From a virus (lineage: Duplodnaviria > Caudoviricetes), in IMG/VR virus record IMGVR_UViG_3300023094_000011, positions 1-58,202 of that record: a stretch of DNA of 58,202 nucleotides; one strand, 5' to 3'. This document shows positions 1 through 58,202 of this stretch, in pieces. A model generated the notes under the pieces. That model had not been told where the DNA came from and did no database searches. It saw only the letters and a program-made list of their open reading frames with translations. Position 1 is the first letter of the stretch. Each line of letters starts with the position of its first letter. The position numbers and the translations under genes were made by a program.

Positions 1-8298: not shown

Positions 8299-9071
8299 AC
8301 CTTAACCTCTCCTTCGACTCCACCCGCCAGCAATACCGCGTCAAAGGCGGTCAACCCGGCGCGGGCCAATTCGTCAAGAAAACCGCCGTCCGCGATATCA
8401 TCGATGCCGACCGCGTGGCACAGAAGGAGCGGCTGGGTGGCCATAACGAGCGATTAAAACTCATGGCGCAGCGGTTCAAAGACGGGGTGCTGAGTGAAGA
8501 AGAGTTTCGCGGTGAGGTCGCAATCTGGAACCGACGCCGAAAGCGCGTCATCGCAGCGGCAAACCTCAACTACGCAGCGGCGGGGCGTGGTGGTATCGAG
8601 CAGATGGACAAGTCCGCGTATGGGCGGGCGGGTGCGACCATCAAGTTTCACTACGAAGCTTCAAATGGTTTTGCTGACGACATCATCGAGAACCCCGATA
8701 TTGTTCTGGGTACTGTGGCTGGGAAGATGGATTTTGAGAAGCGTTCCGACATGGCGGTAGATACCGCGCTGTTCTCGTTTCTGAATGAACAAGCCTTGTC
8801 GCACAGTGAGAACGGCTACACCCGATACCGCAACGTGCCGCATTCCCAGGAGTCGTGCCAGAGTTCGAAGACGAAACCAGGGTGTGACGAAATCACAGAG
8901 GTGGATTGGCAAGCTATCAACTCACTCCCTGCGCACGGCACGCGTGCCTGTGGGCCAAAGTGCGAATGTGGATGGGAGTACGACAAAGGTTCTCTGGATG
9001 AGATTGAGCCTTTCGAGTTCGTTGGAATGAAGAGTGTGAGCTTTTACGATCACGCGGCGGGACTTTACTAG
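8295..9071 (+). CDS. MuF-like minor head morphogenesis protein
   Basis: Between portal and protease; C-terminal C...C...PAHGTRACGPKCECGWEY cysteine cluster. Confidence 0.65.
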   Translation: MNLNLSFDSTRQQYRVKGGQPGAGQFVKKTAVRDIIDADRVAQKERLGGHNERLKLMAQRFKDGVLSEEEFRGEVAIWNRRRKRVIAAANLNYAAAGRGGIEQMDKSAYGRAGATIKFHYEASNGFADDIIENPDIVLGTVAGKMDFEKRSDMAVDTALFSFLNEQALSHSENGYTRYRNVPHSQESCQSSKTKPGCDEITEVDWQAINSLPAHGTRACGPKCECGWEYDKGSLDEIEPFEFVGMKSVSFYDHAAGLY

Positions 9072-9073
9072 CC

Positions 9074-9250
9074 ATGAGAACCTCACCACCTCGCACACCC
9101 GCCCAGGAACTCGCCAATAACCTAAAGCGCGTCGCTGGCGTGGCGCAGTCGGGCGACGAGGCGCGTGCACTTAAAATGCTGCGCTCGTTCGGTTTCGTGA
9201 GGCTTAATGAGCGTGATAACCCAAAGTTGCACACACAACAAGGCAACTGA
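9074..9250 (+). CDS. 58-aa hypothetical protein
   Basis: ATG 2 nt after the MuF-like stop, open to TGA at 9250. Confidence 0.45.
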   Translation: MRTSPPRTPAQELANNLKRVAGVAQSGDEARALKMLRSFGFVRLNERDNPKLHTQQGN

Positions 9251-9362
9251 TAAAATAGCAAGTAGGTAGGTCGTGTACAGAGTCCTAGAGGCCATCGATT
9301 CTCGTGAGAGAAAAGAGTTCACGATTTGCTAACTGAATAGCCGTAGCAGTTCCGCTGCTCCC

Positions 9363-9428
9363 GCCCCCTTAGATTTCGCCGCGCACGTAAGACGTGTTCC
9401 GCGAGATGTGAGGGGGCTTTTCGTTTTT
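9363..9428 (+). terminator. Long hairpin plus T-run immediately before the protease start
   Basis: GCCCCCT...AGGGGGC-TTTTCGTTTTT with inner ATTTCGC/GCGAGAT pairing. Confidence 0.55.
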
Positions 9429-9431
9429 GTC

Positions 9432-10757
9432 ATGGATACCCTCATCGCCTTTGGCTCAGCCATCAAAACCCTGTCGGATGATGGGGATACCCTCAAAATC
9501 GGCGGGCACCTCGTGCTGTTCGGTGGCCCCGATGCCCACGACGCGACACCAAACCGGGACTACTTCACAAAGTCCACGGATTTCGACTTGCCAGCGGAAG
9601 GCGGACAGTCCACCGTCTACTACCACCACGGTCTCAACCCGGCGCTTAAAGCCCGTCCTTTGGGGCGTGCAACGCTACGGATTGACGATGCTGGTGTGTG
9701 GATGGAAGCCGAATTGAAGGCTCGTGACGCTTACGAGACGAAGATTCTGGAGATGGTCAGACGTGGGAAGCTAGGTCTGTCCAGTGGTACAGCGGTCCAT
9801 CTCGTGGAACGGGCGGCGAAGTCGAATAGCGATGGCGCCCGTGTGCATGAGATTACACGCTGGCCTCTCGGTTTGGATGCTTCGCTTACCCCGACTCCAG
9901 GTGAGCCCCGCACGATGGCTACCGCCATGAAGATGATCGGTGAGTTGGAAGGTTGGGCGGATGAATTGAACGAAGGCGAACTCAAATTCGACAAGAATCA
10001 ACCGCGTGACGATAACGGGCAGTGGACAGATGGTGGCGGTAGCGGTGGTGGCAGGCCATTCGCCCTTACGACTTCATTTCCAGGTTCTGAATACGAGCGT
10101 CAGCAGCGTGGTGAACACAAAGAGGAAATGTCGAAAGGCGACGCACAGGCAGAGCTGGCCGCCGCGAAAGAAGAGCATAGAAAGGTGCGTGAGGCAAATA
10201 AGGCACACAGGCAGAAGGTAATCCAGCTTTCACTCGATATGCGCACGGGTATAGATCGTCCAGACGGGCAAGCCATTGCCGACGAAAGCATGCGTCTGTA
10301 CAACGCAGAGAACTCCGCGAAGGCACGCCTTAGCATCGCTAAAAACCGCGTCGAACGAATGAAGGGCGAAAAGAAGTATCTAGACAATGATGAATCTGAC
10401 ACTCACGAACTTCCCCTGCTTGATGGGCTGAAGCTCGATGAACACCCCCAAAAGCTGCTTGTTGCCACAGGGGATTTAATAGATCGCTTTGACGGTTGGT
10501 TTTCAAAGCGTGCCGGTGATCGCAATGCGAATTACGTAATGCCTCAAAGCAAAATCGACAGTCTTAAAAGCCTCGCTTCCGGTTTGGAAGAACAGGCCGC
10601 AGAGGCCCGCGCGATTGCGGAGCGTTACGAGTTCAAAGGCGAAGTACAAGGTGAAGCGAAAAGCGAGGAAGAAGCGAAAGCCGATCCCGCCGACGTTTCC
10701 GCAGCAGTTACGGCCTACATTGGCCTTGAAGCCCGTTTAACCGGCGTCGCTGCATAG
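9432..10757 (+). CDS. HK97-type prohead maturation protease with internal cargo insert and scaffold-like C-terminus
   Basis: VYYHHG, DDAGVWMEAEL, GLSSGT, DASLTPTPGEPR; internal FDKNQPRDDNGQWT tag. Confidence 0.9.
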   Translation: MDTLIAFGSAIKTLSDDGDTLKIGGHLVLFGGPDAHDATPNRDYFTKSTDFDLPAEGGQSTVYYHHGLNPALKARPLGRATLRIDDAGVWMEAELKARDAYETKILEMVRRGKLGLSSGTAVHLVERAAKSNSDGARVHEITRWPLGLDASLTPTPGEPRTMATAMKMIGELEGWADELNEGELKFDKNQPRDDNGQWTDGGGSGGGRPFALTTSFPGSEYERQQRGEHKEEMSKGDAQAELAAAKEEHRKVREANKAHRQKVIQLSLDMRTGIDRPDGQAIADESMRLYNAENSAKARLSIAKNRVERMKGEKKYLDNDESDTHELPLLDGLKLDEHPQKLLVATGDLIDRFDGWFSKRAGDRNANYVMPQSKIDSLKSLASGLEEQAAEARAIAERYEFKGEVQGEAKSEEEAKADPADVSAAVTAYIGLEARLTGVAA

Positions 10758-10782
10758 CGCGCCCATCCCAGGAGAATTACTA

Positions 10783-12018
10783 ATGGCAACAGCAACAGAG
10801 TTGAAGTCGCAGCTTGACGTCAAGCGTGGCGAGCTTTCCAATTTCATCAAAACCCACACGAACGCCGATAATAAGCTGGACTTCACCCCAGCTGACATCA
10901 CCGAGTTCAATCAGCGCAACGACGAACTCGCCCCTCTGGTGGATAGCTTCACCGCCGCCGTGAAAGCCGAAGACGCCGTGAAAGCGATGCGTCAGGTAGA
11001 CCGCAGCAATTTGTGGGCACCTCAGGGCGTTGAAGAGCGCGTGCAGGAAATCAAATCGATGGGCCAATTGTTCATCGAATCCAACGAATACAAGGCCAAT
11101 TCGGAAAGCAAGCCCTCCACAACCGGTACATGGAAGGCGGAACTATCCCAGGCGTCGGTTTCTACAACGAGCGCGATTAAAGCCGCTCTCAGCACCACGA
11201 CCGGCACGGTTCCCTACGCCCCGGCACGAAACAACATCGTGCCTTTTGCGACACGCCGCCCGGTCATGCGTGACTTGGTGCCGATGGATGACCCTCATGG
11301 ACAGCTTATTCAGTTCATTCGACAGAACGTGCAAAACTTTGGCGCCGCTGTCGTAGCGGAAGGTGCGGCCAAGCCCGAAACCTCACTGGGAACCGAACGC
11401 GTGGTTTTGCAGGTCGAAGCCATCGCTCACTTCATCAAGGTGACAGATCAGGCCCTGCGATTCATCCCCGGCATTCAGAACTTGATCGATACCAAAGGCG
11501 CTCTGGGCATCCAGTTGGCCGAAGAGTCGATCATGCTCAACTACAATGGCGCGGCTGGCTGGAAAGGCTTCTTGACCCAGACTGGTGTACAGACCGCCGC
11601 GCGCGGCACGCAGGATCAGTTCACCGCATTCCACCAGGGCATGAACCAAGTCCAGTTCACTGGCTTTGCAAACGTCACTGGTGGCGTCATCAACAACAAC
11701 GACTGGCACAAGGCGATCACCACCAAAGACGCCAACGGGCGCTTCATTTACGGCGATCCCTTCGCGACGACGCAGGAAGCACGCATTTGGGGCGTGCCGC
11801 TTGTTGTAACACCAGTAATGACCGAAGGTACCGTTCTCATTGGTGATTTCGTGATGGATAGTAAATGGTGGGTTGCTGGTGGCGTGATCGTCAAGGTTGG
11901 CTATGTCAACGACGATTTAACCTTGAACCAGCAGACCATTGTTGTCGAAGAGTACGGCGCCCTCGAAATTGACCGCCCTGCCTCATTCGTCAAAATGACC
12001 GGATGGGAAACCCTCTAA
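10783..12018 (+). CDS. Major capsid protein, HK97 fold with N-terminal delta domain
   Basis: VAEGAAKPE, KDANGRFI, IWGVPLVVT, IGDF, RPASFVK; RBS AGGAG. Confidence 0.95.
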   Translation: MATATELKSQLDVKRGELSNFIKTHTNADNKLDFTPADITEFNQRNDELAPLVDSFTAAVKAEDAVKAMRQVDRSNLWAPQGVEERVQEIKSMGQLFIESNEYKANSESKPSTTGTWKAELSQASVSTTSAIKAALSTTTGTVPYAPARNNIVPFATRRPVMRDLVPMDDPHGQLIQFIRQNVQNFGAAVVAEGAAKPETSLGTERVVLQVEAIAHFIKVTDQALRFIPGIQNLIDTKGALGIQLAEESIMLNYNGAAGWKGFLTQTGVQTAARGTQDQFTAFHQGMNQVQFTGFANVTGGVINNNDWHKAITTKDANGRFIYGDPFATTQEARIWGVPLVVTPVMTEGTVLIGDFVMDSKWWVAGGVIVKVGYVNDDLTLNQQTIVVEEYGALEIDRPASFVKMTGWETL

Positions 12019-12030
12019 AAAGGAGCTTCG

Positions 12031-12240
12031 ATGCCGACAATCAATAGCAGCAACACGATTCCCGGCGCTTATGGGGCACCTCTGCGATTTGCAGGGGTGC
12101 CCGTCAGCGGCACTTCAGGGACTTACAAAACCGCTGTCACCGGACAGTCGCTGGTCAACACCCTGACCGGCGTTTACTACTCTAACACGTCCACTACGGC
12201 GAACTCGCCAACATGGACCGTCGTTGGTTCGCAGTCATAG
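12031..12240 (+). CDS. Small virion protein (possible head decoration)
   Basis: Thr/Gly-rich; follows capsid; RBS AGGAG. Confidence 0.6.
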   Translation: MPTINSSNTIPGAYGAPLRFAGVPVSGTSGTYKTAVTGQSLVNTLTGVYYSNTSTTANSPTWTVVGSQS

Positions 12241-12248
12241 GAGCAGAA

Positions 12249-12470
12249 ATGCAAGATATGAAATACGTAACGGCCCAAGGCAATGAGTGTGCAGCCGATT
12301 CGCCCGACGTGGCCTATCAGGTCAACCCCAGCGATCCTAAAGCCGAAGAATTTGTTAACTCCCTCAAAGGCTTCATGCCCTCCAGTGTGCTGATATCTGG
12401 CACCACTGGTGCTGCCGGAAGTGCGCCTTTTGCCGAGGCTAAGCCCCCTCTCGCTTCCGCCAAAAAGTAA
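12249..12470 (+). CDS. Hypothetical head-associated protein
   Basis: RBS AGGAG before ATG 12249. Confidence 0.6.
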   Translation: MQDMKYVTAQGNECAADSPDVAYQVNPSDPKAEEFVNSLKGFMPSSVLISGTTGAAGSAPFAEAKPPLASAKK

Positions 12471-13145
12471 ATGCCGCTTCTCTCCTACCCCACTGCCACC
12501 GACGTAGAAGCACTTCTCAAGAGTGCTGGCTACTGGCCCACCGATTCTGGCAAACAGGACTTCGCACGTCTTCAAGCTGAAATCGGCGCGGTGGCGGCAG
12601 TGGATGAGTGGGCGCGCTTGACTGGATGGAATCCGTTCCTAGCTGACAACTTGGCAACAGAGCGGGTTTTTGACGGTGTGGATAGTCGGGGCTTTTTGGA
12701 TTTCGATGGCGCGGCTGTGTCCGTGACCTCGCTTTCCATCAACGGCACCGTGCAAACCTTGAACGAGCAGTACCAGTTGCACCCCCAGAACGCGGCTTCT
12801 CGCAAAGAGGCGATTCGGGGGCTGCAACTGGGTTCAAGGGGCGGCTACTCCAATTTCTATGGCGCAGCAGGGCGGATCGTCGTCACGGCGCGCTGGGGAC
12901 GCGTGGATGCTATTCCCGGCGACGCTTGGCAAGCCATGCAGCAAAAGGCGGCGCTGATTACCCTAACGCAGATTGAGAACCTTCAGTCCGTCGCCTCAAT
13001 TTCCGAAGATGGATTCACGAAAGCCTACGACGTTGTAGGTATCGTGACTCAGAAAGATTTAGCAGCGGGCGGCATGGGTGGCGGTGGTATCTGGGGTAGC
13101 AACTTTGAAAAGATCGCAATTCGTTGGCAGCGGGTGGTTTTGTAA
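12471..13145 (+). CDS. Head-tail adaptor (gp6/gp15-like)
   Basis: YPTATDVEALL start, RIVVTARWG, position in the head-tail module. Confidence 0.7.
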   Translation: MPLLSYPTATDVEALLKSAGYWPTDSGKQDFARLQAEIGAVAAVDEWARLTGWNPFLADNLATERVFDGVDSRGFLDFDGAAVSVTSLSINGTVQTLNEQYQLHPQNAASRKEAIRGLQLGSRGGYSNFYGAAGRIVVTARWGRVDAIPGDAWQAMQQKAALITLTQIENLQSVASISEDGFTKAYDVVGIVTQKDLAAGGMGGGGIWGSNFEKIAIRWQRVVL

Positions 13146-13882
13146 TGGGATTCACCGCTGCTGAACTCAACGCGAGGCCGTGGGGCGATCAGGTCACGCA
13201 AAGCGACCCTCAGGATGCCGAAACGCTCAATGCGGGGGAATACGGCCCCAACCCCTTTTCCATTGGCCTGACGGCTCCCGATTACGCCATTAACCATCTG
13301 AATCACGGTGAGGCTTTCCGTTACTGGGATGCCACACCGCTACCTGATGCGAGTGAGGAATCAAATAGCGATGGGCTTGTATTTACGGAAGTCGCACTAG
13401 GCGGGAATGGTCACGGCTATTTCCACCAGACGGAGCGCGCCGTGATGCTGGAAGGTTGGGGACTGATTCCGAAAGGCTCCACCATGTTCTCGGTGCTGCC
13501 TAGCGTCGTGGAATTCCGTAAGGATGCCCGCGTGCTTCGAACGGCGCAGAGGTGGCGCGGCGTAGCGAACATCAATCGCGGCACTGGCGACACCGATGCT
13601 CTACCAGAGCGGTTCGTATCGCTCATTCAGAAGGTGACTGTCAATGGTTCTTCTGTGGCTTTATCGCATGTTGTGGCGGTGAGTGCCGGTTCCCCTAACG
13701 ACACAGACCGGGGCGGCATCAAATGGCTTTCCAATGCTCCAACTGCTGGCACGCCGTACACGGTGGAATTCAAATACCACCCGCTTTTTGTCTGCTTGTT
13801 GGAATCGCTGCAAGGTGAACCGATTGGAGCAGATGGGGAGCGTTTGCCGCAGCGGGTTTTGCTGCAGAAGGATCGGGATTAA
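13145..13882 (+). CDS. Neck/head-closure protein (putative)
   Basis: TAATG coupling; position. Confidence 0.55.
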   Translation: MGFTAAELNARPWGDQVTQSDPQDAETLNAGEYGPNPFSIGLTAPDYAINHLNHGEAFRYWDATPLPDASEESNSDGLVFTEVALGGNGHGYFHQTERAVMLEGWGLIPKGSTMFSVLPSVVEFRKDARVLRTAQRWRGVANINRGTGDTDALPERFVSLIQKVTVNGSSVALSHVVAVSAGSPNDTDRGGIKWLSNAPTAGTPYTVEFKYHPLFVCLLESLQGEPIGADGERLPQRVLLQKDRD

Positions 13883-13884
13883 GC

Positions 13885-14178
13885 ATGAATGCAATTGAAA
13901 TTATTTACCTTATTTTGGCTGGATTTATTTCAGGTTACGCGCTTGCTTGCGCGAAAGAATCCTCTCGTAAAAGGCGTATTCAAGCCATAAAAAGCGTGGC
14001 GGATGGATGGCCCCAACCGTGGGATGGCGACAGCGACTTCGACCCCTCTTCGGTTTATATGGATAAATACGGAATCATGCAGTCTGCTTTGACATCTCCA
14101 CCATTCAATTCAGATTGCAAAGAGTGGGTGGACAAATTGGCAGAAAAAGACGCGGTCAATTTCTTTTCTGCCAAATGA
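13885..14178 (+). CDS. Small membrane-anchored hypothetical protein
   Basis: N-terminal TM helix; more AT-rich than its flanks. Confidence 0.55.
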   Translation: MNAIEIIYLILAGFISGYALACAKESSRKRRIQAIKSVADGWPQPWDGDSDFDPSSVYMDKYGIMQSALTSPPFNSDCKEWVDKLAEKDAVNFFSAK

Positions 14179-15065
14179 ATATCATGGGAATCAACCCTTA
14201 CGCCACCCTCGCCAACGTCGCGGGCCTTCTCGGTGACAAGGACACAGAAGAGGCCGCGCGCAAGGCTCAGGAAACCCAGAACAAGATCATGGGCGTGGGT
14301 AATCGCGTCGATAGCGCGACGCAGCGCACCTTGCGCACAGCGCAGACTGGCTTCAACCCGCATGCCACTCATGGCGCCATTGCAGGACGTAGTAGCAACT
14401 CACTCCCCGGTATCCGCACCCCGCAAGGAGTGACGGGCCAGGGCGTGAACTTCAAAGAGAAAAAGGACAGCAAAGGCAACCCCATCGCGCCGCCTTTTAT
14501 CGCGCCAGTGGGGTCGCCTTCGATCCGCGTTACAGCCCGCGAAGGCGGGGGAGTCACGACGACGATGCAACGCTTCTCCCTTTATGTGGCCTGGATTTCT
14601 GATGTGGATTGGCGACGCCTTATGCGAGTTGTGCAAAAGATGGTGCGGCGCGCGCAGACGCTTTCCAAAGGGCGATTAAGCCTCAAGGAGCTGCGTAAAC
14701 GCGGCCATCCTTACGGCAAGGGCTCAGTCACCACGTCAGGGCGTAAGCGGCGCGGTCTAGGCACTTTGACACGGCTACGGGGCGTCTCAAACCTCGCGGT
14801 CGCCAACATCCAAAGCGGCGAATTGCAGCGGAGTTGGGAAGGTGACATCGAGCGCGGACGGCTGGGTATCAAGGTTATTCTCGCCAACTTGTCGGAGCAC
14901 GCGGAGTATTTGCTGGGCACAGTCAAGATGCGCGCTCATGGGCCATTCTTGACGGCTGTGCAGCTTTATAAAAATGAGTTCGACCAGTTGTGGCGCGAAG
15001 TCACGAAGCGGGCTTATGCAGCGATGCTGAAGAAACGCGGATTCAAAAGGGCGGGTGCGCGATGA
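14175..15065 (+). CDS. Basic tail-completion protein (HK97 gp10-like C-terminus)
   Basis: SGELQRSW...HAEYLLGTVKMRAHGPFL resembles the gp10 TG.LR.S...A.YLE.GT.KM...PFL pattern. Confidence 0.6.
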   Translation: MNIMGINPYATLANVAGLLGDKDTEEAARKAQETQNKIMGVGNRVDSATQRTLRTAQTGFNPHATHGAIAGRSSNSLPGIRTPQGVTGQGVNFKEKKDSKGNPIAPPFIAPVGSPSIRVTAREGGGVTTTMQRFSLYVAWISDVDWRRLMRVVQKMVRRAQTLSKGRLSLKELRKRGHPYGKGSVTTSGRKRRGLGTLTRLRGVSNLAVANIQSGELQRSWEGDIERGRLGIKVILANLSEHAEYLLGTVKMRAHGPFLTAVQLYKNEFDQLWREVTKRAYAAMLKKRGFKRAGAR

Positions 15066-15607
15066 GAACGCCTGATCCGACAATAGAAACGCTCCAGACC
15101 AATGACCGGCTTATCAACGGTGACATGGGCGCGGCGTGGAATGAGGTGGTGGCGAGGCTTAAAAAGTCACTGCCCGCGTATGTTGTCGCAGAGAATGAGC
15201 GCAAGGGCTGGGAAGGCGGGCGGGCGATGGCTGAGATTACTGACGTTCAAATCGCGCCCACTGATATCACGGACAAGCACAAGAACCTTGCCCTGGTGGT
15301 TTTAAGTGAATCGACAGACATGCAGGGTATTGGCGGCACATTTCGCAACACGTGGCAATGCACCGTCTACATTGTGGGCGACTTGGCCAGGACGGGCCAG
15401 CAGATCATCACGATGACGCGCCGGGGCGAATTGGTGAAGGGCATCATGCTCCATTTCTTGAGCGGTTGCATCGACGCCAATAACGCTCAGGTGTGGCGCT
15501 CCCTGACACCGGGAACGCTCGATTTAGACAACGATCTCGGAGAGAAGATTTCTCTCGTTGCCGTGACCTTTACGCTAGTTCAGCCGCCCGCTTACCAGGG
15601 TGGCTAA
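15062..15607 (+). CDS. Tail terminator (putative)
   Basis: ATGA coupling; position before the tail tube. Confidence 0.55.
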   Translation: MRTPDPTIETLQTNDRLINGDMGAAWNEVVARLKKSLPAYVVAENERKGWEGGRAMAEITDVQIAPTDITDKHKNLALVVLSESTDMQGIGGTFRNTWQCTVYIVGDLARTGQQIITMTRRGELVKGIMLHFLSGCIDANNAQVWRSLTPGTLDLDNDLGEKISLVAVTFTLVQPPAYQGG

Positions 15608-15620
15608 GGAATTTTAAATT

Positions 15621-16592
15621 ATGGCCTCTTTCAACCCCGCCCACGATGCGATAGTCATGTGGGCACTCGATGCAACCCCGCCCACCGAATCGACGAATGG
15701 CAGCACAGCCGCAACCCTTCCCGCTGCTCCCACTCCCTTTGGCGTTCTCGGTTACACCGATTTGCCACAGGGCGCGCGCGGGCTCAACAACTCGCAGGGC
15801 TTTGCCATCGGGCAGCAGGGCGCGGCCTATTTGAAGCGCGGTGCCATCGCGCCATCGCTTCAGGTCACGCTACGCCCCGGCACGATGGATGTGCTGGAAA
15901 ACCTAGTGCCCGACCCCACTACTGGCAAGCTGCCCTATTTGTGCTTGTTCGTAATTGTGAAGGGCGAATACACCAACGTTTTTCGCTACTGCAAGCCTGA
16001 CTCGCTGGCGTTCGATTTCTCGGGCGGTGATGGGCAAGATGGCGAAATCACTATCACAATTCCGTTCCAGGCCATCGCGTTTCAGCGCGCGGCGGCCATC
16101 GTTTTTGACGGGCCCGACCTTCTAGCTTTAGGCGACCCGCTGATGTGGCACGACGTGCGACAATTCAGCGTGGCTAACTCAGCAGGCACAGTTTCCAGCT
16201 ACCGCAAAGGGCTTATATCGCTCCGTGCCGAAATCAATTATGGCCTGGAGCGCAAGAACGTGCGCCCCAACTGGGGAGACGGCGTGGCCCTGTCGCGCAC
16301 CTCCTACGATTTGCTGGAACACCATACCAATGTTTCCGGTGAAATCGGTCTCCATGAACGGATGGCGGAAGCGTTCTTTACTGGAACGGCAAACGCCCAG
16401 AACTGGGGCGATATCGTGATTTGGTGCAGCGACAGCCCGCTTGGACTGGATAACCCCAAAGGCTTCACCCTGACGCTCGTGGACGCGTCGCCTTCAGATG
16501 AATCAATGTCAGGCGGCGAATCGAACTCTGAAATCGACTATTCGGTTCCTTTCACAGCTCGATCATTGGTTTTTGAACTTGACGAGGTATAG
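15621..16592 (+). CDS. Major tail tube protein
   Basis: 323 aa, beta-rich; precedes chaperone and tape measure. Confidence 0.7.
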   Translation: MASFNPAHDAIVMWALDATPPTESTNGSTAATLPAAPTPFGVLGYTDLPQGARGLNNSQGFAIGQQGAAYLKRGAIAPSLQVTLRPGTMDVLENLVPDPTTGKLPYLCLFVIVKGEYTNVFRYCKPDSLAFDFSGGDGQDGEITITIPFQAIAFQRAAAIVFDGPDLLALGDPLMWHDVRQFSVANSAGTVSSYRKGLISLRAEINYGLERKNVRPNWGDGVALSRTSYDLLEHHTNVSGEIGLHERMAEAFFTGTANAQNWGDIVIWCSDSPLGLDNPKGFTLTLVDASPSDESMSGGESNSEIDYSVPFTARSLVFELDEV

Positions 16593-16603
16593 GAATAATT
16601 TTT

Positions 16604-17140
16604 ATGGCAAACCCAAAAGTAACTACGAACACACCTGATGAAGAATTTGACCCCGCTGCTGGGGGAATGGTGCCAGTTGGACCGCGCCGCTCTTTCAAAA
16701 AATCCAGCACGACCGGGCATCACGGCGTTGTAAAAATCGACGGCTTCAGCGTGTGGCACCGTGAGCCCACTGTGGCAGACGTGGATTTACTCACCGAAGC
16801 TGATAATATCTTTAGTTCGGAAATGCAGCGCATTAGTAAGGGAGAATCGCCTGGGCGCGCGCCGCAGACCGGCAAGCCCACTGCACCAAAACTCACGCCG
16901 TCCGAAGCTAAAGAGCAGTCCCTTGCCGCTATTAAAGCGCGTAAGATCGCTTATTATGAGGTTCTTAAAAGCGTCCTGGTTAAATGGAATCTTCCGGACG
17001 ACGCAGAAGGTTCAATTCTTCCCTTCACGCCCGAAGCCATTGACGACCTGCCTTTCACGGCAGCTCACGAGATAGTCAGCAAAATTCAGTTTTCTTCGAC
17101 GATTGGGGGCGATCAGGCCGCTTTTTTAGGCGAAACCTAA
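16604..17140 (+). CDS. Tail assembly chaperone (G)
   Basis: Position; slippery T TTT TTA near the 3' end. Confidence 0.75.
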   Translation: MANPKVTTNTPDEEFDPAAGGMVPVGPRRSFKKSSTTGHHGVVKIDGFSVWHREPTVADVDLLTEADNIFSSEMQRISKGESPGRAPQTGKPTAPKLTPSEAKEQSLAAIKARKIAYYEVLKSVLVKWNLPDDAEGSILPFTPEAIDDLPFTAAHEIVSKIQFSSTIGGDQAAFLGET

Positions 17141-17361
17141 AGAACTGGTCGAAGGGCAAGCGCATTGATTTCCGCGCCTTTCCTGAGCTTGAAGAGCCGT
17201 TTAACGAATTCGTTCTGAATCTAGAGTGGAAGATCGCTTACACCGCAGACGAGTTTGAAGCGAAGGGGCGCAAGTGGCGCGATATTCAAACCATCCTCGT
17301 CGGCTCGTGGTCACTCATTAAATTGCACGCATCCGCGACCGTTGACCTCAAAAAACTCTAA
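17122..17361 (+). CDS. -1 frameshift extension of the tail chaperone (GT)
   Basis: Heptamer TTTTTTA at 17122-17128; -1 frame (RRNLKNWSKGKRIDF...DLKKL) open to TAA at 17361, abutting the TMP ATG. Confidence 0.85.
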   Translation, partial: FFRRNLKNWSKGKRIDFRAFPELEEPFNEFVLNLEWKIAYTADEFEAKGRKWRDIQTILVGSWSLIKLHASATVDLKKL

Positions 17362-19380
17362 ATGCCCGCATTTCTCGCCGCCATTCTGCCCGCTCTGGGT
17401 TCAGTCCTCTCTTCCGGCATCAGTGCCGTTGGCGGGTTGGGAATCAAGGCGCTGGCGACCATCCCCACTATGGCGCTTAGCGCGGTGCGCTCTGTCGTGG
17501 GCGTCGCGGTGTCAGTTGTAGGCGCGGCGGTATCGGCAGTGGCCCAGACCATTGGCTCCATCCCTCAGATGCTTTTGGGAACCGTGAGTGCGCTGCTGGG
17601 CGGCGTGAGTAATGCAGCGGGCGCGATCATCAAAGTCGGCACCTTGCTGGGCGGCGTCTTTTTAGGTGGCTTAACTGGCGCGGCGGCTGGCCTCAAAATT
17701 CTCACCGCTGCCTCGATAGAATATGCCAAGAATGTACGTACGATTTCAGCTCAAACCGGACTTGGCTTAGATGCGAGTGCGGGTTTACTGAATCGAAACA
17801 GCGCCATCGGCATCAGCAATGAGGCCACAGCGGGCGCATTTGGCAATCAGAACCCCGCCATCTTCGGAATGAAGGCCAACCTTTTTGGTTTACCTAGATA
17901 CGATGCGCCAGATTTTGCGGCACGATTCGCAGCGAAGTACCAGGAATTAAATGCGCAGGGCATGATCGGGAACATCATGGCGCGTGGCATGGCAAAGACG
18001 TTGGGCCTCGATTCCCCCGACTTTCTGCGTGCCGCTACCTATTCGCCTTCCCAAATCCGTGGGAATCAGGAATATGGGCAGCAGGTCAATGCGCGGTTGG
18101 GCCTAGATGCGGCGCAGATCGGGCGCTTGAGTCAAGAAATCCCATTGGGGATGGCCCGCTTATCGACTGGATTGCAGGCGGTTAGTCAGAAGATCGTCGG
18201 TATTGCGTTGCCTTATCTGGAGCAGGGATTAAACCGGGCATCCACATGGCTGGGACAGAATGCATCTCGGATTGGTGAGTGGATAGAGACGGCTGGGAAT
18301 TTTCTCTTCAACGTTGCCCCTGGCCTCATTCAAGCTGGATTGAAGGCTGTCACGGGCGGCATCGCGTGGGGTGTGGACACGTTCATTGCAGTTAGCGCGA
18401 TATTGCGAGATCAACTGCCGACCATACTGGGGGGTGTCGTCGATTGGACGGTCACAGCTCTCAGCAACTTCTACAACTACGTACAGACAAACGGGCCGCG
18501 CATCGTGGCGGGTGTTGCTAATTTCCTGATCGGTGTAGGGCGTAATTTCGGTAACTTCTTAGTCGCGAGTGCGAAGTTTGTGGAAGGATTGAGTAACACA
18601 AGTAATCCATGGCGTCAGGCTATTGAAGGCGTCGCTCAGGGGCTTGATTTAGGAGTAATTGCTCTCAAAAGTTTCGCGGGAACGCTTAACGCGACTTGGG
18701 CGGCTGTTGAAAATGGAATTAAAACCAGCCCTTTTGCCACTGCGTTAAAAGCTGTGGGGATTACGAATATTGCTGGCTTCGATATCAGTTCGCCCGCCAG
18801 GAATGTCGTAGATGCGTATAAATCGGGCTTTAACGCAATTCCTGCAACAGACATTCTCAGTGCTGTCCAGAACGTTTTGAATAGTAGTGCCCCAGCCGAT
18901 ACAGGCAAATGGTTGCGCGAGCAGGCTAAAGCGCAAAACGATTTCCTGAACGCGATGGCTGCCAACGTCACGAAGTACGGAAATCCTTTGGTTAGCGGCC
19001 TGCTCACTGGCACGGCGAACCTCCACAACGCGATTGCCGGGACCGCTGCCAATGGTGGCAAGAACAAGGGGCGTGTGGCTGGAGAGTATCTCAGTGGTAT
19101 TTTTGGCGATGCCAATAAATCGGCGCAGGGCATCAAGCCCTACACGGACAGCCTTGCTAATTTGGCGAGTGGAGCTACCTCTAAAGGCGCGGAGTCTAAG
19201 ATAGAAAAGCAGTCAACTCAGCTCGACCAATTGATTAAGTTGCAGCAAGAGCAAGTGAATATTGCAAAACAGGCTTTGGCGAGTGGAAGAGAACTTCCGC
19301 GCCAAACGGCGGCCCTTTTAGGGTATGCCCTGTTTACTGAGGCGGAAGCGGAAGGGCGGGGCATCTTGAGCCAGCGTTAG
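17362..19380 (+). CDS. Tape measure protein
   Basis: 672 aa, Ala/Gly-rich helical, after the chaperone. Confidence 0.85.
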   Translation: MPAFLAAILPALGSVLSSGISAVGGLGIKALATIPTMALSAVRSVVGVAVSVVGAAVSAVAQTIGSIPQMLLGTVSALLGGVSNAAGAIIKVGTLLGGVFLGGLTGAAAGLKILTAASIEYAKNVRTISAQTGLGLDASAGLLNRNSAIGISNEATAGAFGNQNPAIFGMKANLFGLPRYDAPDFAARFAAKYQELNAQGMIGNIMARGMAKTLGLDSPDFLRAATYSPSQIRGNQEYGQQVNARLGLDAAQIGRLSQEIPLGMARLSTGLQAVSQKIVGIALPYLEQGLNRASTWLGQNASRIGEWIETAGNFLFNVAPGLIQAGLKAVTGGIAWGVDTFIAVSAILRDQLPTILGGVVDWTVTALSNFYNYVQTNGPRIVAGVANFLIGVGRNFGNFLVASAKFVEGLSNTSNPWRQAIEGVAQGLDLGVIALKSFAGTLNATWAAVENGIKTSPFATALKAVGITNIAGFDISSPARNVVDAYKSGFNAIPATDILSAVQNVLNSSAPADTGKWLREQAKAQNDFLNAMAANVTKYGNPLVSGLLTGTANLHNAIAGTAANGGKNKGRVAGEYLSGIFGDANKSAQGIKPYTDSLANLASGATSKGAESKIEKQSTQLDQLIKLQQEQVNIAKQALASGRELPRQTAALLGYALFTEAEAEGRGILSQR

Positions 19381-19730
19381 CCCGATGGCAGCGTTGCACG
19401 CTTCGCGTCTGATTTGTCACGCACCGGCTTTATGTAGTAAGTGGCTGTTGCGATACGATCAGGATTTTGCTGTGCGCCCATGCCCATCGCCAAATCCCAC
19501 TGAGCCCATATTGAGTCAATTTCTTTTTGCGTCTTCGCGTTGTCAACGTAAACTTGGAACTGTCGCGCCGCTGTTTGTGCATCGTTAGCGTAGAGTGGAT
19601 TGGGTGCCGCCAGCGGCGTCGCTACCGGCACTATTTTGGTGGATTGGCGGCCCATCGTAAAGACAGTTGCAAAGCCACCTGCCGCGATAAAGGCGGCGAG
19701 AATGAGATAGCGCGCAGGGACAATGTTCAT
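19377..19730 (-). CDS. Secreted or membrane-anchored hypothetical protein (moron)
   Basis: N-terminal hydrophobic segment, then a Pro/Thr linker. Confidence 0.65.
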   Translation of the reverse strand: MNIVPARYLILAAFIAAGGFATVFTMGRQSTKIVPVATPLAAPNPLYANDAQTAARQFQVYVDNAKTQKEIDSIWAQWDLAMGMGAQQNPDRIATATYYIKPVRDKSDAKRATLPSG

Positions 19731-19740
19731 GAACGCTATT

Positions 19741-20499
19741 TTATCTCACAGGACTGTTCATATTAAAATTGTTTGTTCGATATCGTTCGGCCATCTGTGT
19801 TGCTTGGAGTAAATTGGCATCTACCGACATATTCCCAACGGTAATATCCCTTTCGCCCTGCAAAATCTCAAGTTTCGTGCTTGCAGCTCTGGAAATTGAC
19901 GCATAAGCAATGCCCGCGAAGGGTAGCTTTAGACTAAGCATATTGGGGTCTCGCCCCATCCGCAGTGCGCGAACAGTTCGGTCAATTTCATACTTTGTAT
20001 TCATGGCAATAAGTCCCACTTGCGACACTTCCGCCTCTGACTGCGACGTGCGAATGATATCCGCCATCAAATTAACCTGACGAACAAGAGAGTTACCGAA
20101 CGTGGAAAAATCACCTACGTCCACCCGTTCGGGATGGGGAAAATTGTCGTTTTGGACTTGGGCCACTTGCCCCATCGGTCGTCGCTGCGCGAAAGGAGCT
20201 GTCTGCGGCGCTCGAAGTGCCTGTGGTGTAGGCGATGCTTTTCTGCGCGGCGTTTTCTGAGCCAATGTTGGCTGTACTCGATCAGGCGCAAAAGGTGGAG
20301 GAGATAGCAAGCTAGGCTTGTTAGAGTAAATGATTTGTGGCGTGGCGGTAGGCTTAGGCGTTAGAATCGGCACAGATGCTAGCGGCGTTGGGGTAACCAC
20401 AACCGTCGCAGGAGGTCGCTGGCAACCAGTGAGCAAGCATAAGGGCGCGGCAAGGAGTAGCCATTTCATACGCGCAATTTTATCACGCATATAAATCAT
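19741..20499 (-). CDS. Putative lipoprotein (moron)
   Basis: MKWLLLAAPLCLLTG-C lipobox; Pro/Thr-rich linker. Confidence 0.7.
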   Translation of the reverse strand: MIYMRDKIARMKWLLLAAPLCLLTGCQRPPATVVVTPTPLASVPILTPKPTATPQIIYSNKPSLLSPPPFAPDRVQPTLAQKTPRRKASPTPQALRAPQTAPFAQRRPMGQVAQVQNDNFPHPERVDVGDFSTFGNSLVRQVNLMADIIRTSQSEAEVSQVGLIAMNTKYEIDRTVRALRMGRDPNMLSLKLPFAGIAYASISRAASTKLEILQGERDITVGNMSVDANLLQATQMAERYRTNNFNMNSPVR

Positions 20500-20536
20500 T
20501 GACCGTAGTTAGTGCTTTTCGTACCGTTTTCATTCC

Positions 20537-21514
20537 CTAAATTCGCGTTTTTAGGGTTTCAATAAGGTCCTTGTGAGCAAACCAATTTTCGTTATAAGTG
20601 ACTTTCATTTTATGCAGTGCGTTGTCTAATTTGCGACAGTGCGGCTTCAGGGAGGGCATTGCCTTTTGCATTTCCTCTGCTGCGTCTTGCATGCCTTGCA
20701 ATTGTTCCAATGATTCGTTTACGGCATCTATCATTTTGCCGACAGCGAGAAGTGCCTGAAAGCCAGCGGTTTTATCGCTTTCTGTCGTAAAGAACATCGA
20801 TTCGACCAAAACGGGCACGCAATTGCTGATAGTGTCCACAGCCGCCTCGGCTTTAGGCAAAGTCAGTTCAAGATTATTTGCCAAGGTAGATGTTGCATTT
20901 CCCATAGCAGTAGCTATCCGAATTCCGCGAGAAGCTACTAACCCACGCGGGCCATTGGTCAAGGCATTCAGTTGATGCGTCTTTTCCTGCAACGTGAGAT
21001 TAAACTCAGTTATATGTCGCGCTTGCTCGCGGGTAGACAATTCAATTTCCCCCGTTGCGCTTGCAATAGCAAGCATTGCCCTGATTGCTTTTTGATCTCT
21101 TTCCGCCAATGTTTGAGCCGTCATAACTGGCTCAAGCATTTCTAGGTGCTGAGAAATCCACTCAACCAAATCGGCGCGCGTTTTTTCACTGGCTGCCAAG
21201 CCTAACATGAAGACAACAACTTCTTTTTCAGGAATTTCTATCAAGTACCCATTTTTAAGAGCAAAGACCGACATGGCTGCAAACGAAACTCGCTTGTTGC
21301 CATCATTGAAAGCGTGATTTTTGGCAAGAGAAAAGCCGAGTGCTGCAATCTTTTCGGGAAATGTAGGATAAGCATCGACCTCGCCAAAGCTAGAAGAAGG
21401 TTGAGCCAAGGCAGACAAAAGTAAACCCTCGTCTTTCACACCGGGGAGTCCGCCATGCATAGAGAGGGTTGCCTTATGGATTTGCAGAAGCTCTTCGTAG
21501 CTTATTTCATTCAT
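20537..21514 (-). CDS. doc: Doc/Fic-family toxin with a long helical C-terminal extension
   Basis: GGLPGVKDEGLLLSALAQP; HAFNDGNKR Doc-type Fic motif. Confidence 0.9.
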   Translation of the reverse strand: MNEISYEELLQIHKATLSMHGGLPGVKDEGLLLSALAQPSSSFGEVDAYPTFPEKIAALGFSLAKNHAFNDGNKRVSFAAMSVFALKNGYLIEIPEKEVVVFMLGLAASEKTRADLVEWISQHLEMLEPVMTAQTLAERDQKAIRAMLAIASATGEIELSTREQARHITEFNLTLQEKTHQLNALTNGPRGLVASRGIRIATAMGNATSTLANNLELTLPKAEAAVDTISNCVPVLVESMFFTTESDKTAGFQALLAVGKMIDAVNESLEQLQGMQDAAEEMQKAMPSLKPHCRKLDNALHKMKVTYNENWFAHKDLIETLKTRI

Positions 21515-21669
21515 TTCGCAAGCTCTTTTAGGGCGTTGTCGTATTTATCCATTGTCAATTTCAGCGCCTCCTCAAAGCTCAAGGGCTTTCCAGGGGCGGG
21601 TAACTGGCGATGTGCCACAACCTCGGGCCCTTCGGTTTTGCTTACAGGGGGTAATTGAGTGATTTTCAT
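21511..21669 (-). CDS. Putative Doc antitoxin (52 aa, not in the ORF track)
   Basis: MKITQLPPVSKTEGPEVVAHRQLPAPGKPLSFEEALKLTMDKYDNALKELAK; ATGA overlap with doc; C-terminal helix typical of Doc-linked antitoxins. Confidence 0.75.
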   Translation of the reverse strand: MKITQLPPVSKTEGPEVVAHRQLPAPGKPLSFEEALKLTMDKYDNALKELAK

Positions 21670-21843
21670 TGGCAATACCAAATGATCTAGCCTTTAGGAT
21701 GCCTTAGATATGGGAGAAGTTGCAAGAAAACCGTTTTGTTTTAAATGCAAACCCCTCCCATCAACGTTAAAATGTAACCCAATAGTTCACAACGAAGCCG
21801 CGCCCCGGTCCCGCCTCGTTGTAGTCTCACGTCACGCTTTTTC

Positions 21844-21897
21844 AAAGCCTTACGAGATGGATTTTACAGTCCATTTTGTGAGGCTTTTTTTGCTTTT
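21844..21897 (+). terminator. Long hairpin plus T-run directly before the tail gene ATG
   Basis: AAAGCCTTACGAGATGGA...TCCATTTTGTGAGGCTTT then T-run. Confidence 0.6.
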
Positions 21898-24483
21898 ATG
21901 GCTCACCAAAAGGGCACGCCCGAAATCGAGGTCATCGCCTACCCGCCTTCTGCCATCCCCCACCGGCAGATCGATTCTTTCGTGGTAGCGGATACATTGG
22001 CAGATGTGCTGGCGCCAAACACGAGTTTCGGCGGCGTGATGGCACGCGGCGCAACGGGCGGGCAGTGGACGGATTGGGCGAACCCCACCAGCGGGCTCAC
22101 CCTTAATAACGTCGGCTTTGCTCGATTCATGAACGATGGGCGCGTGTCATACAATCCTGGCGAACAAGGCCAGGGTGCGGGCGGTTTTTTCGTACTACCC
22201 AAAGAATCGCCCTACAACTCTTCGATTTCCGGCATGGCGGGCGGCGGTAGTAATCCCCTCGATTGGGAAGCGATGGAGGGCACATGGGTCACCGTTCCAT
22301 CGCTCAAGCCCGCCAACAGCGGCGGCGGGTCTGCCATCTACAATTCGGGGAGCGAAACACGCTTTAAGGCGCGAACAGCGGTGTCGATGAAGGCAAACAG
22401 TTCTCTGCGCCTCGACCTCTCATTTTTGGGCCAAAACCGCAGCGGCTCAGTGCCCGACTTCGAAGGCCGTATAGGTGATGATCTTTCTATTTCGGCGCGT
22501 CACGGGATGCCGTGGGCGCTCCAGCGTCGCACATTCGACGCCAACGGAAACCCCGATTGGAAGATTCTAAAAACCATGCCGGGGACCGCGAATCTTTATG
22601 GCGGCAAGTACCGCGTCGCGGTCAAGCATTTGGATGGGCGCCTTGTGTGGGAAGTCAACGATCAGGCGATGTGGATTAATGACGCGAAGGGGCCGGACAA
22701 GAACGGCGAACTGGAGCCTCAGAACTGGTCATGGTCTGAAGCGCCCGTGATTGTGACAGCGCAAAATGCCCGCGTGCGAGTAGAAACCGCGCTCTTCGAT
22801 TACGCAGCGGGCGGAGATGGCACGGTTACGCGCCGCATCCCGCTAAAAATCAACGATGGGCTGGTGGCGCAGAACACCACGCCCTACTCTGGCGGCTGGC
22901 AGCGTAACGGCGCCGAGATGCCCGTGGCTGTTGATTATGGCGACAAGTACGTTTCGTATACCACGACGCTCAAGCCAACTGCTGATGGTGTTCATACGCC
23001 GTTCTTGAAACACAACCTATTGGCGTTCTCCCCGGTGTGGACGAATCCAAGCGGATCGGGAATCGATATTTCGAAGGCTGTGTCGGGCGCGTCGATTACT
23101 TTAGCGGCGCCACCCGAACAGGCGGGAAGCCAGGGCACGCTCGATATCGATGGCACGATTCTAAAAGACATCCCCGGCGCTATTGCTAACGTGAAGGATT
23201 ATTGCCCTGTGACCGTGCGGGCCAGATGGCGCGACGATAGCGGCGTGGCGGGCGCGTGGCGTGGGCTTTTCAATGGTTGCTTCTACGGCATGTCCAAGTC
23301 GTCGAACGCCTTCAACAATCGCTCCATCACGGCCACGCTTAGAGACCAGATCGTGCGACTGAGCGGCGCCAATGCGATCATCGATTACAAGTTCCGCCCG
23401 CTCGGGATGATCCTTTTCGATCAGCTATCGCCGGGGTCAACGAACGGCGGTTACAACCCAGATGGAAGCGTGGCGTACAATCCAGAAGCGCCTAAAAAGA
23501 AGCCTCTTTATAGTGGCGACTGCGTGAAGGAGATCGTCCGCATCCAATTAGGGCCAGATGCAGTGGAATCTCTCAACGGCAACGGGAATTCGCGCCGCTT
23601 TTTCTCCAGTGCTGAAATCCCGCTTTACGACGGCACCGGCGTGCTGGGCACGTGGTTAGGATTGGCGGAAGTTTTCGGGCTCGATTTAGCGACCGGCTCT
23701 CTGGAGGGCATCCCGTTCCCCCCGCCGTTTTTTGATGACTGTTTGAGCTGGATCAACAAATTCGGAGAGGATGCCAACGCCGATTTCTTTTCCGGTCACG
23801 TGGACCGTGATACCAACGACCCGCCCGTGTTGATTTACGGGCAATACATTCGCTACCTCGACAAAGCGATCCTTTTTAATTTAAGGGACGCCATTGGAGT
23901 CAGTACGAACGTGGGCGCCGGTGGCGAGATTTACACGATCCAAAATCTGGAGGATATCGACTACCTGATGTCTGAGGCATCGAATGAAACACGCCCTGAC
24001 AGCGATTACAACCGCATTCTCGTTGCCGCCGATTTCCCAGGCACCGAACGAAACCCCTTGCTCCCAGCCATGCGCATGGGAGAAGCGCGGCTAGCAGCTT
24101 CCAACCCCAACAGTGACGCTTATTCGTGGTCGCGCACTCGCGTCGTGAAGAACAACCTGGGCGCGGTCGAAGGCGGCGCCGAATATCTGGCGCGCAAAAC
24201 CCTAGAACAAATCGCGGCCACAAAAAAGCAATGGCCCTCGATCATCTGGCGCGGTGAAGGGCGAATGCAGGTTGGCGACGTCATTCAGCCTTTCATGGAC
24301 GGCGAGGGCTCTTATGAAGATATGGGCATCAATCAGCGACTTTTCCGCAGTACGAGTGTAATTCACAAGCTGACTTTGACCGGCGAAATGACAGATTGGA
24401 CAACGGCTGTGGAAGCGCGGCCAATGGCGAAAACCGAAGAAGCGCGCTTTCGCCGCGTCAACAACATGCCAGGACCGCTTTAA
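21898..24483 (+). CDS. Large minor tail/tail-tip protein
   Basis: 861 aa; first plus-strand gene after TMP. Confidence 0.65.
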   Translation: MAHQKGTPEIEVIAYPPSAIPHRQIDSFVVADTLADVLAPNTSFGGVMARGATGGQWTDWANPTSGLTLNNVGFARFMNDGRVSYNPGEQGQGAGGFFVLPKESPYNSSISGMAGGGSNPLDWEAMEGTWVTVPSLKPANSGGGSAIYNSGSETRFKARTAVSMKANSSLRLDLSFLGQNRSGSVPDFEGRIGDDLSISARHGMPWALQRRTFDANGNPDWKILKTMPGTANLYGGKYRVAVKHLDGRLVWEVNDQAMWINDAKGPDKNGELEPQNWSWSEAPVIVTAQNARVRVETALFDYAAGGDGTVTRRIPLKINDGLVAQNTTPYSGGWQRNGAEMPVAVDYGDKYVSYTTTLKPTADGVHTPFLKHNLLAFSPVWTNPSGSGIDISKAVSGASITLAAPPEQAGSQGTLDIDGTILKDIPGAIANVKDYCPVTVRARWRDDSGVAGAWRGLFNGCFYGMSKSSNAFNNRSITATLRDQIVRLSGANAIIDYKFRPLGMILFDQLSPGSTNGGYNPDGSVAYNPEAPKKKPLYSGDCVKEIVRIQLGPDAVESLNGNGNSRRFFSSAEIPLYDGTGVLGTWLGLAEVFGLDLATGSLEGIPFPPPFFDDCLSWINKFGEDANADFFSGHVDRDTNDPPVLIYGQYIRYLDKAILFNLRDAIGVSTNVGAGGEIYTIQNLEDIDYLMSEASNETRPDSDYNRILVAADFPGTERNPLLPAMRMGEARLAASNPNSDAYSWSRTRVVKNNLGAVEGGAEYLARKTLEQIAATKKQWPSIIWRGEGRMQVGDVIQPFMDGEGSYEDMGINQRLFRSTSVIHKLTLTGEMTDWTTAVEARPMAKTEEARFRRVNNMPGPL

Positions 24484-24485
24484 TC

Positions 24486-24725
24486 ATGAGACGCCAAACC
24501 CGCATCGCAACGAACACGAATATCGCCGTCGATAAGGCCGTTACGCAGGTGCTGCGCGATGTGCCCGTTACGACTTTGGCGCGCACGGGCGTGCTTTATA
24601 CGGTCGCGACTTCCAATCCCAATGCCCCGGCACCAACCGATGAAGATGGCAACGTTCTGGAGCCAACGGATTATTTCCGCGCGGGTATGCGTGTCGGCTC
24701 GGCGCCCGTGAGGGGGAGACGGTAA
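24486..24725 (+). CDS. Small tail protein
   Basis: ATG 24486; TAATG coupling to next gene. Confidence 0.55.
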   Translation: MRRQTRIATNTNIAVDKAVTQVLRDVPVTTLARTGVLYTVATSNPNAPAPTDEDGNVLEPTDYFRAGMRVGSAPVRGRR

Positions 24726-26449
24726 TGCCTACTAAAACCTTCACGGTCGTGTGGGAGTTCGCCGCAGATATGCCCGATACACCGAACCCAAGCGGCGTTA
24801 TTTGCGATCCATCACTTGAAGATTTAGCTGAGCTTGCGTACTGGATCAGCTATGACGGGCGGCGATTTGACGACATTACTGCGCAGCCATCAGCGGGCGG
24901 CGGCATCGATTGGGATGAAATCTCAGGCGCATCAGTCGATGGCGCCATAACCGTTGCAGATGATGCCTTCGACGCCTTGACGAATGATGGGGTCTTAATT
25001 ACCGTTTACGCCAGACACCCGACTGTTAGCGTCGGATTTAGGGCACAGGTTTCGTGGGCTTCGGTATCATCGAACACATCGGGTTTCGACTTCACGAATG
25101 GTAATGTTCAAGATGGTCGCGTCGGGTTCGTTCTTGCGGGCGGCAGAGCGAATGATTTCGGCTTTGGCTCTGGGGGTCGCCTTCCGGCCAGAGAGCCGGT
25201 GGCACAGGGCAAATGGGAATCTTTGATCGATGGTGCCGTTACGCATACGGTTACGATTTATGGCGCTCACCGTGAACCATTTGGGGACCGCGAATGGCGC
25301 CCTAAATCATACTTCGACGGCTATGCAGACAACTGGCCTCCCGGCGCGGATCCGGCGCTAATTAATTCCTGGTACGTTCAAAAATCGAATTTTAAAACCG
25401 AGCAATTTGAGGGTGGAATTGACTTTAGCAACCTGATTCGTTTTTCATTGGCACTGGGGCAGATCATAGAGTTTTCAATCCGTGTGACGGTCAACGCCAA
25501 CGGATACGAGGAAATGGATGAATATGTGGTTCCGTTTCCACCCTTACCCATCATCGCAGCCGAGCAAAACGGTGAGCAAATTATCAATGGGCTTTGGAAC
25601 TACTTCACCGATTTATCCCCTGCGTTGGCTCTGAGTCCGAGTCTCTATCCAGAGATTGAGGAAGGCGAGTTGAAATTGGACGCCACGGCATCTTATTGCG
25701 CTTCCGGTGGCGCCGTCACAGTTCTCTGGAAAAAGGTGACGGGCGATCTTGAAACCCCAACGCTTAGCCCTGACACGGAGGGTATTTACACACCTGACGA
25801 CGAACTTGTGACGATGGTTGGGCCAGAAGAGGGGACTGTACGATATGGACTGCGAGTGACTTCGATTCAAGGGCTATCAACGCCCTTGGCGATTGGCTTT
25901 TTGGTCACAGGGCAAGACGTTTTTGCTCCGGTTGTCACCCCCAATGGCGATATTCTTTTCCCTGTGCATGCCAGCGCCGCAACGCAAATTCGCCGTGTGC
26001 GCGAAGGAGAGGACTTTGAAATCATTTCTTCAATCGCAGCCACGCAAGTTCATTTAATGAGGCATGAAGGCACTTACTACGCGGGCGGCAAGGCGAATGA
26101 TAATTACACGCTCTTCAAAAGCGAAGATTCAGGGGAGACATGGCAAATGCTTTCAAATTTTCCGACAGGTTATCGAGTTTTAAGCTGGTGCGAATTGGAG
26201 CATGGGGGTTTCGCCGCTATCGCTTTGGGCTCCGCTGAAGGCGACCGCAAAAAGCTCTATGGTGCTGTGACGTGGGATGGCGTGACATGGACAGAGCCGA
26301 CCCTCCAACGCGATGGCGGCGATGTTACGCCGAAGGGCGCTGTCCGACAGATCAATGCAACTGGCGAATCGCACCTGATTGTTAGCGACGCTCAAACCTA
26401 CTCCATCCGCGTGGATGATTATTTCAAAGACGAAAACCCAGATTTATAA
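24725..26449 (+). CDS. Minor tail protein with Asp-box/BNR-like repeats
   Basis: KSEDSGETW, TWDGVTW. Confidence 0.6.
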   Translation: MPTKTFTVVWEFAADMPDTPNPSGVICDPSLEDLAELAYWISYDGRRFDDITAQPSAGGGIDWDEISGASVDGAITVADDAFDALTNDGVLITVYARHPTVSVGFRAQVSWASVSSNTSGFDFTNGNVQDGRVGFVLAGGRANDFGFGSGGRLPAREPVAQGKWESLIDGAVTHTVTIYGAHREPFGDREWRPKSYFDGYADNWPPGADPALINSWYVQKSNFKTEQFEGGIDFSNLIRFSLALGQIIEFSIRVTVNANGYEEMDEYVVPFPPLPIIAAEQNGEQIINGLWNYFTDLSPALALSPSLYPEIEEGELKLDATASYCASGGAVTVLWKKVTGDLETPTLSPDTEGIYTPDDELVTMVGPEEGTVRYGLRVTSIQGLSTPLAIGFLVTGQDVFAPVVTPNGDILFPVHASAATQIRRVREGEDFEIISSIAATQVHLMRHEGTYYAGGKANDNYTLFKSEDSGETWQMLSNFPTGYRVLSWCELEHGGFAAIALGSAEGDRKKLYGAVTWDGVTWTEPTLQRDGGDVTPKGAVRQINATGESHLIVSDAQTYSIRVDDYFKDENPDL

Positions 26450-26452
26450 ATC

Positions 26453-27619
26453 ATGAAAATCTACGATCCCCAGTGGGGCACGACAACACAAATCGAGGGT
26501 GCCGAAGGCGAAGAAGACGGCGATTATTACGAAGGGCCGGAAATTTCCCACGACGTCTCAACGCTCACGGCGCAAACCAAGGGCGCGCTCTCCAATATCG
26601 GCCCCGGCATCAAGTCGGGCGGCGTTGTCACGGCAGGGAGTGGGCTGAGCGTCAACATCTCGCCTCTGGTCGGCATCGCATTATCAAGCGCCTACGGCCT
26701 TGTAGCGCTGCGCACGCCGTCAAGTGTGAACCGCGCCGTTTTGCCGCCCTCCTCAACCTTCACTCTATTTGCAGCGATTCAGGTTATCGAAGATGGTAAT
26801 GACACGCGGGAATCGAGGCTCCCAGGGTTTTTAGTGGATGATGGCCCGACGATGGACGGCGCCGAGCCACTGGCAACGATAACCACCGATGGCGGTGGCG
26901 TCACGTCGATTGTGGATGCGCGCCGTATTATCGACGGGAGCCACTATAAGAATCAGGGGAATTACAACAACGCGGTTAGCTATAGCACCAACGATGTGAC
27001 CACTGACGCGGGCATCAAATACGCCTCCCTCCAAAACAACAACCTGAACCACACCCCAGCCAGTTCACCGGCGTGGTGGGAAGTGTTTGCTGGTGGCGGT
27101 CTGTCCTCAATCCAAGTCCAGCAGGGCGACGACACGGCAGAAACAGGCATTGACACGGTTCAATTCGCTAATGCCCGCGTCACTAAAACTGGGACGACGG
27201 CCAAAGCTGAGACCACGGTTTTTGTCGAGGATGAGGCCGAATTAGCCAGCATCATCAGCACCTTACCTGACGGAATGCGCGCGGTGATTCTGAACCCGAC
27301 AGAAGAGTCGGAGCCACCTTTTAACCAAATCACGGTCACGGCTGACCACACCTCAGACGGCACCGAGGACCGCATCGATATGTGGAGCGCCACGACGCAT
27401 ACCGTCACGCTGCCAACAGCCACAGAGGCGATGTGGAAGCAATCGCGCATGACATTCCCCAATATTGGTGAGGTTGGGACGGACGCGGACTGGACTATCG
27501 AGATTGAGGCGGGGGCGGCATTTACGAACGGTGATACCTCAGTCACGGTCCCGCCCGGCCAGTCGCTGGAAGCCTACGTAACCAAGCGGGGCACGGATTA
27601 TTTGTGGGTGAAAATATAG
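26453..27619 (+). CDS. Tail fibre/baseplate protein with a CBM5/12-like module
   Basis: [18 protein letters not shown]; [33 protein letters not shown]. Confidence 0.65.
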
Positions 27620-27627
27620 GAGCCATC

Positions 27628-28377
27628 ATGTCGAATCTACCCTCAGAAGCTGTTGCGCTCATGCGGCAAGAAATATTGAGCGATCCTTCATTCGTTGTGG
27701 AATTGGCCCAAATGGCGGGACTTCCAACAGCGCAAGACTTGCTGCAAGAGCAGGAAGCGCGCGCTGCAATGGAAGAAGAGCAGGAATCCCGCTTGCATGC
27801 CCTTGAAACCGCTCTGCAAAATGTCCAACTCACGCCAGGGCCGCAAGGCGAACGAGGCTTGCAGGGCGTGGCTGGCAGTCCTGGCGCGAAAGGCGAGACG
27901 GGTGCGCGCGGCGAAGTCGGACCCAAAGGAGATACCGGAAGTTCTGGTGCCGTTGGGGCAACCGGAGCGACCGGCTCTGTGGGAGCGACGGGCGCCACTG
28001 GAGCGACCGGGGCAGCGGGAACGAATGCAACCACCACGGCAATAGCTACGGCCACGGCAAACGGCCTAATGAGCGCCGCCGATAAATCCAAACTAGACAA
28101 GCTCGGCATCCTGTCGCTCACCGATGGCACGGCTGCAATCCCTGTTATCGCGGGTGGCGGCGCCACAGACATTACCGTGACGTTCTCGACTGCCCTAGCC
28201 GGCACGACTTTCAACGCCATCCCCTCGCTTGTGGCGGGCGCCGTCAATCTGGGCAGCCTCACGCCCACGGTTAAATCTGTGACCGCGACGGCAGCGGTTA
28301 TCACGCTCAAAAACAACGGGCTTCTCGCCATCACAGTAGGCGGCACCCTGCTCGTTTTGGCTTATTCAAAGGCATAA
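27628..28377 (+). CDS. Collagen-like fibre protein
   Basis: About 20 consecutive Gly-X-Y triplets; [13 protein letters not shown] motif; RBS AGGAG. Confidence 0.85.
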
Positions 28378-28380
28378 ATT

Positions 28381-28818
28381 ATGGCAATCTCAGGAACAAT
28401 CATCGATGGCGTATTCGTACCGGACGGACAGGGGCCACGCGGGCCAGCGGGGACGAGCGGAAGCCTCGCCTACGATATCGGCGGCTTCATCCCCGGCCAG
28501 ATGCCCAGCAGTTTGCCGACCACCATCATCGTATTCGCAAGTCGATTCACGCGTGACGTGACCTTTCCTGCGGACTTCGCTAGTAGCGTTGCGGGTGGCG
28601 AGACAGCATCGACGAGTGTAATGGAGTTCGTCATTAAGAAAAATACAACCGCTATCGGTGGAATGACATTTAGCGTCTCCGACGAGGCTGTTTTCAATAC
28701 GGGCGGGCTAGAGATTGATTTCGCCCCCGGTGACCGCTTGATAATCGAAGCACCAGTGGGCGGCGATGGGGATTTAACAGACGTGTCGTTTACGTTCAAG
28801 GGGCAAGAGGTTATTTGA
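28381..28818 (+). CDS. Virion structural/fibre-associated protein
   Basis: Short GXY start, beta-rich; in the fibre cluster. Confidence 0.6.
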   Translation: MAISGTIIDGVFVPDGQGPRGPAGTSGSLAYDIGGFIPGQMPSSLPTTIIVFASRFTRDVTFPADFASSVAGGETASTSVMEFVIKKNTTAIGGMTFSVSDEAVFNTGGLEIDFAPGDRLIIEAPVGGDGDLTDVSFTFKGQEVI

Positions 28819-29264
28819 TGCTGCTCTGTGTTCAAACCTACAGGCCAATAATGGTAAGCCCTGGCACGCCACCTTCGCTCACTTTCGTTTCACAGAGCCC
28901 GCCATTCTCAGGCAGCGGCCCCGCCGATGCCTCACTTCTCATTGATGAAATGCTAGAAGGACCGGCAATGGTAATCCTGGACAATGCCACGGTTGCTATT
29001 TTTGATTTAGGCGAGGTGGCATCGTTTTCTAAAATTCAGGTTTACGCGAACGTGCCGGGGATTCTAGGATCGACGGGCGACGCCATTTTCGAGGGTAGTG
29101 AAACATCGGACTTCGCGGTCACCATCCCGCTCGGCACTGCGACCATGCCGCCCGGTTCGACGTGGACAGACATTGACGACAGCACGCCCTCCGCGCCTGT
29201 GCGCTACATCCGATTGACCGCAGTAGGGACATGGGGAGCTTCGGAAATCCGCGTGCTTTCGTAG
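28815..29264 (+). CDS. Discoidin/F5-8-like beta-sandwich protein
   Basis: IFDLGEV, FEGS, VRYIRL, SEIRV. Confidence 0.55.
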   Translation: MMLLCVQTYRPIMVSPGTPPSLTFVSQSPPFSGSGPADASLLIDEMLEGPAMVILDNATVAIFDLGEVASFSKIQVYANVPGILGSTGDAIFEGSETSDFAVTIPLGTATMPPGSTWTDIDDSTPSAPVRYIRLTAVGTWGASEIRVLS

Positions 29265-29307
29265 CGCCTTCCGCCGCAAAAAGGGCACCGACTAAAGGAC
29301 TCAAGAC

Positions 29308-31014
29308 ATGGCATATAATCTTCTCAAATTCACAAACTTCAGAGCGGTAAACCCCGACGTAGGCTACAATGCCGCCAACGGCTCGACCCTGTATGACGGG
29401 TGGGTGCAGACCCAAGGAAACGTTTACAAGGTCACGGCTGCTGATGGACTGACCAATAATGGTGGCCCTACTGCCGGAACCCCTGCCAGATCAGCCATCT
29501 CTACCGATCACCTTTTCTCCAATGGCCGCGTTACGATTCAAGCCACTGGATCGAATAATAATTTCGTTGGCCTTCGCTCAACTAGCAACGGATCAGCCAT
29601 AACCAATGCTCTGGGATTCTTTATTTTTAGCGGAAATACTATCTATAGGGCTACTATCGTAGGAGGAACTCTAACACAGAACAGCCTTGGATCATGCAAT
29701 GTCACGGGAATGGCCTTCATGAGGGTTACAGCTCAAGACGCGTCAGGCGGGACAACCGACATGACGTGTGAGTTCCTCAACTCCTCAGGGAATGTGATTG
29801 CGGGTCAAACCTATACCTACAATACAACCGCTCTCGCCGGGGCAAGTGGCTATGCCTCAACGGGAACATTTAACCTGAGCACTGCCGTTGCGAATGTCAG
29901 GATTGAAGAGTACACCCCAGGAGGCCCCATCGTGGGCGGGAGCCTAGGTTTCGAGGCCATCAGTACACCCTATTATTTCGAGGGAGCGGGCACCACGACG
30001 GCGAGCATGAGAGTCAACGGCTCAAGTGGTGGAGTTGCCACCCTGCAATATGCCTGGAAATTCCGCCCTTATGGCTCGGGCTCCTATGTCACGCAATCAA
30101 CAGGTACTCCTTCCGCTTACACCTTCACTGGACTCACAGCCGGTCAACGCTACGAAGCCTATGTCACGGTTTCGGATGGCAGCAGCACGCCCGTTGACAC
30201 GCCGATTTTCTCATTCTACACAGCAGCGGAGGTTGTGCTGTGCGTTGGAGATTCAACCACGGCCGGTGTCGGTTCAGCGGGGGGCGGCCCCTCGACTTCA
30301 TGGCCGATTTTTCTGCAAAATACCCTTGCAGCCAGCGGTTATCGCATCCTGGCTCTGAATGCGGGTGCGCCAGGCGCAACTCTCGCTAGCATGCTCGCGG
30401 GCATGATAACGGGCTCAGGCTCCTCGGCGGTTTTCAATGCGACCGTGTTGGGTCGAATCGCTACCTATGGCATCAATAAGGTTTTGATTCAGGCGGGCGC
30501 CAACAACGCGCGCAACGACACCATCGGCCTCACCAGTCGGGGCGGTACTCCCAGCACAAGCGTAGCGGCCAGCAAAGCCAGTTATAAAGCGTCACTCGTC
30601 AGTTTGAAGGCAGCGTGCGCAGCCGCTGGGGTACGGCTTGCGCTGAATTATCCGTTTTTCGTGCCCAGCGACTTAGCGAAGGGCGATGCTTTCTCAACAG
30701 GAGGATGGGAAGCCCCAGACCCTTACATCGCGGCTTATTGCGAGGCCATTGACGAAGTGCAGGACGGCACCAATGCCGGCAAACGGGTTTCTACGCCTAC
30801 CAATGGTTCCTACTCGACCTATAAGACCTATTGGACGGCGAACCCAACCGGGGGCGTGCATCCGACACCCGCCTATTATTCGCTGTACGGCAATACCTAT
30901 TTGCCCGCAGATTGGATGGCGGCGTTCAACGCTAGCGGCACAATTAAGTCCACCATCAAACCTAACCTGCGCCATCTCGGTGCTTCATTTTTGGGCTCAG
31001 GCCCCCGTCGTTAA
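29308..31014 (+). CDS. Virion-associated SGNH/GDSL esterase with FN3-like domain
   Basis: Block I VGDSTT, block II NAGAPG, block III AGANN, block V GGVHP; FTGLTAGQRYEAYV. Confidence 0.8.
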   Translation: MAYNLLKFTNFRAVNPDVGYNAANGSTLYDGWVQTQGNVYKVTAADGLTNNGGPTAGTPARSAISTDHLFSNGRVTIQATGSNNNFVGLRSTSNGSAITNALGFFIFSGNTIYRATIVGGTLTQNSLGSCNVTGMAFMRVTAQDASGGTTDMTCEFLNSSGNVIAGQTYTYNTTALAGASGYASTGTFNLSTAVANVRIEEYTPGGPIVGGSLGFEAISTPYYFEGAGTTTASMRVNGSSGGVATLQYAWKFRPYGSGSYVTQSTGTPSAYTFTGLTAGQRYEAYVTVSDGSSTPVDTPIFSFYTAAEVVLCVGDSTTAGVGSAGGGPSTSWPIFLQNTLAASGYRILALNAGAPGATLASMLAGMITGSGSSAVFNATVLGRIATYGINKVLIQAGANNARNDTIGLTSRGGTPSTSVAASKASYKASLVSLKAACAAAGVRLALNYPFFVPSDLAKGDAFSTGGWEAPDPYIAAYCEAIDEVQDGTNAGKRVSTPTNGSYSTYKTYWTANPTGGVHPTPAYYSLYGNTYLPADWMAAFNASGTIKSTIKPNLRHLGASFLGSGPRR

Positions 31015-31041
31015 TCTCAATCTCTCAAAAGGAAAAATACC

Positions 31042-31737
31042 ATGGCTCAATTCAAAAACGCACCCTACTCTGTCACATTCGAAATGAACGATACCTCTGG
31101 TGTTGCTCAGGCGGGCAAAACCGTGACCGCCACTGTTTCTAAGGATGGTGCAGCCTATGCAGCGGCGACCGGCACGGTGACCGAAATCGGCAGCGGAGAC
31201 TACATCTTCAACGGCCTGGCCGCTGATTTTAACTGCGATACCTATATGCTGAAATTCGCGGCATCGGGTTGCAGAGATACCAAAGTAGCGGGCAACACCG
31301 AATCGACTTACACGGCGCAGCGCGCGGGCTATATCGACCGTGTGAACACCGCGCTCCCCAACATCGCAGCAGGTGCAAATGGCGGGCTTCCCACAGGGGA
31401 CGCGTCCGGCAGGGTCACAGTAGGAAGCCTTGCTACTGACTCGATTACGGCAGCAGCCATCAAGGCCGACGCCGTGACGGAGATTCAAAACGGACTTGCC
31501 ACTGGTGCTGCCCAAACCGACGCGCAAACCTCACTCGATAACATCGAAGGCGCGCAGACCACAGTGCAGGACGCGCTCGACTTCCTGGTGGCCCGCAATG
31601 GCAACTGGACCAAGAATGACCCCGACGCTTTCCCCGGTGAAGGCACTGTTACCTACACGGAAGCAGAAGAGCCGATTGTTTTCGACGTGGTCTACGATGC
31701 GAACAAGAACCCTTTGTCGGTCACACGCGCCGAATAA
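31042..31737 (+). CDS. Virion structural protein
   Basis: VSKDGAAYAAATGTVTEIGSGDY; ITAAAIKADAVTEIQNGL; RBS AAGGA. Confidence 0.65.
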   Translation: MAQFKNAPYSVTFEMNDTSGVAQAGKTVTATVSKDGAAYAAATGTVTEIGSGDYIFNGLAADFNCDTYMLKFAASGCRDTKVAGNTESTYTAQRAGYIDRVNTALPNIAAGANGGLPTGDASGRVTVGSLATDSITAAAIKADAVTEIQNGLATGAAQTDAQTSLDNIEGAQTTVQDALDFLVARNGNWTKNDPDAFPGEGTVTYTEAEEPIVFDVVYDANKNPLSVTRAE

Positions 31738-31746
31738 GGAGACGCC

Positions 31747-32151
31747 ATGAGCAACTTTCTTTCCCCTGCGGCATCCCCCGCCGATGCTGATGCTGCATTC
31801 TTCGCGCTCGTCGAAGCGCCTTCGACTGAGGGACTCGTAACCATACAGGGCGATCTAGGTTTCTTCGCCACGCCCAGCGTCGGCAAGAACGTCTATTTCT
31901 TGCTGCAAAAGCCCATCGACGGCTCCCCAATTTTTATTGGCAACGAGTTGCAGGACCCCGATGGAAGGCTGGCGGTTGTAACTGGGAGCGATGGCACCTT
32001 CACTGTCTCGCTCCCGGTGCCGCCCTCTAACACCTACTGGCTGTGCCGCCCTTCTGGAATAACGGCCTTCGGTATCGATGTTAGTGAATCCGATATCGGG
32101 GAGACAGTGCAGTTGAGGGATATTTTAAGGGAGGTGGTGGCGACGCTTTAG
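31747..32151 (+). CDS. Hypothetical late protein
   Basis: RBS AGGAG; end of the late operon. Confidence 0.6.
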   Translation: MSNFLSPAASPADADAAFFALVEAPSTEGLVTIQGDLGFFATPSVGKNVYFLLQKPIDGSPIFIGNELQDPDGRLAVVTGSDGTFTVSLPVPPSNTYWLCRPSGITAFGIDVSESDIGETVQLRDILREVVATL

Positions 32152-32348
32152 GGCTCCTTTGGTTTTCGCCCACGCTTTTTCTGTCCCCGATCCCGTGCCA
32201 GCACGCACGCCATCTCAACGATAGCCGCGTGTCCCTCTGGCGTGTCCTCGGCTGAAATTTCGAGTTCGCCGTTTAGAGGCGGTGCATCGATATCACGGGT
32301 GTGGACGTAGAAACGTTCGTCAACATCTGTGATTACGTGGATTCTCAT
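32148..32348 (-). CDS. Small hypothetical protein
   Basis: ATGA overlap with the upstream HTH gene. Confidence 0.55.
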   Translation of the reverse strand: MRIHVITDVDERFYVHTRDIDAPPLNGELEISAEDTPEGHAAIVEMACVLARDRGQKKRGRKPKEP

Positions 32349-32554
32349 TTGACGATGATCTCAATTTGTCCGGCCATCCGCCGTAATTTCAGTTCGATCA
32401 TTTCGATTGCGAGGTCGAGGAAAGGCGGAATTTTAGCGATACCCTGCTCCCAATTGCGCAGCGTCCCGACATTGGGCAGTTTTAGGGCGGCGGCCATCTG
32501 AACCTGTGTGTAGCCAATATCATCGCGCCGTTGTTTCAGTTGTGCGGGTGTCAT
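32345..32554 (-). CDS. Xre-family HTH regulator (Aca-like)
   Basis: MTPAQLKQRRDDIGYTQVQMAAAL...TLRNWEQG. Confidence 0.85.
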   Translation of the reverse strand: MTPAQLKQRRDDIGYTQVQMAAALKLPNVGTLRNWEQGIAKIPPFLDLAIEMIELKLRRMAGQIEIIVK

Positions 32555-32559
32555 AAAAT
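32531..32559 (+). promoter_or_regulatory. Candidate sigma70 promoter for the first repeat-like units
   Basis: TTGTTT-17 bp-TAAAAT; predicted start ~32566. Confidence 0.35.
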
Positions 32560-32620
32560 GAGACTCGTATTATCTCCGCGTGTGCGGAGTGTCGTATGGT
32601 TCCACGCTTCGGCGGGGACG

Positions 32621-32658
32621 AAACAGCCCCAAGGGATTGCGCCCCTGGGGCTGTTTTT
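32621..32658. terminator. Bidirectional terminator-like hairpin
   Basis: AAACAGCCCCAAGGG-ATTGCG-CCCCTGGGGCTGTTTTT. Confidence 0.7.
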
Positions 32659-32665
32659 CTATCCT
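32637..32665 (+). promoter_or_regulatory. Candidate promoter for the three-repeat array
   Basis: TTGCGC-17 bp-TATCCT; predicted start ~32671, the first base of a repeat. Confidence 0.35.
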
Positions 32666-32819
32666 AATGAAAGTTCTTCGCAGGTGCGAAGGCGAATTGT
32701 GTCTACATCAGACATAGTGCATGTTTCCTGCGTGCGCAGGGATGAACCGGATTTTCTCTGGTTTAAACGCCATTCGCAGTAAAGTTCCCTACATATGTGG
32801 GGATGAACCCTCCGCTGCT

Positions 32820-33395
32820 TCAATTTAGAGTGCGTACGTTTTCGCTTCTCCAATAACGAATCCAGCGGTTACCGATCCACTTCCAGCCATCATCTGAGAT
32901 TTGCGTTGCAGAAAGACGCCGAAACCACTGGTTTGTCATGTCGTCAAACTGCCAGCCCTCGCCATCAGGGGACTCAATGCCGCCCGGGTCTTTTATTGCG
33001 TCAAATTGCTCCCACCAGTCACCAGAGCCTGCGCTCTTGAACGGTCCCACCTCGCGCGCCTGCCAGTAGTAGGACTCAATCCCTTCAATTTCACTCATTG
33101 CATCGTTTAACTTGTCGATTTCGAAATCATCGCAAATAAACATGAAATCGTCCCCGCCGCCAGTCACAATGGCAGTGCGGATAGTAGGTGCGGGCGACAC
33201 AAAACGGCAAACCCAAATTATCGCTTCATACGTCAGATTGCCTTCAGGGATTTCAGCTAAATAATCATCAGCGTCGAACCCCCATCCCTGGGAGCGGCGG
33301 TAATTGGCTACAATAGCACGTGCCACGCTAGGCAGTTCAGTTACGGGTGAATCGCCTTTGAACAGGATGCTGCACTCGAAATTTGAAACATTCAT
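32820..33395 (-). CDS. Acidic, Trp-rich hypothetical protein (anti-defence candidate)
   Basis: ATG 33395 with RBS GGAGA (alternative leaderless ATG 33440); first gene behind an operator-containing promoter. Confidence 0.7.
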   Translation of the reverse strand: MNVSNFECSILFKGDSPVTELPSVARAIVANYRRSQGWGFDADDYLAEIPEGNLTYEAIIWVCRFVSPAPTIRTAIVTGGGDDFMFICDDFEIDKLNDAMSEIEGIESYYWQAREVGPFKSAGSGDWWEQFDAIKDPGGIESPDGEGWQFDDMTNQWFRRLSATQISDDGWKWIGNRWIRYWRSENVRTLN

Positions 33396-33445
33396 TGTAT
33401 TATCTCCACTAACATTTTGTTCGCCATTGCGCGGCGACATAGATA

Positions 33446-33474
33446 ATTATATACACAATCTGTGTACCATGCAA
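33446..33474 (-). promoter_or_regulatory. Strong sigma70 promoter with palindromic operator in the spacer
   Basis: TTGCAT-17 bp-TATAAT; inverted repeat TACACA-N3-TGTGTA at 33452-33466. Confidence 0.8.
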
Positions 33475-33498
33475 GGGTATTTACAAAAAACCTGAAAT

Positions 33499-33708
33499 TT
33501 ATTTCCTCGTATCCAAAACCCACTCCCGCCCATCCGGCTCAGTCACCACAATCGCCCTCACCGGGTGTCGCCACTGCTCGATCCGCTTCAACAGGAAAAG
33601 GCCGCCATTTAGAACGATGGCGGTTACGATGACGCCAGCTAGGAAGTAGGACCAGGGGTTGGTGGTGCGTGTGGCGGGCTCGGTTGGGTTGGGGATGGGT
33701 GGAAGCAT
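33499..33708 (-). CDS. Small single-TM membrane protein
   Basis: WSYFLAGVIVTAIVLNGGLFLL. Confidence 0.55.
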   Translation of the reverse strand: MLPPIPNPTEPATRTTNPWSYFLAGVIVTAIVLNGGLFLLKRIEQWRHPVRAIVVTEPDGREWVLDTRK

Positions 33709-33741
33709 GGCGTCTTATTGATAAATGGCCTGTTTTTCTTG

Positions 33742-33769
33742 ACCTGACACAATAAGCGTTGTGAAAGGT
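33742..33769. other. dif/Xer-like tyrosine recombinase site (11-6-11)
   Basis: ACCTGACACAA-TAAGCG-TTGTGAAAGGT; arms are 9/11 inverted repeats. Confidence 0.5.
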
Positions 33770-33829
33770 TAAAGTCATTTTTGCGCTTATTTCGGGGAAT
33801 GAGCTTATTGATAATCGACCGTCTATTTA

Positions 33830-33869
33830 TTCCCACAGTTTTTTGATTTTGGACAACAAACTGTGGGAA
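33830..33869. repeat. 12-bp perfect inverted repeat downstream of rep
   Basis: TTCCCACAGTTT...AAACTGTGGGAA. Confidence 0.7.
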
Positions 33870-33878
33870 GGACCGGAC

Positions 33879-34850
33879 TTAGTGCATCCTCTCGGCTAAA
33901 GTCTCCCCTGCCCGCGCCCACTCGACCGGCGCCTGTTTCGAGAGGTAATCTTTTTTCTGCGACACGAATTCAAAGCCCGCAATGCATATTTCAAGCTTCT
34001 CGCGGCGTAGAGGTTCCATAAGGGCGAGACACGCCGCGACTTGGGCAGTAGCGCGGGCGCGCAGCTCATCAATGGACAGCCTAGGGGCATCCTCATGGTA
34101 ATCGGCGCGCGATCCCGCATTTTGCACGTCAGGCGCTTCGACCGGCGCCGGGGCCATCGGTAACAAGCTGGGGTCTTTGAGCCGAGTAATAAGAAGCCCT
34201 ACCCCGCGAAGATTAAGCTTGTTCACAGTCTCCCACCACGCAATCACGCGCGGCACGTCCGGCCCAGCGTACTTAAGAGCATCACGCGCCGTGAGCCTCG
34301 CACCTATCAACATCTGGCGCCACTGTTCCATTTCCTCTGCGCTGCGTCCATCAATATCGGTGGCATCCAAAACGGGCGAAGAATTCGCATCTTCAACAAC
34401 GCCGTTGTCTGTTTCGTTTTGCATTGAGTCCACCTCCACTGTTTTGTGGCTCTCTTTGAGCGACGGTCCCGGCTCAGCTTTGACCGGGGATGGGGGGTCA
34501 ATTTGTTTAAAGAAATAGCCGTTTGAGGTCTGGCGCATCTTGCCGCGTTTCGTAGGTTCAAAGCGGGGATTCCATCCAACCAGTTCGGCGTCAGCGAGAG
34601 ATTTGAGGGCACGCTTCACCGTCGCCACGCTCAAGCCGGTATCGGCGGCGAGAATCTCATGCGACGGCCACGCAGTAGGGTTACGGCCCATACGGGCGAC
34701 CAGGGCGGTATAAACCTTGAAGGGGGACGGTTTGAGTTTGGCGCCGTGAGTGCGCAGCCACTGCACATTGAGGCGAATGTGCGCTTTGGTGGGGGGGGAA
34801 GGTTGAGCGGGTGTTGACGCCACAGATGGCGCTACGGTAAGATTGGACAT
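33879..34850 (-). CDS. Winged-HTH replication initiator (plasmid Rep candidate)
   Basis: FKVYTAL...AWPSHEILAADTGLSVATVKRALKSL...TSNGY (HTH_36-like). Confidence 0.75.
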   Translation of the reverse strand: MSNLTVAPSVASTPAQPSPPTKAHIRLNVQWLRTHGAKLKPSPFKVYTALVARMGRNPTAWPSHEILAADTGLSVATVKRALKSLADAELVGWNPRFEPTKRGKMRQTSNGYFFKQIDPPSPVKAEPGPSLKESHKTVEVDSMQNETDNGVVEDANSSPVLDATDIDGRSAEEMEQWRQMLIGARLTARDALKYAGPDVPRVIAWWETVNKLNLRGVGLLITRLKDPSLLPMAPAPVEAPDVQNAGSRADYHEDAPRLSIDELRARATAQVAACLALMEPLRREKLEICIAGFEFVSQKKDYLSKQAPVEWARAGETLAERMH

Positions 34851-34971
34851 AGTGGTTTTCTACGCGGGTAACCGCGTCGTTAACAGAAGGGGTCTAACTT
34901 TTGCGGGAAAGTCCCTTCAAACTGAAAGTTGTGTAAAAGCCTGTTTCCCCTGCAAGGGAAACGGGCTTTTT
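34850..34971 (+). ncRNA. Candidate antisense copy-control RNA opposite the rep leader
   Basis: Promoter TTGACG-18 bp-TAAGAT (34814-34843); terminator hairpin 34935-34971. Confidence 0.45.
34935..34971. terminator. Bidirectional terminator
   Basis: AAAAGCCTGTTTCCC-CTGCAA-GGGAAACGGGCTTTTT. Confidence 0.75.
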
Positions 34972-34987
34972 GCATTTACGGCTATTT

Positions 34988-35137
34988 CTATTGCGGCAAT
35001 TCGCTGCGAGAGATTAACCATGCGCGCCCGATTTTAGAGCCTTTTAAACGGCCCTCTCTCAACCACTTGCGAACCGTATACGGCGTGGTTTTCAAGAATT
35101 TTGCGGCTTCATCAACGGTTAAGAGTTCAGTGGTCAT
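34988..35137 (-). CDS. Xis-like HTH_17 DNA-binding protein (49 aa, not in the ORF track)
   Basis: MTTELLTVDEAAKFLKTTPYTVRKWLREGRLKGSKIGRAWLISRSELPQ; RBS GGAG. Confidence 0.85.
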   Translation of the reverse strand: MTTELLTVDEAAKFLKTTPYTVRKWLREGRLKGSKIGRAWLISRSELPQ

Positions 35138-35473
35138 TGTTACTAATCACTCCACAACGGATGATAACATTAGACAACCCTAATTGGCAAATTAGTTTTC
35201 CATGCTTGTGAATTGTCAAGTCCCACATACGCCATTCAGCGCCACTCTATCAGCACCCTACCCCTCGCTGAAAACAGGGCGAAACCCTTGATTACTTCGC
35301 TTTCATCGCGTCGAGTGAAGAAGGGTAAGCTTTTAACGCAATTTTAATACTTCTTGAAGACATTTGAGCGACAAAGCTATGCAAATCGGTGGATTAGAAA
35401 TTTCTTAGAAGTAAATTAGTGTTTTTTATTACTGTATAATCCATCACTCATTACGATTACAAAAGGAATTTCG

Positions 35474-35854
35474 ATGCGCGAGGTTGAATGCGTAGTAGCG
35501 TCATATGCACAGATGCGGGATTCCTTGGAATCTGCAATTGATTCTGCAATGGTCGCAGAGTTTTACGAGTGGGTTTCGTCGTCACATGAACAGGCTGAAC
35601 ATCAGCTAACCCTGTTGCGTGCCCAGCGGAATCTCCTTTTTCAGCAGCTTTCGGTACGTAACGAATGCCCCTCCAGTGAGGCGTGGTTGAACGTGAATGC
35701 CCTGATCGGGTGGGCAGAAGAAAGGCACGCGATGTTCGATGGTTACGCCTATGAAATCACGAGCCTCGATAAAGAAACGCTCGATTTAGATCATCCTGGC
35801 GCGGCTTCATTGTGGTTGCGATTTTTGGCTAGTAAGGTTATTTTGCGGGACTAG
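35474..35854 (+). CDS. Hypothetical protein
   Basis: RBS AAGGA; TGTATAAT upstream (~35433-35440). Confidence 0.6.
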   Translation: MREVECVVASYAQMRDSLESAIDSAMVAEFYEWVSSSHEQAEHQLTLLRAQRNLLFQQLSVRNECPSSEAWLNVNALIGWAEERHAMFDGYAYEITSLDKETLDLDHPGAASLWLRFLASKVILRD

Positions 35855-36980
35855 CCGACTCGGTAGTGAAGCGGGCTTTGATCTCCGCAAGTCGTGCTTC
35901 GATGCGTCCGATCCGCGTCACGAAAGCCTCCTTAACGAGTGGGTTGGTGTGGCGATGTTCGAGGATATACGGGACTTGGTTCTCAGTTATCCCTATAAGG
36001 CGCTCGATGGTGTCCAGGCTATGAGTCATGGACTGAGCATCATAAGTGGGCTCTTCTGGAAAATCCCATTGCAGCTTTTCGAGTTCCTCCTTATCGCGTC
36101 GGTCTGCTTCTAGTTCCCGCTCCGTCGATTCTAGTAAATCGTCGATGCTGGGCGGCGTGGATGGTTCAAACGAGCGGCGTGGTTCTTCAGGCGGCGGCGT
36201 GGGTTCCGGTTCTGGTTGCGCTGCTGGGCGCGGCAAAAGCATTTTGATAGCTCCGACACTGGCGCCGCTTTTGACAGCCTGAATCATCTCTTTGCGGACC
36301 GCTTTACTAGCTACGCCCTGAATAATTTCAACGTGAGTCAAAACGTCGTTGAACAGTTGGAACAATTCCACTAATTCAGGATCGTCTTTGATTTTCTTCC
36401 ACACTCGGTAACGGTCCCCTACCCAGGCGGCATTACCCTTTGCGAATTTTTTGAACTGGTTGTCTGCCAGGAATTTTTGAGACCGGCCAAATTCATCAAT
36501 ATAACGAGCGATAGAGCGACAAATCGCGGACAACGACATGAACTCATGTTCGATGTTCTGGGCGTTCTGAATGTCTAAAACCTTCTCTCGGTTTGTGACG
36601 TTTTTTACTTCAACATCAGCACGTTCCCATCCCAAATCCTTAATAGCCCAGTAGCGAATCTCCCCATCGATAAGCTGATGGTCCACACCGTTTCGCACTT
36701 CATCAGGGGTGCGCGCTGCCATTTCGTCAGGCCACAGCGGGCGCACCTTGAAGGGGTCAAGCTGCCCATCTTTAAGGATGCTTTCCTTCCGACTTTCAAT
36801 AGCATCTGGCGGGAAATAATCACGCGGCTGCTCGGCGTCGGGCCTGATGCGCGACATGAGCATGGATTGTGTCACACGCGGGGACGCGCCATTGATTGCC
36901 TGATCCGCCGCGTCCAACGCTGCCACGTTTCCAGGGCGATGCCCGCCACTATGACGCGGGCCGTAATTTGTCTGTGCCAT
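35838..36980 (-). CDS. parB: ParB-family partition protein
   Basis: IRPDAEQPRDYF, SILKDGQLDP, LIDGEIRYWA, QNIEH; directly downstream of parA. Confidence 0.85.
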   Translation of the reverse strand: MAQTNYGPRHSGGHRPGNVAALDAADQAINGASPRVTQSMLMSRIRPDAEQPRDYFPPDAIESRKESILKDGQLDPFKVRPLWPDEMAARTPDEVRNGVDHQLIDGEIRYWAIKDLGWERADVEVKNVTNREKVLDIQNAQNIEHEFMSLSAICRSIARYIDEFGRSQKFLADNQFKKFAKGNAAWVGDRYRVWKKIKDDPELVELFQLFNDVLTHVEIIQGVASKAVRKEMIQAVKSGASVGAIKMLLPRPAAQPEPEPTPPPEEPRRSFEPSTPPSIDDLLESTERELEADRRDKEELEKLQWDFPEEPTYDAQSMTHSLDTIERLIGITENQVPYILEHRHTNPLVKEAFVTRIGRIEARLAEIKARFTTESASPAK

Positions 36981-37585
36981 TATTTGCCTACCATCCGTTC
37001 GACTTCCTTACCCAGCGCCCGATATGCGACCGCGCCGGCTGATTTGGGCGCATTCAATACCACAGGGCGCCGCGCCGCAAAAGCCCGCTCGAAATCCATC
37101 GTACGCAGAGGTACACACGCCTCAGTTACACCCCACATCGACAAAACACGCGCCGCTGCTATAACCCCCGCGCTGTATGCAGAGCGATCAACGCGGGTGA
37201 AAGTAACAGCGGCGATCAGCGATGGGTTTTGCTGTCGAGCCAAATCGATAGTCTCGAAAGTGCGGGCCAAAGATTCCAGCGACGGGCCCAATGGTGTGCA
37301 AGGAATCAGCACAAGGTCACTGTGTAAAAAAGCTTTGCCCGTTGCCGTCACGATCTGCGGCGCCGTATCGACAACAACAAAATATCCCTGTGGTACGACG
37401 TTCGGCATCGCCGTTAAAAATTCCACACCTTCAATAGAACCCGCGTATTTCATCGCGTCGTGTTGTTGTGAATCCAGGTCCACGACGAAACCCTTCCTAC
37501 CCGTTTCTGCAAGCGCGGCAGCAAGGTTAACGGTTGTTGCTGTTTTGGTCTGCTCACCTTTTTGAGCGGCAACTATAATTCTCAT
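36980..37585 (-). CDS. parA: ParA-family partition ATPase (short form)
   Basis: QKGEQTKTAT (variant Walker A), VDLDSQ, VVVDTAP, SDLVLIP. Confidence 0.85.
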   Translation of the reverse strand: MRIIVAAQKGEQTKTATTVNLAAALAETGRKGFVVDLDSQQHDAMKYAGSIEGVEFLTAMPNVVPQGYFVVVDTAPQIVTATGKAFLHSDLVLIPCTPLGPSLESLARTFETIDLARQQNPSLIAAVTFTRVDRSAYSAGVIAAARVLSMWGVTEACVPLRTMDFERAFAARRPVVLNAPKSAGAVAYRALGKEVERMVGK

Positions 37586-37669
37586 GGGTTAGGGGTTACC
37601 GCTTGTGCGGTTAAGGGAATGCCCGCGTTGTTTTTTAAAAATTAACGCGTTTTTAACACTATTTGCACT

Positions 37670-38269
37670 TTAATGCGCGCGAATGACTCCGCGTTTAACG
37701 CCGCAGATGCGAAGATCATGACCTGGCTTCGACGTGTCAATCTCGATTACCTGGTGCTTTTCGTTCATTGGAATGAGCTTCACAATAGGTGAGTCGTGGC
37801 TATAAGTTACTTTCTTAAGTGTCGCCGTAGTGCCCATTGGTCCATCCACAAGGACAACTGCGATTTCGCCGCTGTCGCAGCGTGACTGTTGGCGCACTAG
37901 AACCAAATCGCCGTCGAGGATGCCGTCTCCAATCATGCTGTCGCCGGTTGCACGCAAGAGAAAATCCCCCTCTCTGATGGTGTACAAATCCCCCACATTA
38001 ATGTGGGCTTCAACTTTACCCTCGCCAACTTCTGAAAGGGGACCGCAAGGCACCTCGCCAAAAAGAGGCACAGACTTTGTCTCCCGGCGAATCGCCCGTG
38101 CAACCACATCGTTCTCGGAATTCCCCTCGCGGTCCGCGATAGTCGCCAAGAGTTCTGCAATGCTGGGGGTAACCAGAAAGTTTTTGCGCGAAGTCTTAGT
38201 TTCTTTACGCGCCTTCGAATTTGTGTTGTCTGCCATAAAAGTGGCACGGCTGACGGGTGTTGTGTTCAT
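37670..38269 (-). CDS. CI-like repressor: RHH-like N-terminus plus S24 autopeptidase
   Basis: VPLFGEVPCG cleavage site, GDSM (Ser), TLKK (Lys); N-terminal RKNFLVTPSIAELL...SENDVVARAI. Confidence 0.85.
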   Translation of the reverse strand: MNTTPVSRATFMADNTNSKARKETKTSRKNFLVTPSIAELLATIADREGNSENDVVARAIRRETKSVPLFGEVPCGPLSEVGEGKVEAHINVGDLYTIREGDFLLRATGDSMIGDGILDGDLVLVRQQSRCDSGEIAVVLVDGPMGTTATLKKVTYSHDSPIVKLIPMNEKHQVIEIDTSKPGHDLRICGVKRGVIRAH

Positions 38270-38299
38270 TTGTACGCCTCAGTAGACGGGCTTGTGTCT

Positions 38300-38382
38300 A
38301 TTGTAGCGTATAACCCTGCGTGTCCACAAGAGTAAGAGTCAAAATTATTTGTGTGGACAAGACAGAGGGTTATGGTTATAAT
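38300..38382. promoter_or_regulatory. Divergent promoters/operators of the lysis-lysogeny switch
   Basis: Rightward TGGACA-17 bp-TATAAT (38354-38382); inverted ATAACCCT..TGTCCACA / TGTGGACA..AGGGTTAT; leftward TACAAT. Confidence 0.7.
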
Positions 38383-38455
38383 TTTCATAGAGCGATGTAT
38401 AATCCGATGTATAAAAATGAGTCGGAAAATACGTTGCCTTTAAAGGGAGGTTTTA

Positions 38456-38632
38456 ATGGCAGAGAAACTTCAAAAGGCGCGAGACCTTGCCCCATTGTTC
38501 GGGATTAAGCCCGACACGATTTACAAGTGGCGAAGACGCGGAAAGCTGCGAGGCTACACCGTAGATGACTCAAGACTTTTGAGATTCAAAGAATCTGAAG
38601 TGCGCAAGTGCTTCGAGACCGCAAAAAATTAA
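38456..38632 (+). CDS. Cro/Xis-like HTH protein (58 aa, not in the ORF track)
   Basis: MAEKLQKARDLAPLFGIKPDTIYKWRRRGKL...LRFKESEV; RBS GGGAGG. Confidence 0.85.
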   Translation: MAEKLQKARDLAPLFGIKPDTIYKWRRRGKLRGYTVDDSRLLRFKESEVRKCFETAKN

Positions 38633-38633
38633 A

Positions 38634-38660
38634 GCCCGTCGATCTAGAGAATCGACGGGC
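38634..38660. terminator. Hairpin after the cro-like gene
   Basis: GCCCGTCGAT-N7-ATCGACGGGC; T-tail only on the minus strand. Confidence 0.5.
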
Positions 38661-38727
38661 CAGTTGGGAAACAAAACTCAACTGAGATTTTACCGCCTTA
38701 GCTTTGCAGAGGCAAAAGAGAAACAAA

Positions 38728-39552
38728 ATGAAGCCTTTCTCCCCTGGTGCCTACATCGCACCACCCCCTACTCTCCAACTACTCACCTTCACGCTCCATC
38801 AAATGACCGTCGCAGTACCCAGCACTTTCACTTGCCTCAAGTGCCAAGTGGCAAAACCATGGGCTAACTTTGGGAAAGACCCTCAAAAGAAAACAGGTCA
38901 CCGGCCTTATTGCAAGGAATGTGTAAGTGCCAGCCAAAAGACACCAGAGGCAAAGGCAAAGCGAAATGCGAAATTAAGGCAAAAGACGATAGATCGTCAA
39001 AATGCTACGCCGAAGCTGCTTGACAAAACTGAATTAATGATTGGATTGACCTTTGGCCGTTTAACGGTGTTGTCGCGTGGGGAGCCAGTAAAGAATTGCA
39101 GGACAACCGTTGTGTGCCGCTGCCTTTGCGGGAAAGAAATTACCCGCCCGGCTTCTGTCGTTCGTCTAGGTCGCACCGTTTCGTGTGGGTGCTATCGAAA
39201 TGAGAAAAGAGAAATGGCAAGAATAAAACGTGCCTCAAAAAAGAAGCGTTTCCTGCATGGGCACAATCGAAATGCTCCAACGCCTACATACATGTCCTGG
39301 AATGCCATGCGTACTCGTTGCGTGAACCCGAGCCACGTTGCATATAAGCACTACGGCGGACGGGGAATCACCGTCTGCGAACGATGGAATGACTTCTCAT
39401 TGTTCTTGGCAGACATGGGAGAGCGTCCTGAAAATACTTCCATTGACCGTATCGATGTGAACGGCAATTACGAGCCGGGTAATTGCCGTTGGGCTGACGC
39501 CAAAACGCAAGCAAGGAACAAGCGTAAGTCACAGGCAGGAGGGTCAAGATGA
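38728..39552 (+). CDS. HNH-type homing-endonuclease-like protein with Zn fingers
   Basis: SWNAMRTRC, YGGRGITVCERW, SIDRIDVNGNYEPGNCRWA. Confidence 0.85.
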   Translation: MKPFSPGAYIAPPPTLQLLTFTLHQMTVAVPSTFTCLKCQVAKPWANFGKDPQKKTGHRPYCKECVSASQKTPEAKAKRNAKLRQKTIDRQNATPKLLDKTELMIGLTFGRLTVLSRGEPVKNCRTTVVCRCLCGKEITRPASVVRLGRTVSCGCYRNEKREMARIKRASKKKRFLHGHNRNAPTPTYMSWNAMRTRCVNPSHVAYKHYGGRGITVCERWNDFSLFLADMGERPENTSIDRIDVNGNYEPGNCRWADAKTQARNKRKSQAGGSR

Positions 39553-40196
39553 ACAAATCGCCCGAACTCAAATGTTTTTGCCTTTGCAAAATAGAGGTGT
39601 CTATTCCTTCTGCGACACGTGATCGCTCTTATCGAGTGGTCTTTGCTGGCGTAGAAAAACCCCGTTGCCAGTGTGAAAGCTTTCATGCGAGAGGTATTTG
39701 TCGTCATCAAAATGAAGCAAGTGATTTCCTCTTCTCGGAAGCTGGCCTTTGGGAATCGCTGGAATTGCTGACGCCTCAATTGACAGCCCTTGAAAACGCT
39801 GTGCCTGACTCAGTGGATTTTTACCGCCTTCGCGCTTTGGAAGCACTCCATGACGAAATCGCCGGTCGCTTTGGCGAGGTCGAGTTCGGCACTTCGGCCC
39901 CAACGGTAAATTGCCCCTGCGGAAACAGCTTTGCCGGAACTGGGGACACGGTTTGTCATCGCTGCAAAATCACAGTGCGCGAAGCATGGAACACGTTTAA
40001 GGCGTCTCCGGTCGAGCAGGGCGAATATGACGACAGCGACCCGTTTGCCGATGATTCCGACACGAATTTCAATGGGCTATCCCCCTCCGCTGCTGCTGCT
40101 GCTGCTATGATGCAGCAACCGATCAAGCCTCAATCTTATTACGCGTCGTTTTTGTCGGCTTCTCTGGTGATGGAATCGGGGAGGGTGGCAGCATGA
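39549..40196 (+). CDS. SWIM zinc-finger protein
   Basis: CQCESFHARGICRH. Confidence 0.75.
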   Translation: MNKSPELKCFCLCKIEVSIPSATRDRSYRVVFAGVEKPRCQCESFHARGICRHQNEASDFLFSEAGLWESLELLTPQLTALENAVPDSVDFYRLRALEALHDEIAGRFGEVEFGTSAPTVNCPCGNSFAGTGDTVCHRCKITVREAWNTFKASPVEQGEYDDSDPFADDSDTNFNGLSPSAAAAAAMMQQPIKPQSYYASFLSASLVMESGRVAA

Positions 40197-40531
40197 GCAG
40201 CTTTCCAAAATGCTCAAATTGTGGCGGTTTGATTATCGGGCACATCTGGCCCAACCGTTCATGCTATGATTGCCACGAACTCGAAACCGAAGATGGTGAG
40301 GTGACCAACCACGAGCGCATCCGTTGCCCAAAATGCGGGCATCAGGAAGATGTTTTTGAGTCGGAAAAATACCATCTAGCGAAAGAGGACGGCGGCGAAA
40401 CGAGTTGCGGTGAATGCGGACACGATTATTTTGTCAACTGCTACATCACTTACACCTTCACCAGCCCTGAACGTATCCAAGACGTGCCCGCCGCTTCCGG
40501 CAAAGGAGAACCCTGCGATGCAAGGCGTTAA
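40193..40531 (+). CDS. Multi-CxxC zinc-finger protein
   Basis: Four CxxC pairs; ATGA coupling. Confidence 0.7.
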   Translation: MSSFPKCSNCGGLIIGHIWPNRSCYDCHELETEDGEVTNHERIRCPKCGHQEDVFESEKYHLAKEDGGETSCGECGHDYFVNCYITYTFTSPERIQDVPAASGKGEPCDARR

Positions 40532-40691
40532 CACCCAACCCCGCCAACTCACGCGGGACCGCGAACTTCCTGCCTTCCATCGCTGCGACGTTTGCCGCGC
40601 ACGGATGATTCAGGATGGGCCGCTGTTGTCCTGTGTGGCCTGTTTCGAGACGCGGTATTTCACACCAGTTCAACCCCACGAAAACGAGTAA
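40518..40691 (+). CDS. Small zinc-ribbon protein
   Basis: RBS AAGGAG; CDVC...CVAC. Confidence 0.5.
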   Translation: MQGVNTQPRQLTRDRELPAFHRCDVCRARMIQDGPLLSCVACFETRYFTPVQPHENE

Positions 40692-40696
40692 TTCAA

Positions 40697-41236
40697 ATGA
40701 CCCTTTACGAAATATCCAACAAGCGCCGCGCCGACTTTGACCGCGTGCATGAGCTGCTAGAAGAGTTGCAGGGCGATGTGACTGATCCCGAAGTTGGCGC
40801 CCTTATCGACGAGCTTTTGACGGGCACCGATGATGATTTGAAATCGAAGGTTGACGACTACTGCGCCCTCATCAAAGAAGAGGAAGCCACCGCACAAGCA
40901 CGACTCACGGAAGCGGCACGACTCACTTTTCTGGCACAAACCAACAGCAATCTCGTGGTTCGACTCAAAGAGCGTTTGAAGATGTTCTTTGAAGATCACG
41001 ACATTCAGAAGATCGAAACGCCGCGCTTTAAGCTGAGCATCGCCAACAATGGCGGCAAAGTTCGGTTGATTGTGCCCGACGACCTCGACGTTAACCAGTT
41101 GCCGGAGCAGTTCCAAAAACTGATCCCCGCCGTTGTGACAGTCGATAATGAGGCTATTCGTCAGGCACTTGAGTCGGGCGAAACGGTAGACGGCTTTGCG
41201 CTAGCACCGCGCGGAACACGTCTCGCCATTAAATAG
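40697..41236 (+). CDS. Siphovirus Gp157-family protein
   Basis: MTLYEI, KIETPRFKLSIANNGGK, VDNEAIRQALESG. Confidence 0.85.
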   Translation: MTLYEISNKRRADFDRVHELLEELQGDVTDPEVGALIDELLTGTDDDLKSKVDDYCALIKEEEATAQARLTEAARLTFLAQTNSNLVVRLKERLKMFFEDHDIQKIETPRFKLSIANNGGKVRLIVPDDLDVNQLPEQFQKLIPAVVTVDNEAIRQALESGETVDGFALAPRGTRLAIK

Positions 41237-41286
41237 CCTCTAACCGGGGCACTGAGCAGCGTTAAGACGCTGTGTGGAGAAACCAA

Positions 41287-42069
41287 ATGAATATCGAAGT
41301 CAAAGAAATCACGCCAGAACTGGCAACCGAAATGATGAAGATGAATACAGGCAATCGCCCGATTCGTCAGAGCCGCGTTACCGAACTGGCACGCATTATG
41401 AAGGCTGGTGAGTGGCGCTTGAACGGCGAAGCTATCAAGCAGAACGGCTCCCGCCTGTTGGACGGTCAGCACCGCTTGCTGGGCGTAATCGAATCCGGCG
41501 TTACGATTCAATCACTCGTCGTCTCCGATTTGCCGACTGATGTTTTCGGCACTTTGGACGGTGGCACCGCGCGGAATCATGCTGACTTTCTGGCTGTGCT
41601 GGGCGAGAAAAGCTGCAACGTCCTCGCGGCTGGACTTCGCCTTGTGAATATGTACGAAACGGGGCGTATGCGCCGCCGCGTGGTCTATTCAAATACGGAA
41701 ATGGGGGGGCTAGTCAAGCAACACCCCGATATCCGCCAGAGCGTTTTATTCTGTGATTCCCGCCGTCGTCTGGGCAACGTCACCACGTTTGTGGCGTGCC
41801 ACTATCTCTTCGCACAGAAGGACCGCGCCGCCGCTGACGCTTTCATTAACCAGCTCGTTACGGGAACCGATTTGCCCGCCAACGATGCCGTCTATTTGCT
41901 CCGTGAGCGGATTTTGGCAGACCGTCTCGCTAAAGAAAAGCTGTCGAAGGTTTACGTTATGGCGCTCGTTATCAAGGCGTGGAATTTCCGGCGCCAGGGC
42001 AAGAGCATTAAAACCCTTCAATTCCGCGAGACAGGCGACACGCCCGAATCGTTCCCGGTTGTTATTTAG
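41287..42069 (+). CDS. ParB/Srx-like domain protein
   Basis: NRPIR, GEWRLNGEAI, LLDGQHRL. Confidence 0.75.
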   Translation: MNIEVKEITPELATEMMKMNTGNRPIRQSRVTELARIMKAGEWRLNGEAIKQNGSRLLDGQHRLLGVIESGVTIQSLVVSDLPTDVFGTLDGGTARNHADFLAVLGEKSCNVLAAGLRLVNMYETGRMRRRVVYSNTEMGGLVKQHPDIRQSVLFCDSRRRLGNVTTFVACHYLFAQKDRAAADAFINQLVTGTDLPANDAVYLLRERILADRLAKEKLSKVYVMALVIKAWNFRRQGKSIKTLQFRETGDTPESFPVVI

Positions 42070-42076
42070 GAGCGCC

Positions 42077-42385
42077 ATGACCTACCAAACCCTCTATCTG
42101 GCCTCACTGCTCACCTTAGCCCTCTGTGGCATCAATCCGCCCCAAAGCGTACGCAGTGCCGCCGATACCGCCTCTTGTGCTGTCATTGTCGGCTATGCAG
42201 CCCTGTGCGATTATCTGAAATGGTTAGCGGCGATAACCGGCGCGTTGGTGTTATTGGCGGTTGCGCTGTTCGTGGATCGGATCACGGCAACCGTCTGCTT
42301 GAACGAAGTCGAATATTACCGACCTAACGAAATGGCGGACGAGCAGCAATATGTGCCCGCTGAAAAGGTGGCTAAGGCGGCTTAG
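42077..42385 (+). CDS. Membrane protein
   Basis: RBS AGGAG; hydrophobic helices. Confidence 0.6.
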   Translation: MTYQTLYLASLLTLALCGINPPQSVRSAADTASCAVIVGYAALCDYLKWLAAITGALVLLAVALFVDRITATVCLNEVEYYRPNEMADEQQYVPAEKVAKAA

Positions 42386-42409
42386 TCGAATCCCTGAAAG
42401 GAATAGATC

Positions 42410-43465
42410 ATGTCTCAAACTCAAATCGAAAAGTACGCAGCGCCGCAAGCTCAAATATCACTTGCGGACGTTGATAAATTCGCCCGCGCCTTCTACGAAA
42501 GCGGGTATTTCACCGACCTGAAAAGCCACGCACAGGCGACGGTCAAAGTTTTGGCGGGCCGCGAGATGGGCATCGAACCTTTTGCGGCAATGGCTGGAAT
42601 CCACATCATCAAGGGCAAGCCCAGTGTTGGCGCTGGTCTCATGGCACAAAAGGTCAAAGAGTCCGGCAAGTACGATTATCGCATTCGCCAGCATGATGCA
42701 ACGATTTGCGAGATCGAGTTTTTTCAGCGCGGCGAATCGCTCGGCTTCTCCAAATTCACCATCGATCAGGCAACGCGGGCCGGAGTTCAAAACCTCGATA
42801 AGTGGGCAGAAAACATGCTCTTCGCTCGTGCCATGAGCAACGGTGTGAAGTGGTATACGCCCGACGTTTTTACCTGCTCCGTCTATACGCCCGAAGAAAT
42901 GGGCGCCGTGGTCAATGAGGAAGGAGAACCCGTCGCGCTTCCTGCTGTTGCAGCTTACGACCCGATGAATCATTTCAGCGCCCAGGACAAGGACAACGCC
43001 GAATTATTCCAGGCCGTAGCCGAAGACGCCGCCGAAAGTTTCCCCGACATCAACTTGACGGCATCAACCGAAGATTTGCGCGCCGTGCTGCAAGATTTAA
43101 AGGATCGCCAGATCAAGCACCCCCAGAAAAAGGCTCTGGTAGAAGAACTGACGCGCCGGGCCAAAGAACTGAAGGCCGCTGAAGCGCAAGCCGAAGCCAC
43201 CGTGCCCGAAGTTGTTGAAGGCGCCTCCGCTGACCGCTGGAACGCCATTGATTCAAAAGCCCAGCAGTTCCCCGCTTACGTCAAATTCTTGGACGCTTGC
43301 GGTGCGCGCGGTCTGCATTTCGCGCAAGATTCTGACATTTTGGCCTTCGAAAACGCAGCCACTGACAAAACGGGATTTGCTATCGCCGCCGATGATTTGG
43401 TCGAAACCGATTGGTCAGAATGGGCGGGCATGGTCGCAAACAATGAACTGAGGTGGGACGGATGA
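42410..43465 (+). CDS. RecT/Red-beta-like single-strand annealing protein
   Basis: VKVLAGREMGIEPFAAMAGIHIIKGKP, ENMLFARAMS, YTPEEM; near gp157. Confidence 0.7.
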   Translation: MSQTQIEKYAAPQAQISLADVDKFARAFYESGYFTDLKSHAQATVKVLAGREMGIEPFAAMAGIHIIKGKPSVGAGLMAQKVKESGKYDYRIRQHDATICEIEFFQRGESLGFSKFTIDQATRAGVQNLDKWAENMLFARAMSNGVKWYTPDVFTCSVYTPEEMGAVVNEEGEPVALPAVAAYDPMNHFSAQDKDNAELFQAVAEDAAESFPDINLTASTEDLRAVLQDLKDRQIKHPQKKALVEELTRRAKELKAAEAQAEATVPEVVEGASADRWNAIDSKAQQFPAYVKFLDACGARGLHFAQDSDILAFENAATDKTGFAIAADDLVETDWSEWAGMVANNELRWDG

Positions 43466-44124
43466 GCAGCGCCAAAGCCATCCACGATGACCCGTCAATA
43501 GCGCGCGAAGCGCAGCGAATCCGCGCCGCAAAAGCGACACAGGCCCGCCAGTTCGAATCATGGGACGCGCTCCTAAAAACGCCCGCGTTTCAGGATTACA
43601 CGGCGCATCGCGGCCTTGAAATCCGCAACGTGTTGGAAGGCTTGCCCTACGCGCCAGAAGCGGAAATGTCGTGCCTGGGTGCTATGATGCTTTCGGGCCG
43701 CGCCTGTCGCCTTGCACTCTCGGAGCTGCGCCCGCCCTGTTTCGGCTTTTCCTTTAATCGCGTGATTCTGACCGCTTGCGCTGTCATTAATCAGCGGGCG
43801 TGCCGGGGAGAAAGAATCAAGGTGGATTTCCCCACCGTTGCTTCTCAGATACGGCGTGGCAAAGAGTATCAGGAAGGGATTTTAGACCACGCGAAGGAGT
43901 GCATCGAAGCGTGCCCTTCGGCGGTCAATGTGCGTGCTTATATCCGCGAAATTCAGGAATGCTCACGGCTTCGGCACCAGATCGAACTCAGCGAAATCAT
44001 GCGAAGCGCGGCGTTTGGCGGTGCCCATCCTGGTCAGATAATCAACGCGACCCGCAAGGCGCTGGATACCATCGAGCAACGCAGCTACTGCGATTTGAAA
44101 GACGTTTTTGAAAGCTGCAAATAA
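43462..44124 (+). CDS. Protein with DnaB helicase N-terminal domain only
   Basis: PYAPEAEMSCLGAMML...PSAVNVRAYIREI...RLR; no Walker motifs. Confidence 0.7.
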   Translation: MSSAKAIHDDPSIAREAQRIRAAKATQARQFESWDALLKTPAFQDYTAHRGLEIRNVLEGLPYAPEAEMSCLGAMMLSGRACRLALSELRPPCFGFSFNRVILTACAVINQRACRGERIKVDFPTVASQIRRGKEYQEGILDHAKECIEACPSAVNVRAYIREIQECSRLRHQIELSEIMRSAAFGGAHPGQIINATRKALDTIEQRSYCDLKDVFESCK

Positions 44125-44129
44125 ATATC

Positions 44130-45230
44130 ATGTCCACAATTACTCCTAAATATTTCGACTACAACTCTCTACCAGACCGCGACACGCGCGCTTTTCTGCG
44201 CAAGCAAGCAGCCTCCGGTAAAGAGATTTTAAAGCGCACCCTCCAGGGCGTTTGGGAAATGGGCGCCCTGCTCGTGGCGGTGCGCGAAAAGATTCCCTAC
44301 GGCCAATTCAGCGAATGGATTGAAGTCGAATTTGGAATGTCGCGGCGCTCGGCATATCGGTTTATTGGCGTGTTTGAAGCCGTCCCCGATTTGCCCCAGT
44401 TGTGCCAAAATGGCACAACTGACGTTTCCGCAGGGGCCATTTATCGGCTTCTGGAAGCCGATATTGACGAAGAAGCCCGCGAAGTTGGTATTTCACTTAT
44501 TGCCTCTGGAGACCTAAAAACAAGAGCCGATGCCAATGCGTTTGCGGAAGCCGCGAAGCCACCAAAACCCGCCGAGACTGCGCCCGAAATTGAACCCGAT
44601 ACCGACGACGATTTCGACGACACCGACCCTTTTGCGGAGATGGATTTGGAGACGCCCGACGCCTCGACACCCGGCGAAAGCATCGAAGAAGAATTGCCGA
44701 TCAGCGAAGGCGAGGCATCGCAGTATTTCGATGAAGACGACGAGCCCGAAGAAGAGGAAGCGGCGCCGGTTGTGGCTACACCTGCGCCAGTCAAAAGCGC
44801 AAAGCCCGACACTTTGAAGCAGAGAGTGAAGGACGCCGAAGTCTTGCACGACACGCTCGACAGTAACCCTATCGAAGCGGAAATGAGCGACGATGACTGG
44901 CTGGAAAGCCTGCCGATTTTCCGAGTCCTCAAACAAAAACAGCATCGCGGAATTTTCGTGAAGCGCGACCTTCTTGCGATACGCACTTTGCTCGTTGCCC
45001 TCAATGCGTTTGAACATCACGCCCGCCGCGCCTTCGACTTCAAGAACCCCACTGGCACACCGGCCGAAACCCGCGTCGTAGCCGCTGCCGCCATGCCTCG
45101 CCCTCTTGACTGGCAACTCTGTGCGCCTTGCCGGGGCAACGGCTGCGGGCGCTGCGCTCATGCCGGATATGACCTGACTGGCGCCGGAATTTCGCCCCTG
45201 CGCGTCGAATCGGGAGAAGTAACGTTATGA
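44130..45230 (+). CDS. DUF3102-like protein with acidic linker and C-terminal CxxC motifs
   Basis: EMGALLVAVREKIPYGQFSEWIEVEFGMSRRSAYRFI. Confidence 0.75.
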   Translation: MSTITPKYFDYNSLPDRDTRAFLRKQAASGKEILKRTLQGVWEMGALLVAVREKIPYGQFSEWIEVEFGMSRRSAYRFIGVFEAVPDLPQLCQNGTTDVSAGAIYRLLEADIDEEAREVGISLIASGDLKTRADANAFAEAAKPPKPAETAPEIEPDTDDDFDDTDPFAEMDLETPDASTPGESIEEELPISEGEASQYFDEDDEPEEEEAAPVVATPAPVKSAKPDTLKQRVKDAEVLHDTLDSNPIEAEMSDDDWLESLPIFRVLKQKQHRGIFVKRDLLAIRTLLVALNAFEHHARRAFDFKNPTGTPAETRVVAAAAMPRPLDWQLCAPCRGNGCGRCAHAGYDLTGAGISPLRVESGEVTL

Positions 45231-47146
45231 ATTATTCCGAAACCTATGGCCGGATTCCTGGTGCTATCACGCAGGAATTGGGGGGTCTCTTTGGGAACCT
45301 CCCCGCTGTGTCACCGCCCGAAGAAGTAGACGATGAAATCTTTGATTTGCCGTGGGAACCGCAGCCCGTTCACGCCGAAGCCCCGCCAGAACCTGACGCC
45401 GAATTTTCAGATGAGGAAATTCTCATTGAGGATGAAAGCGAGGCGCCAATTAAAGCGGGGAGTGTCGTACTACGCGATTACCAAGAACGCTGTGTTACCT
45501 CAGTCCTCCGCGAATTCAAAGACGGAACCAAAAGCACCCTCGTAGTGAGTGCGACCGGCACCGGCAAAGGGCCAATGATAGCCGCGCTTGGCAAGCGTGC
45601 CGCCGATAAAGATCATGGCGTTTTAATCCTTGTTCACCGCGACGAATTGATAACCCAGTTGGTCAAGAGCGTTGGGCGCGTCGGCATCGTTGCCTTAAAA
45701 GAGAAGGCAGGGGACCGGGCGCTTGGCGGCTTTGGTTTTCTTTCCAAGGTGGTGGTTGCGTCGGTTCAAACGATGCGAGGCAAGCGATTGGAGCAGTGGC
45801 CCAAAGACGCTTTCAAGTTGGCGATTATTGATGAGTGTCATCACGTTGTTGGTCAATCCTATAGAGATGTTCTCAATCATTTCGGTATGCAAGAAGGCCG
45901 CTTACGTGTTGCCGGATTTACAGCGACCGCAGACCGTCTCGATAAAGAAAACATCGGGCAAGTTTTTCAGTCCCTGGCTTTTGAATACAACATCAAAAGC
46001 GCGACTCAGGATGGTTGGCTCGTTCCTATCGAGGCCATCCAATTAAAAACCGATCCGCCCATCAATTTGAAGGATTTGCGCACGACTGCGGGCGATTTGA
46101 ACCAGGGCGATTTAGAACGCGAGATCAACCAAAATATCGGCGTACTTGTTAATTCTTTGGTTGACACCAACGCGCTGGAAGGACGCCGCACTATTTGCTT
46201 CACGCCCAATGTTTCATCGGCGCGGGCAATGGCGCAAGCACTCAGTGATGTCGGTATTTCGGCGCAAGCTGTAGCGGGCGCCGATTCTGACCGCGCCCAA
46301 AAGTTTGCTGACCACCAGGCTGGAAAATTCCAGGTGCTTTGCAACTGCGCTGTTGCCACTGAGGGCTATGACGACCGGCGTATTCAAGCTGTGCTAATTT
46401 GCCGTCCTACCAAGAGCCGCGCGCTCTATTCGCAGATGGTGGGGCGTGGTACTCGTCTACCCGAAGAAGGCGATCCCGAAAAAAAGAATTGCCGCGTGGT
46501 GGACTTTGCGTTTTTGACGGGTAAACACCAACTGGTTTCGCCCGTTGACCTCTACGATAACAGCGAGACGCCAGATGAGGTCGTGGAAGCCGCGCGGAAG
46601 ATATTGGCTTCTGGTGGCGCCCAATCGCTCGATTTGGCCCTTGAATCGGCGCAAATGGAGTACGAGGAAACCCGCCGCGTTCGTATCCAGCGGCGCGTGG
46701 TTTCGGTGAAGGCTTCAAAGTTCGATCCGTTGACCGCGTGCGACATTTACGGCATCGCCCAGAAGGCGGGCGCCGTCTGGGAAAACACGACGCCATGCAG
46801 CGAAAAACAGGCGCTTTATCTTCAAAAACGGGCGATTTCCACCGAGGGAATGACCAAGGCTACAGCGTCCAAACTCATCTCCAAAATGGAGTCGAGGAAG
46901 GAGCATGGCTGGGCCAGCCCGTGGCAGGTGCGCGACCTCATTCAAAACGGCCTTGACCCGCAGGCCGCCGTGGGAATGCGCGAAAAAGAGGCGGCGTCTT
47001 ACCTCGCCTCGAACCCGGTTATGGCAACGGACGGACAACAGAAAATGATGCGATATTTGGGCGTTCCTGCTGCCGAGATAGCCACTATGACCAAACGCGA
47101 CGCAATGGCCCGCATTGCCGCCTTGAAATCGCCGGATGGGGCATGA
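45227..47146 (+). CDS. Superfamily 2 DExH helicase
   Basis: LRDYQ, ATGTGKG, IIDECHH, FTATADR, TEGYD, QMVGRGTR. Confidence 0.92.
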   Translation: MNYSETYGRIPGAITQELGGLFGNLPAVSPPEEVDDEIFDLPWEPQPVHAEAPPEPDAEFSDEEILIEDESEAPIKAGSVVLRDYQERCVTSVLREFKDGTKSTLVVSATGTGKGPMIAALGKRAADKDHGVLILVHRDELITQLVKSVGRVGIVALKEKAGDRALGGFGFLSKVVVASVQTMRGKRLEQWPKDAFKLAIIDECHHVVGQSYRDVLNHFGMQEGRLRVAGFTATADRLDKENIGQVFQSLAFEYNIKSATQDGWLVPIEAIQLKTDPPINLKDLRTTAGDLNQGDLEREINQNIGVLVNSLVDTNALEGRRTICFTPNVSSARAMAQALSDVGISAQAVAGADSDRAQKFADHQAGKFQVLCNCAVATEGYDDRRIQAVLICRPTKSRALYSQMVGRGTRLPEEGDPEKKNCRVVDFAFLTGKHQLVSPVDLYDNSETPDEVVEAARKILASGGAQSLDLALESAQMEYEETRRVRIQRRVVSVKASKFDPLTACDIYGIAQKAGAVWENTTPCSEKQALYLQKRAISTEGMTKATASKLISKMESRKEHGWASPWQVRDLIQNGLDPQAAVGMREKEAASYLASNPVMATDGQQKMMRYLGVPAAEIATMTKRDAMARIAALKSPDGA

Positions 47147-47663
47147 AATGAGCGTTAAGGTCATGGCGCAGGTCTGGGAGTGCGACCTGCCGTTCAACAA
47201 AGCCTGGGTTTTAATGGCGATGGCTGACCATGCTGACCATGAAGGCAAAAACGTTTTTCCAGCACTTCCGCTCGTCGCGTGGAAAACGGGTTACTCCCAT
47301 CGCCAGATAAAACGCATCGTGGCCGATTTGCGCGACGACGGAATCCTGTTGCCCTACGATCAGACCGCTTTCGGCGTGAAGATTTACGAGATTAAGCTGG
47401 AGCATATTCCGCGAAAACCGAAATACGTTCCGCCAGAAAATGGAAGGCCGGAAGGCGTGCCGGAAAATGCGCCGCGAAAACAGGGGGGACAATTTGTCCC
47501 TGGGTTCTATGTCCCCCATAACCATCAGTCTTCTATTAATAACAGTGAGAGTAGTGGAGTAACTGTTACTTCACTTAACAGTAAAGACAATTATCAATTT
47601 CCGAAATCTGAAAACGCTCACGATTTCGATGAAGGGCTATTTGGAGAGGGCGCAGTTTGGTGA
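47136..47663 (+). CDS. HTH replication protein (lytic initiator-like)
   Basis: MSVKVMAQVW...VLMAMADHADHEG..VFP....VAWKTGYSHRQIKRIV. Confidence 0.75.
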   Translation: MGHEMSVKVMAQVWECDLPFNKAWVLMAMADHADHEGKNVFPALPLVAWKTGYSHRQIKRIVADLRDDGILLPYDQTAFGVKIYEIKLEHIPRKPKYVPPENGRPEGVPENAPRKQGGQFVPGFYVPHNHQSSINNSESSGVTVTSLNSKDNYQFPKSENAHDFDEGLFGEGAVW

Positions 47664-47758
47664 ACCGCCAGAGCGCCGATGAAAAGCCTGAACCCGTGGG
47701 AAACCAATTCCCGCACCTAACCACCTTCCCCCTGGGGAGTTAATGGAGAGATTGAACG

Positions 47759-48757
47759 ATGAAAGAACTCAAACACCCAATTTTGCCCAGCATCTTGGCT
47801 CTGCTCATAAGCCAAACTGAGGTCACCGAAACAGCCGTAAAGCTGACCTGCAAGCAATTGGACCGCGCTGATTACGCAGCTGTGAATGAAGTGCTAATGC
47901 GAATCGGCGGCAAATGGAACGGCTCCAGAAAAGCGCACCTGTTCCCGTTCGACCCACGCCCGCTCTTTGCGGCTGTCGTCGAAAGCGGGATGATGCCCGC
48001 CAAGAACCCGTTGGCGTTCTTCCCGACGCCTGATGCCGCAGGTGACAAGCTGTTCGCGATGATTAAAGAAGATTGCCTCCCAGTGAGTGGCGCGCGTGTT
48101 TTGGAGCCTTCCGCAGGACAAGGCGCCTTGGTTGATGCTTTCCGGCGATGGTCCGAGTCATGGCAAATCGACTGTTGCGAGATGAATGAACTGAATCGGC
48201 GCGTGCTGGAATCGAAGGGCGTGAATTTAGTTGGCGAAAACTTCCTTGAATATCGACCTGATCACAAGTACGACCTGATTCCGATGAACCCTCCGTTTTC
48301 GGTGGAAGGCGATAAGAAAGCTTGGATAACGCATATCGAACACGCCTGGTCGATGTTGGCAGATGAGGGGCAAATCGTGGCCATAACGCCCAAGTTTGAT
48401 TTCCAAAGCGATAAGAAAACTGTGGCCTTTCGTGAACTTGTTTCAGATTACGGCAGCGTTTTAGACGTTCCGGCAAAGGCGTTTGTTACCAGCGGTACGA
48501 ATATCCCGACGTGCTGCGTTCATCTGCACAAGACAGCTACGCCGCGAGAAAGAACGGAGCCGTTGCCCGAAGAGCCGAAAGCCTCTGTCAAGATCGAGGC
48601 AGAAGAAATTGGCACGCCGGAAGAAATATTAAAAGAGATTCGGGCATGTATGCGAGAAGCCGACAAAGCCTTTTCCAGCCTCGAAAAAATGATAAAGGAC
48701 TGCCGCCCATCTAAGCCAGTCGCAGAGTCTCCGCTTCAAATGGAGATGTTCGCATGA
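47759..48757 (+). CDS. SAM-dependent adenine DNA methyltransferase
   Basis: FFPTP, VLEPSAGQG, MNPPF; YAAVNEVLMRIGGKW N-terminus. Confidence 0.9.
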   Translation: MKELKHPILPSILALLISQTEVTETAVKLTCKQLDRADYAAVNEVLMRIGGKWNGSRKAHLFPFDPRPLFAAVVESGMMPAKNPLAFFPTPDAAGDKLFAMIKEDCLPVSGARVLEPSAGQGALVDAFRRWSESWQIDCCEMNELNRRVLESKGVNLVGENFLEYRPDHKYDLIPMNPPFSVEGDKKAWITHIEHAWSMLADEGQIVAITPKFDFQSDKKTVAFRELVSDYGSVLDVPAKAFVTSGTNIPTCCVHLHKTATPRERTEPLPEEPKASVKIEAEEIGTPEEILKEIRACMREADKAFSSLEKMIKDCRPSKPVAESPLQMEMFA

Positions 48758-48818
48758 AAACCCCTAACCCCATCGAGCGCGAGACGTTGCTGGAACGGCT
48801 GAAGCCAGAGGAGGCGAG

Positions 48819-49121
48819 ATGTCCCGGCTAACCAAAAACGACCTACGCCAAATCCTCGCCACGAATCAAGCAGCACCCCCAGAAGCCCAAAACCCCGCTA
48901 TCGAAGAACTGATCGAGGAAATCCTGGTATCGTGGCGAGAGAGGGACGGCGCAAAGAGGCGCGCTAACTATCGAGTCACTGTAGAGCGCGATCACTGGCG
49001 CGATGTTGCCCTAGACGCCATAGCCAAGACGAAGGGGCTAGAAAGCGCCTCAGACGTGCCACAGCCGCGTAATCCACGTGTTAACCACCCCAAGAGGGCA
49101 ACGTGGCCGGAAAGGGCCTAG
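48819..49121 (+). CDS. Hypothetical protein
   Basis: RBS GGAGG. Confidence 0.55.
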   Translation: MSRLTKNDLRQILATNQAAPPEAQNPAIEELIEEILVSWRERDGAKRRANYRVTVERDHWRDVALDAIAKTKGLESASDVPQPRNPRVNHPKRATWPERA

Positions 49122-49128
49122 AAGAGCC

Positions 49129-49368
49129 ATGAAATACACCATGACCCTAAAGCTCGTGACTTCGATGTGCCCCTGGTGCTGCGAAGCTCACGAACACATG
49201 GCGAGACGGGAAATGAAGCTGCACCTCTGCTCCGACGAGTGCCGACGCGCTCAAGATGCCGAACGTAGCAAGATGCGCTACGCCGCGATGATTGCTTACC
49301 AGCCGGTCACTGAGCCGCATGAGCCTCAGACCAGTTATTTTGTGCGAATGAGGCAGCGTAGATTTTGA
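49129..49368 (+). CDS. Small Zn-binding protein
   Basis: CPWC...CSDEC. Confidence 0.5.
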   Translation: MKYTMTLKLVTSMCPWCCEAHEHMARREMKLHLCSDECRRAQDAERSKMRYAAMIAYQPVTEPHEPQTSYFVRMRQRRF

Positions 49369-49378
49369 GAGTCACAAA

Positions 49379-50524
49379 ATGAAAAATTCAATCTTAGTTG
49401 GAGATGTGCGCAAGCGTGGTCTCGAAATCCCCGACAATTCGCTAAATTGCGTGGTTACGTCGCCGCCCTATTACAACCTTCGGAATTACAATAACGCCGC
49501 GCAAATTGGTCTTGAATCGACGCCAGAGGCTTATGTGGCGGAACTGGTGGAAGTGTTTCGAGATGTGCGGCGCGCGTTGCGCAAAGACGGGACTTTGTGG
49601 CTGAATTTAGGGGACTCTTACGCGGGTTCTGGCATGGGGAAGCAAGGCAGGCACGCCGAAGCGTCAGCGTGCCCCGATAATGGCAGCAAGAACAAAGCAC
49701 CAGGCTTGAAAGCAAAGGATTTAATCGGTATTCCGTGGACGGTTGCTTTTGCCCTGCGTGCTGATGGTTGGTATCTCCGCTCTGAAATCATCTGGCACAA
49801 AAGGAACCCGATGCCAGACAGCACCAAAGACCGCCCGACTAAGGCGCACGAAACCCTGTTTTTGCTCAGTAAGAGCTCGAGTTATTTTTATGATGCTGAC
49901 GCCATAGCGGAACCCGTTGCCGATGCCACGAGCGACCGTTGCTCAAGCGGGAAGGCTCCCCGTTTTGGGGGCACAAAATACGGCGATGATGGCGCGGAAA
50001 TCCACAGAACGAAGTCAGGTAATTCATACCGGCCACAGCTGGCCCGCGCCTACGAAATCGCAAAAGAAAAGGGGCTGACTCAGGCGCACATAGACGCGAT
50101 TCGCTCAGTCGGAATGTGTGACGCGGGTAAGGCTCAAGTGACGCAAACGGGTTTTGGGAAAAACACTCCTGCCGTTATGGAACTTGCCGCTGAAGCGAAA
50201 GAAGCCTTGAACGGCTATTATCGGGAATTTCTAAGCGGACTAACACGGAATCGACGAACGGTTTGGACACTGGGGAGCCAACCTTACAAAGGCGCTCACT
50301 TCGCCACTTTCCCGCCTAAATTGGTCGAGCCGTGCATTTTGGCCGGATGCCCTGACGGTGGCCTTGTTTACGATCCGTTCGGCGGCGCTATGACTACCGC
50401 GATGGTCGCGCAGCGGCTGGGCAGGAATTTCCTAGCGTGCGAATTGAACCCTGATTATGCCGAAATGGGACGCCAGCGCGTTCTCTACGACAACCCGATG
50501 TTTAATGAATGCACGCTCATTTAG
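49379..50524 (+). CDS. DNA methyltransferase, N4-C/N6-A beta class
   Basis: TSPPY, LWLNLGD, IIWHK.NPMP, HFATFP, DPFGG. Confidence 0.92.
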   Translation: MKNSILVGDVRKRGLEIPDNSLNCVVTSPPYYNLRNYNNAAQIGLESTPEAYVAELVEVFRDVRRALRKDGTLWLNLGDSYAGSGMGKQGRHAEASACPDNGSKNKAPGLKAKDLIGIPWTVAFALRADGWYLRSEIIWHKRNPMPDSTKDRPTKAHETLFLLSKSSSYFYDADAIAEPVADATSDRCSSGKAPRFGGTKYGDDGAEIHRTKSGNSYRPQLARAYEIAKEKGLTQAHIDAIRSVGMCDAGKAQVTQTGFGKNTPAVMELAAEAKEALNGYYREFLSGLTRNRRTVWTLGSQPYKGAHFATFPPKLVEPCILAGCPDGGLVYDPFGGAMTTAMVAQRLGRNFLACELNPDYAEMGRQRVLYDNPMFNECTLI

Positions 50525-50671
50525 CAACACACAGGCCGCAAGCCGCACCACGAGTGCGCATGTCGCCAACATTTCGGTGTTACTAATTGAGCCTAGAGAC
50601 GTTTGAGCGGCATAACACGGCGGGTAATGCCGAGAGGTAAATTCTATGCCCGCCGTGTTCTTTGAAATCCC

Positions 50672-51076
50672 CTAATCCCCTTCTGGTTCGAGGGTGAGGG
50701 CGTGTTTGGTTGCGTCCTCTTCTTCGGTGGTTTTGCGGGGGCGGCCACCTCTGGCGCCGTTGGCCTTTGAAGACGCGGCTTTCTTCTCGCTTTTGCGCTT
50801 ACCAAGAATCGCCATTGCCGCAGAAAGCATCTCTTTCTCTGACAAATCATCGATGCTTAATGTCTCAATATCGGGCAATGGAGATTTAGGAGGATTCGTA
50901 AGAAAATCTTGCCACCACGCGCGGAGTGATGGGTTTACATTAGCGATCATGAACCCACCTGAATGAGCAGATTTTCGCATATTGCATGGGAAACAAGCGA
51001 CCACGAGGTTATGGTAATCGTTTCCGCCGCCCGCCGTGACAGGCACAACGTGGTCAATTTCTATTTCGCGAGGCAA
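50672..51076 (-). CDS. HNH nuclease-like protein with basic tail (possibly split gene)
   Basis: EIDHVVPVTAGGGNDYHNLVVACFPCNMRK; tail KKAASSKANGARGGRPRK. Confidence 0.7.
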   Translation of the reverse strand: MPREIEIDHVVPVTAGGGNDYHNLVVACFPCNMRKSAHSGGFMIANVNPSLRAWWQDFLTNPPKSPLPDIETLSIDDLSEKEMLSAAMAILGKRKSEKKAASSKANGARGGRPRKTTEEEDATKHALTLEPEGD

Positions 51077-51082
51077 AAGAGA

Positions 51083-51244
51083 CTAGGTAGGGTTTTCATT
51101 TGGTTTTGCTTTGCGTGGTCCCTTATCCCATCGAAGACTTTTGCACTTGGGGCAAAGAGCGGGGCGCTCAGTCGAACGAGGAAACCAGGTGTGACCACAG
51201 ATGAGGCATTTGAGTTTGGAAATAGATTCTTTCATGCTCATCAT
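51083..51244 (-). CDS. Zinc-ribbon peptide in frame with the downstream HNH
   Basis: KLKCLICGHTWFPRSTERPALCPKCKSLRWD; ends at TAG 51083-51085. Confidence 0.65.
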   Translation of the reverse strand: MMSMKESISKLKCLICGHTWFPRSTERPALCPKCKSLRWDKGPRKAKPNENPT

Positions 51245-51341
51245 TCTACAAAATATTTTATCATAAGTCGCCTTGAAACTCTACCTAAGAGACGACCTAT
51301 AGGTTATAATTAAATGTAGAACGAGAGCGAAGGAATTTATT

Positions 51342-51599
51342 ATGCAAACCCTCAATACCCTAAACCGTGACCAGATCAGCAAAGTGGTGTGCGAAGCTAC
51401 TGTTAAGGCGGAATTAGTCGCCCGTCGTCTCGATGTACCTGTATTTTGTGGAGGCAAGCCAGAAGTTGCCCCCTCAATCTGGGCACTGGTTGGCGTTGGA
51501 CAGGAAATTTCAAACTGGTGCTGCGAGAGTCGCTTTACTCTCAAGCAGCTTCGTTCTGTTGCTCAGGATTACTTGAGAAAAGTGGAGGTGCTGATGTGA
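51342..51599 (+). CDS. Hypothetical protein
   Basis: TATAAT at 51305-51310; RBS AAGGA. Confidence 0.6.
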   Translation: MQTLNTLNRDQISKVVCEATVKAELVARRLDVPVFCGGKPEVAPSIWALVGVGQEISNWCCESRFTLKQLRSVAQDYLRKVEVLM

Positions 51600-51859
51600 A
51601 ATTGATTCTCAAGCGTCAAGTCGTTATCAAGAATTGCGCTCAGGATTTTGGGTTAGGGCCCGGCGTTGTCTCAAAAGATGAAGCGCACTTTGACTTGCCC
51701 GATTCGCTTAGTGAGTACGACAAGCGGCAACTCTTCTTTCAGATTCAGGAGAGCAGTTTCGAAATGATGATGGAAGTCGTTACAGTTGAAACGGAAGAAA
51801 GCCGATCTAGTGATGTGACTTTCGACGCAATTTTCCCTGACGAAAAAATTAAGCTATAA
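51596..51859 (+). CDS. Hypothetical protein
   Basis: GTGA coupling; RBS GGAGG. Confidence 0.55.
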   Translation: MKLILKRQVVIKNCAQDFGLGPGVVSKDEAHFDLPDSLSEYDKRQLFFQIQESSFEMMMEVVTVETEESRSSDVTFDAIFPDEKIKL

Positions 51860-51901
51860 GAGCGACTGACTAACTCCCCCACACCCTAGGAAGGATTAAC
51901 G

Positions 51902-52195
51902 ATGCGAATTGATGTGACACAACACCAAATAAATGTTGGCGACCCCACAGAGGGTGCCGAGAATGCTCTGGCCTTGGCGATTGGCGCGGTACTTCTGCCG
52001 CGTTACGAGGCGCACGTGGCTATGGGCGAACTCGCTGTTTACGACAGGGAGGCGAAGAGATGGATTGACCTCGATGACCTGACGCTGCCAGACGAAGCGA
52101 TTGAGTTTGATGAAAAATGCAGTTGGGATACCGAATCGGTAAAGCCGTTCTCATTTGAGCTAGAAATCCCACCTGCCCTACTGCGGCAGGAGTAA
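51902..52195 (+). CDS. Acidic hypothetical protein
   Basis: RBS AAGGA; LPDEAIEF...VKPFSFEL. Confidence 0.65.
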   Translation: MRIDVTQHQINVGDPTEGAENALALAIGAVLLPRYEAHVAMGELAVYDREAKRWIDLDDLTLPDEAIEFDEKCSWDTESVKPFSFELEIPPALLRQE

Positions 52196-52423
52196 GAGAC
52201 GATGTCCTATCAAGAATTTCGCAAGCAGTTTCCAGCGAAGCGCCATTTTCAGGGCTACGACTCCGCAACGCGGGCGAGGGCTACTGGAATGAGGAAGATG
52301 GCTTTCACACCCCCGCGACCTTCGGGCCTATTACGTGGCCGAGAACTACCCATTGGATGCCGCGCGCTGCTCCCTCTGCCCCACCAACCACCGCTGCGGA
52401 GCCTGATTTAAGTGAGGTGAACG

Positions 52424-52675
52424 ATGGGTAAATGGTTCCACGCCCACCTTGACATTGAAGGCGTGCTTAAAAACCACGACCTGAACCAATGGCGAGGCGC
52501 ATGTCACGGCGACGAAGGGAATTACTTGTCCCCTGACGAAATCCGAGAGCGATTCAAGGCGAATCTCGCACAGGGCGTCAAGGTTTTACCCGTTGGCTAC
52601 ACCGAAAAGGAATGTCCCGATTTTGATTACGCTGGCGGCGCTTGCCCCGGCCATGAGGTAAAACCCGATGAATGA
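52424..52675 (+). CDS. Hypothetical phage protein
   Basis: RBS GAGGTG; CPDFDY...CPGH. Confidence 0.65.
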   Translation: MGKWFHAHLDIEGVLKNHDLNQWRGACHGDEGNYLSPDEIRERFKANLAQGVKVLPVGYTEKECPDFDYAGGACPGHEVKPDE

Positions 52676-53072
52676 ACAACTGATAGCCGATATTAAGCAG
52701 CAAATCACCTATGAAAATGGAGTGATCGCGATTCACGGAACTGTGCCTTCTGCGGATGACAGAGCAGCGTGTGACCATGCTCAAACCATCATTGATTTGC
52801 TCACACGCTGCAGAGCCTCGCTTCACCTTCGTGATTTGCAGGATGCCTCCTTAGTGCCAGAAGTCGAAGTGCCCGCTGATCTACAAGAAGTGTTTTGTGT
52901 CGCCAGTAATGAAACGTTGTCTTTCCTTCACGCCGATTTAGTTCACGTCGCAGCGGCCCGTGCTGAAGCTTTGGACTGTGAACCTTATGAATCAAAAATA
53001 CCGCGTGAGCTCTATATGCGTGAAATCGTGGAAATGCAAAAGTTTTTACGAGCACACAGGGAGAATAATTGA
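52668..53072 (+). CDS. Hypothetical protein
   Basis: Coupled ORF. Confidence 0.55.
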   Translation: MNEQLIADIKQQITYENGVIAIHGTVPSADDRAACDHAQTIIDLLTRCRASLHLRDLQDASLVPEVEVPADLQEVFCVASNETLSFLHADLVHVAAARAEALDCEPYESKIPRELYMREIVEMQKFLRAHRENN

Positions 53073-53335
53073 TGCCTGACCTCGATGCAAAAACAGTGAT
53101 AGCGAGGGCGAAGGAGTTGGGCTTCACCTGGCTTGTATTTTCCAAAGCGGCTGGCTGGCGTTTTGAATCTAGCTATCCGCTGTTTAGTGAAGATGACTCA
53201 GCAATGCCACTATCGGTGGAATATATTGAATTTTATGTAAAGCGTGCTCTCGCTTCTGGTGTGACGTTCCCCGAACTTTGGCCTAAAACTGATGGTACGG
53301 CGTTAATCGCCGAAGGGGGATACGATGGAAGCTAA
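53072..53335 (+). CDS. Hypothetical protein
   Basis: TGATG coupling. Confidence 0.5.
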   Translation: MPDLDAKTVIARAKELGFTWLVFSKAAGWRFESSYPLFSEDDSAMPLSVEYIEFYVKRALASGVTFPELWPKTDGTALIAEGGYDGS

Positions 53336-53927
53336 CAATCAATCAAATATTTACGTGCCTGGAATAGGCGAATCAATTTCACAGTCTTGCAAGGCAGCGG
53401 TGGCTCAAGCCAGAGAGATTAATGCCCCAGTGTCGTTTACGTTCAACGACATGGAGATGCGGGCACAGCCTGATTCGACGCCTGAAGGCTTAGTTGATGA
53501 TTGGAACAGGCGCATGGAAGCTGCGCGCAAAGCTTGGCAGGAATCGCCTGAGGGCATCGCATACGAGCAAAACCGACTCGCCGAAATTGCAAAGGCTCAG
53601 GCGAAAGTAAACGAACTCGAAGAGAAGCTTAATTCGGTTTTGCTCGATCAGGGAATGGATGAGTTAATGGAGTGGGTTGCGGAGTTCACTTCCAACACCG
53701 ACTGGGTTGGCGTTACATTCGATAAAGAGTTCGTGATTGGGGCTTTTGAGCATGTGGGATTTAAGGAAAATTGGCACGTCGGAAAGCCACCGGAATGGTT
53801 TGACACTCGCCAGAAGTTAGGGCAGTACATCGTCGGGCAAATGCTAGACGGCTATAAAAATCACGGTTGTGTCCCGCAGATAATCGCCTACTGGTGCCAA
53901 GAAAAATATCTGGAGCTAACCCCATGA
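53325..53927 (+). CDS. Hypothetical protein
   Basis: 200-aa ORF with RBS. Confidence 0.65.
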   Translation: MEANNQSNIYVPGIGESISQSCKAAVAQAREINAPVSFTFNDMEMRAQPDSTPEGLVDDWNRRMEAARKAWQESPEGIAYEQNRLAEIAKAQAKVNELEEKLNSVLLDQGMDELMEWVAEFTSNTDWVGVTFDKEFVIGAFEHVGFKENWHVGKPPEWFDTRQKLGQYIVGQMLDGYKNHGCVPQIIAYWCQEKYLELTP

Positions 53928-54496
53928 CCCATCCCAACCCCAAGTGCGTAGAGGGCGCACCGCCTGTTGTAATGGGCTTTGATATGTCTGTGGCCCGAAC
54001 TGGCTGGGCCGTTGGCGACTTGGACGGCATCACATCAGGCGCTCAAGAGTTTCACATCAAAGGCAAAGAAAACCCCGCGCTCCGCTTCCATCGTTTCGAT
54101 AAATGGGCAGAATCCACACTACTGCTTCAGAAGCCCGATGTGGTTATCTATGAGAAGAATAACTACGCGTCCATGAAATTCAGCCAGTCGATATATTGCT
54201 CTGTGAGTCTTTCCAATCGCTTAGACGTGCATTGCGCGCTGTTGGGAATAAGAACCGTCGAAGTGATGCCGAACGCGCTCAAACTGGCCTTTACGGGGTG
54301 TGGAGGCAAAGACCCGAATAAGTTCCGCATGAAGAAGCGCGCTGCCGAGTTGTGGCCCGACTACGACGCCGAAAAGGACGTTGGCGGCGACATCGCAGAT
54401 GCGAGGGCACTCGTTTGGTGTTGGCAGAATAAGCCGGAGATATTTGAGGCAAAACCGAAGAAGGCCAAGGCGCCAAAGGCAAAGGTGAAGGCATAA
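53924..54496 (+). CDS. RuvC-like Holliday junction resolvase
   Basis: MGFDMSVARTGWA, VVIYE, LKLAFTG.G, DIADA. Confidence 0.85.
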   Translation: MTHPNPKCVEGAPPVVMGFDMSVARTGWAVGDLDGITSGAQEFHIKGKENPALRFHRFDKWAESTLLLQKPDVVIYEKNNYASMKFSQSIYCSVSLSNRLDVHCALLGIRTVEVMPNALKLAFTGCGGKDPNKFRMKKRAAELWPDYDAEKDVGGDIADARALVWCWQNKPEIFEAKPKKAKAPKAKVKA

Positions 54497-54582
54497 GCAA
54501 TCAAAAATATAGAGTCGTCTTTCTGCGAAGTCGATGCGTTGCGTGGCTATCGTATGCGCACCCGCGATGGAAATGCCGCATT

Positions 54583-54858
54583 ATGGCGTGGCTTTGGGGG
54601 TGGGGCGCCACAGAAAATACGGCCCTCGTTCTTCAGGATTGGTCAGGGCGTGTTCCTAAAATAGAAATCTGGGACAAAGAGCCAGAGCAATCGGCAGAGG
54701 ATATTCTGGCGGGCTCACTGCGCTGGATCGTTGATACCTACAGCCATGATGATTTACCGCACGCAGAAGGAGTCGCCTGTTTTGTGTGCGTGGCTCAAGA
54801 AGCGCTCAAGAAGGCGGCTGTGGCTTCCCCTGACGAGGCCAAAGGAGGAACAGAGTGA
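54583..54858 (+). CDS. Hypothetical protein (start uncertain)
   Basis: Coupled to the next ORF by GTGA. Confidence 0.4.
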   Translation: MAWLWGWGATENTALVLQDWSGRVPKIEIWDKEPEQSAEDILAGSLRWIVDTYSHDDLPHAEGVACFVCVAQEALKKAAVASPDEAKGGTE

Positions 54859-55088
54859 GCGAAGCGATATTTCGCGCCTTGTGCGCCATGATGGCAAAGC
54901 CGGAAATTCCAGTTCCTGATATTGTCCAGCGGCGTTATTGTCTGCATTATCGCTGGCAAGACGGCCCAGAACTTGTGAATGATCATGAAACAGGCACGTG
55001 GTATTATCGCCATGCGTTTGCAGGGGCCCAGCCTATCAAATCGGTTGAACATTTGAACGAAATGTTTCAAGGATTTTTACCATGCTGA
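54855..55088 (+). CDS. Hypothetical protein
   Basis: RBS AGGAGG. Confidence 0.5.
   Translation: MSEAIFRALCAMMAKPEIPVPDIVQRRYCLHYRWQDGPELVNDHETGTWYYRHAFAGAQPIKSVEHLNEMFQGFLPC

Positions 55089-58202: not shown

Follow-up and report, generated by a model that had tools for sequence, protein, structure and literature searches.

A complete 58,202-bp genome of an uncultured leaf-litter phage, analysed here in full as the window, carries what we read as an accessory cassette directed against host defence, with anti-CRISPR as its most likely role, and plausibly a new locus of the acr-aca/Racr kind; we put the probability of this reading at roughly 0.4. On the - strand, a promoter containing a perfect palindrome is followed in turn by ORF191, a repeat region, a hairpin, HTH69 and ORF66 (Table 1). 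The strong sigma-70 promoter, with its TATAAT -10 element, would fire on entry and express ORF191, the candidate inhibitor, and part of the transcription would pass the hairpin to reach HTH69 and the translationally coupled ORF66. An HTH69 dimer, related to Aca3 and Aca10, would then bind the palindrome and shut the promoter, in the style of Aca proteins, which shut down the promoter of their own operon. ORF191 or ORF66 may inhibit CRISPR-Cas or another defence, and the type I-E repeat mimics would act separately as RNA, in the manner of a Racr, a Cracr or a mini-array, for which transcription of the + strand would be needed.

Table 1. Features of the candidate cassette, listed from its promoter to its last gene; coordinates refer to the window.
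Feature	Position	Strand	Remarks
-35 element TTGCAT	33469-33474	-	3/6 matches to TTGACA
Perfect palindrome TACACA-GAT-TGTGTA	33452-33466	either	Candidate operator; inside the 17-nt spacer, abuts the -10 element
-10 element TATAAT	33446-33451	-	6/6; the window has no other TATAAT on this strand
ORF191	32820-33395	-	Acidic Trp-rich orphan, candidate Acr or anti-defence protein; coding score 0.265
R2, type I-E CRISPR repeat mimic	32782-32810	+	Starts 9 nt past the ORF191 stop; hairpin kept
Spacer	32750-32781	+	32 nt, between R1 and R2
R1, type I-E CRISPR repeat mimic	32721-32749	+	Hairpin kept
R0.5, tentative degenerate repeat-like hairpin	32671-32699	+	6-bp stem, 4-nt loop; 21 nt 5' of R1; weak
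Strong hairpin	32621-32656	either	Inverted repeat, folds; + strand U-tract, weaker - strand tail
R0, tentative degenerate repeat-like hairpin	32597-32625	+	Directly before the terminator
Perfect inverted repeat CTCCGC-N4-GCGGAG	32574-32589	either	HTH69 starts 20 nt further downstream
Weak promoter-like site TTGTTT-17-TAAAAT	32531-32559	+	Would face R0 and the terminator
HTH69	32345-32554	-	69 aa; small Xre-type HTH, candidate Aca-like repressor; from Pfam, PHROG and family profile
ORF66	32148-32348	-	66 aa; orphan small protein, coding score 0.182; basic KKRGRKPKEP tail

The cassette lies at the junction of the late operon with the repressor-partition-replication arm of a temperate, plasmid-like phage, which encodes a CI/LexA-like repressor and, as maintenance genes, ParA, ParB and a RepC-like initiator. 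All three ORFs of the cassette are on one strand and score as coding by codon usage, where ORF191, HTH69 (0.274) and ORF66 compare with 0.266 +/- 0.093 for known genes and -0.44 +/- 0.27 for wrong frames; the repeat region scored as non-coding in each frame tested. The gene order and coordinates given in the initial annotation were confirmed, namely an acidic Trp-rich ORF behind the promoter, followed on the same strand by a 69-aa Xre HTH and a 66-aa ORF, with CRISPR-like repeats antisense between the first ORF and the HTH. The DNA of the locus matched none of 50,697 phage records, and an Rfam scan of 31500-34500 returned nothing at E <= 1. A search for a syntenic locus via the RepC-like protein found none, and one via a tail-region protein gave only partial matches (37-80%). 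For host inference, the capsid protein was compared with 400 genomes, affording a single distant match at 24% identity.

The strand of the cassette is also that of the CI-like repressor, ParA, ParB and the RepC-like initiator, an observation that suits a different explanation, possible in our view though on the unlikely side, in which three unrelated neighbours share a joint accessory hot spot. ORF191 would then be a moron or accessory gene of the lysogeny arm, for example a superinfection exclusion or host-interaction protein, HTH69-ORF66 a separate regulatory unit, and the repeats an independent RNA element or relic; the promoter would answer to the CI/LexA-like repressor at 37670-38269, a 49-aa HTH_17 protein at 34988-35137 or a small HTH-like ORF at 38457-38633. 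The 265 bp between the ORF191 stop (32820) and the HTH69 start (32554) and the strong hairpin inside this gap part the two genes as that explanation expects, and because of them a single operon of ORF191 and HTH69 is something that we infer. Against unrelated neighbours, the presence of type I-E mimics, an Aca3/Aca10-like HTH and orphan genes within 1.3 kb fits an association published in PMC10651486, in which the 1-kb surroundings of viral racr candidates show an enrichment of predicted acr genes.

The promoter had been annotated as a near-consensus TTGCAT-17-TATAAT. Its place, its spacing and its -10 element bear this description out, but the -35 element does not, and because of that poor -35 match a consensus promoter scan missed the site. 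Across the two strands of the genome, the pattern TTGNNN-17-TATAAT has a single site, which is this one (- strand, 33474-33446), where 100 first-order Markov simulations averaged 0.17 sites and never exceeded 2; combined with an internal perfect 6-N3-6 palindrome, it was seen in 0/100 simulated genomes. Taken alone, the palindrome is within chance expectation, with 9 perfect 6-N3-6 palindromes observed genome-wide versus 17 expected. A perfect TACACA-N3-TGTGTA does stand between -35 and -10, as had been noted, and the acr-aca-like layout proposed on that basis agrees with the acr-aca promoters of PMC9410906, which carry one inverted repeat, always inside the core promoter. Sequence prerequisites for binding by HTH69 are present in the form of the palindrome, a predicted dimer and the inverted repeats of relatives described below, and we predict that the palindrome is its operator.

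Other features of the candidate operator speak for unrelated neighbours. No second copy of TACACA-N3-TGTGTA was found in the genome at <=2 mismatches, the vicinity of HTH69 included, and it is another inverted repeat that precedes HTH69; this CTCCGC-N4-GCGGAG element has 6 sites at <=2 mismatches versus 4.2 expected, which is within chance. Furthermore, the CI switch region holds, within 130 bp, a cluster of four TTGTGT-containing motifs, which overlap the palindrome half-site. These motifs are, however, arranged as direct repeats or as a widely spaced inverted repeat, not as 6-N3-6.

HTH69 is, on sequence grounds, a real Xre-type regulator. Alone it matched Pfam HTH_3 at E 0.0067, below cut-off, and transcriptional repressor families in PHROG with a best E of 8.5e-5; a word-index homology search returned the query itself only. 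A five-sequence family profile was compared with 177,635 distinct PDB sequences, revealing Aca3 (9vt3_A, E 4.8e-8) and Aca10 (7xi5_A, E 2.3e-6) as the best 2 of 48 listed matches, with 434 Cro, HigA-2 and Aca2 ranking below them. 7XI5 is the deposited structure of Aca10 (PMC9410881). Used as a single query, HTH69 shows no more than marginal similarity to Aca3 (E 0.19, one of two equal best matches) and gives E 1.1 for Aca10. The protein was predicted to be a homodimer with a score of 0.80 versus 0.01 for the best control, a pLDDT of 94 and at least 97% of contacts shared between runs, on a scale whose dimer mark is reached by 20/30 proteins solved as one-chain pairs and 1/23 solved as single chains. 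This prediction may reflect likeness to the well-represented solved Xre dimers.

The relatives of HTH69 form a small phage family with the sequence start MTPAQLK. At three of the four upstream regions examined (L038, L039 and L041; not L001), the HTH ends an operon of small orphan genes, and that operon starts with a sigma-70-like promoter with an inverted repeat (half-site TAGGGC) in or across its core. The presence of such a promoter of their own in 3/4 loci suggests autoregulation of the upstream genes and argues against HTH69 and ORF191 being unrelated. The genes preceding the HTH are small, mutually unrelated orphan ORFs, and those directly upstream vary (83, 71 or 54 aa) even among marine elements with identical or near-identical HTH proteins. 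On the other hand, the marine relatives adjoin an integrase, the same one in 4/5 loci (L057 ends at the HTH), a setting that would fit a general lysogeny regulator and with it the view that the three parts of our locus are independent. A Pfam scan of 14 neighbour ORFs of the relatives yielded none that reached the cut-off. The guilt-by-association search through HTH homologues proposed in the initial annotation identified no known acr gene beside any relative in the general databases used. Most aca-like genes do not adjoin an acr, according to PMC9410906.

We also considered a type II toxin-antitoxin (addiction) pair, in which HTH69 would be the Xre-type antitoxin and ORF66 its partner, and whose role would be to stabilise the plasmid-like prophage. 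The ParA, ParB and RepC-like maintenance genes are in keeping with such a role, as are the translational coupling of HTH69 and ORF66, whose start overlaps the HTH69 stop as ATGA (4 nt), the HigA-2 and HipB antitoxins among the weaker PDB matches of the HTH profile (E 0.001-0.4) and weak matches to MqsA. Yet searches of Pfam, NCBIfam and PADLOC placed ORF66 in no toxin family, a weak match to Avs2 (E 0.049) aside, and it has no homologues; nothing like ORF66 accompanies the relatives of HTH69, whose downstream gene is missing or unrelated, and the 69 aa of HTH69 would leave little space for a toxin-binding domain. Overall, we regard a toxin-antitoxin pair as most improbable.

ORF191, the candidate inhibitor of the acr-aca-like reading, encodes a protein of 191 aa with a pI of 4.29, 32 D+E versus 17 K+R and 11 Trp (5.8%), and GGAG is found 8 nt 5' of its ATG. 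An alternative in-frame ATG at 33440, 6 nt past the -10 element, gives a 206-aa form that is possibly leaderless. Relatives of ORF191 and ORF66 were sought by word-index search among 5.8 billion clustered proteins, which returned the queries only, and a HMMER scan of 1.84 billion representatives with ORF191 gave a sole, spurious match. A 914-aa repeat protein was rejected as an ORF191 homologue; its similarity comes from the short motif YYWQ..R...G.WW, whose matches add up over 7 repeats. Neither protein was assigned to a family in Pfam, PHROG, NCBIfam or PADLOC, with the Avs2 match of ORF66 as the one weak hit, and neither resembles a solved protein among PDB chain sequences.

Structure prediction, which the initial annotation had suggested as a check, afforded AlphaFold2 models too poor for use, with a pLDDT of 40 for ORF191 and 57 for ORF66, and a Foldseek search of PDB with ORF66 gave nothing at E <= 0.001. 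In the Protein Atlas, no usable feature matches were obtained for either protein, and the structure rows all had a TM by query of <=0.58; the models of the atlas itself are of low confidence (pTM 0.30 and 0.45), and each row is below the bar for naming a family. Since neither protein has a detectable relative, guilt by association is not applicable to either one. The initial proposal of both as Acr or anti-defence proteins gained no tie to CRISPR or another defence, the two proteins being singletons with no family and no confident fold.

The repeats were compared with real type I-E arrays. R1 is identical at 27/29 positions to the main array repeat of two loci (L012 and L023) and at 28/29 to a variant in L023, and R2 is identical at 25/29 to the array repeats of three others (L009, L008 and L014). 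The start-to-start distance of 61 nt is the exact type I-E period, and R1 and R2 share 20/29 positions with each other. We take both, from these sequence identities, to be true type I-E mimics. R0.5 is identical to the L012 repeat at 14/29 positions; R0 is 65% identical to R1 and matches the L012 repeat at 18/29. The sense strand of the repeats is +, and they face the opposite way to the ORFs and to the sole good promoter; L012 has repeats of the same type in that orientation following cse2-cas7e-cas5e-cas6e-cas1-cas2.

In a further explanation, which we consider doubtful, the RNA arm is the functional core of the locus. Here a + strand mini-CRISPR or Cracr array (R0.5, 21 nt, R1, 32 nt, R2), a Racr-like RNA of R0 and terminator, or both, would load a host I-E Cascade; the proteins would not be CRISPR inhibitors but at most regulators, with antisense transcription of their genes tuning the RNA. 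In its favour, R1 is nearly identical to a real repeat and the two mimics keep both period and hairpins. The + strand of 32566-32665 also folds as three hairpins, one of them that of R0 and one the terminator (z -5.56), behind the weak promoter-like site. The interval of 21 nt before R1 equals the second spacer-like length of the type I-E Cracr array of Liu et al. (bioRxiv 10.1101/2024.10.29.618823), whose first is 24 nt. Such arrays are described there as having divergent repeat units with short and normal intervals, here 21 and 32 nt, and as lying in phages beside candidate protein inhibitors, as ours does. In contrast to them, our 32-nt spacer matched neither the promoter of a cas gene nor a CreR-type RNA in the five genomes examined, and no convincing promoter was found on the same strand.

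The lack of a promoter counts against an RNA core more generally. Promoter scans found no convincing + strand promoter ahead of R0.5, R1 or R2. The weak promoter-like site is one of 4 in its class genome-wide, near a rough expectation, and the terminator lies between it and R1/R2. That hairpin lies in the gap from ORF191 to HTH69, where it may act as a terminator or attenuator; a consensus terminator scan did not list it. With the + strand offering this weak site only, the convergent transcription once proposed to couple the protein and RNA arms was not borne out. Among sequencing runs, a search listed no RNA set and one DNA run, probably that of the source sample. The units are also dissimilar to each other and, for R0 and R0.5, to real repeats, and an RNA core would leave the operator-bearing promoter and the Aca-like HTH unexplained.

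No target of the spacer was found. There was no second site in the window, only partial matches in phages and plasmids (E 3 or worse), no match in IMG/VR with every sixth base left free, and no cas-promoter-like target in five genomes whose repeats are similar. Of the partial matches in these genomes to the PAM-proximal part of the spacer, the best two had 1 mismatch each, about the estimated chance level; the one in L045 was rejected as a cas-promoter target, as it is inside a 940-aa ORF. Conversely, comparison of the phage with 702 spacers, taken from arrays of similar repeat sequence, gave 0 convincing matches and none beyond 14-19 nt. The element keeps the period of a mini-CRISPR array, but its repeats are not near-identical and no protospacer was found. 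Its likeness to real repeats in both sequence and hairpin and the absence of a Cas6e or Cas7e match in a Pfam search of the phage are features of a Racr, which would in addition be expressed as a small RNA from a promoter on its own strand, no more than 250 bp upstream; the weak site at 32531 is the one candidate seen there.

In the acr-aca-like reading, the closest known counterparts are the operons of Aca3 (Neisseria, AcrIIC2/3) and Aca10 (acrIC7-acrIC6-aca10 of Pseudomonas citronellolis), and both these operons and our locus have small same-strand genes, a strong promoter with an inverted repeat in its core and an Xre-type HTH of ~70 aa toward the 3' end, HTH69 being a predicted dimer. A gene downstream of an aca-like gene is not the usual order, and ORF66 after the HTH is an addition relative to the Aca3 and Aca10 operons. 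Unlike them, the locus also has no known acr, its upstream protein being an orphan, and the candidate acr and the HTH are separated by the 265-bp gap, the hairpin and antisense CRISPR repeats. The Aca10 operator consists of two arms 3 bp apart, ATACGCTC-ATT-GAGCGTAT (PMC9410881), a spacing like that of our palindrome, whose sequence is unrelated. Measured against the operon rules of AcaFinder as given in PMC9765179 (same strand, gaps <250 bp, proteins <200 aa, HTH <150 aa, and homology of one gene or more to a known or predicted Acr), the three genes share a strand and their products of 191, 69 and 66 aa are within the size limits, which the 206-aa start of ORF191 would exceed; the gap between ORF191 and HTH69 is too long by this rule.

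Among repeat-bearing loci, acrIC5-racrIC1 (Camara-Wilpert et al. 2023, PMC10651486) provides a close parallel, with its repeat 11 nt past the acrIC5 homologue, compared with 9 nt past the ORF191 stop. As in the acr-racr loci covered there, a repeat mimic stands beside a small phage gene in an element with no cas genes. The repeat of acrIC5-racrIC1 is, however, single, on the same strand as its gene and co-transcribed with it, whereas our locus has two solid and two doubtful repeat units antisense to a gene that is not a known acr.

This antisense layout may itself be the point of the locus, a suggestion to which we attach very little probability. The mRNA under Aca-type control would carry, in its intercistronic region, the reverse complement of I-E repeats in at least two variants. 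Such an 'anti-repeat' RNA would have as its pairing partner either the repeats of host pre-crRNA or the + strand Racr/Cracr RNA of the phage itself. If so, the locus would represent a new RNA mode of anti-CRISPR action, in which RNA duplexes block processing by Cas6e, or a sense/antisense switch that would replace protein-based inhibition by an RNA-based one when the promoter is closed by the repressor.

Viral crRNA-like arrays reportedly synergise with co-encoded Acr proteins (bioRxiv 10.1101/2024.10.29.618823), and the present locus, if it is an acr-aca/Racr-kind cassette, would be a compact test case for the coordination of protein and RNA anti-CRISPR arms on opposite strands. Otherwise, it would be an ordinary regulated accessory gene next to a CRISPR-repeat relic. 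If type I-E CRISPR-Cas or another defence proved to be inhibited by ORF191 or ORF66, these proteins would represent new inhibitor families without sequence relatives, to which an Aca3/Aca10-like anchor had led in a leaf-litter phage that is uncultured. The HTH family, with its MTPAQLK start and variable small orphan genes upstream, could in turn anchor searches for further anti-defence genes.

The 58,202-bp phage genome carries direct terminal repeats and is estimated as 100% complete in its IMG/VR record. From the gene layout of the late operon and the minus-strand arm, the cassette of ORF191, HTH69 and ORF66 sits at the tip of the repressor-partition-replication arm, head-on to the end of the late operon. 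Together, the CI/LexA-like, ParA, ParB, HTH_17 and RepC/HTH_36 proteins encoded on this one arm (33879-38269, minus strand) point to a plasmid-like lifestyle as a prophage; no integrase was noted among the annotated genes. The last late-operon ORF (plus strand, ending at 32151) and ORF66 (minus strand, ending at 32148) overlap at their stop codons and no terminator separates them, so late transcripts would continue antisense across ORF66 and HTH69 as far as the hairpin at 32621-32656. Elsewhere, three minus-strand ORFs of 117, 252 and 325 aa lie inside the plus-strand structural region at 19377-21514, where GC drops to 0.47-0.50; this stretch may be another accessory island.

Features of the cassette and its genomic setting
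Feature	Position	Strand	Remark
Structural genes	1-32151	+	
Terminase large subunit	4312-5907	+	
Major head protein	10783-12018	+	
Repressor-partition-replication arm	38269 down to 32148	-	
ORF66	32148-32348	-	cassette
HTH69	32345-32554	-	cassette
R0 hairpin	32597-32625	+	weakly repeat-like, 18/29 to L012 repeat; tentative
Hairpin, 15-bp stem	32621-32656		between R0 and R0.5
R0.5 hairpin	32671-32699	+	weakly repeat-like, 14/29 to L012 repeat; tentative
R1	32721-32749	+	CRISPR repeat mimic
R2	32782-32810	+	CRISPR repeat mimic
ORF191	32820-33395	-	cassette
-10 TATAAT	33451-33446	-	17 nt from -35
Palindrome TACACA-GAT-TGTGTA	33466-33452		fills promoter spacer, abuts -10
-35 TTGCAT	33474-33469	-	
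69-aa ORF	33499-33708	-	directly before cassette
RepC/HTH_36-type replication initiator	33879-34850	-	
HTH_17/excisionase-like protein	34988-35137	-	49 aa
ParB	35838-36980	-	
ParA	36980-37585	-	
CI/LexA-like repressor	37670-38269	-	
Replication genes	from 38704	+	

The initial annotation described a near-consensus promoter with a perfect palindrome between its -35 and -10 elements. Both are present, but the wording was too strong for the promoter, whose -35 is identical to TTGACA at only three of six positions and which was missed by a consensus scan for that reason. Across both strands of the genome, TTGNNN-17-TATAAT occurs once; 100 Markov-simulated genomes averaged 0.17 such sites, and in none of them did a site enclose a perfect 6-N3-6 palindrome. 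The palindrome alone is unremarkable, with nine perfect 6-N3-6 palindromes genome-wide versus about 17 expected. The promoter may be controlled by a phage regulator other than HTH69, as the CI switch region contains a cluster of TTGTGT motifs, which overlap the palindrome half-site; in that region, however, the motifs are arranged as direct repeats or as an inverted repeat with wide spacing, with no 6-N3-6 palindrome. The switch region itself (38221-38360), with the CI-like gene on one side and the rightward early genes on the other, holds four TTGTGT motifs in 130 bp and an inverted repeat, TGTCCACA...TGTGGACA; these elements probably serve as the switch operators. TATAAT boxes occur at 38377 and at 38398. 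Within the cassette, the minus-strand 11-mer GGAGATAATAC occurs both 1 nt before the ORF191 ATG (33397-33407) and 15 nt before the HTH69 start (32567-32577); these positions hint at a common ribosome-binding or regulatory element, although by rough estimate chance could produce an 11-mer repeat of this kind within 1.5 kb.

An acidic Trp-rich ORF, a 69-aa HTH and a 66-aa ORF were found on the same strand as originally described, and all three score as coding. With a codon-usage score trained on 18 long phage genes (real genes, 0.266 ± 0.093; wrong frames, -0.44 ± 0.27), ORF191, HTH69 and ORF66 reached 0.265, 0.274 and 0.182, respectively, and the repeat region scored as coding in no frame. ORF191 has a pI of 4.29 and 11 tryptophans, and its ATG at 33395 is preceded by GGAG at 8 nt; a second in-frame ATG at 33440, 6 nt past the -10, could yield a leaderless 206-aa form. 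The HTH69 and ORF66 genes overlap as ATGA. Family, clustered-protein and PDB searches upheld the view of ORF191 and ORF66 as proteins without a known match: neither had a match at curated cut-offs or at E < 0.01 in Pfam, PHROGs, NCBIfam or PADLOC (the sole match listed for either is a weak PADLOC match of ORF66 to Avs2, E = 0.049), relatives among 5.8 billion clustered proteins, or sequence likeness to any PDB chain. Structure prediction gave no usable model for either protein. A match of ORF191 to a repeat protein, from a search of 1.84 billion representatives, was spurious and reflected a short motif.

Sequence comparisons identify HTH69 as a weak but real Xre-type HTH, as had been proposed; its match to Pfam HTH_3 (E = 0.0067) is below cut-off, and PHROG transcriptional repressor families match with E values down to 8.5e-5. 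Relatives with 37-48% identity over the first 42-55 residues occur at five viral loci (four distinct) and six metagenome loci. A profile of five relatives placed Aca3 (9vt3_A, E = 4.8e-8) and 7xi5_A (E = 2.3e-6) first and second of the 48 PDB sequences listed, ahead of 434 Cro, HigA-2 and Aca2; 7XI5 is reported as an Aca10 structure (PMC9410881). The single HTH69 sequence likewise ranked Aca3 joint first, but with an E value of only 0.19. Two HTH69 copies are predicted to pair via residues 43-55 and 62-69 (pLDDT 94; runs agreeing in at least 97% of contacts) with a score of 0.80 versus 0.01 for the best of three controls. Of proteins with solved structures, 20 of 30 same-chain pairs and 1 of 23 single chains reached that mark. 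Because many Xre dimers have been solved, this prediction indicates likeness more than proof.

The initial annotation also suggested guilt by association through HTH69 relatives. Wherever upstream sequence was available, at least one small same-strand ORF preceded the HTH, and these ORFs are unrelated to ORF191, ORF66 or one another. None of the 14 neighbours scanned matched a family at the Pfam cut-off; of seven compared with PHROGs, two fell into families whose function is unknown. Five low-GC marine loci (L055, L057-L060) encode an identical or nearly identical 62-aa HTH, directly preceded by a gene of 83, 71 or 54 aa, and the same tyrosine integrase lies beside the HTH in four of the five (L057 stops at the HTH). 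This small-gene variation marks a cargo hot spot and follows the variable-cargo pattern by which anti-CRISPR (acr) genes are sought; the adjacent integrase would equally fit a lysogeny regulator. Four upstream regions of relatives (L001, L038, L039 and L041) were examined. Those of L039 and L041 have TTGACA-17-TATGTT/TATACT promoters bracketed by the 8-bp inverted repeat TAGGGCCA...TGGCCCTA, the right arm of which overlaps the -10, and in L038 TAGGGC-N5-GCCCTA lies within the spacer of a TTGAAA-17-TATGTA site, a promoter read by eye; no such inverted-repeat promoter was seen upstream in L001. A candidate operator within the core promoter of an HTH-ending operon thus appears in three of four loci, or about two independent cases given the relatedness of L039 and L041. 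An inverted repeat inside the core promoter is reported for every Aca family in PMC9410906, which also describes most aca-like genes as lacking a nearby acr. Small hydrophobic, membrane-like ORFs lie just upstream of the HTH-ending cassette in both L001 (3627-3734) and the phage (33499-33708, minus strand), with sequences dissimilar by eye; from its residues, the phage ORF may span the membrane.

R1 and R2 mimic type I-E CRISPR repeats. Their start positions differ by 61 nt, which matches the type I-E period, and the spacer that divides them is 32 nt long. In a scan of one genome per species, 29 stretches contained the degenerate R1/R2 pattern, and many of these were long arrays spaced at 61 nt. 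R1 is identical at 27 of 29 positions to the main array repeat of a Burkholderiales MAG (L012, L023) and differs from a variant there at a single position (28 of 29). R2 agrees at 25 of 29 positions with repeats in two Pseudomonadota MAGs, one of them from Porticoccaceae. Only 20 of 29 positions are shared between R1 and R2, and each keeps its own hairpin. The L012 array follows cse2-cas7e-cas5e-cas6e-cas1-cas2 on the same strand, which confirms the I-E type and the sense orientation; the phage repeats are therefore antisense to the three ORFs, as the initial annotation described.

Several properties of the repeats argue against an acr-aca system. For the 32-nt spacer, no target turned up within the window, among 50,697 phage records and 72,556 plasmids, or in IMG/VR, and none of 702 spacers from arrays with similar repeats matches the phage. 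Partial spacer matches in five genomes with similar repeats were at chance level, none at cas promoters. The repeats also oppose the only good promoter, their own strand offering just a weak promoter-like TTGTTT-17-TAAAAT site at 32531-32559 (one of four of its class in the genome, about chance), and a terminator stands between this site and R1/R2. 

The U-tract of the hairpin at 32621-32656 is good on the plus strand and poor on the minus strand, so partial minus-strand read-through should occur. As a whole, 32531-32665 (plus strand) resembles a compact small-RNA unit that runs from the weak site through a 33-nt hairpin and the R0 hairpin to a strong terminator and its U-tract. The unit lies antisense to the start of HTH69 and the region preceding it, and 32566-32665 folds with a z of -5.56, a stability matched by 0 of 200 shuffles. 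The R0.5-R1 interval (32700-32720) is 21 nt, the length reported for the second spacer-like sequence of a type I-E Cracr (viral RNA anti-CRISPR) array.

In the published acrIC5-racrIC1 bicistron, a same-strand repeat lies 11 nt past the gene (PMC10651486). Viral I-E Cracr arrays are described as repeat-like units with 21-24-nt spacer-like parts matching cas promoters, often accompanying Acr proteins (bioRxiv 10.1101/2024.10.29.618823). The cassette agrees with the AcaFinder operon rules (same strand, gaps < 250 bp, proteins < 200 aa; PMC9765179) in all but the 265-bp gap between ORF191 and HTH69, and differs from an AcaFinder-type operon in having no known acr homologue. Overall, the acr-aca interpretation survives in part: the underlying observation was confirmed and the HTH is Aca3/Aca10-like by its family profile, but neither orphan protein gives a functional handle, ORF191 is set apart from HTH69 by the gap and a hairpin, a further gene follows the HTH, and the repeats are antisense. 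Our preferred reading, with a probability of roughly 0.4, is an accessory operon that is repressed by its own Aca-type protein and set in an anti-CRISPR neighbourhood; the candidate inhibitors would then be ORF191 and, perhaps, ORF66. Cassettes of this kind are already published and the present one adds no new principle; its unusual feature is the placement of repeat mimics antisense inside a candidate operon, which merits experiment.

What the first reader, a model, noticed from the sequence alone, without database searches (positions are those of the whole stretch)
32569..32810. Cas-less cluster of five divergent type I-E CRISPR-repeat mimics: candidate RNA anti-CRISPR or Cascade-hijacking mini-array
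Seen: five units share the I-E geometry (5 nt, 6-bp stem, 4-nt loop, 6-bp stem, 8-nt handle). They are ATTAT-CTCCGC-GTGT-GCGGAG (~32569), TGGTT-CCACGC-TTCG-GCGGGG-ACGAAACA (32597), AAGTT-CTTCGC-AGGT-GCGAAG-GCGAATTG (32671), ATGTT-TCCTGC-GTGC-GCAGGG-ATGAACCG (32721) and AAGTT-CCCTAC-ATAT-GTGGGG-ATGAACCC (32782). Stem sequences differ but pairing is largely kept, which suggests selection on RNA structure. The last two units flank a canonical 32-nt spacer (61-nt period); the preceding spacer is only 21 nt. Two candidate plus-strand promoters place starts at unit boundaries (~32566, ~32671), with a terminator between the groups. No cas genes are present. Known: I-E repeats look like GTGTTCCCCGCGCCAGCGGGGATAAACCG; phages use solitary repeats as RNA anti-CRISPRs (Racr) and mini-arrays against competitors; short spacers give binding without cleavage. 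Inference: a multi-variant decoy or guide cassette, possibly covering several Cas6e specificities, mixing aberrant units with one full-length guide.
Basis: partly seen in the sequence, partly recalled or inferred. Interest (0 to 1): 0.92.

Follow-up and report, generated by a model that had tools for sequence, protein, structure and literature searches.

The report
Phage-borne type I-E CRISPR RNA mimic cassette
A complete 58-kb phage with no cas genes carries a tiny type I-E CRISPR array plus three decayed repeat-like hairpins, most likely RNAs that exploit or jam the host's CRISPR proteins; this is a further example of a phage counter-defence described in 2023-2026, not a new kind.

Summary
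Units 4 and 5 (32721-32749, 32782-32810, + strand) are genuine type I-E repeats 61 nt apart around a 32-nt spacer. Covariance models built from natural repeats score them at E 1e-6 to 1e-10. Unit 4 is 28/28 identical to a repeat copy in a Burkholderiales MAG array. A second model, built only from degenerate repeats of other phages and of host cas8e-upstream mini-arrays, ranks the five units as its five best hits in the window. Units 2 and 3 score marginally (E about 0.06, + strand). Unit 1 scores better on the minus strand. A strong plus-strand terminator hairpin separates units 1-2 from units 3-5. The proposed promoters are weak. The phage lacks cas6e, cas7e, cas8e and cas1.

Neither the 32-nt spacer nor the 21-nt spacer-like stretch found a target. 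The host is unknown, no close relative of the phage was found, and no RNA data exist.

The layout (degenerate repeat, 21 nt, repeat, 32 nt, repeat) recurs in other IMG/VR phages. It fits published viral mini-arrays, Racrs and Cracr arrays. This scan has already filed comparable cases in other genomes. Verdict: new member of a known kind, moderate interest.

The parts
32569..32596 (.). Unit 1: perfect 6-4-6 hairpin CTCCGC-GTGT-GCGGAG. Its orientation is ambiguous.
   Evidence: isolated fold -10.2 kcal/mol, 0 of 200 shuffles as good. R2 scores 14.7 bits on the minus strand against 10.0 on the + strand. It lies 15-35 nt upstream of the HTH gene start.
32597..32625 (+). Unit 2: degenerate I-E repeat-like unit with one A/G mismatch in the stem, a UUCG loop and the 3' handle ACGAAACA (5/8 to ATGAACCG).
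   Evidence: R2 14.3 bits, E 0.066, full length. Not listed by R1.
32621..32662 (+). Intrinsic-terminator-like hairpin (15-nt arms, 93% complementary) followed by a T-run on the + strand.
   Evidence: the repeat finder I2. It forms in the folds. The scan did not flag it (one internal mismatch in the stem).
32671..32699 (+). Unit 3: degenerate repeat with the fully paired stem CTTCGC/GCGAAG and the poor 3' handle GCGAATTG (4/8).
   Evidence: R2 14.5 bits, E 0.057, full length. On the minus strand the same hairpin plus a T-rich tail was flagged as terminator-like.
32700..32720 (+). 21-nt spacer-like stretch (psiS). It contains a TGTCT-N5-AGACA inverted repeat.
   Evidence: No target above shuffled controls in the phage or in 30 cas8e loci.
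32721..32749 (+). Unit 4: near-canonical I-E repeat with the handle ATGAACCG.
   Evidence: R1 42.4 bits, E 4.5e-10. 28/28 identical to a repeat copy in G001 contig C117.
32750..32781 (+). 32-nt spacer (S), canonical length.
   Evidence: 0 exact hits in IMG/VR and in the metagenome contigs. Only chance-level hits in the phage and plasmid collections.
32782..32810 (+). Unit 5: near-canonical I-E repeat with a G-U pair in the stem and the handle ATGAACCC.
   Evidence: R1 29.3 bits, E 3.4e-6. R2 31.1 bits. Its 26-nt core is 1 nt from natural repeats in L126 and L139.
32531..32559 (+). Putative promoter P1: TTGTTT, 17 nt, TAAAAT. It would start RNA near 32566.
   Evidence: Read. 8/12 consensus matches, below the threshold. 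Inference only.
32637..32665 (+). Putative promoter P2: TTGCGC, 17 nt, TATCCT. It would start RNA near unit 3.
   Evidence: Read. 7/12 matches, not flagged. Weak inference.
32345..32554 (-). 69-aa HTH protein (aca-like position), downstream of the cassette on the opposite strand.
   Evidence: Pfam HTH_3 E 0.0067, below the cut-off. PHROG transcriptional repressor E 8.5e-5.
32820..33395 (-). 191-aa orphan protein (206 aa from the first ATG), first gene of the minus-strand operon.
   Evidence: Only itself among 5.8 billion proteins. No Pfam, PHROG or NCBIfam family. Atlas model pLDDT 0.42.
33446..33474 (-). Operon promoter: TTGCAT, 17 nt, TATAAT, with the palindrome TACACA-N3-TGTGTA in the spacer.
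   Evidence: The palindrome is unique in the window at up to 2 mismatches.

Best explanation
This is a cas-less, phage-encoded type I-E crRNA-mimic cassette that acts through the host's own Cas6e and Cascade.

Shown:
- There are two near-canonical I-E repeats around one 32-nt spacer.
- They are preceded, on the same strand, by a degenerate repeat with a 21-nt spacer-like stretch.
- Upstream lies a separate block of one or two degenerate hairpins that ends in a terminator.
- The cassette lies antisense inside an operon (orphan protein, HTH, small ORF) whose promoter carries a palindromic operator.

Inferred mechanism:
- The + strand is transcribed.
- Host Cas6e binds and cuts each hairpin and stays bound to its product.
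- One transcript then yields one well-formed 61-nt crRNA: handle AUGAACCG, 32-nt guide, unit 5 hairpin.
- It also yields several defective species with poor 5' handles (GCGAAUUG, ACGAAACA), a short guide or no 3' hairpin. These would tie up Cas6e and Cas7e without making competent Cascade.
- The net effect is counter-defence. The phage RNAs compete with the host's phage-targeting crRNAs.
- The well-formed guide may also redirect Cascade to a target the phage chooses: a host cas or toxin promoter as in Cracrs, or a rival element.
For: Repeat identity, strand and period.

Degenerate units are recognised by an independent model, and they cluster.

The + strand fold is stronger than the minus strand fold (z -5.65 against -4.32). 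The G-U pairs of units 4 and 5 exist only in + strand RNA.

The putative 97-nt RNA covering units 1-2 and the terminator folds as three hairpins, z -5.89.

This is not a fresh capture of a host array. Units 4 and 5 differ at 9/29 positions, against 0-3 in 2207 adjacent pairs of natural arrays.

The same architecture occurs in other phages:
- L074 has spacers of 21 and 32 nt.
- L111 has 21, 21 and 20 nt, and L010 has 20, 20 and 20 nt, both with non-identical repeats.

Host I-E loci carry a degenerate repeat, a 23-33-nt spacer-like stretch and a second repeat upstream of cas8e. I read a PAM-flanked partial target beside those of G001 and L257.

Published function of such RNAs:
- Racrs, including RacrIE1 and RacrIE2; a non-targeting crRNA also lowers interference (PMC10651486, passages read).
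- I-E Cracr arrays with 21-24-nt spacers, often beside acr genes (bioRxiv 10.1101/2024.10.29.618823, sections 7 and 8 read).

Context:
- HTH gene and operator-bearing promoter.
- ParB and Rep suggest a plasmid-like prophage that would need lasting protection.
Against: - The proposed promoters are weak.
- The host is unknown. The portal protein matched 0 of 401 Burkholderiales genomes searched at E<=1e-20.
- No target was found for S or psiS.
- Of 2447 spacers from natural arrays of this repeat type, none matches the phage beyond 16 nt, so pressure from I-E systems is not shown.
- Natural cas8e-upstream mini-arrays keep the ATGAACCG handle in their first repeat. Units 2 and 3 do not, so a guide role for psiS is doubtful.
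- Units 2 and 3 fail the strict model R1.
- Among 5 phages found through TerL, none shows a convincing I-E repeat. The only complete one has none.
- The 191-aa neighbour has no link to any known Acr.
Confidence: 0.5

Rival explanations
1. The cassette is an inter-element weapon. The one canonical crRNA (32-nt spacer) arms the host's Cascade-Cas3 against a competing phage or plasmid (superinfection exclusion). The upstream units are decayed older repeats with little function.
For: The spacer has the canonical 32-nt length, a perfect 8-nt handle upstream and a good hairpin downstream. Viral mini-arrays whose spacers target other viruses are stated in PMC10120712 (passage read) and in PMC6858448 (title and start of the abstract from the search listing only). 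The phage has plasmid-like maintenance genes and so may reside long-term in its host.
Against: The spacer has no protospacer: 0 exact hits in IMG/VR and in the metagenome contigs, and only chance hits in the phage and plasmid collections. The degenerate units sit on the 5' (leader) side. My recalled knowledge is that arrays usually decay at the trailer end. The upstream units keep paired stems, which plain decay would not do.
Confidence: 0.22
2. Only units 4-5 and the spacer are CRISPR-derived. Units 1-3 and the large hairpin are ordinary regulatory elements of the minus-strand operon: a terminator or attenuator after the 191-aa gene, a 5'-UTR structure, or an operator before the HTH gene. This rival concerns the observation and can be combined with either functional reading.
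For: R1 does not list units 2 and 3. Unit 1 scores better on the minus strand. Unit 3's hairpin plus T-rich tail is flagged as a minus-strand terminator-like site. Unit 2 has a UUCG loop and, in context, an extended stem that buries the would-be cleavage site. The R2 E-values are individually only about 0.05-0.07.
Against: The three units are ranks 3-5 of the R2 hits in 116 kb and lie within 160 nt of ranks 1-2. Units 2 and 3 carry GTT and GAA flanks in the + orientation. The 21-nt spacing before a good repeat recurs in other phage arrays and resembles the layout of host mini-arrays.
Confidence: 0.3
3. The cassette is a non-functional relic of a past recombination with a host CRISPR array and is drifting neutrally.
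For: No target, no host and no conservation in the few distant relatives.
Against: Units 4 and 5 differ at 9/29 positions yet both keep full pairing and near-perfect handles. This evidence is weakened because I found them with a pattern that demands those features. The clean two-unit organisation with a terminator and the position in a regulated accessory operon also argue against drift.
Confidence: 0.1

Closest known systems
[quoted passage not shown]
   Same: Phage-borne, cas-less and type I-E. Several non-identical repeat-like units in one array. A 21-nt spacer-like stretch (theirs are 24 and 21 nt). One unit is likely to be poorly processed. Neighbouring genes are candidate anti-defence genes.
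   Different: The defining match of a spacer to a host CreR or cas promoter was not found here. This cassette also has a full 32-nt spacer, a much more degenerate first repeat whose handle is not conserved, and a separate upstream hairpin-plus-terminator block.
Racrs, solitary-repeat RNA anti-CRISPRs including RacrIE1 and RacrIE2 (Camara-Wilpert et al., Nature 2023, PMC10651486; abstract and passages read)
   Same: CRISPR-repeat mimicry by a phage without cas genes, in an intergenic region near candidate anti-defence genes. Units 1-2 plus the terminator look like a small stand-alone repeat RNA. The expected mechanism is competition for Cas6 and Cas7.
   Different: The units are not solitary. 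The paper's SRUFinder pipeline discards repeats that have partial repeats within 100 bp and files such pairs as mini-arrays. Promoter evidence here is weak, whereas RacrIF1 has a strong promoter.
Virus-borne mini-CRISPR arrays used in inter-viral conflicts (Medvedeva et al., PMC6858448, title and start of the abstract from a search listing only; viral mini-arrays as summarised in PMC10120712, passages read)
   Same: Two repeats and one canonical-length spacer on a virus without cas genes.
   Different: Those spacers match related viruses. This spacer matches nothing I could search. The repeats here are unusually unlike each other.
Host regulatory mini-arrays (CreR-type) upstream of cas8e in I-E loci (Shmakov et al., PMC10120712, passages read; examples seen here in G001, L256, L257, L258 and L270)
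   Same: The layout of a degenerate repeat, a short spacer-like stretch and a better repeat. Stems change while staying paired.
   Different: The host elements lie inside cas loci and keep the ATGAACCG handle on the first repeat. For G001 and L257 I read a PAM-flanked partial target nearby. The phage's unit 3 has a poor handle and no identified target.

Membership tests
Type I-E CRISPR repeat / viral mini-array | Repeat sequence and hairpin match natural I-E repeats | tested here: met
   Units 4 and 5 score 42.4 and 29.3 bits with R1. Unit 4 is 28/28 identical to a natural repeat copy. 36 of 49 genomes holding such arrays carry cas8e.
Type I-E CRISPR repeat / viral mini-array | Regular repeat-spacer period with a spacer of about 32 nt | tested here: met
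   61-nt period and a 32-nt spacer between units 4 and 5.
Type I-E CRISPR repeat / viral mini-array | Located on a virus with no cas genes of its own | tested here: met
   Complete virus record with direct terminal repeats. No cas6e, cas7e, cas8e or cas1. Other cas families were not searched.
Racr (solitary repeat unit RNA anti-CRISPR) | Repeat is solitary, with no full or partial repeat within 100 bp | tested here: not met
   Five units lie within 242 nt. By the SRUFinder rules quoted in PMC10651486 this would be filed as an array or mini-array.
Racr (solitary repeat unit RNA anti-CRISPR) | Expressed from its own promoter as a small RNA that binds Cas proteins and inhibits interference | not testable with these tools
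   Promoter candidates match only 7-8 of 12 positions. No RNA run is listed.
Cracr array | Spacer-like stretch matches a host CreR/CreA spacer or a cas/creT promoter (at least 9 PAM-proximal bp) | tested here: inconclusive
   No match above shuffled guides in 30 cas8e loci (261,192 bases, both strands). The true host is unknown, so the relevant promoter was probably not among them.
Cracr array | Array of repeat-like units with short (about 21-24 nt) spacer-like stretches on a phage or plasmid | tested here: met
   A 21-nt stretch lies between units 3 and 4. Comparable phage arrays: L010, L074, L111.
acr-aca operon (context) | HTH regulator downstream of candidate acr genes, with an inverted-repeat operator in the operon promoter | tested here: inconclusive
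   The HTH signal is weak. The palindrome in the promoter spacer is present and unique in the window. The 191-aa protein has no relatives and no confident fold.

The most novel reading that the evidence does not exclude
One cassette combines three I-E RNA counter-defence modes: a Racr-like decoy ending in a terminator, a short-spacer crRNA-like RNA and a full guide. Each repeat copies a different natural I-E repeat variant, so the cassette works across hosts with diverged Cas6e/Cascade. Its output is gated by convergent transcription from the operator-controlled operon it sits in. Unit 1, read on the minus strand, could additionally be a Cas6e site in the leader of the HTH gene.
Probability: 0.12. 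Interest if true: 0.6.

Novelty: new member of a known kind. Interest (0 to 1): 0.36.

Why it matters
The case adds a clean example from a complete uncultured leaf-litter phage to the recently described class of RNA anti-CRISPRs and viral crRNA-like arrays.

Three features could inform how such arrays evolve and are expressed:
- The repeats are very unlike each other, and each is close to a different natural variant.
- A terminator splits the cassette into two parts.
- The cassette lies antisense inside an HTH-controlled operon.

If function were shown, the cassette would be a compact tool for probing Cas6e and Cascade loading. It does not open a new principle.

Tried and rejected
Rfam: no CRISPR family hit in 32000-33400 at E<=10.

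Relatives of the phage:
- No DNA match in the phage collection and none among 111 IMG/VR loci.
- The 206-aa and 323-aa proteins found no relative in IMG/VR. The 69-aa HTH found one 38% match.
- The 191-aa protein has only itself among 5.8 billion proteins.
- TerL found 5 loci at 32-74% identity. Only weak R1 hits appeared in those records, one of them inside the TerL gene.

Host:
- TerL is closest to phages of Limnohabitans, Bordetella and Acidovorax, at 44-47% identity.
- The portal protein matched 0 of 401 Burkholderiales genomes.
- Neither the 2447 spacers from the fetched arrays nor 12 spacers from G001 match the phage beyond chance.

Targets: see the best explanation. All searches were negative.

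Expression: no RNA holder is listed. The only run holding the DNA is the probable source sample. Its contig covers the stretch without differences, so it gave no variant information.

Neighbours of comparable arrays in L010, L027, L074 and L111: 9 of 10 ORFs have no Pfam family; one is a weak tail-tube hit.

The 21-nt inverted repeat between the unit 3 handle plus psiS and the spacer (76% complementary) scores no better than shuffled guides as a self-target. I rejected it as chance.

Supplementary tables of Liu et al. and of Camara-Wilpert et al. list IMG/VR candidates. They may already include this record, and I could not open them.

Full report
WHAT IS THERE

The window is a complete virus record of 58,202 bases with direct terminal repeats. 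It has a plus-strand structural module that ends at 32151. The next three genes run on the minus strand:
- a 191/206-aa orphan (32820-33440);
- a 69-aa HTH protein (32345-32554);
- a 66-aa ORF (32148-32348).

The finding fills the 265-nt gap between the orphan and the HTH gene. All five units are at the stated places with the stated sequences.

UNITS 4 AND 5 ARE REAL TYPE I-E REPEATS

- They match a I-E pattern on the + strand only: 2 forward, 0 reverse, 0 for the reversed control.
- They are 61 nt apart around a 32-nt spacer.
- The same pattern finds 111 stretches in IMG/VR, among them long arrays.
- Of 49 such genomes, 36 carry cas8e.
- Model R1, built from 51 distinct natural repeats, scores unit 4 at 42.4 bits (E 4.5e-10) and unit 5 at 29.3 bits (E 3.4e-6).
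- Unit 4 is 28/28 identical to one repeat copy in a Burkholderiales MAG, G001.
- The 26-nt core of unit 5 is 1 nt from the repeats of two other MAGs, L126 and L139.
- The two units differ from each other at 9 of 29 positions. Adjacent repeats in natural arrays differ by 0-3 (2207 pairs). No pair in any class exceeds 5 (2439 pairs).

This is therefore not a freshly captured piece of a host array.

UNITS 1-3

R1 does not list units 2 and 3 at E<=10, and gives unit 1's hairpin about 10 bits on either strand.

I then built model R2 from 38 degenerate repeats taken from other phage arrays and from host mini-arrays upstream of cas8e, none from this window. Its five best hits in the whole window, both strands, are the five units:

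| Unit | Bits | E-value | Strand |
|---|---|---|---|
| 5 | 31.1 | 4.6e-7 | + |
| 4 | 29.5 | 1.5e-6 | + |
| 1 | 14.7 | 0.051 | minus |
| 3 | 14.5 | 0.057 | +, full length |
| 2 | 14.3 | 0.066 | +, full length |

The next hit elsewhere scores 13.7 bits.

Each of the three scores is marginal alone. Three such hits within 160 nt of the two strong ones are not chance. Simple counts agree:
- The motif GTT, hairpin, NN, GAA occurs 5 times in both strands, 4 of them here.
- Fully paired hairpins of the Y..YRC/GYR..R type occur 9 times on the + strand, 4 of them here.

Unit 1 is the weakest case, and its orientation is open (10.0 bits on the + strand).

- The hairpin 32621-32656 with a T-run is there and forms in every fold. 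The consensus scan missed it because of one internal mismatch.
- The proposed promoters are TTGTTT-17-TAAAAT and TTGCGC-17-TATCCT. They match 8/12 and 7/12 positions, by my reading, and are below the scan's threshold.
- The + strand RNA folds better than the minus strand: z -5.65 against -4.32.
- The phage has no cas6e, cas7e, cas8e or cas1.

SURROUNDINGS

- The minus-strand operon has a promoter TTGCAT-17-TATAAT with a perfect palindrome in its spacer. The palindrome is unique in the window.
- The HTH call is weak but consistent.
- The first gene is an orphan with no confident fold.
- ParB and a Rep-like protein lie nearby.
- The arrangement looks like an anti-defence (acr-aca-like) operon in a plasmid-like prophage. 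Earlier notes on this window suggested this. The Acr identity is not shown.

COMPARISON WITH OTHER ELEMENTS

Other IMG/VR phages carry I-E arrays of non-identical repeats with short spacers:
- L111: 21, 21 and 20 nt.
- L010: 20, 20 and 20 nt.
- L074: 21 then 32 nt, the same pattern as here.
- In all, 11 of 88 clusters of 2-6 units in the 111 loci have a 5-27-nt spacer. Some of these may be noise.

Host I-E loci carry a degenerate repeat, a 23-33-nt spacer-like stretch and a second repeat upstream of cas8e.
- Their first repeat changes its stem but keeps the ATGAACCG handle.
- Their second repeat keeps the hairpin.
- I read a PAM-flanked partial target beside those of G001 and L257.
- These host elements score only 10-22 bits with R1, so failing R1 does not exclude function.

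In the phage, the handles of unit 3 (GCGAATTG, 4/8) and unit 2 (ACGAAACA, 5/8) are poor. The RNAs they would head are more likely defective than guiding.

WHAT I COULD NOT FIND

- No target for the 32-nt spacer or the 21-nt stretch.
- No host.
- No natural array with unit 3's stem.
- No close relative of the phage, and no convincing I-E repeat in 5 phages found through TerL.
- No RNA data.
- The only run holding the DNA is the probable source. It confirms the sequence in a second assembly of the same data.

HOW IT MOST LIKELY WORKS

Confidence is about 0.5. The steps below are inferred unless marked.
- The + strand is transcribed.
- Host Cas6e binds and cuts each hairpin. That Cas6e stays bound to its product is recalled knowledge of I-E biology.
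- One transcript yields one canonical 61-nt crRNA and several defective species. The defective species tie up Cas6e and Cas7e.
- This competes with the host's own crRNAs, as shown for Racrs and for a non-targeting crRNA (PMC10651486, passages read).
- The canonical guide may repress a host promoter, as I-E Cracr arrays do (bioRxiv 10.1101/2024.10.29.618823, sections 7 and 8 read), or attack a rival element.

Rivals:
- A weapon against competing elements (0.22).
- A relic (0.10).
- Independently of function, the view that units 1-3 are ordinary operon signals (0.30).

NOVELTY

- Racrs, I-E Cracr arrays with 21-24-nt spacers, and viral mini-arrays are in print.
- A word search of this scan's notes returned 21 findings in at least 20 genomes; the 8 shown are phage or prophage CRISPR-repeat mimics or short-spacer arrays.
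- The defining Cracr test (a spacer match to a cas promoter) is inconclusive here. The defining Racr feature (a solitary repeat) is not met.
- I file this as a new member of the broader known kind, viral crRNA-mimic mini-arrays. Its unusual features are the very unlike repeats, the terminator-split design and the antisense position in an HTH-controlled operon.
- Interest is moderate.

Noticed in passing
window 33446-33474 (minus strand) and 32148-33440: Operon of a 191-aa orphan, a 69-aa HTH and a 66-aa ORF. Its promoter is TTGCAT-17-TATAAT, and the spacer holds a perfect TACACA-N3-TGTGTA palindrome that is unique in the window. The layout is acr-aca-like, but the first protein has no relatives.
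   Followed up: partly
window 32569-32589, minus strand: Unit 1 scores better as a repeat-like hairpin on the minus strand (14.7 against 10.0 bits). There it would sit in the leader of the HTH gene, followed by ATAATACG and then the start codon region. It is a possible Cas6e site on the operon mRNA.
   Followed up: no
window 32700-32714: The 21-nt spacer-like stretch contains a 5-bp inverted repeat, TGTCT-N5-AGACA. It could be a protein-binding site rather than a guide.
   Followed up: no
L248 (G001 contig C477), about 7000-7200, between a minus-strand ORF that follows cas3 and cas8e: A Burkholderiales MAG with the same repeat as unit 4 has a mini-array on the strand opposite to cas8e: a degenerate repeat, a 23-nt spacer-like stretch and a second repeat. 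An ATG-flanked partial match to that stretch lies next to the cas8e start.
   Followed up: partly
L111 (array at about 2820-3060) and L010 (about 8200-8375): IMG/VR phage contigs with four or five non-identical I-E repeats separated by 20-22-nt stretches. Within each array the stretches resemble one another. This looks like multiplexed Cracr-type arrays.
   Followed up: partly
L074, about 9564-9703: A 66-kb IMG/VR phage has a cassette of a degenerate repeat (stem CACCAC/GTGGTG, intact handle), 21 nt, a canonical repeat, 32 nt and a decayed repeat. The spacer-length pattern is the same as in this window.
   Followed up: partly
window 33879-36980: A Rep-like HTH protein (HTH_36, RP-C) and a ParB-like protein lie next to the cassette. 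This suggests a plasmid-like prophage.
   Followed up: no
window 29308-31014: A 568-aa protein at the end of the structural module carries a GDSL lipase/acylhydrolase domain. It may be a tail-associated deacetylase or esterase.
   Followed up: no
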